Shown here: positions 1-44,905 of the stretch, piece by piece
Position numbering within the stretch: the first letter of the stretch is position 1
How the letters are laid out: every line of letters starts with the position of its first letter
Source: Candidatus Altimarinota bacterium
GTDB lineage: Bacteria > Patescibacteriota > Gracilibacteria > BD1-5 > UBA6164
DNA: 44,905 nucleotides
Assembly: GCA_043730605.1 (NCBI GenBank)
Contig: JAYTJZ010000031.1
Span: forward strand, 1 to 44,905
Reading direction: 5' to 3'
The notes under the pieces: model-generated
What the model saw: the letters and a program-made list of their open reading frames with translations, nothing else
Told to the model about the DNA's origin: nothing
Database searches by the model: none
Program-made: the position numbers and the translations under genes

Positions 1-513
1 CTTCCTCTCGTAGGAGTTGCGATATTTAAGGCTGAGCTTTTTCTTCACCTCGGAGCGATGGTGAATCGTCTCGAAAATCTCTCAAAATCTCTGGAGATGT
101 TTTTCTACAATCCTATAGGATATGGTCTCGGGATAGCTGGTCCTGCAAGTCAGATAGGTCACGATATAGAATCAGCTGGAAACTGGCAAATCGCAACTTC
201 TACCACACAAGCTGTTCATCGTTTTCTTCCTGAAAACTGGTATGTACAGATACTTCTCGAACAAGGAATCGTAGGATTTTTTATTTTCATGAGTCTTATC
301 CTTTTGATAGGGTTTCGTCTTATGGATCGACTCAAACAACATCGAGATTTTATGACGGTAGGGATTACTACAGCCTACTTTTCCCTCTGTTTTATGTCAC
401 TTTTTACTCATGCTTTTGAAGAAGCAGCCACGAGCTATACTCTCTTTCTTATTATCGGTATAGTGCTCTCAGAAAGTATGTCTCACGAACGACATCAAAA
501 AAAGAAGAAATAA
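1..513 (+). CDS. O-antigen ligase/polymerase-like polytopic membrane protein, C-terminal part (5' end lies outside the window)
   Basis: Frame 1 is open from base 1 to TAA 511-513. The sequence is hydrophobic and multi-TM. ...HRFLPENWYVQILLEQGIVGFFIF... resembles the conserved H-N-x-Y-L-x-x-L-x-E-x-G-x-x-G region of the O-antigen ligase family. Confidence 0.55.
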   Translation, partial: LPLVGVAIFKAELFLHLGAMVNRLENLSKSLEMFFYNPIGYGLGIAGPASQIGHDIESAGNWQIATSTTQAVHRFLPENWYVQILLEQGIVGFFIFMSLILLIGFRLMDRLKQHRDFMTVGITTAYFSLCFMSLFTHAFEEAATSYTLFLIIGIVLSESMSHERHQKKKK

Positions 514-519
514 TAAATC

Positions 520-2187
520 ATGAAAAAAAGTTCTTTAATACTCTGACTCATCTGTCTCTGAGGAAGTCTCTTTCAACTCTCTTTTTTTTCACTCAACGAA
601 GTGATGAAGATCGCAGATAGTTTTGCCTATTTGCAGATGAGCTATTTTTTAGAACATCTTTCTGGGCAGTGATTGGGAAGTGGTTGGTTTGGTTTTGTAT
701 ACTCTCTCCCGATTGCCATTTTCAATATATTTTTGAATGATGGCTTTTTCGCAGGAAAGATTGTAAATATTATTTTATGGAATATTTCAGCTCTCCTTAT
801 ATGGAAAATTTCACGAAAAATACTTTCTGAAAACTTTTCTCTCCTGGTGGTATTTCTTTCTTTTTTCTCCGCAAGTTTCCTCTCGTTTCATATCCATATC
901 CTTTCTGAAAATATTTATATTCCTCTCTTTCTTTGGCTTTTTCTAAATATATATAGCCTGGTGGAAGAAATTGGTATATTCTCTAGTCCATCACTCCAGT
1001 TTGCTCGTCAAAAGAAACAAATTTTTCAAATAGCCTGTATTATGGGGATTCTCTATCTCACACGAGCTGAAGCATTTATCTATATTGGCTCGATTGGAAT
1101 TCTAGCTTTTGGACTTCTCTTTTTAAGAAAAATATCTTTTCAACGTTTTTTTATGTTGGGAAGTATTTTTTTTCTTACTTTTTTTCTCTTTATATCTCCC
1201 TATCTTTGGCATTTACACAGTATCACGTGAGAATGGTCACTCACTAATAAATGAGCTAGTAATCTCAGACAAGCTGAACTGAGAGGAGTTGAAAAAATGG
1301 ATGATGCTGGATTTGAGCAAGCTGTTGCAGAGTTGACTGCCGACAGAAAACATCTTATCGCAGGATTTGCTGGAGGGATGAGATATGAAAAACCTCAAAT
1401 AGAGTGAAGTCTGCGTGAAATATTTTCCAAAAATCCTCAGCTTATATTCTCACGTATATGGGAAAATCAAAAAAAACTCTTTCTCAAAAATATTCCTGAA
1501 ATATTTTTGGGAGACGCAGTCAAACTGTCTCACTCAGATGACTCCCGTTTTGGAAATAATGCTATGTTTTTCATATGGTTGATGCTTCCTTTTTTTATAC
1601 TGGGATTTGGTTTTTGGAAACTCTTTCGAACAGAAAAAATATTTTTAAGTATGACTCTTGCTTTTTTTCTTCCTGCATGTTTCTTTTTTACACTCTTTTT
1701 TACGCTCAATCGATATTTTATCATATTTTATCCGATTTTTCTTATTATTTTTGTATATGGTATTTCAGAAATCTATCGTTTCAAAAAGGTATCTTTTCTC
1801 TTTTTTGTAGGAAATATACTTTCGATATATATGCTTTCTTGTCTCGTATACTGGAATAGTGAAAGTCCAAAAGATACTCTGTATCAACTCAAACAAGAAG
1901 CAGGAATCTGGCTTTCAAAGCAAAATCTCGACCAAGAACAGCTTGATATTATGGAACGATTTCCTATCGTGACCTACTATGTTGGAAGTAAAACTCGCTT
2001 TATCACTCCCTATACTCAAAATCCTCAAGATATACGAACCTATGCTCTCTTTCAAGGAATTGAGTTTCTCGTCGTGGATACTATGGATTTTCTTACCTAT
2101 CGTCCAGCTCTTGCAAGTATGCTTGAAAATACTCCAGAAGGGTTCATTAAATTTAAAGAATTTTCAAATAATCAATGAGAAAAAGTA
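520..2187 (+). CDS. large polytopic membrane protein, probably a GT-C-type (ArnT/PMT-like) glycosyltransferase
   Basis: ATG 520. One frame (frame 1) joins track ORFs 673-1230 and 1507-2178 through in-frame TGAs only. The real stop is TAA 2185-2187. Many TM segments; sits next to the O-antigen-ligase-like gene. The family assignment is tentative. Confidence 0.45.
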
Positions 2188-2206
2188 ATTTTGTATCAGA
2201 TAAAAA

Positions 2207-2238
2207 AATAATATACTAGAAAGGTATATTATTTTTTT
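2207..2238 (+). terminator. rho-independent terminator
   Basis: AATAATATAC / GTATATTATT 10-bp stem with a 7-nt loop, followed by a T-run, just after stop 2187. Confidence 0.6.
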
Positions 2239-2249
2239 ATTCGTTTTTT

Positions 2250-3986
2250 ATGTTGCGAAAAATACTGTGTTTTCTCGTTATTATAACTCTTACAGGAAGT
2301 CTTTTCCCTCTCTCACTTGAAGCAGCAGAACAAAGTTTTATGGAAGTACGTAATGAAATCAAGGCAACTCCTCTCGGAAAAAAGTTCCTTCCACAAATCG
2401 ATCGTCTGCTTCCAAAACTTTCACAGGAACAACTCGATGATATGTGGTATAAAATAGATGAACTGTACTGGCAAGAAGATATTTCTGCGGAACATGAACT
2501 CATTTTTGACTATATGTATGCTGCTATCGAACAAGAGCTCGATGCTCGTTCTATCGTAACTCTTACTTCAACACTCTCCACATCTGAACAAACACAGATA
2601 GAAACTTCTTTGCTTCAAGTACAAAAAACTCTCAGCGAAGAAGTGAAAACTCTTCTCCAAGACCTTTCTCTTAACTGGTCAGAACTTACAAGATATGAAG
2701 AAAAATGAAATCTTGAGATGAATCTCGATATGGATCTCGGAGCACTCGGATCAGTGAAGTCTGGTCTTGATATAAAAAACTATACGAGTAAACAAGCTCT
2801 CTTTGACCAACAACTTACGGCTCAGATAGAAGCTTTTGTAGATGCGACTCTCAGTGGAGAGGATATAAAAGTTCAATGAAGATCTCTCCTTGATTTCATT
2901 TCAAAAGATGGAAATATGTATTTACTTGCTGAAAAACTCGAATTTTCTGCTTCGGGAGCAAGTCAAGAACTGGTGGGATACCAAGATATCGTACAACAAC
3001 TTCAAGAACTTGCGAAAACAAAAACGTATTTGAAATTTTCAGATGAAAACTCAAAAGCAGGACTTGAACTTCTCACTCAACTGACTCCTAAAAATATAGA
3101 AGCCGAACTCGAAAAAGCTTCAAGTACTCTTCTCTTCAAACCAATTGGAAAACAAGGAGACAGTTATCTCCTCTCTCCAACCAAGCACTTTTGTGATATC
3201 TCTAAACAAGCTCTCGATATCTTTGATCCATTTTCAGGGGATACTTGTAGTAATGGACAATACCAAGATATGCTTGATAGTATGGAAGAAAATGGTATGA
3301 GCCTTTTGTATACTCCAGGAAGTCAAAAAGCACTTCGTATCCAAATAGAAAATGAATCTGCTTCTGGAAAAATAGATCTTCTCTGGTCAGATACAGGAAT
3401 ATCTTCTCTTACAGCAAGTATCGTTGATCCTACAAATCCAAAACAAAATAAACTTTCTTTTGCTCTATTTCCTCAAAAATCGCTTGAATTTCTTCTTCAG
3501 GTAGAGGGAGATATTGTTCAAAGCTCTCTAAGCTTTACTCAGGCAGGAAATATATCAGCAGGAAGCTTCAAAGCAACAGGGAAAGACATAGGAAATCTCA
3601 CTATAGATTATAAAAATAATTTACTGACCCTTTCTCTTGTTTCCGTACAAGAAAGTGGAAGCTTGATTTGCAAAGGATCTGGAACTCTCAAAGAAGACTT
3701 TGCTGATATTTTTCTCAAGTGTGATGTCGAAAGTCCTGCTCTTGCTTTTGTATTTCCTGGAGAAGAAACTATGACCCTCGATATAAAACTTTCTTCTGAT
3801 ATGCTTGCAGGAAAAAATAACTTTGGTTTTTCCCTTATAGGAAACACTGGAGCAAGAAAAGTATTCTCGTTTGATATAAAAAATACAGGAACTCGAAACG
3901 CAAGTCCAAATCTCACTATCACAGCTCCGACTAAAACCGTAGATGCGGAAAAAGTGATGGGTGACCTCTATGATTCTGGATTTTAA
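2250..3986 (+). CDS. secreted hypothetical protein (about 578 aa) with an N-terminal signal peptide
   Basis: ORFs 2250-2708 and 2916-3986 are in the same frame. The interval between them contains only TGA codons (2706, 2877). N-terminus MLRKILCFLVIITLTGSLFPLSLEAAE looks like a signal peptide. No family recognised. Confidence 0.6.
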
Positions 3987-4025
3987 ATATTCTAAAAAAG
4001 TCTCTTATTCTTTATATTTGAAAGT

Positions 4026-5399
4026 ATGTGGTACATAAAATTTCTCATTTGATTCTTTTTACTCGGATGTTTTTCTCATAGTTTTTCATATGATGCCAGC
4101 GATATAGAATCTGCTGACTTTTTAGCTCAGAAAGGAATTATAGAAAATTGGGCTTCTTCTCATGAAAACTATAAGCTTGATGATACTATTACGAGAAGAG
4201 AGATGCTCAAAGTGATGCTTCTTCTTTCCGAGAAACAAGTTATAAATAGTTGTACTGGCTTATTTCAAGACTTATGAAGCCAAGACTGGGGATGTAAGTA
4301 TGCTGAAACTGCCGTAAAAGAATGATTTATTACGCAAAATTCTTATTTTCGTCCTGATGACTCTATCACTCAAATAGAAGCGCTCAAGATGATTATGCAA
4401 GCTCAAAGTATAGAAAAAGATGCTGGGAAGAGTGATTGGAGAGAAGGCTATGTTTCAAAAGCAGGCGAGCTGGGGCTTATCCGAGATATATACTTTAACT
4501 ATGATACGATAGCTCTGAGAAAAAATATATTTGAAGTAGGACGAAACTCTCTTGCTTTTGTTTCTGAAATTCTAGATGAAATCTGAGATCCTCTATTCCT
4601 CACTGTTCCCTATAAAGTTATAAATTGAGTAGATCCAAATCTTCTCAGTTTAGACCTTCGATACTTTTCTGATACTCAAAATAAAAAACCAGTAGTCATT
4701 TATGTACACGGAGGGGGTTGGGCTATAGGTGATAAATCGTATCAACTCGAAAACAAAATTCCCTATTTTGAATCTCTTGGATATATTTTTGTGAGTGTAA
4801 ATTATAGACTCAGTCCAAACCCTGAAAGTGATAATCCAAATCGAGTGATGTACCCTATCCATAATGAAGACGTGGCAAGTTCTCTCGCTTGGGTCGTCAA
4901 AAATATAGACCAATATGGATGAGACGCATCAAAAATAGCTCTTATGGGACATAGTGCTTGAGGTCATCTCGTCGCACTTACCGCAACAAACGAAACATTT
5001 TTAGAAGCTGAAGGAATCAACTTGGAGAATCTCAAAGGAGTTGCCATTATTGATACAGAAGGGTACGATATCCAGAAAAAAGTGGTAGAAGAAGAAAATT
5101 ATATTTATGTAAATGCTTTTGGAGAAACACAAGCAAATCTCCTTGATGCTTCTCCTGTGTATAATCTTTCAAAGGAAAAAAGCTACCCCCCATTTTTTAT
5201 AGTAAAACGAAGTAGTGGCAGTGAGGGAGAAATAGAAGAAACATTTATCCGAAGCTTAGAAATATATAACAAGGATGTAACTGTTGTAGATGGATCGATG
5301 TATACACATAAAGAGGTAAATGGAGTGATAGGAAGTCCTGATGACACTTTTATCACTCCTCCTCTCACAGAGTTCTTTCAGAGTATTTTTAGTGAGTAA
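4026..5399 (+). CDS. secreted SLH-like-domain protein fused to an HGGG-type alpha/beta hydrolase (esterase/lipase fold)
   Basis: ATG 4026. Frame 3 joins ORFs 4389-4586 and 5022-5399 through TGAs. Motifs VYVHGGGWAIGDK (oxyanion hole) and LMGHSAGGHL (GxSxG elbow; its last Gly is TGA 4959-4961). The N-terminal roughly 150 aa is homologous to the N-terminus of the surface protein at 40277-43729. Confidence 0.75.
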
Positions 5400-5413
5400 G
5401 GTACTATCTATTC

Positions 5414-5447
5414 AAAAAAAGACAGAAATTAATTTCTGTCTTTTTTT
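5414..5447. terminator. bidirectional rho-independent terminator between convergent genes
   Basis: Perfect palindrome AAAGACAGAAATT/AATTTCTGTCTTT flanked by an A-run and a T-run, between the esterase stop (5399) and the dnaE stop (5446). Confidence 0.7.
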
Positions 5448-8400
5448 ATAAATTCTGCTCTTCCCACTCTCCTAATCCCTCCACACTTGCAAGACTCATT
5501 TTGGTATCTACTTTTTTGCCTGAGAGGAGGATATATATTGCTATAATTCCTGGTTCTTGAGACGCAAGAAAGTCTTTGAGTGCATGGATTTGTTCTATTT
5601 TACTTCCTGCTGGAATCTCCACAATATATTCTTGAAGGAGGTCTTGTTCATTTTTTTCTACTTTTTCCAGTTTATTTTCTTCTATTTTTTCCTCAAGTAC
5701 TTCTTCAAACTCTTGGACTCTCTCTTCTCCCAAAGCTTCTTCTGGAAGTATATCCTGCATATCATCTGAAGTATCATCTTGCTTTATAGAAGAGACTTGA
5801 GAGAAATTTTGTTGTGGAATATCAGGAATAGTTTCTTGTATGATACTCTGTAAAAATACTCTCTTCATCGTATCGAGTAATCCCATATCTCGAGCTTGTT
5901 CTCGAACTTGAGTGATACTCGCTACGATAATACTTTTTGGTCTCAAACTTTTTCGACGATACTCGAAATTGATATCGAGATTTCCCTCGATGATGATGAT
6001 TTTTCACAAAGAAACTATATCTTTATATTTTTCATAATCTCGATCAAAAATAGTAACCTCGAAATCATAATCAAATCCTTCGCAACTGAGAAAAAGCATA
6101 TTTTTTCCTGTTTTACTCACGATTTTTCTCAAAGTAATAATCACTCCTACAGCCTGAACTTGTTGCTTTTGAAGATCTTGTTTAAACTTTTCTTCATTTT
6201 CTTTGAATTTCTTCTGCAGTGTTTCAAAATCTTCTTTGAGAGAAGCTATACTTCGAGATCGTCTTTGACAATAGAGTCTCAGACTATCGAGAGGATGTCC
6301 CGAAACCATATATCAGAGCACTTCTTTTTCTCAGAAAAGCTTTTGTTCATAACTCAAGGGACTTGCTATTTTGAGAACTAAGCTATCATCAAAATCCGAA
6401 AGTCCAGTGTCAAACATCCCCATTTGAGAAGAAGATTGCTTTTTTTCTTCGTTTTTTGATGCACGATTGATATCATCGATGTTCTGTAAAAGAGTATTTC
6501 TTTCTCAAAAAATATCCATCGCTCCTGCATAAATAAGAGACTCCAGAGATTTTTTGTTGAGTGCTTCTTTTCCTGCTCGTTTGATAAAATCTCAAATATC
6601 AGAAAAAGGAGCATGTTTCCGAGCTTCCAGTATCGCATCTATCGGACCTTCCCCAAGTCATTTAATTGCTTTCAATCCAAAACGAATATGAGTATCATCG
6701 ATATAAGTAAAATGTTTCAGAGATTCATTGATATCTGGTCTCATGATTTCGATACCATTTTGTTGCGCTTCTCACACCTCGAGGATGATACGATCCATAT
6801 TTTCTTCATCTGAAGTCATCATAGAAGTGAGAAACTCCGTTCTATAGTGAGCTTTCAGATAGGCTGTTTGGTATGAAATATAGGCATAACAAGCAGCATG
6901 GGATTTATTAAATGAATAGTTTGCTGCTGGTTGTATCATCTCTTCATAAATAAATTGGCTTGTTTCTGGTTTATAGGCCTTATAAGCTGCAGCTTTGGTA
7001 ATAAACTCTTTCTTAAGATCCTCAATCACCTCTACTTTTTTCTTTCCGACTCATCGTCTCAAAAGATCTGCTTCCCCAAGGGAAAATCCTGCCATATACT
7101 GTACAATAAACATCAGTTGTTCTTGATACACTGCGATTCCATAACTGACATTGAGAATAGGTCACAAATCTTCATTGAGTTTTCGTTCTTCTTCTGCGAT
7201 TTCTTCTGCAGAGTATTTTTTCTCAAGTTTTTCTCGCAGGGCTGGAAGCATATAAATAATCACTTCTCGACCGTGTTTTCGCTCAACATAGCTTGGGATA
7301 TACGCAAGAGGTCCTGGTCGGTACAGTGATACCATCGCGATAAGGTCTTCGAATCTATCGGGTGCTAAGTCTTTGAGATATTTTCTCATCCCCTCTGACT
7401 CAAACTGAAAAATCCCAGTCGTATCTCCATCTGCAAAAACTTTATATACCGCAGTATCATCCATCGGAAGTTCCAGAACATCTACTTTTTTTCCTTTACT
7501 GGATTCTATGATTTTTTGAGTACGTTTGATGATCGTGAGATTTCGAAGTCCTAAAAAGTCCATCTTCAAAAGCCCCAGATCTTCGAGGGGGTAGGCTGAG
7601 TACTGAGTAACGATAGACTGTGCGTCTTTTGGAGGATGCGCGAGGGCTGTGAAATTTGTGAGTGGTTCTGGAGCGATGATAACGGCACAAGCATGAACTC
7701 CAAGTTGTCGTACATTTCCTTCGATTTTGAGTGCGTTGTCTATAATAAGTTTATATTTAGGATTTTCTTCATAGGCTTTTTTAAACTCGGGAGAATCTAT
7801 CAATGCTCCTGCGAGTTTTGTTCCTGGTTTTTCTGGAATAAGTTTGCCCAGTTCATTCATCTCAGCAAAAGGAATTCCCATTACTCGTCCTACATCTTTT
7901 ACGGCAGCTCTCGCTGCAAAAGTACCAAAAGTACAGATTTGAGCTACTCGATCTGCTCCATATTTTCCTCGACAATACTCTACCACTCTGTCTCTGTCAC
8001 TATCAGCAAAGTCCGTGTCTATATCAGGCATCGAGATACGAGCAGGATTCAAAAATCTTTCAAAAAGAAGATCATAGAGAAGAGGATCTATGTCTGTAAT
8101 ACCTGTCAAGTATGCCATGAGACTTCCCGCAGCAGATCATCGACCAGGACCAACAGGGATATCACTCTTTCGAGCCCAGCCTATATAGTCAGCTACGATG
8201 AGAAAATAAGCATTAAATCCCATTTCATGCACTACGACGAGCTCATACTCGAGTCGTTCTATTTTATCTTGAAAGTCCTGTGAAAAACTCGCAAGTATTT
8301 CTTTTTTTCGCTGAGAATAATACGTAAGAGAAAGAGTTTTGAGCTCTTCTGGAGAAGTTTCAGTGAGGGTTTTAGTCAAACCTGGCATATCTGTTTTTTG

Positions 8401-9423
8401 TACGAGTTCAAAAAGCAAATGTTTCGAAAGATCTGTTTTATACCTCCAGTTCAGTCCTGCATACGAAAGATAGCGAAGATACCATTCATCGGAAGAAAGT
8501 ATTTTTTTGGGTGTCTTTCCAGGATATTGTTTTTGAAATGCTTGTGCTTCTTCAAAAAGCTCTTGCATATCTTCTGGGAGCTCAAAAGTTGGGATACGAA
8601 TCCCTCCTATTTCGATATGAATATCCACCATATCTGCTATTTTTTGGGTATTTTCGAGAGCCTCTGGAAGATAGCCAAATACTTCTTGCATACTCTCTTC
8701 ACTCAAAAAAGAGTAGTCTCAAGCAAGCAAACTCTTTCTATCTGGATTTTCTATTTCATGCCCTGTACCCAAAGCCATGATGATATCTTGCGTTGTTTTA
8801 TCATCTACTTCAATGTAATACGTATTTTGACAAGCAACCAGTGGAATATTGTATTTTTGTCCAAGCTTAACTATCTTATCTGTTACAAGTTGTTGTTTTG
8901 GTATATCACGATGATACAAAATTTCAAGAAAGTAATTTTCTTGTCCAAAAACTACCTGATATTGACGTATACGATTCAGAATATATTCATCTGATTTTCC
9001 CGAAAGAATATAATAGGAAATTTCTCAAGAAATTGGTCCACTCAAACATATGAGATCTTCACTATAGTTTTTAAGCAAACTAAAATCTACTCGAGGAGTT
9101 TGACCTGGATGATCCAAAGAAGCATGAGAGATAAGCTGTATGAGATTTTGGTAGCCTTTTGCACTTTTTGCAAGCAAAACGAGTTTATGAAACAGTTTTA
9201 CATCTGTTTCTGACTGTATAAATATCTCAGCTCATAGAATAGGCTTTATTCCTTCTTCTTTACAGTATTTATAAAACTCGTGGCAGCCATGAAGATTTCC
9301 AGTATCCGTGAGTGCGAGTGCTTCCATCCCCAGAGATTTTGCTTTTTTAACATAGTCTTTTGGTTTTGGAAGTCACTCTAAGATAGAGTAGTGCGAGTGA
9401 GTATGGAGATGAACAAAAGACAT
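5446..9423 (-). CDS. dnaE: DNA polymerase III alpha subunit
   Basis: Track ORFs 5446-5946, 6004-6309, 6772-7029, 7162-8118, 8137-8706 and 8719-8919 are all in one frame, 3978 nt in total. N-terminus [17 protein letters not shown] (PHP domain; the G is TGA 9373-9375). Typical Pol III alpha core, e.g. [11 protein letters not shown] and LYRPGP. Confidence 0.95.
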
Positions 9424-9524
9424 AAAACAGAGTATAAAAAATAGAGCTTCAGTATATCTGTTTTTGCAAAAAATACGAGACTGATTATACTCTTTTCTGT
9501 CAAAAATATGTTTAAAAAATCTTC

Positions 9525-10193
9525 ATGAATATTCAACTTGAGACATCTTGGAAAAAAGCCCTGAGTGAGAGCTTTGAAAAAACTTACTTTCAAGATATAA
9601 AATCTTTTCTCACGACAGAGATAAGCTCTGGAAAAATCATATATCCTCATCCAAAGAATATTTTTGCAGCTCTCAATGAAACTCCTTTTTCTCAAGTTCG
9701 AGTTGTGATTTTGTGACAAGACCCCTATCACTGAACTGGACAAGCTCATGGACTTTCGTTTTCTGTCCAAGATGGAGTGAAGATTCCTCCAAGCTTACAA
9801 AATATCTACAAAGAACTCAAGCTGGAATATCCTGATTATACTATCCCTAGCTTTGGAAACCTTACTGCTTGGACAGAACAAGGTGTACTTCTTCTCAATA
9901 GTATACTCACCGTTGAAGCAGGAAAACCTGCAAGCCATAGTAAGATAGGTTGGGAAATATTTACCGATACTATTATTTCAAAAATTTCACAAGAACGAGA
10001 AGGGATTATCTTCTTACTCTGGGGAAATTTTGCACGATCAAAAAAAGTGTTCATCGATACGACCAAACACTTTATTTTAGAAGCTCCACATCCATCTCCT
10101 TTTTCAGCACATTCAGGATTTTTTGGCTGTGGACACTTCAAAAAGGTAAATGAGATTTTAAGGGAGAGAGGAGAGGTAGAGATTCGGTGGTAA
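9525..10193 (+). CDS. ung: uracil-DNA glycosylase (family 1)
   Basis: ORFs 9525-9716 and 9777-10193 are in frame. Catalytic motif [21 protein letters not shown] with both flanking Gly encoded by TGA (9714-9716, 9732-9734). C-terminal HPSPFSA motif. Confidence 0.95.
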
Positions 10194-10199
10194 ATAATT

Positions 10200-12245
10200 C
10201 TACTTCTCCATCATCCTCCATACTCCTTTCCAATCAGATTCTGGAGGGTTTTCAAGAAACATATCACAACGAGTAATATAGGTTTCGGAAGGGATATCTC
10301 ATAAGAGTCTGAGTTCTTCAAAAAGTGTTTTTGCTTGTTTAAATTTTCTTTGGGTATAGAGGCTTTGTGCTTGTTCAAATTGTGTATACTGCTCTTTTTT
10401 TTCCTGAGAAACTTCCGTATTTTTTGCGATGAGTTCATAGATTTTTACAGAATTATCTTTTCATTTTACCTGAATTTCATCGAGAAAACGATAGAAAAAT
10501 ATATTTTTTGTTTCGTTATATATGACTTCACTGACACAGATATACGTTCCATAAAATTTATTCGCTCCTTCCAGTCGAGAAGCAAGGTTTACATGGTCTC
10601 CCAGTGCTGTGAAATCCATTTTTTTCCCGAGAGCTCCTATATTTCATACGATAGCTTCTCATCCATGAAGGCCCATACGAACCGATATTTTCTTTCCAAA
10701 CTTTTCTCCCCATTTTTGATTGAGAAAAATCAGTGCTTCCTGTTGCTTGAGAGCTGATTCACATAAAGAAGTATAACTATGAGCATCAAGAGGAGTAAAA
10801 GCTCCCCAAAGAGCCATAATAGCATCTCCTTCGAACTTATCAACATATCCTTGTTGTTCCATAATACAGGAAGTCATAATCGTGAGATATTCTCGTAAAA
10901 ATCCTACCAGTTCTTTCGGAGAAAGTATCTCACTAAAAGTAGTAAATCCTTCGATATCTGAAAAAAAGTAGAGGAGTAATTTTTCCTCTCCATCAAAATT
11001 AAGCTTCCCTTGTTCTGAAAGAATTTCTTCTGCAATGCTTGATCCTACATATTCTGTGAGTGCTTTATTAAGACGTTGTTTATTTTTATCTTCTATAAGG
11101 TATTTTACTATATTTGCTGATCACAAAGCAAGGATGAGAGAAAAAATAATTTCTGAGGGATAGTTTAAAATGAGATTCGTACCTAGCAAGATACTCAGAG
11201 GAAATAGAAACCAAAATATTAAAATAATCGCAATATTACTTCAAATAAGAACTTTTCGTGAAGAAGAGAGATTGACAGAAACAGAGAGGATGATCAGAAA
11301 AAATATTAAAATCCATTCCAGGTTTTTATTAAAATACATCATATACTGCTTTGAGAGCAAAGTATTGAGAATATTTGCATGAATATTGACCCCATATTCT
11401 GTTCCATTCGGAGTAAAAAAATCATCTTTGAGTCCTTCTGCTGCTGGACCTATAAGAAATATTTTATCTTGAAAGTCTATTTTTGCATCGAGTAATGTCG
11501 TACTTTCTTCGGTGAGAAGATCTCAAAAAGAAATACGTGTAAACTTTTTTGGATCAATAAAATTTATAAGGATCTCTTCTGAATTTTTACTGGAAAGAGG
11601 ATAAGAAAGAGTCGGAGAAAAAATATACTGTGTTGAAGTAAGCATTCCTGGTTTCTGAAACGTTTCATCACCATAGAGGAGCGTGTAAAAACTTCGGAGA
11701 ATCTGGAGGGTAAAATGTTCATATATTATATTATTTTTATCTTCAAAAAGAGGAGAAAATGAATATACCGTTTTATTTGATTTTTCGACTTCTGGAAAGA
11801 GAAAACCATTTTTTATATTTTTAAAGTATGGGATTTGTACCTCTTTTTCTCCTATATCGGTCGCAGATCAAAGTACGATATTATCTTGGAGTCAAAGGAT
11901 TTTTTGAAATATAGCATCCTCTTGAGGAAGAGAAGGATCGAGAAATAAAATATCAAAGGCAACGACTGCAGGATGAAATTTTTCTATATTCTCCAGAGCT
12001 TGAGCATATACGCTTCGAGGAAATGGAAAGCTTCCTATCATATCAAAAGTTTTATTATCAAGTTCTACGATGATAATATGTGGATTTGCAGAGATTCCAG
12101 CAACATCATTTTTTAAACTATAATATTGATTTTGAAGTGTTTTATTGAGGACTCGCAAAAATCAACTACTCGCAAAAAGAACTCAGACAATAAGACATGA
12201 GATACCAATAGTCAGAATATTTTTATTTTTAAGGAAAACAAACAT
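10200..12245 (-). CDS. CHASE2-domain membrane sensor fused to a class III adenylate/guanylate cyclase
   Basis: ATG at 12245-12243, TAG at 10202-10200, 2046 nt, interrupted only by TGA. CHASE2-like N-terminal part (IIIVELDNKTFDMIGSFPFPRSVYA). Cyclase core GYVDKFEGDAIMALWG ... GLHGGEAIVGNIG ... DFTALGDHVNLASRLE. Confidence 0.85.
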
Positions 12246-12359
12246 ATATTTTTATTTTGAAAATTCCTCGAGAAGTGAACCAGCTGTATCATCAAGAAAA
12301 TCTTGTATCTTTTCTTCTGTTTTTTCTTTTATATCTCCTATCCCTATATCTTTGAAATT

Positions 12360-22354: not shown

Positions 22355-24670
22355 ATGGCATGACTTGATGAATATCTTTCAGATAATCCTCTTCCAGAGG
22401 AAACAACAGCTCCTGAAACAAACACTAATCCAGATACAGTAGAAACTCCCTCTGCAGATACTTCAAGGATTATTATACAACAGGAAACTGCAACGGCAGT
22501 GACAGAAGAAGCCGCAAGAGTTGAGAGAGAAGCTCTTCAAGAAGAAGTAGAAACTCCTACAACTCCGACTGAATCTCTTCAAAGCCCAGAGTTTCCTCCT
22601 GAACTCCAAGAAGCTTTTAATGCACTCATAGAGTCTCATGGAGCACAAATAGAAAGTATGATGTCTGGTTTAGAAGATGATATCTTGGCTTCTGAGAGCT
22701 TATCTGAAACAGAACTTTGAGAAAGTATTGCATCTCTTTCTTTAACATGAGAATTTGCAACATTAGGAAATACCATCAAAAATGAAGCTCAAAGGATTCT
22801 TTGACTCGCTGAGTGAGAAAAAATCATTCTCAATATTCCTGAGCTCAATCCTGCCCCTCTAGAATTTCCAACAAAAAAAGATGCTCTTTTGTATATTAAC
22901 TTTCATGCACTTATAGTACAAGCAAGTTCTGATTTTGTAGTACAAAATGTTTCAGCAGAAGATGCTACCAATTATTTGGGATGGGGAATAACTGCTCTAA
23001 GTTTACTTAGTGCCTATATGCTTTTTTGTATTGCAGGAAGTACTCGAAGAGGGATTCGTTTAGCCCTTTTTAAAACTCTAGGACTTTGACAAAAAATTAC
23101 TGCAACTACTAATCCTACTACTACCGGACCAGATGCTGCAAGATACACCGCAGAATTTACAGAATATACAGCAAGGCAAGAAGGACTTCAACTTATGCGA
23201 GAAGTATTTAAGGGAAACGATGAAATTTTAAGTCAACTTACATGAGACAACTATCTTATGCTCATAGATGCTCGTCTTGATAATGCTCGAGCAGGTCGCA
23301 TCACTGAATCTTCTTTTTGGAGAAGGCTTTGAAATATAGAAGCACAAAGAGGAGTAGGATGAAGAGCTTTTGATATATTACTGAAATCGTACTATTTTAA
23401 CTCTGAATCTTCTTTACTGGAAAGATTAAGAGAAGGAGCAAGAGTCAGACAAGAAGTAATAAACTTTGCATCAGGACCTCAATGACAACAAATAAAGGAT
23501 AATCTATCTTCATTTTTAGAGATATCGCATGACATACCAAACGATGTCGAACTTTTAAGAAGAGATGATCTTAATAACACCTACCAATCTATTATAGATG
23601 GAAAACTCAACTATATTTATGAGCAAGGAATGGATAAAGATGCTGGTATATCAGAGGTAAAAAAACGATTAATATCTGCCTTGTTAGGAACTACTATATC
23701 AGATGCGGATGTAGCAAGAATATTAGGAGATGGAACCCTCGCAAATCCTGGAGAAGGAGCTCGTCTTGAAGCTATGGATGTACAAAAAACTCCGATTCTT
23801 GATGAAAAACTTTATACTAATACTATTCGAGATAGATTCTTAAATAATCAACTGACTTGAAGCACGTATTCTATCAGTGGAGTAAGTTGAGAACTCAGAA
23901 CGTTTATTGGAAGTATTGGAAATACTGCTTGAAAACATCGATACAACTTTAAAACAGCTTCTCTTATCATGGAATATATTCTTGAATGAATGGATGACCA
24001 AGCTGCTATTTCTCGAGCTTTTTGAGAGCCTTGGGTAAGAGTTGATGCAGATATACAAACTCCTTCATATCTCTCTCAAAAAGAAACAACATTACGTACT
24101 CAGCTTGAGAAAGATCTCACTACAAGAGTAGGCAGTATCGCAAATGAAACTGAACTGAGAAACTTTGAACGAGATATTATGAATCATATAAAAGATGGTT
24201 CATGAAAATATTTTTCTGGATATGAAGCACTCTGAGCAAATCTTCAATCTTTACTTAATGAACGAGTTGCTTTATGATATCCAAAAGCTAGTGTAGAAGT
24301 AACTCTAGACGCACTGGAAAGAAAACGACTTGAGACATATGATATGATGTCTCGTTCTCTAGTTTTAGATCCTTCTATTGATGATGCCGATATACCAGAT
24401 ATGATAAGAACTATAGCTTGAGCTTGAGATGAGGCAACACTAGATATAATTCAAAATGATATTCTAGATTTTTTGAAAGATGGTTGACATCTCGATGTAA
24501 CACGAACAGCTATTCCTAATTGGGTAGAAATACGAACTCTTCCAAGAGGATTTTCATTCACTCCCGATCAGGAGGCTGCAGTTCGTGAAATAGGTGATAT
24601 TTCTGCAAGATGAACCTATGATAGTGCTCTTGATATTGTAGCCCTCTTTAAACGAGCTGCTGGAAGGTAA
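22355..24670 (+). CDS. orphan protein B (about 771 aa): acidic Pro/Thr/Glu-rich N-terminus, one hydrophobic segment
   Basis: ATG 22355 lies 4 nt after the stop of A. Frame 2 joins track ORFs 22499-22720, 22889-23089 and 23630-23860 through TGAs. Stop is TAA 24668-24670. TM-like WGITALSLLSAYMLFCIAG. No family recognised. Confidence 0.75.
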
Positions 24671-24679
24671 TATACATTT

Positions 24680-27205
24680 ATGGCTGAACTAGAATTTCCA
24701 CATACTCTAGAAAATACTCCGTCCTATTTGAGTGAAACGCAAATAGGACTTCTTGTTGAAGCAAATGTTCGTCCTATTTTTTCTGCTATGAGAAAACCAT
24801 TTTCATCTGAAGTTTTACAAACTATACCAAAACCTGAGTTTCAAATACTCAATATTTTTCAAGTAGGAACTTGGGTTATTTTTGAAGGAAGTACTCAAAC
24901 ACAAGCTATAAATATTGCTCAAGAGCCTTTTATGCTTCAAGATACGAGTATTGAGGAAAGAGAAAGAGAAAAAACAGAAAATATTACTATATATCAAGAA
25001 AAGCTTTTAAGTATTGAAATTTTGATATGAAAAATTTGAGAGTGCTTAGAACAAAATCAAAACGAAGTATGGGAAGTAATTGATGAAAATGATAAAGTAG
25101 AAAGTATGACTCTTGTAGAAGCTGTTCTCCTATTACGAAAAAAGCTTCAAGATGCAGGAGATATAAGAAGGTTTCTCATTATTCCTGAATGAGATAGCAC
25201 CGTACAAGAAACTGATTCCCAGCTTTTTAATTTTCAAGAAGAATATCTTTTACTATCTCTTTGAGTGGGAAAATCGAGAGAAGAACTCGTACATGTGATA
25301 CCAAAATCTCAAGCTGAAACAAATCAACTCATAGAAGGAATAATTACAAGGAAAACACCTGAAGAAATCCTTGCTTGGATGAAAAATATCCATAGTGAAG
25401 TAAATGCAAATAACTTTCAAGATGCTCTGGTAGAAAAAAATATGACTTATTTTATTGAGAGAATGAACGCAGTGGTTCTGACTCGATTTGAACAAGAAGT
25501 TTTTGAAAAGAAACAGCAGTGATGGGAATATATCGAAGGACCCTATTATCATAATCCTCAGATACTTTTTGACTTCGCGGGTCTTGTTTCTGGAAGAACA
25601 GGATGAGTTTGATCCTCACTTATGAGTTCAGATATGGATAGTCGGCTTTGGAGAGCTGATATAGCAAACGAAGCTCTTGTTCTTGCTATGAAAGTACCGA
25701 ATAAGGATACAGAAATGTCTCTACTTGATACTATAAGCCCTCAGCTCAATATTGAAGACTCAGAACTGAGAGAAAAAACTCCTTCTCAAATTATAGAATG
25801 ATTTCAAAGATTTACTCTTCAAAATGTTACTCTTTCCGACGAGAATGGAAATATGGTAGCTATGAATCAGGAAAAACTCAATGAAATAATAAATATTTTA
25901 TGATACTCTTCTCTTTTTGAAAAGTATAAAAGTGGTGATATATCAACGTATCAAGATGCGACTCTTGAAGAAAAGATTCAGATATCTGCTCTTGCAAGAG
26001 TAGTAAATACCCTTTCTCAAGAAACAAGAATTGAAATGTGAAACTTTACTCAATTACAAACCGGAGAAACAAGTCAAATCTTACCTGGGCCTCCTTTTAT
26101 GACTGAGATATTTAGTCCTGGAGGACAAAAAATAGGATTTGATAGATTTACAGAGATTATTCAAAATGCATGACAAGAAAGTGTATCACATATTGGCTGA
26201 GAACTCGATAGAAATTTTGACGATGGTTTTTGGGAAAAAATGGGCGATTTTTTCTTAGGTTCTGTCTTTTACGAAACTCCTGAGGAACGAGCAGAAAGTT
26301 TTTGAATCGAAACTCAAAGTCTTGAATTTGAAATATTTAGCCTCTATAATGATATACAATGAAATGGAAATCTTGGGGAAATAGGAGATAGTACTCGAGA
26401 TACTCTTAAAACAGCAGGATATATGATGGCAATGATTGCTGGATCTATGGTATTATGAGGGGGTGTTCTTCTTGCAGCAAGTAGAGCTGGAGTTATGATA
26501 TCTACTATGGCAACACAATGAGTTATATATGGAATATCCTGAAGTACTATGTGATATGTTTTGGATGCAACGCTCGGAGATACCAGAGGTTTTTATACAC
26601 CTGAAGAAGCTTTTATGTCTGTTGGAACAGATTATGCTCTCGGAGCATTTACTGGAGCTCTCGGATGAGCTGTTGCAAATAGATATTGAAATCCAAATGC
26701 TGCTCTTTTTTCGCGAGAAAGCATCCCAAATCAGTATATCTTCGCTGGAGATATAACTTTAAATGGAATAGTACCAGAAATGTATCGACTTCGTCTTATG
26801 GATCAAGTATGGTGAGAAAATGAAATCTTTACACCTGAAAATGAAAACTGAAATTTTTTAAACACAAGGCTTGAAAGAAAGATACAAGAATACCAAAATA
26901 ATATTTGACTTGGAAGCTTATTATCTGATGTGTTTTTTGAAACAGGAATACAAAAAGAAAATGTTCCTTCAAATCTTGAAAAACGTTTTCAAAAAGCTTT
27001 TGCTATTTATGGAATACTCAATCCAAGAAATGATTGGAATATATTTTCAGAAGAGGAAGAGTTTCATGGTATTTCTGATATTGCTTTTCTTCAAACAGAG
27101 CTTTCAAATCCAGAGAACTACTATATATTATACCTCGTACCACAAATAGAAAAATGGTGTGACCGACAAGAAAATAGATGGAATCAACTCAATATTTGAC
27201 AATAA
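24680..27205 (+). CDS. orphan protein C (about 841 aa) with C-terminal Gly-rich hydrophobic hairpins
   Basis: ATG 24680 lies 9 nt after the stop of B. Frame 2 joins ORFs 24680-25030, 25265-25522 and 26930-27199. Stop is TAA 27203-27205. Hydrophobic TAGYMMAMIAGSMVLGGGVLLAASRAGVMISTMATQGVIYGISG. Confidence 0.75.
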
Positions 27206-27254
27206 TATTAATATATTATAATGTATAATAAATATTTCTTAAATACTATAAATT

Positions 27255-27974
27255 ATGTGAGTTAATAAAAGTGGGGGAATTTCTAGAATAGCCAAAAGAA
27301 CAGCTGCAGTTGGAGTTGCCGGAGGAGTAGGAGCTCTGTCTCTTGAAGCACTTTCTGAAGCAGGAGTACAACAAGCAACTCATATTCAAAATATTATTGG
27401 AAACGTAGCTCAAAACACAGTAAATGTACTTTCTCAGTCTCATGTACAAATTTGAGATCTCGCTCCTATCTCTGATTTTTGAATTTCACAATTTGCTCAA
27501 AATATTGGAAATGGATCTCTCTGATGGACTGATATGTGAGTGTCTGCTCTCGGATGACTTGTAGGAAACTACATATGAAAAAAGTGATCTCAAATCACAG
27601 GAAAAATACTTTGAGTTTCAAGTGAATCTGACGATACAGTAAGTGGGATATCTATTGGGGGCGCAAGTTCTCTTGCTCTGGTATGACTTTCTGGTCCTGC
27701 GATGATATTAGCAGGTTGAGGAGTAGGCTATGTAATAGGAAGAAAACTTTGAGAAAAAATCCTTGGAGAAAAAAATGCAAAAATGCTTGGAGTTGTTGGT
27801 TGAATTGCAGGAGCAGGAACTATGATAGGATTATCTTCATCTATTCTCATTCCACTTTCACTTGCAGGAGCAACTGCATGATTTATATGGAATATAAATA
27901 AAAAGTCTGCTTGATCTTCTACAAAGCATGAAAAAAAAGAAGATTCTCATGATTCTCATAAAGCACATCACTAA
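27255..27974 (+). CDS. orphan protein D (about 239 aa): Gly-rich glycine-zipper-like membrane protein with a His/Lys-rich tail
   Basis: ATG 27255 is followed immediately by TGA. Frame 3 is open to TAA 27972-27974 with about 15 in-frame TGAs. ...LVGLSGPAMILAGGGVGYVIGRKLG...MLGVVGGIAGAGTMIGLSSSILIPLSLAGATAGF... Invisible in the standard-code ORF track. Confidence 0.65.
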
Positions 27975-27987
27975 GATGTGTTTTTTT
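27964..27987 (+). terminator. rho-independent terminator closing the A-D operon
   Basis: CACATC-ACTA-GATGTG hairpin overlapping the stop codon, followed by T7. Confidence 0.5.
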
Positions 27988-28014
27988 GATATTATAAAAA
28001 ATATATGTTATGAT
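27986..28014 (+). promoter_or_regulatory. sigma70-like promoter candidate for gene E
   Basis: TTGATA (27986-27991), 17-nt spacer, TATGAT (28009-28014), 33 nt upstream of ATG 28047. AT-rich background makes chance matches likely. Confidence 0.35.
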
Positions 28015-28046
28015 TTCTCTATATATTTTATAAATTTCGAATACAT

Positions 28047-30449
28047 ATGTTAGAAATACTCAAACAAAATGGTTTTACTGAAGAAGAGGCTCGTACTCTT
28101 GAAAGTCGAGATGATTATGAATCTGTAAAATTACAGGTAGAAAGAGTACAAATAGATAATAATCTTGATGCATTGGAAACTAGAAGTACCACAGCTGTAG
28201 AAACTCAGAGTCAAACACTAGAAGAAAGATGGCAAGCTTTTAAAGATGCTCTCAGCCAATTAGAACAATCTACATGAACTTCGGAACCTATTGTTGAAAC
28301 TCTTGAGGCTATGCAAGCTAGATTGGAGCAAGAAGCTATAACAAAAGCAGAAACTGCGATTCGAGAAGAAGTTTGAGATATTCCCCTTATTGGAGAAGGA
28401 ATTGCAAGTTGGCTTGTATCATCATGAAAAGAAATGATTTCAAGTGCGACGGATACTTCGATGGGATGACAAATTAAAAAATGGTTTGTGATGTTTGTTG
28501 CATGAATCTTTGGAGTTGAAAGTATCTATTCTCAGTTACAAGAAAGTATAGATGCTGCAAAAAATACACAACTTCCTGAAGTAGAAATTCCTGAAATCGT
28601 TCCAAATATTGAAGTACCAGAGGAGACAAAAGATTTACTAAAATATCAAGCTGGTATAGAACTTATATTAGGACTTTCTGAAAATGATGATGAAAATACA
28701 AATATTCAATCTCTTCTTCTTACTCCAAAAATTCAAGAAAGTAAATATAGTGAAATTATAAATGACACCTTTTCTATTGAAGGTACAGATGGCGATGATG
28801 TAGCTATAATGAAAGCGACCCTTAGATCTCAGGAATCACTCATCGATTCTATTTTAAAAAATGAAAATCCAAATTGGAGAGAACTTTCACTTTTAGAAAT
28901 ATTTGAAAGTATAGGAGTATATGCTACAAGTTTTGCTGATATCAGAAGTATTACTCCAGATACTATACTCAGTGGAGATTTTAATATTTGAACTATTAGT
29001 TTTTGAGAATGATTTACAGCAGGATGAAGTTTAGGAGCGCTTTTTGAACAGTATAGAAATTCTGAATCATCTATATTCCATAATGTCAGTGAAGGTCTCT
29101 TTCTTCAGCTTATTCGCGAAAGTGGAAAAAAAATAACTGATAGTGATGTTGAAAATCTTCTCGCACTGAACAGTTTTCAAGAAAAAGAAGAAGACAGAAG
29201 GTTTCAAGAAGAATTTGTGAAATTTTGACGAGGTTTTATAGATATTATAATTTCCGAGTTTTATCTCGGTCCAGACGAACATAAAGAAGCATTTGCTCAA
29301 TATATCAGAGAAAAAAGCCTTACATACAGTGAAGTTTTAGAGCTTATGATACTTACTGGAGGGTCTCTCGAAGTATCAAGTTACAACGATGCAGTAAAAA
29401 CTATTATCTACGCAAAAATATGGAAAATATTAGGGGAGGAAGATAGTTTTTGGCATGAATTACGAACAAAAACATATAATGCTGTATTTCTTGAATTATT
29501 ACAAAGTTGAGTAAGTTCTTGATTTGAAAATATTCCTCCAGAAATGAAAATTCTTGTAAATAAAATATTTAGTTATGGTACAGAAACTGCGATTGAAGCT
29601 GCTAAAGAAACTGCATGACTCTCTTATGAATTATTTTTTTCTGTATGGGACAAGCTTGATTGGCAAACAAAAGCATCTATTATAGCTGGGTCTTGATTTA
29701 TGCTCTATATAATAATTCAGTCTCGATACTTCCGAGGATTTGTAGCGTGATGAGCTGTAATTTGAGGAGTCGCTCTTGTATGAGCACTCATTATGATGGC
29801 AGACAGTGCTTGGGCAAACCCTAGTTTTAGAGCAGAACATCCTGATATTGGAACAAAAGAAGAGCTCATTAATGGTCTTATAGGAGAAGTATCTGCAACC
29901 GGAATAGATGTAAGTGCGGCTGTAGAAGATATACGCGCAGGAAGAACCACTCACGACATTGATAGGAGCCTCATAGCTCCAGTATCAACAGGTGAAGAAT
30001 CTGTTTGAGCAGTAACTCCAGTGAATCCTGATAGTCCAAGAGATTATCCTTGGATAATGTATAATTGAGAAAAACTTCAAGAAGATGGGATGACTACAAT
30101 TCCTATGGAGTGAGATATAGTATCACAAGAAAGTGGAGTATTAAAAATTGAGAGAAATAGAGCCACAAAAGAAGTAAAGTTCTATGTAAATGGAGTAGAA
30201 AGAAATGTTTATTTCTGAAGTCAATGATGAAGTATGGATCGTATAGCAGATGGAATGCTTTGAGATAGTGGTATATTCGTAAAAAATTCTACTGAATCCG
30301 TTTTTCTTGCAATATTGACAGATAGTACTTATTCTTACGTATCGCTTGAAGAACTCGCAAATAAGATTTCTCAACAGGCAAGTGGAGAGTTACTCATTTC
30401 TGAAGATTTATATATCTCTTGGGATTTAATGATGCAATGAAATTCTTAG
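28047..30449 (+). CDS. orphan protein E (about 800 aa): coiled-coil N-terminus and two hydrophobic regions
   Basis: ATG 28047 (an in-frame ATG at 28005 is also possible). Frame 3 joins ORFs 28047-28277, 28809-28991 and 29793-30008 through TGAs. Stop is TAG 30447-30449. Hydrophobic WFVMFVAGIFGV and FVAGGAVIGGVALVGALIMMA. Confidence 0.75.
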
Positions 30450-30471
30450 TTCATTATTTTAAAAATATTCA

Positions 30472-30500
30472 AAGCCCCCGCATTTCTGCAGGGGCTTTTT
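30472..30500. terminator. GC-rich rho-independent terminator between convergent genes E and F
   Basis: AGCCCC-CGCATTTCTGCA-GGGGCT followed by TTTTT. Confidence 0.6.
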
Positions 30501-30517
30501 CGAGGACGAAGGGGAAA

Positions 30518-30940
30518 TTATGGATCAATTCCCATTCGTCCTTTTTCCATTTCGATGAGTTTCGATGCTCCCCCATTCAAGGAGAAAAGGAAGTCGAAAA
30601 AAGCGAAGAATGTTGCAGTTGCCAGCATCACGAGAGGCAACCAATAGTCGGTCATCCCAGTCGCGAATGCATAGGTCAGAGCCGATGTTGACAGGGTCCA
30701 AATCAGCACATCCCCGATGATATCGGTAACGAAGGATTTCACCCCTTCGATCTCATAAGCTGAGAATATAGTCACTGCGGTTGCCAGCACGAGGATAACT
30801 ACCTCGGCAAGCAGCACAAGTGACTCACTTCCCGCAGTAAAAGTCCTTGCTTGGGGCCAAAACAGGACCCCCATACCCGCAAAAACTGCGATTACCACCC
30901 AAATACGGGTAGATAGAATGAGCCTTAGAAGAGACAGCAT
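30518..30940 (-). CDS. four-TM hypothetical membrane protein (140 aa) of atypical composition
   Basis: Intact ORF with no TGA and a TAA stop. Visibly higher GC (roughly 50 percent by eye) than the surroundings. Uses GGG/GGC/CCC/GCG codons that are rare elsewhere in the window. AAGAGGT Shine-Dalgarno-like motif 6 nt upstream of the ATG. Confidence 0.75.
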   Translation of the reverse strand: MLSLLRLILSTRIWVVIAVFAGMGVLFWPQARTFTAGSESLVLLAEVVILVLATAVTIFSAYEIEGVKSFVTDIIGDVLIWTLSTSALTYAFATGMTDYWLPLVMLATATFFAFFDFLFSLNGGASKLIEMEKGRMGIDP

Positions 30941-31024
30941 GGGATACCTCTTGTGTTTGTGTTTCTGAGTCTTGATTGACTTATATTTAATATTATATAA
31001 ATATAATAAAAGTCAAATAAATAC

Positions 31025-31053
31025 TTGACTTTATAATATATATTAAGTATAAT
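31025..31053 (+). promoter_or_regulatory. consensus sigma70-like promoter candidate for gene G
   Basis: TTGACT (31025-31030), 17-nt spacer, TATAAT (31048-31053), 30 nt upstream of ATG 31083. The -35 box is the right arm of inverted repeat AAAGTCAA-N8-TTGACTTT (31009-31032). Confidence 0.4.
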
Positions 31054-31082
31054 TATTATTATTAAATTTAATATATAGTATT

Positions 31083-31754
31083 ATGGGAAATCATCCTTGA
31101 GTTCAAAATACAAAAGAAGTAGGAAGTATCATATGAAATGGGATAAAAAATATAGGAACCTCATTACGTGCGGGTTCAAATATTTGAATCAAATGATGAC
31201 TCGTACTTCAAGCATGAATTCTCGACCAATATACCTGAGTTCTTCCAGATATTGTATGAGAAACAGCATCAAATATTGCTGATAAAATTCCTCAAATCTT
31301 GAACATAGAAACAGAGATTCCAGGAGTAAGTGACTTTATTTTAAGTTTTCCTCAAATTCAAGAATTTGCACAAGATGTGAATAATGTTTGAAATATATGA
31401 GCTTATATGTCCGCATTTGCACTGGTACATCTCTTTTCAAAATACGTTCTCCGATGAGAAAAAGGAAGTTTTGAAGCAACGACAAGTGCTATTGTATGGA
31501 CTGCTCTTTCAGTTGGTATTTTTAAAGAAATGGTAGATGTTATGAACGGGTATGGTCATGATATTATGTCTTGGCTACCTCATAGATTTTTTGAAGCTCT
31601 TCCTGAATTAGTTCGCGAGGATATGATGGATGCTGACAAAAGACAAAATATATACGCGGGAACTCTTTGAACTATTGGAATTGGAACCTCTGTTCTTGCA
31701 GGAAAGAATATGATTCGTGCTGTAGTATGAAGAAGAAAATCTATAAAGAAGTAG
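31083..31754 (+). CDS. orphan protein G (about 223 aa): Gly/Asn-rich N-terminus, hydrophobic segments
   Basis: Frame 3 is open from ATG 31083 to TAG 31752-31754 with about 14 in-frame TGAs. MGNHPGVQNTKEVGSIIGNGIKNIGTSL... Later AYMSAFALVHLF, TSAIVWTALSVGIF and GTLGTIGIGTSVLAG. Confidence 0.6.
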
Positions 31755-31785
31755 TTCTATATAGACATTTCTTGCCTCATCCCAA

Positions 31786-31819
31786 AAAATATGTTACACT
31801 TTGAGTAACATATTTTTTT
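31786..31819 (+). terminator. rho-independent terminator after gene G
   Basis: ATATGTTAC-ACTTTGA-GTAACATAT hairpin followed by a T-run. Confidence 0.6.
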
Positions 31820-31829
31820 ATACTTTTTT

Positions 31830-33356
31830 ATGAGTGCAGAGAATTTAGTACAAATAGATCTTTCGCAAGAAAATAAAACAGCTCATATTGCTGATACGAT
31901 ACTAACTCCTGAAGAAAAAGTACAACTCGAAACGCAACTAGCAGCTGAAAAAGAAGGGATTCTTTCTTTGACACAACAAGAATTAGAAGAACTCAAAAGT
32001 ATACTAAGTATCGAAAGAAGTATAGGACAAAATCCAAGATGACCTTTAGACTCTGCATTTAGACCATGAGAAACTCTTGGAAATTTTATAGAAACTCAAA
32101 AAATAGAAGGGATCTCTACTTCTGATATCATGTCTTGAGTAGAGGGAAATCTTTTCACTCCTGAACTGCTTGATCAGTTTGATACTCTATCTCAAGATAT
32201 GCTTTTTGGAACAGAAGGAATTTTTTCTGGTCTTGATATTTCTCAAAAGGCACAGGAAAGTGCCAGTGTGAGTTTTTCTCTCGCATTACTCGAAAAAATA
32301 CAAACATCACCAACGCAAATACAACAATTGATGGATCCAGCTACCCTACAAAATCCAGAAGCAATAGGAGAAATACTTGCATCTTTTGGATGAGAAAATA
32401 TGACTCAAATAGGAGCTCATTTTCAACAAGCACAGGAGGAAGTACGACCAGCTTACCAAATAGATGGAGCAGGAGAAAAAAACAAAATATTTATGGATAC
32501 ACCGACTGGAGTAGATTTTTTTAGACGTATTCTTTCTGGAGAAATTACTCTTACAAATATTCATGCTGAAATAGACAAACAAGATGCTCCAAGTCCTTTG
32601 GAAACGAGTCTAGGTGATATTTCTATTCTTCAAGATATAGGGACATTTACTCCCGAAGAGCTACAAGCTCTCACTGCTCCTGTAGACCCAAGCTCAACAG
32701 CAAGTGATACTCCAGTGATTCCAGATCCCGAAGGAGTTTTAGCTCCACTAAATACCGAAGAAGCCCAAACTGCAACCGAGCGACTCGCTGAGATGCAGCC
32801 TCTTGGACCTTTTCTTGCTGCGATTCTTGAGTTTCTCAAAGGTTTAGGAGCAGTAGTATCTCCTGAATCTGAAAACTCGGGAGAAGCAACAGAAACTCAA
32901 AGTGTCCCAGCAACAGATGAAGATACTCCCTCTTCCACTCCTGAAAATACTTCATCAAGTTTTTTAAGTACTTTTCAAGCGTTGGAACTCAGTGGGGAAG
33001 ATGCTATTTCACGAGACTCTCTTCTCACAGAAATCCAAGGAAACGAAGTATTACAAAACCAAATTCAAATAACACTTGAATCTATCTCTCCAGATGAAAT
33101 AGCTATTCAAAGTCTCCAAGATCTCTATGGTCCTGAGAAAAAAATCACTGGAGTAAGTTCTGCTTTTGAAGCTCAATGAATTTTTGCAAATACACCAGAA
33201 GGAACGTCAAATGGAGAAAAATTTCTGACTCTCTTACGAGAATATGCTACATATAGAAATACTCCTTGAGTACGAGACGTTACAGAAAATAGAACGACTT
33301 GGCTTGCATACGGTGAGTTTCGAAAAGGACAAGGATGGAATTCTGTTGGAAGATAA
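31830..33356 (+). CDS. orphan protein H (about 508 aa): acidic, Pro/Ser/Thr/Glu-rich, no clear TM
   Basis: Frame 3 joins ORFs 31830-32042, 32199-32393 and 32400-33179 through TGAs. Stop is TAA 33354-33356. No family recognised. Confidence 0.75.
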
Positions 33357-33382
33357 ATTGTGTTTTCTCTATTTTCTATACA

Positions 33383-33412
33383 ATAGTTCAGAAATATTTC
33401 TGAACTATTTTT
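33383..33412 (+). terminator. rho-independent terminator after gene H
   Basis: Perfect 13+13 palindrome ATAGTTCAGAAAT/ATTTCTGAACTAT followed by a T-run that abuts the queA ATG. Confidence 0.65.
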
Positions 33413-33413
33413 T

Positions 33414-34469
33414 ATGACTGACCTCAAACTTTCTGACTTTGACTATCATCTTCCTTTAGAACGCATCGCTCAAACTCCAGCAGAGCCAAGAGATAGTAGC
33501 CGTTTACTTTGTCTTTCTCGACATGATGGACAGATACAAGACAAAGTATTTTCTGATATCGCTGATCTACTTGGAAAAAACGACGTTCTCGTCGTAAACC
33601 AAACTCGAGTCATCTCTGCTCGACTCAAGGGAAAAATACTATGAACTGAGAAAACATGTGAAATCTTTCTTCATAAACAGCTTTCTGAGAATACTTGGGA
33701 ATGTCTTGTATATCCAGGAAAAAAACTTAAAGTCGGAGTTAGGATACTTTTTCCGAGTCCGGACTCGTTTGAGTCCGGAATCAAAGCAACTATCATCTCC
33801 ATCACTGAACACGGACGTATCGTAGAATTTTCTCAAACAGGACAAGCGTTTCTAGATAGTATTGAAGAACTCGGAGAAATTCCCTTGCCTCCATATATCA
33901 AGGGTTCTCAGGCAGATGCAGAACGGTACCAAACAGTATATTCAGATAAAACAAAATCTGGAAGTGTTGCAGCTCCAACGGCTGGACTTCATTTCACTCC
34001 TGAACTTTTGAAAAGATTAGAATCGCGTGGAGTTATCATCGAAAAAGTTACCCTTCAAGTATGACTCGGAACTTTTAAAAATGTAGAGGTAGAGAATATC
34101 AAAAATCATATAATGCACAGTGAACAGATAGAAATAGACAAAAATACAGCAGAGAGACTTAATGACTACAAAAAACAAGGGAAACGAATTATCGCGGTTG
34201 GAACAACGAGTGTTCGTACTCTTGAAAGTTTTTGTACACAAAATGGAACTCTCGAATATGGACAAAAAGACACTCAAATATTTATCTATCCTGGCTATGA
34301 GTGGAGATTTGTAGACAGTATCATCACGAACTTCCATCTTCCGAAATCTACTCTCTTAATGCTTGTTTCAAGTTTTGCAGGCAGTGAAAATATCAAAAAA
34401 GCCTACGAACATGCCGTAGACTCTCAGTACCGTTTTTTTAGTTTTGGTGACGCGATGTGGATATATTAA
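33414..34469 (+). CDS. queA: S-adenosylmethionine:tRNA ribosyltransferase-isomerase
   Basis: [32 protein letters not shown] ... PPYI ... RYQTVY ... [12 protein letters not shown] ... [11 protein letters not shown] ... [17 protein letters not shown] ... [10 protein letters not shown]. ORFs 33414-33644 and 34113-34469 are in frame; only TGAs lie between them. Confidence 0.93.
33755..33782. repeat. REP-like palindrome doublet inside queA (GAGTCCGGACTC-GTTT-GAGTCCGGAATC)
   Basis: One perfect and one 11/12 copy of the 12-bp palindrome found 8 times in the window. Read in frame here as ...PSPDSFESG... Confidence 0.85.
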
Positions 34470-35035
34470 ACCCCTGCCTGAAGTACATGTTGTACTTGCT
34501 CGGAAACAGGAGGAGCTGCTTGTTTTTGTTTATTTGCTCCACTAAAGAGGGTATCTCTATATTTATCTGCGATATTATTGATATACCGTGAGTTTTTGAG
34601 AGGACTCGGAGAGTAAGTCATATCGAAGTTTGGACTTGCCCCTGCAGTGATAATAGTCAAAGTTCCAAAATCAAAAATATTTGCTAAAAGCCCTTTTGTT
34701 TGAACGGTTACTTCTTGTATCTTATCCAAAGTAGTTTCTGATACTATTCTATTGAGAAAAGATTTTTGTTCGATACAGATGATACGGTTATTCGTAAAAA
34801 CGAAGATATCAAGCTCATAGTTAATCCACGTAACATAGAGAAAAAGAGAATAGTACATCCAAAAAACACTTACGAGAAAATAGACAAATCCTCATTGAAT
34901 CACATATAAAAGACAGAAAGTGAAGAATATTCCTGCAAGAGCATAGACTCCGATAAAAGCAAATGCAATCCAGTGACGACGCACTACCATATCTACTTGT
35001 TCATTTGGTCGTAAGTTATGAAGTTGAACTGACAT
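34466..35035 (-). CDS. bacterial PH-domain (YdbS/DUF304-like) membrane protein
   Basis: ATG at 35035-35033. [25 protein letters not shown]..., two TM helices, then the PH-like domain. One in-frame TGA. Its stop overlaps the queA stop by 4 nt. Confidence 0.65.
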
Positions 35036-35044
35036 ATATATCTA

Positions 35045-35617
35045 TTAAGAAATATTTGGTTTTTTTATATAGAGAGGAGCTAATTTTTTGAGTTTTTGAA
35101 ACTCTACTTTCGAAAATATTTCTGATGGAATATATTTTTCTTCCAAAGAAAAACTTCTTTCTTCAAAAAATACATCTGCATTTCCAAAACACCATTTGGT
35201 TTGCTTTGGGATTTTTTTCAAAAACTCATCATTACTCAGTACTTCTATTGTAGCAGATTTTTCCCACTTTACAAACAAATCCTTTTTAGAGCTGGTCTTT
35301 ATGATAGGATATTCTTCATATAAGTCAAAAAACGAGAGTGGAGTCAAAGATATATGTGGATATATATAGGCTATCGTATTTACGACAAGAGTGAGCATAC
35401 GAATGCCTGTAAAACTTCCTGGCCCTACCACGCATACTATGTTTTGTATCTGCTGATAGTCTACTTTTTCTCGCTTCAAAAAATCATCTATCATCGATGG
35501 AAGAGCTTTTCCTTCATTTCCCTGTACAGAAAAAAAATATTCTGATACGAGAGACTTTTTTTGGGTGTAAAGTCCGAGATATCCTCGCTGAGAAACAGCA
35601 TCAAAAAATAAGTACAT
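35045..35617 (-). CDS. tsaB: tRNA t6A biosynthesis protein TsaB (YeaZ family)
   Basis: MYLFFDAVSQRGYLGLY ... VVGPGSFTGIRM, the hallmark GPGSFTGxR motif. Start is taken at the internal Met (35617) of the longer track ORF. Confidence 0.8.
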   Translation of the reverse strand: MYLFFDAVSQRGYLGLYTQKKSLVSEYFFSVQGNEGKALPSMIDDFLKREKVDYQQIQNIVCVVGPGSFTGIRMLTLVVNTIAYIYPHISLTPLSFFDLYEEYPIIKTSSKKDLFVKWEKSATIEVLSNDEFLKKIPKQTKWCFGNADVFFEERSFSLEEKYIPSEIFSKVEFQKLKKLAPLYIKKPNIS

Positions 35618-35741
35618 AGAAAAAATGAAATGAAATAGGTTCGTTCTATAGTAGCAAGAACACGCTTCAAGTAAAGGAGAAATTGTATTTTTGCTTTTTT
35701 TTTCTATAATTGCCACGTTTATTTTTTTGCAGCAAAAAGAT

Positions 35742-38700
35742 ATGTCTTTGACAGCTCTCGAACCACATTTTCACTATACTCATGCAGGAGACTTTTTTTC
35801 AAAACTCCTATTTTTGCAAGCAAGTGCAAAAAAGTATGGATATATCCTCCATATCGTTGAAAGTTTCGACCTCCAAAAAAAATACATAAAAATAGCTTCT
35901 GATCTCAATATCTCCTATCACCTTCTCGAAAGCTATCATGATATCCTCTCGCTTTGAGGGAGAAGTGGAGAAATAGGAAGTCTCTGTATCGAAGAAATTC
36001 ATACGACTCTCTGTCAAAAACAACTCGCTGCAACTCTTGGAGTGCAAGTAGGACAACATGGATCTATGGAAGATATGATGAAAGCGCTCCAAGAACTTCA
36101 CTATGAATATCACGAGTATGAAAAAGTTGGAAGTTATTCTCGAAAAGGAGATATCATAAAAATATACCTTCCGAAGAGTGGAAGTATCACGATAAATTTT
36201 TGGGGGAATGAAGTAGAATCTTTGGAACTTTCTTCTTGAGAAAAGCCTCTTTCTTATAGTCTTTTTTCTCTGGAAAAGCTCTGAAATGGAAATGCGTTTT
36301 GCTCAAAACTCTCTGATTTTTTAAAAGAAAAACAGATATTTTTTATCCTTGATATGCTGGAGTTTCATACTGATTTTGAAATACTCAGTCAACTTCCCTA
36401 TCACTCATCTAGTTTTTGAATTCTCGGAACGCAAGAAAGAAATACTCAAGATCTTTGTATCAAGTGAATCGTATGCAATTCTCTCGAAGAACTTCGAAAT
36501 CTTCTTGCTTCAAAAAAAAATACCCTACAGATCTTTACTCGACATCTCAAAATGATGGAAGAATTTTTACGAGATAATGCTCTATGACATATCTCAGTCC
36601 AACTCGTTCATACTCCTTTGTTATCGAGTTTTTCACAAAAAACGATCAATGATATGTCTCCTCTCTTTCTGTGTGACGACATTATAAATAAGATATTTAT
36701 CAAGCGTAGACTCAAGAAAAAGCTTTCTGTCGATGTAGATCTTTTGCTCAAAATACAAAATGGTGACTATATTGTCCACATTGACCACGGAATCGGGATT
36801 TTTAAAGAAATCGTAAAAAAGAAACTTCCTTCACCTTCTGGAGCTCAAAGTATAGAAAAAGAATACCTCGAAATACACTACCAAAAAGAGGATAAACTCT
36901 TCGTTCCTATCACCGAGGTACACCGAGTGAGTAAGTATATCGGAAAAGAAAACCCAGAACTCACTCCACTATGAGGAAAAGTATGGGAAAAAAAGATGAA
37001 GAAGATTCATGAAGATATCAGAGAAATAGCTGAAGAACTTCTCAAAAACTTTGCAGAACGAAAGGCTCGCGGTGGAAACTCCAATATCTTTTTCGAAGAA
37101 AAAATACTTGAGTTTCAAAGAGAATTCGCCTACATCTATACCGAAGACCAGCAGTACAGTATCGATGATATTTTCAAAGATATGTGCTCTACAAAAAATA
37201 TGGATCGACTGCTCGTCGGAGATGTAGGTTTTGGAAAGACAGAAGTAGCTTTCTCTGCTGCCTATCTCGCTCTACTCAATAAAAAACAAGTCATCCTCAT
37301 CTCTCCTCTTGTAGTTCTCGCTCACGAACACTACAGTAAGGCTCTCGAACGTTTTGCTCACTTTGGAGTACGCATCGAAGTTCTTACACGTTTACAAAGC
37401 CAAGCTCATGCAAATCGAGTCATACGAGGACTTGCTGATGGAAGTATTGATATGGTGATAGGAACACATCGTCTGCTTTCTGAAAAGCTGAGTTGGAAAC
37501 GTCTCGGGCTTCTGATCGTCGATGAAGAACATAAGTTCGGAGTCATAGATAAAGAAAAGATTAAACATATTAAATCGGATATCGACATTCTTTCCCTTTC
37601 TGCGACCCCTATTCCTCGCAGTCTCAATCTAGCACTGAGTGGAGTACGTGATATATCTCTGCTCAAAACTCCTCCCAATGGAAGAAAAAGTATAGAAACT
37701 TATGTGACACGCTATAACGAAGCTATCATCAAAGATGCTGGAGAAAAAGAGTTTGCTCGTGGTGGACAAATATTTTTTGTCCATAATCGAGTGTCAAATA
37801 TAGAAGTCATCAAGAAACAGCTCGAAGCTCTCTTTCCTCGAAAAAAAGTAGTGATCACTCATGGACAACTTCCTGGGGATGAGCTCGAAGATAGGATTTT
37901 AGACTTCAAAAATAAAAAATACGATATTCTGCTTTCTACTACGGTTATCGAAAATGGAATAGACTTTTCAAATGTAAATACCATATTCATCAATGAATGT
38001 CAAACATTTGGAATTTCTCAGATACACCAGCTTCGAGGACGAGTAGGTCGCTCTGATGCTCAAGGATACTGTTATCTGCTCTATCGTAAAGAACATCTCG
38101 ATATCGAAGCAGCGAAGCGTATCCAGACAATTGTCGACTATAGCTATCTTGGAGCAGGATTTGAGCTTGCGATGAAAGATCTCGAAATACGAGGAGGAGG
38201 AGATATCCTCTGAGTCAAACAAAGTGGACAAGCTCAAGAGATAGGAGTTTCTCTTTTCCTTAAAATGCTCGAAGAAAAGATAGAAGATCTCAAAAATAAT
38301 CGTGGAGATGAAAACAGTAAGATGAGTCCGGACTCGAATCGAGTCCGGACTCAAGTTGAGCTAGCGATTACTGCAGGGATTCCAGATAGTTTTTTCCTTT
38401 CCGAAACGGATAAACTTCACTTTTACCGAGAAATAGAAATGATAGACGATATCGAAGATCTCGCATATCTCAAGGAAAGTTTTTTCGAAAATATGCAAGA
38501 GGATATGATACTTCCTGAAGAAACCAAGCATCTTTTTATGCTTTTAGAAACACAGATACTCGCACGAAACTATCATATAAAAACGATACGACGAGTCGGA
38601 GTCAACTACCAGATAGAGTTTCAAGGAGAAAATATAGACATCCTCAAATCACTGCTTGCTGTTGATCATGAAGTTCGTTTTCAAGTGATAGACATATCAA

Positions 38701-38825
38701 AATTACGAAGTCCTACAAAACTTTTTGCAAATGACAAATTTTTCATAGAATATGTTCTGTGAATTTTGCAAGGAAAGTCTGGAATATCAAAAAAAATCAA
38801 ACTTATCTCAAAATCTCGCTCATAA
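35742..38825 (+). CDS. mfd: transcription-repair coupling factor
   Basis: ORFs 35691-35957, 36042-36239, 36618-36974, 36996-38213 and 38265-38762 share one frame. CarD-like GDYIVHIDHGIG. Helicase motifs GDVGFGKTEVA, DEEHKFG, LSATPIPR, QLRGRVGRS. RGGGDILG(TGA 38211-38213)VKQSG. Real stop is TAA 38823-38825. Confidence 0.93.
38324..38352. repeat. REP-like palindrome doublet inside mfd (GAGTCCGGACTC-GAATC-GAGTCCGGACTC)
   Basis: Two perfect copies, read in frame as ...KMSPDSNRVRTQ... in a linker region of Mfd. Confidence 0.85.
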
Positions 38826-38842
38826 TATCTAACTCTTTATTT

Positions 38843-39439
38843 ATGAAAAAAACATACGTGCTTATAGCCCTTGTTTTCCTCGCAACCCTCGTAAGTTGTG
38901 GAAAAGTAAGCTCTCCAGAAGGAGAACTTCCAAGTGGAAGTGGAACAACTTTAGAAACTAACTCTGGAACAACTATGGCAAATCTCAGTGGAAGTGTTGT
39001 TATTGACACAAACCCAGCCCTTGCTGGAAAAACTCTTAATTTTGAAGTAGAAATGATGAAAATCACAAAATCTGCTTTAGGAACAACTGCAGACACGGTA
39101 GAAAAAGGAGATCAAGTAGAAGTACACTATACTGGAAAAGAAGAAGACACTGGAACTATGTTCGATACTTCACGAGGAAAAGATCCTCTTGCTTTCACAG
39201 TAGGAATAGGTCAAATGATTCCTGGATTTGATGCTGGAGTAGTGGGAATGAAAATCGGAGAAAAAAAGACTCTTATCCTTGCTCCAAAAGACGCATATGG
39301 AGAATATGACGAAACTAAAAAACAAACTGTCCCTAAGTCTGAGCTTTCAAGCTTTGTTGCTGCAGGATACAAACTTGAGGTAGGAGAAAAACTCCCAACT
39401 CAATATGGTGAGTTTGAGATAGTAGAAGTTATCGAGTAA
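38843..39439 (+). CDS. FKBP-type (SlyD-like) peptidyl-prolyl isomerase lipoprotein
   Basis: Lipobox LVSC at the N-terminus. GDQVEVHYTGKEEDTGTMFDTS...PLAFTVGIGQMIPGFDAGVVGMKIGEKK...DAYGEYDE. Confidence 0.85.
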   Translation: MKKTYVLIALVFLATLVSCGKVSSPEGELPSGSGTTLETNSGTTMANLSGSVVIDTNPALAGKTLNFEVEMMKITKSALGTTADTVEKGDQVEVHYTGKEEDTGTMFDTSRGKDPLAFTVGIGQMIPGFDAGVVGMKIGEKKTLILAPKDAYGEYDETKKQTVPKSELSSFVAAGYKLEVGEKLPTQYGEFEIVEVIE

Positions 39440-39462
39440 TACAAAGACTCACTTCACATAAC

Positions 39463-39492
39463 AAAAAACCCTCGCATATGCGAGGGTTTTTT
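39463..39492. terminator. rho-independent terminator after the FKBP gene
   Basis: A-run, CCCTCGCATATGCGAGGG palindrome, T-run. Confidence 0.7.
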
Positions 39493-39523
39493 AGTGTTTT
39501 CTAAAACCCCGGGGTTCTATAAA

Positions 39524-40045
39524 TTAGTATTCAATTTCCGTCAAAATCATATCTTTGTAGTCTCAAAGCTTTTCTTTCTGAGTAAGTTGGTGGTAGCTTG
39601 TCCAAGGATAATCTTCGATTCGTGAAACTATCTCATGTTTAAGTGCATTAAAGTTCACGTATGCTATACATTGTGCAAGATACTGTTCATCTGCGATATG
39701 TTTTGCATGGAAACGTCACTCAAATAAAGGTCATTTCAAATTATATGAGTCCGGACTCAATTGTTTATATCTTGCTCGATAGTACATAGTATATCATTGT
39801 TGTATCTTTCTCATAAAATCAGATATTTCGAGTCCGGACTCAGAAGTTATAATAAAATGGAAGTGATTTGGAAGAAAAGTATACGAACATATTTTTATAC
39901 TTGGAAACTCTTTATTATAACGAATAATAGTTTTATAAAATCGATTAAAATCAAGTACATCATGAAATAAGATATGTTTTCAATACCCTCTATTATAAAT
40001 ATGATAATACTCTTTTTCTAGAAGTGCTTGTTTTCGTATAGGCAT
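39524..40045 (-). CDS. RAYT-like Y1 (HUH) transposase, IS200-like / REP-associated tyrosine transposase family
   Basis: ATG 40045-40043 to TAA 39526-39524, 522 nt, five in-frame TGAs and no TAA/TAG. MPIRKQALLEKEYYHIYNRGYGKHILF ... FLPNHFHFII (HUH) ... KGPLFEGRFHAKHI ... YLAQCIAYVNFNALKH (catalytic Tyr region) ... DYPWTSY. Confidence 0.8.
39747..39758. repeat. REP-like palindrome GAGTCCGGACTC inside the RAYT gene
   Basis: Perfect copy, read in frame as LSPDSY. Confidence 0.85.
39830..39841. repeat. REP-like palindrome GAGTCCGGACTC inside the RAYT gene
   Basis: Perfect copy, read in frame as SESGLE, directly after the HUH motif. Confidence 0.85.
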
Positions 40046-40114
40046 GATAAACTCAAACTCATATAATATATACGTATTATATTCTCTTATATACTTAAAT
40101 CAAGTTTTATAACA

Positions 40115-40160
40115 GAGTCCGGACTCAACTAAAGAATCAGTTTCATTTGAGTCCGGACTC
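40115..40160. repeat. REP-like palindrome pair upstream of the RAYT gene (two perfect copies 22 nt apart)
   Basis: GAGTCCGGACTC at 40115-40126 and 40149-40160, in the non-coding region 5' of the transposase. Confidence 0.85.
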
Positions 40161-40190
40161 GTAGATCTCACTCTTCCCAGAATACACAAC

Positions 40191-40220
40191 AAAACCCCCT
40201 CTCTTTCGAGAGGGGGTTTT
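40191..40220. terminator. rho-independent terminator downstream of the surface-protein gene
   Basis: AAAA, CCCCCTCTC-TTTC-GAGAGGGGG hairpin, TTTT. Confidence 0.7.
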
Positions 40221-40276
40221 GACGAAGTTTCTATTTCTAGAAAACTATTCGATATTCATCTAAGAACTATAAGTGA

Positions 40277-43200
40277 CTAGTTAGAGTCAGCGTATTGTCC
40301 GATAGAAAGAGTATTTTCAAGTTTAGTAGTAGTAGCACCTACACCGTTGATAGTGTAAGTAACTCCATTTTTAGCAACTCGGAATGAACCTTCAGCAGTA
40401 GTCTCTATTCGGTATACTTCGTTATTATTTCCGATAGAATCAGAAGCAATAGCTACGTTTACAGTAGAATTACCAAGAGCAACAGCAGCAGTACCAACTG
40501 AATCACCGTTTCCGTTGAATACAGTAACATTACCAATAACCGTTACAGAAGAAGCTTCAAGAGTAAGGATAGTCATTTCAGCTTGAACTGAGTCTCCAGC
40601 GAGAGTAGTATTAGCACCACCATCAACTACGAGTCGAAGTTCAGCATTTTGATCATCTGTACCAAAGCTAGAAACAACAGCAGGAGTAACTACAGCAGAA
40701 ACTATAGCAAGAGTTTTTGAAACAGTTGCAGTAGCAAGATTACCAGTAGTTTTTCCTGACTCAGCACCTTCTGCATCAGAAAGAAGAACGTTTGTTACAG
40801 TAAGGCTAGGTTGAGCCGCACCAACAAAGTTTTTTCCGATAGTTGCAGTATTAAGTTGAAGAGCAAGTTCTTGAGTTGTTTCTGGGATAAGAAGTCCAGT
40901 GATATCTTCGAATATGATAGTACCAACAGCACCAACATTAGAAATATCAGAGTTTGCGTTTGTAGCAACTACTTTTCCGTTAAGGAGAAGAGAAGCGCTA
41001 ACGATAGAATTCTTAAGAGTTCCAGTAACTCAACCAAGAGTGAAAGTAACTGTTTCAACATCTACTTCTTCGTTATCAGCTCGAACATCCCATGAAGCAA
41101 TAACTTTTGATCCTCCTGCAAGAGCAAGTTTATCAAATTCATTATCTTCATTCGCAGCGTCAAGAGCAAGAGTAGCAAGAGTTCCAGAGTTATTTACAGT
41201 CACGTCTCGTGCTGAAGTAATAGGAAGACCAACAACATTGATATCATCATTTTCATCATCTTCGATGCTGATAGAAGTAAGAGAAACTGTATAATCAGAA
41301 TTCGTTACTGCATCAGGACCGTCAACAAATGAAAGAGTTACTACGAAAGTTTGAGTTCCGTTAGCAGCAATAGCTACGTCACCCATATCATCGAAAGTAG
41401 CCTCACCAAGGTTAGAAATAGATCCTTCGCTATCAAGAAGATTTCCAGCAGAAACAGAACCCTTATAGAGTTTTACTTCTGAAACTTCTTGTTTTGAAGC
41501 AAGAGCTCCAATACTTGCATCATTTACTCGAACTGTCATTTCAGTTACGAGAAGTGAGCTTACTTGTTCTGCTTCTACTTCAAATTGAAGAGCAACAACA
41601 TCTTTAGCACCTCGTACTACATCAGTATCAGAAAGTGGGAAAAGATTTACTTGAGCTCCTGATTCTGAACCATCAATCGTATTGAAAGAAAGGCTAGAGG
41701 GAGTTTTATCAGTTACTTCTTCGTCATCAGCAGTTTCAACAACTTTTACATCATTTGAAACATCCACTGAAACATCAAAACTTGCAGCATCAAAGCGTGC
41801 AATATCTTGTGCAGTATCAGCTCGGATAGACCAAGTGGTAGTCCCTTCTGGGATCATAACATCGATATTTGTATCTGAGAAAGTAGCAGTAGTAATATTA
41901 CCAGCAGTAGCAACAGTACCAGCAGTAAGTTCGTATGAAGAACCTGTGTCTACATTGTAAAGTTCTACATCTTCAAGAGCTTGAATTACAGTAAGAGAAC
42001 CTCCTAGTAGATCAACTGTACCAAGATCAGCAACACCACCGTTATCAAGGGCAATGATAACTCCAAATTCTTGCATTTCAAGAGCTTGTCCTGAAACGTT
42101 TGTAACTTTTACTGAACCAAGTACTACATTATCCTTATCTTCTCGTACTTCATCAAGTACTGCATCAACTTCCACGAAGGTAAGTTCACCAGCTTGAAGA
42201 ACGATAGAAGGAGGAGTAATACCTGAAATATCTACTGCAGCTCCGAAACCAAATTTCGTAGAGTTAGCAGTTACGTCGAGAGAAGCATCGATATCGAAAG
42301 AGATCGTATCTCCAGCTCCATCTACTACGTCAGCTCGAACTGTAAAGTCTTCATTTTTATCTTCCATGATAGTAAGTCCTCCTCCAAGATTGAAAGTAAG
42401 ATAATCACCAACCATAGATTTAGTAGTAGCAACTACTTTAGTACCCATAAGAAGTTCGAAGTTCAAAAGATCATCACTTGCATCTGAAGAACCTTCAAAT
42501 GTAATAGATTTGAGAATTACATCTTCTTCTGAGTCACCGTCGATTTCAAATTCGAAGATGTCAGCACCTTGTTCTCCAAGATTTGGGTTAGCAACTGTTC
42601 CTCCGTTTGAGAAAACGATTTGAGGAGCGTTAACAGAACCTACTCTCATAAGGTTTGAAGTAACTGTTCCATCCATAGTTACGTCACCGTTAGCGATAAC
42701 ATCAACTATTTGTAGAGCAAATTCATCATTTGCAGAGAGTAATACTGGAGCAACATCAACTACAACAGAAAGAGTTACTGTTTTACCAGCTGGTACAACA
42801 ACACCTCCATTATCAAGGTTGATTTGAGCTACTGTATCATTTTCTTGGTTGTCTGATTTAGCATTTGAAACTCGTCCTTCAGCAGTGAAGATAGCGAGAG
42901 ATTCAAGAGTATCTTTATCAGAAAGACCTGTTCTCTTAATAGAGATTTGAGTTACTGTAACATCTGAGTCACCAGCAGTGAAATCAAACTTCGCAGCAGT
43001 AATACCGTTTGCTCGTCCAGGAATAGTAGCAGCAGCTGGAGTAAGTGGAGAAAGAGAAACTTCAAGTTCTCCGTCACCTACAACAACACCAGTACCAGTA
43101 TCATCATCCTCTTCGTCATCCTCACAAGTTCCGAGAATAGCACAAAGAAGATCATCTTCTACAGCAGTATCTTCAGCGTCGATTGCGTTAGCAGCCCAGA

Positions 43201-43729
43201 TGAAGTATTGCCCTCGAGTAACAGCAGTATCGTAGTCAGTGAAAGCAGCATCAGCTACCCCCATTTCTACAGCAGCAGCAACATATCCTGCTCTCCAGTC
43301 TGCATTATCCATTCTTTCAAGATCTCGACCTTGAAATACCATTTTTAATGCTTCAATCTTAGAAAGAAGTCTGTCTGGACTAAAAGTTGCGTTTGCAGCA
43401 ACCATACCATTTGCAAGAGCTGTTTCAGCATATTTACATGCCCAGTTAGTTGTAAATAGGTCTGCGAATTTTCCTGCACAGTTGTCAACAACAGTGATAG
43501 ATGAAATATTCATCATAACTTTTACCCCTTCTTTTCTTGGAAGATTGTCTCCAAGTCGGTAATCCGCAGGATTAGTTGACTTATCAACGATTACTCCGAG
43601 AGTAGAAAGTTTGTTTGCTGATTCCAACGAAGTGAAAGCAGCAGAAACTCCAGCGATAGGGCTAACTATAGAAAAAACTATAGCGAGAGCCGCAACCGTA
43701 GAAGTAACTTTTTTAACGAAAGTACTCAT
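40277..43729 (-). CDS. giant S-layer-like cell-surface protein (about 1150 aa): signal peptide, SLH-like anchor module, acidic linker, repeated beta-rich modules
   Basis: ORFs 41030-43729 and 40277-40576 are in frame. The only interruption is TGA 41030-41032. N-terminus MSTFVKKVTSTVAALAIVFSIVSPIAGVSA. Composition rich in T/V/S/A/D/G/N, typical of S-layer and adhesin beta-sandwich arrays. Confidence 0.8.
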
Positions 43730-43814
43730 AGTTTATACGAGTTACAAAATAAAATCTAGTGATCCCTCAATGTACGGTTAAAGCCTTAACCCATAGTCGT
43801 TATGCGCACAACTA

Positions 43815-43859
43815 GGGGGAGAAAGTATTTCTTGTAGAAGCTCAAAATACCTTCTCCCC
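43815..43859 (-). other. long imperfect hairpin in the 5' leader of the surface-protein gene
   Basis: GGGGAGAAAGTATTT ... AAATACCTTCTCCCC (15-bp stem, one mismatch) inside the roughly 350-nt non-coding region between pilC and the surface-protein ATG. Confidence 0.4.
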
Positions 43860-44040
43860 AGAGTCGTACCTACATAAGGAGTATGAGAAATACTCACTGG
43901 AAGCGCGAAAAAAACTTCAAAAGAGAAGTTTAAAAATCGGGTCACGTTAAGGACCAAAATATAACAGGTGCAATCATATCCTATTTCCCTCTCTATGCAA
44001 ATGATTTCCTATGTTTTTCACCCATTCTTCACACAAGAAA

Positions 44041-44073
44041 AACAAAAACCCCGAGGTGATTTTCACCTCGGGG
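44041..44073 (-). terminator. rho-independent terminator after pilC
   Basis: CCCCGAGGTG-ATTTT-CACCTCGGGG hairpin. On the minus strand it is followed by TTTTTGTTTTT. Confidence 0.75.
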
Positions 44074-44086
44074 TTGAGAAATAGAA

Positions 44087-44905
44087 CTATGCTTGTGAAA
44101 TAGTATCAGCGAGATTCATAATAGGTTGCATGATAGCAATCGCGATAAACCCTACCACTACGGCAAGAAATACGATGATAAATGGTTCAAGAAGTTTGTT
44201 GATAGTTGCTGCTGTATTGTCGACTTGTTCGTCATAAAAGTCTGCGACTTTGATGATAATAGTGTCGAGTTTTGCCGATTGTTCCCCTACTTGTATCATC
44301 TGTACCATGATGTCTGGAAAGAGTTTGTCTCCTTCGAGAGATTCCCATATCTTCATCCCTTGTCGAACATCATCAAGTAGGAGAAGGATTCTTTGTCTAT
44401 ATACTTCGTTTCCTACTGCATCAGCTACTATTTTGAGAGCTTCTACCACGGAAACTCCTGACGACATCAGTCCAGAAAATACTCGTGAGAACTTCGAGAG
44501 AACTACTTTTTGGATAATCATTCCAAAGATAGGAACTTTGAGCATCAGTTTGTCCCAGTTATATTTCCCAGTAGGTGTTTTTTTATAAAATGATATCGCA
44601 AAGTATACAAATACTACAAATATGATGATGAGGTACCAATAATTCACAAATATATCAGAAATCGCTACGAGTATTCTCGTACTCGGTGGAAGTTTCGATT
44701 TATCTTCAAAGATTTCGAGAAGTTTTGGAACTACGACGGTCATCATTACGACGATAACCCCCGTTACTACGAGCATGATCATCGCTGGATAGATAAGTGC
44801 TGATTTGAGTTTCCCTGATATAGATGCTATTTTTTCTACTTGATCAGCCAGAGAGCTCATCACTTCATTGAGTTTCCCTGTTTTTTCCCCAGCTCGTATG
44901 ATACC
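44087..44905 (-). CDS. pilC: type IV pilus / T2SS platform protein (GspF/PilC family), C-terminal part (5' end lies outside the window)
   Basis: ...GIIRAGEKTGKLNEVMSSLADQVEK ... ALIYPAMIMLVV ... typical second GspF repeat. Frame is open to the window edge. Stop at 44087-44089. Confidence 0.88.
   Translation of the reverse strand, partial: GIIRAGEKTGKLNEVMSSLADQVEKIASISGKLKSALIYPAMIMLVVTGVIVVMMTVVVPKLLEIFEDKSKLPPSTRILVAISDIFVNYWYLIIIFVVFVYFAISFYKKTPTGKYNWDKLMLKVPIFGMIIQKVVLSKFSRVFSGLMSSGVSVVEALKIVADAVGNEVYRQRILLLLDDVRQGMKIWESLEGDKLFPDIMVQMIQVGEQSAKLDTIIIKVADFYDEQVDNTAATINKLLEPFIIVFLAVVVGFIAIAIMQPIMNLADTISQA

What the first reader, a model, noticed from the sequence alone, without database searches (positions are those of the whole stretch)
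39524..40160. RAYT-like transposase with a cognate 12-bp palindrome that also sits in frame inside queA, mfd and the transposase gene itself
- GAGTCCGGACTC occurs as 7 perfect copies plus one 11/12 copy in this AT-rich window: 33755, 33771 (imperfect), 38324, 38341, 39747, 39830, 40115 and 40149. That is far beyond chance for a GC-rich 12-mer.
- Three sites are doublets with 4-, 5- and 22-nt spacers, which is REPIN-like.
- The only transposase-like gene in the window is a Y1/HUH RAYT-type protein (HFHFII, catalytic-Tyr region AYVNFNALKH). Two copies lie directly upstream of it and two lie inside its own ORF.
- The palindrome contains no TAA/TAG in any of its three frames, and the strands are identical, so it can insert in any phase. 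It is read as ESGL, SPDS or VRT.
- queA gains PSPDSFESG and mfd gains MSPDSNRVRTQ without frame disruption.
This resembles REP/RAYT systems and the in-frame Rickettsia palindromic elements. I am not aware of it being described in a code-25 lineage.
Basis: partly seen in the sequence, partly recalled or inferred. Interest (0 to 1): 0.8.

Follow-up and report, generated by a model that had tools for sequence, protein, structure and literature searches.

The report
Gracilibacteria RAYT with in-gene palindromes
A small transposase-like gene (a RAYT) in an uncultured Gracilibacteria genome sits among copies of its own 12-base palindrome, and paired copies form hairpins that lie in frame inside essential genes and inside the transposase gene itself, changing sequence together with the enzyme across related genomes.

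Summary
GAGTCCGGACTC occurs 7 times perfectly and once as 11/12, at the stated coordinates (0.05 expected). Doublet spacers are 4, 5 and 22 nt. The 173-aa ORF (39524-40045, minus strand, five in-frame UGA) is a RAYT-type HUH/Y1 protein.

- In a syntenic sister genome with 72.5% nucleotide identity, all 7 copies are perfect at orthologous sites (P about 6e-9).
- Five RAYT clades at the same chromosomal locus each carry their own NNNNCCGGNNNN palindrome. It lies upstream, downstream and at the same two loops inside the RAYT ORF.
- Imperfect units in a doublet are exact reverse complements of each other, so the conserved structure is the two-arm hairpin, as in REPINs. A single unit barely folds.
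- Two syntenic loci without a RAYT have no such palindromes.
- Doublets lie in frame in queA, mfd, htpG, valS, murD-like, ribD and other genes.

Corrections: ESGL in the RAYT is a conserved, co-varying site, not an insertion. The queA and mfd segments are loop expansions of +5 and +7 aa, not clean insertions. Copy number is low (1-8 perfect doublets per assembly) and clustered near the RAYT. There is no GTAG head. Mobility and catalysis are inferred.

Verdict: a new variant of the REP/REPIN-RAYT kind.

The parts
39524..40045 (-). RAYT-type HUH/Y1 ORF of 173 aa, with five in-frame UGA (Gly) codons, HUH at H61-F62-H63 and catalytic Tyr at Y129
   Evidence: translation. (Pfam Y1_Tnp, 36.6 bits). 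(NCBIfam REP_Tyr_transpos 66 bits against IS200 15 bits). (best PDB sequence hit 4er8; Y129 aligns with Y115). (model of homologue P0006; best fold match 4er8_A, TM 0.65-0.67).
39830..39841 (.). Intragenic palindrome site 1 (GAGTCCGGACTC), read in frame 0 as E69-S-G-L72 in the loop directly after the HUH strand
   Evidence: It is at the same position and frame in all clades, and its sequence equals the local flanking palindrome: ETGL, KSGL, GTGT or NPGV. In the P0006 model the loop follows strand 61-68.
39747..39758 (.). Intragenic palindrome site 2, read as S97-P-D-S100 in the variable loop before the FEGRF strand; it can pair with site 1 across 71 nt
   Evidence: The predicted site 1:site 2 stem is -14.6 kcal/mol as DNA. 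In L092 and L142 the two sites are imperfect palindromes but exact reverse complements of each other.
40115..40160 (.). Upstream doublet: two perfect palindromes separated by 22 nt, between the terminator of the SLH-protein gene and the RAYT promoter-like site
   Evidence: Folds at -15.9 kcal/mol. An orthologous doublet exists in L001. Equivalent upstream doublets occur in L056, L057, L062 and L063.
40076..40103 (-). Promoter-like -35/-10 site (TTGATT, 16 nt, TATAAT) between the upstream doublet and the RAYT start codon
   Evidence: This is a consensus match only.
39505..39516 (.). Single AACCCCGGGGTT, 7 nt after the RAYT stop codon; this palindrome type belongs to another RAYT clade (L062, L153)
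   Evidence: In L001 the downstream position is occupied by the compensated doublet GAGTCCGGATTC/GAATCCGGACTC, though one search gives no base-level alignment of the two downstream regions.
38324..38352 (.). Doublet hairpin (12+5+12 nt) in frame in mfd, read as M861-SPDSNRVRT-Q871, in the linker before the TRCF domain
   Evidence: Folds at -17.4 kcal/mol. Orthologous and perfect in L001. The linker is 20 aa here against 13 aa in palindrome-free L061.
33755..33782 (.). Doublet (12+4+12 nt, second arm 11/12) in frame in queA, read as S115-PDSFESG-I123, in a surface loop
   Evidence: The same site carries a doublet in L004, L010 and L033, with identical arm codons and different spacers. The loop is 5 aa longer than in L061 and in the 343-aa orthologues.
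33414..34469 (+). queA (351 aa), a host gene of the doublet
   Evidence: Pfam Queuosine_synth, 436 bits. (PDB 1yy3, 1vky).
35742..38825 (+). mfd (1027 aa), a host gene of the doublet
   Evidence: CarD_TRCF_RID, DEAD, Helicase_C and TRCF domains.
39463..39492 (.). Terminator-like hairpin between the convergent FKBP gene and the RAYT; it marks the 3' boundary of the RAYT cassette
40190..40221 (-). Terminator-like hairpin of the upstream SLH-protein gene; it marks the 5' boundary of the RAYT cassette
   Evidence: Conserved in L001.

Best explanation
This is a REPIN/RAYT-type system of Candidatus Gracilibacteria. The 173-aa ORF is a vertically inherited HUH/Y1 single-strand DNA nuclease/transferase, and its cognate DNA is a hairpin built from two 12-nt arms of the form NNNNCCGGNNNN (here GAGTCCGGACTC).

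Proposed mechanism: the enzyme recognises the folded hairpin on single-stranded DNA and cuts and rejoins next to it. Over evolutionary time this seeds and/or homogenises arms, mostly close to its own gene. That would explain copies upstream, downstream and inside the RAYT ORF, in mfd 1.2 kb away and in queA 5.8 kb away.

The arms are 12 nt long and stop-free in all frames, and these genomes are almost entirely coding. Surviving copies therefore lie in frame in tolerant surface loops of housekeeping genes, where they read as SPDS, ESGL or VRT.

Shown here:
- the RAYT's identity by sequence, and the TnpA_REP fold of a 59%-identical homologue;
- the physical association of palindromes with the RAYT;
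- co-variation of palindrome type with RAYT clade;
- compensatory maintenance of the two-arm stem;
- DNA-level conservation of the arms;
- residence in frame in coding sequence;
- absence of the palindromes where the RAYT is absent.

Inferred only:
- catalysis;
- action on single-stranded DNA;
- mobility or gene-conversion-like homogenisation;
- preference for acting near its own gene;
- any autoregulation through the upstream doublet or the site 1:site 2 stem.
For: 1. RAYT identity.
- REP_Tyr_transpos scores 66 bits against 15 bits for IS200.
- HUH and Tyr are invariant, and Y129 aligns with Y115 of E. coli TnpA_REP.
- A model of the 59%-identical homologue P0006 (pLDDT 89) best matches 4er8_A, TnpA_REP bound to a REP hairpin, at E 2e-8, ahead of IS608 and ISDra2 TnpA.

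2. Enrichment and conservation.
- 8 copies against 0.05 expected.
- Against syntenic L001 (72.5% identity), only 6.7% of 12-mers are conserved, yet 7 of 7 palindromes are.
- Arm codons are identical in four QueA orthologues while flanking synonymous sites and spacers vary.

3. Cognate co-variation at one syntenic locus (T2SSF, SLH protein, RAYT, FKBP, Mfd).
- GAGTCCGGACTC: window, L001, L058, L008, L028, L092/L142, L129, L146.
- GAGACCGGTCTC: L056.
- GGTACCGGTACC: L057, L059.
- AACCCCGGGGTT: L062, L153.
- AAGTCCGGACTT: L063.
- In the loci read at DNA level the type recurs upstream of and inside the RAYT ORF, and downstream in L001, L056, L062 and L153. The window and L063 have no cognate downstream copy.
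- The RAYT tree groups these as ESGL/SPDS, KSGL/SPDL, ETGL/ETGL, GTGT/GTGT and NPGV clades.

4. Hairpin as the unit.
- All five adjacent same-family doublets in which each unit has one deviation are exact reverse complements of each other: L001, L009, L028, L058, L062.
- Further compensated pairs occur at L092/L142 site 1:site 2 and in L153.
- Predicted DNA folding is -0.6 kcal/mol for one unit and -12 to -17 kcal/mol for doublets.

5. Presence/absence. Syntenic L061 and L152 lack a RAYT and have no such palindrome in 15 and 21 kb. Every RAYT-bearing locus examined (13, counting the window) has at least one perfect copy, and all but L058 have three or more counting near-perfect copies.

6. Coding residence. 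In-frame doublets occur in QueA, Mfd, HtpG, ValRS, POR, RibD, a MurD-like ligase, a pyruvyl transferase, an HI0933-like protein and UPF0489, across 8 MAGs.

7. Clustering. Three of the 5 perfect doublets in the sister assembly lie within 7 kb of its RAYT.
Against: - No cleavage, binding or transposition was tested.
- No presence/absence polymorphism was found. All window copies are orthologous and old relative to L001.
- No clean empty-site/filled-site junction could be reconstructed. Doublets are 28-29 nt, but host loops are only 4-7 aa longer.
- Loops of doublets differ between copies even within one genome, so there is no sign of recent copy-and-paste of whole hairpins.
- Copy number is very low for a REPIN family (1-8 perfect short doublets per assembly).
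- There is no GTAG/CGTC head or other conserved flank.
- The NCBIfam score is below the curated cut-off.
- Distant RAYTs (33-45% identity) share the GAGTCCGGACTC type while closer ones differ, so co-divergence is not simple.
Confidence: 0.7

Rival explanations
1. The hairpins are immobile, host-selected structural or regulatory elements, for example mRNA or ssDNA hairpins that affect transcript stability, translation pausing, replication or chromosome structure. The RAYT is a fully domesticated sequence-specific nuclease or binding protein that services or regulates them. Arms stay perfect because of purifying selection on function, not because of copying.
For: - Copies are static and perfectly conserved at orthologous sites at 72.5% nucleotide identity.
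- The queA doublet is shared by at least five lineages.
- Loops differ between copies, so there is no sign of recent copying.
- Copy number is low.
- The RAYT sits at a fixed syntenic locus, as a housekeeping gene would. This agrees with the view of RAYTs as domesticated genes in PMC5581495.
Against: - It does not explain why unrelated essential genes (queA, mfd, htpG, valS and others) would each need the same hairpin.
- It does not explain why the same queA loop carries three different palindrome families and many other inserts.
- It does not explain why copies pile up in and around the RAYT gene.
- Palindrome-free orthologues and whole syntenic loci function without them (L061, L152).
Confidence: 0.2
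2. The hairpins are made without the RAYT, by replication template switching (quasipalindrome correction or inverted duplication) around a stable GC-rich core. The RAYT merely happens to lie in a region rich in them.
For: - In 12 of 24 short-loop doublets the stem runs at least 3 nt into locus-specific flanks (null expectation 2.3%). It reaches 14-16 nt in L012 and L136, and 8 nt inside a POR ORF in L020.
- Mutations in the two arms are compensated.
- Host loops gain less length than a doublet would add.
Against: - Template switching can perfect or extend a hairpin, but it cannot make the same 12-mer at unlinked loci.
- It cannot make that 12-mer match the one inside and around the local RAYT in five separate clades.
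- RAYT-less syntenic loci have none.
- It may still be a secondary process acting on seeded copies.
Confidence: 0.05
3. The palindrome is the target of some other system: an operator for a dimeric DNA-binding regulator, a DNA-uptake sequence, or a methylation/restriction-linked iterated palindrome of the HIP1 kind centred on CCGG.
For: - A perfect 12-bp palindrome with an invariant CCGG core is what a dimeric dsDNA-binding protein or a CCGG methyltransferase would see.
- CCGG outside the palindromes is mildly below expectation (7 against 13.4 in the window; 0 against 2.3 in L152).
- The window encodes a partial type IV pilus/T2SF-like (PilC-type) protein, translated at the window's right-hand end (44087-44905, minus strand). 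Its syntenic counterparts in L001 hit Pfam T2SSE and T2SSF.
Against: - Density is far too low and too clustered for an uptake sequence: none in 33 kb of the window.
- Most copies are inside unrelated coding sequences.
- Compensated doublets break the individual palindromes but keep arm-to-arm pairing, which argues against a dimer site on dsDNA.
- Palindrome type tracks the RAYT clade.
- The CCGG depletion is weak.
Confidence: 0.05

Closest known systems
REP/REPIN-RAYT systems of Proteobacteria (E. coli TnpA_REP/yafM with REP-BIMEs; Pseudomonas REPINs)
   Same: - An HUH/Y1 protein closer to RAYT than to IS200 by profile, with the homologue model closest to TnpA_REP by fold.
- The gene is flanked by its cognate palindromes, as described in PMC2817692.
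- The functional unit is a two-arm hairpin, as in REPINs.
- The gene is usually single-copy at a conserved locus, suggesting vertical inheritance. This matches PMC5581495.
- The palindrome co-varies with the RAYT clade.
   Different: - Arms are 12-nt perfect palindromes with an invariant CCGG centre, not imperfect palindromes of 20-40 nt.
- There is no GT(A/G)G or CGTC head.
- Copies are mostly inside coding sequences rather than extragenic.
- Copies sit inside the RAYT ORF at conserved loops and co-vary with the flanking ones.
- Copy number is 1-8 perfect doublets per assembly rather than tens to hundreds.
- The host is a reduced-genome, code-25 CPR lineage.
IS200/IS605 family (IS608, ISDra2 TnpA)
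   Same: - Y1 HUH fold.
- A transposase gene bracketed by subterminal hairpins.
- Single-strand DNA hairpin recognition is the expected mode of action.
   Different: - The IS200 profile scores only 15 bits.
- The gene is not multi-copy or mobile as a unit: it lies at the same syntenic locus in eight loci, namely the window and L001, L057, L058, L059, L062, L063 and L153.
- The hairpin arms are dispersed on their own.
Rickettsia palindromic elements (RPEs) and Coxiella MITEs inserted in frame in genes
   Same: Palindromic repeats are tolerated in frame inside housekeeping proteins of reduced genomes and are translated as surface-loop peptides. This comparison rests on my own knowledge of Ogata et al. 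2000, plus titles and abstracts.
   Different: - RPEs are 100-150 bp and have no known cognate transposase.
- Here the element is 28-30 nt, has a linked RAYT that co-varies with it, and also occupies the transposase gene.
HIP1 (GCGATCGC) highly iterated palindromes of cyanobacteria
   Same: A short perfect palindrome is over-represented, frequent in coding sequence, and conserved at orthologous sites beyond neutral expectation. This comparison rests on my own knowledge.
   Different: - HIP1 is genome-wide and abundant, single-unit, and linked to methyltransferases rather than to a RAYT.
- Here copies are few, paired, clustered by the RAYT, and clade-specific.

Membership tests
RAYT (REP-associated tyrosine transposase) | HUH metal-binding motif and a single catalytic tyrosine on the Y1 fold | tested here: met
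   H61-F62-H63 and Y129 are invariant in A1. Y129 aligns with E. coli Y115 and HUH with H59-M60-H61 (PMC3479197). The best fold match of the homologue model is 4er8_A.
RAYT (REP-associated tyrosine transposase) | Sequence closer to RAYT than to IS200/IS605 TnpA, above the curated family threshold | tested here: inconclusive
   NCBIfam REP_Tyr_transpos (NF047646) scores 66 bits, which is best by far but below the cut-off of 80. transpos_IS200 scores 15 bits. It is a divergent branch.
RAYT (REP-associated tyrosine transposase) | Gene flanked by two cognate REPs in inverted orientation | tested here: met
   The window has an upstream doublet only, plus a foreign-type palindrome downstream. L001, L062 and L153 have doublets on both sides, and L056a has single cognate copies on both sides.
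RAYT (REP-associated tyrosine transposase) | Usually single-copy, vertically inherited, housekeeping-like distribution | tested here: inconclusive
   The syntenic position is the same in the window, L001, L057, L058, L059 (inferred), L062, L063 and L153. L056 has two copies. Whole-genome copy number could not be counted.
REP / REPIN | Two inverted REP arms forming a hairpin that evolves as one unit | tested here: met
   There are 34 perfect doublets. All 5 doublets with one deviation per arm are compensated. More compensated pairs appear. Doublets fold at -12 to -17 kcal/mol against -0.6 for a single arm.
REP / REPIN | Conserved GT(A/G)G or CGTC tetranucleotide head at the hairpin foot | tested here: not met
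   No base is conserved in the 8 nt on either side of 23 doublets.
REP / REPIN | Extragenic location | tested here: not met
   Most short-loop doublets lie in long code-25 ORFs with Pfam-confirmed housekeeping identities.
REP / REPIN | High copy number across the replicon (tens to hundreds) | tested here: not met
   There are 1-8 perfect doublets (spacer 30 nt or less) per species-representative Gracilibacteria/Patescibacteria assembly, and none in the first 33 kb of the window. Singletons and degenerate copies were not counted genome-wide.
REP / REPIN | Mobilised or cleaved by the cognate RAYT | not testable with these tools
   This needs biochemistry or strain-level polymorphism. Only association and co-variation are shown.
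IS200/IS605 insertion sequence | Multi-copy mobile unit carrying tnpA between left-end and right-end hairpins | tested here: not met
   The locus is fixed and syntenic across species, and the IS200 profile scores 15 bits.

The most novel reading that the evidence does not exclude
The two palindromes inside the RAYT ORF are functional parts of the system. They lie at fixed loops, always match the flanking type, and can pair with each other. They might be a built-in master copy from which genomic arms are templated, or an autoregulatory hairpin that the enzyme binds in its own gene or mRNA.

On this reading, enzyme and target are written in the same stretch of DNA and change specificity together. 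The RAYT keeps rewriting short segments of essential genes, and of itself, by a conversion-like process. The family NNNNCCGGNNNN would then be a minimal, naturally re-programmed recognition code for an HUH nuclease, with at least five cognate pairs available for testing.
Probability: 0.25. Interest if true: 0.85.

Novelty: new variant of a known kind. Interest (0 to 1): 0.72.

Why it matters
- **Host range and form.** REP/RAYT systems are known mostly from Proteobacteria, as extragenic, high-copy elements. Here the same kind of enzyme-plus-hairpin pair appears in an ultra-small, recoded CPR lineage in a stripped-down form: 12-nt arms with a CCGG centre and no head sequence.
- **Coding residence.** The hairpins live inside coding sequence, including essential genes and the RAYT gene itself. 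A REPIN-like element can therefore persist in a genome with almost no intergenic space by being stop-free and translated as tolerated loop peptides.
- **A testable series.** Five or more clade-specific RAYT/palindrome pairs at one syntenic locus, plus RAYT-less controls, form a natural specificity-swap series. That makes the open questions about RAYTs directly testable: what they recognise, whether they move or only maintain REPINs, and how the pair co-evolves.
- **Annotation.** SPDS/ESGL/VRT-type peptides, and other loop inserts in Gracilibacteria proteins, are repeat-derived.

Tried and rejected
- **Structure prediction for the window RAYT.** I used the 59%-identical, natively translated homologue P0006 instead.
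- **Metagenome doublet scan.** Most of the 88 hits are unrelated repeats: GC 0.40-0.71, spacers GAGTCC/GGACTC, or tandem arrays. Only a few Gracilibacteria-like contigs and four more RAYT loci were useful.
- **High-GC hits in the genome scan.** Acidimicrobiia, Brevundimonas, Streptomyces and Thermoanaerobaculia carry other repeat arrays that contain the same 12-mer. I set them aside.
- **Head sequence.** I looked for a GTAG/CGTC head or any conserved flank and found none. The GTAG at 40161-40164 is not conserved in L001.
- **CCGG avoidance as a restriction-modification signal.** The depletion is weak and not decisive.
- **Rfam.** Only three tRNAs, and nothing at the palindromes.
- **Exact insertion junctions.** I tried to reconstruct them from filled and empty queA and mfd sites. 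This is not possible at about 70% identity, and the net gains of +15 and +21 nt do not equal 12, 24, 28 or 29 nt.
- **Literature.** Searches for the motifs, for Gracilibacteria repeats, and for REPs inside RAYT ORFs found no prior description.
- **DNA-uptake sequence and operator readings.** I considered both and rejected them on density, clustering, coding location and arm-to-arm compensation.
Full report
**1. The observation**

GAGTCCGGACTC occurs perfectly at 33755, 38324, 38341, 39747, 39830, 40115 and 40149. It occurs as 11/12 (GAGTCCGGAATC) at 33771. Dinucleotide-preserving shuffles give a mean of 0.05 matches and a maximum of 2. The three doublets have spacers of 4, 5 and 22 nt. All copies lie between 33.7 and 40.2 kb, and the first 33 kb has none.

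The window gives long ORFs only if TGA is read as sense. TGA aligns with GGA at conserved glycines: QueA HGR in L004, L010 and L033 against the window, and RAYT FE-TGA-RF against FEGRF. Homologues are named Candidatus Gracilibacteria. The code-25 reading is therefore sound.

**2. The ORF**

The ORF spans 39524-40045 on the minus strand and encodes 173 aa with five in-frame TGA codons.
- It passes Pfam Y1_Tnp at 36.6 bits.
- It scores 66 bits on NCBIfam REP_Tyr_transpos, below the cut-off of 80, against 15 bits on IS200.
- Its best PDB sequence hit is E. coli TnpA_REP (4er8). H61-F62-H63 aligns with that protein's HUH and Y129 with its catalytic Y115 (residue roles from PMC3479197).

I therefore modelled the natively translated 59%-identical homologue P0006 (pLDDT 89, pTM 0.84). 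Its best structural match is 4er8_A (E 2e-8, TM 0.65-0.67), ahead of IS608 and ISDra2 TnpA. The ORF is a divergent RAYT.

**3. A sister genome shows the copies are old and under DNA-level constraint**

L001 (GCA_035905775.1) is syntenic: T2SSE, T2SSF, SLH protein, RAYT, FKBP, Mfd and QueA. It is 72.5% identical over 11.5 kb. Only 6.7% of aligned 12-mers are conserved, yet all seven perfect palindromes are perfect at orthologous positions, which gives P of about 6e-9.

In four QueA orthologues (window, L004, L010, L033) the arm codons are identical. The spacers (GTTT, GGAT, TAAA, TAAG) and neighbouring synonymous sites differ. The constraint therefore acts on nucleic acid, not on protein.

**4. 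The palindrome is cognate to the RAYT**

RAYT homologues at the same syntenic locus carry other palindromes of the same design, NNNNCCGGNNNN:
- GAGACCGGTCTC in L056 (RAYT 59% identical);
- GGTACCGGTACC in L057 (51%) and L059;
- AACCCCGGGGTT in L062 (52%) and L153;
- AAGTCCGGACTT in L063 (61%).

GAGTCCGGACTC also surrounds RAYTs in L058, L008, L028, L092/L142, L129 and L146.

The layout is usually the same:
- an upstream doublet with a spacer of 22-54 nt;
- a copy in frame 0 in the loop directly after the HUH strand (site 1);
- usually a second copy in the loop before the FEGRF strand (site 2);
- often a downstream or C-terminal doublet.

In the protein tree the two internal sites change together by clade: ESGL/SPDS, KSGL/SPDL, ETGL/ETGL, GTGT/GTGT, KTGL/KTGL and NPGV. 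More distant Y1 proteins have none.

Two syntenic loci without a RAYT between the FKBP and SLH-protein genes, L061 and L152, have no such palindrome in 15 and 21 kb.

**5. The unit is the two-arm hairpin**

A single 12-mer folds at -0.6 kcal/mol as DNA. Doublets fold at -11.9 (queA), -17.4 (mfd) and -15.9 (upstream) kcal/mol, and site 1 with site 2 at -14.6.

Where units are imperfect palindromes, the two units of a doublet are exact reverse complements of each other:
- L001: GAGTCCGGATTC and GAATCCGGACTC;
- L062: AAGCCCGGGGTT and AACCCCGGGCTT;
- also L058, L009 and L028.

That is all five adjacent same-family doublets with one deviation per unit. The chance expectation is about 1/36 for each. 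The same holds for site 1:site 2 in L092/L142 and for a doublet in L153. This is REPIN-like behaviour. It argues against a dimer-binding site on duplex DNA.

**6. Coding residence**

A scan of species-representative genomes found short-loop (4-6 nt) doublets in eight Gracilibacteria/Patescibacteria MAGs. Most lie in long code-25 ORFs. Pfam identifies these as HtpG, ValRS, pyruvate:ferredoxin oxidoreductase, RibD, a MurD-like ligase, a pyruvyl transferase, an HI0933-like flavoprotein and UPF0489, in addition to QueA and Mfd. With 4-nt loops, the frame xSPDSxESGL predominates.

The queA site is a surface loop that is 5-6 aa shorter in solved structures. It is 5 aa shorter in the 343-aa Gracilibacteria orthologues and in L061. 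The mfd site is a linker of 20 aa against 13 aa in L061. The segments are therefore derived loop expansions, but they are not clean insertions of 12, 24, 28 or 29 nt.

The same queA loop carries a GGTACCGGTACC doublet in L059, a single GAGACCGGTCTC in L060, and many unrelated inserts in other lineages. The SPDSxESGL state is scattered on the QueA tree.

**7.

- ESGL in the RAYT is not an insertion. It is a conserved, ungapped, co-varying site.
- The family is low-copy and concentrated near the RAYT. Three of the five perfect doublets of the sister assembly lie within 7 kb of its RAYT.
- There is no GTAG/CGTC head.
- The copies are not visibly mobile on the time scale sampled.

**8. Mechanism**

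Best-supported reading (0.7): a REPIN/RAYT-type pair. The HUH/Y1 enzyme recognises the folded two-arm hairpin on single-stranded DNA. Over time it seeds and/or homogenises arms, preferentially near its own gene. Stop-free 12-nt arms survive in frame in tolerant loops.

The following are shown: identity, association, co-variation, compensation, conservation, coding residence, and the presence/absence correlation. The following are inferred: catalysis, the ssDNA substrate, mobility or conversion, preference for acting near its own gene, and autoregulation. For the last, the only support is a promoter-like site at 40103-40076, just inside the upstream doublet.

Rivals:
- Immobile host-selected hairpins serviced by a domesticated RAYT (0.2).
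- RAYT-independent template-switch palindromisation (0.05). This may still act secondarily, because 12 of 24 short-loop doublets have stems running 3-16 nt into locus-specific flanks against a 2.3% null.
- An operator, uptake sequence or methylation-linked palindrome (0.05). CCGG depletion outside the palindromes is weak.

**9. Comparison and novelty**

The system works like REP/REPIN-RAYT systems and meets several of their defining features: the HUH/Tyr fold, flanking cognate palindromes, a hairpin doublet unit, and a syntenic, mostly single-copy gene. It fails others: no head tetranucleotide, not extragenic, not high-copy. Those definitions come from PMC2817692, PMC5581495 and PMC3479197.

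It resembles Rickettsia RPEs only in being translated in frame. It resembles HIP1 only in being a conserved short palindrome.

Literature searches found no description of these motifs, of REP/RAYT in Gracilibacteria, or of REPs inside RAYT ORFs. I rate it a new variant of a known kind, with interest 0.72.

Noticed in passing
window 39505-39516: A single AACCCCGGGGTT lies 7 nt after the RAYT stop codon. This 12-mer is the cognate palindrome of another RAYT clade (L062, L153; site-1 peptide NPGV). About 0.03 such CCGG-centred perfect palindromes would be expected by chance among the window's remaining CCGG sites.
   Followed up: partly
QueA loop (window aa 113-124); proteins P0060, P0069, P0074, P0077, P0088, P0097, P0141, P0146, P0153, P0173: The same QueA loop is an indel hotspot across Gracilibacteria. 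Inserts of 10-45 aa look like translated GC-rich repeats (PLPLGEGLGEG, PFSSGRERIQDWVV, QPLS[FL]EKGE[ND]S). This suggests further families of in-frame repeat elements in this lineage.
   Followed up: no
L012 4594, L136 1995, L055 7518, L020 1970, L008 2825, L064 4910 and others: In half of the short-loop doublets the perfect stem continues 3-16 nt beyond the 12-nt arms into locus-specific sequence (12 of 24 with at least 3 nt, against a 2.3% null). In L020 it runs 8 nt inside a 580-aa POR ORF. Old orthologous doublets in QueA, Mfd, HtpG and ValRS show 0-1 nt.
   Followed up: partly
L056 5100-6981 (GCA_028685995.1): Two near-identical RAYT copies, each with its own upstream and internal GAGACCGGTCTC copies, bracket a small ORF and a ParE/YafQ-type toxin gene. 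A GGTACCGGTACC pair of another family lies just after the first copy.
   Followed up: no
L152 (GCA_010119145.1), whole 21 kb: This syntenic locus has no RAYT and contains no CCGG tetranucleotide at all (Markov expectation 2.3). In RAYT-bearing loci more than half of all CCGG sites lie inside the palindromes.
   Followed up: partly
L153 20846-20875 (GCA_013350265.1): A compensated doublet GAGACCGGTCTT / AAGACCGGTCTC of a second family sits upstream of the SLH-protein gene, in a genome whose RAYT is of the AACCCCGGGGTT type. L005 and L043 also carry GGTACCGGTACC copies beside GAGTCCGGACTC doublets. Several palindrome families can therefore coexist in one genome.
   Followed up: no
window 44047-44075: A perfect 12-bp-stem hairpin, AACCCCGAGGTG-5 nt-CACCTCGGGGTT, lies between the T2SSF-like and SLH-protein genes. 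It may be an ordinary terminator or a diverged doublet of the AACCCCGGGGTT family.
   Followed up: no
L092/L142 455-490, L028 459-491, L129 475-509, L146 218-261 and 559-582: Some RAYTs carry additional in-frame doublets: in their C-terminal region, and in L146 inside the site-1 loop. RAYT genes are the densest carriers of their own palindrome.
   Followed up: partly
L013, L016, L017, L019, L031, L034, L036, L047 (Acidimicrobiia GFS_5804); L003, L023, L030, L037 (Brevundimonas); L006: High-GC genomes contain the same 12-mer inside regular tandem arrays, with period 27 in the Acidimicrobiia MAG, 37 in Brevundimonas and 20 in a Deltaproteobacteria MAG. These are unrelated to the Gracilibacteria system.
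   Followed up: no
metagenome loci such as L067, L071, L079-L081, L084-L091 (Ga0209145, Ga0209783, Ga0056108): Many contigs of GC 0.40-0.48 carry GAGTCCGGACTC-GAGTCC/GGACTC-GAGTCCGGACTC repeats in a conserved longer context (peptides such as LVVLESGLGLESGLES). This is a different repeat family of unknown origin.
   Followed up: no
window 15151-15235, 17547-17623, 17643-17720: tRNA-Leu(TAA), tRNA-Ala(TGC) and tRNA-Asp(GTC) lie on the minus strand. There is no tRNA-Gly(UCA) in this window.
   Followed up: yes
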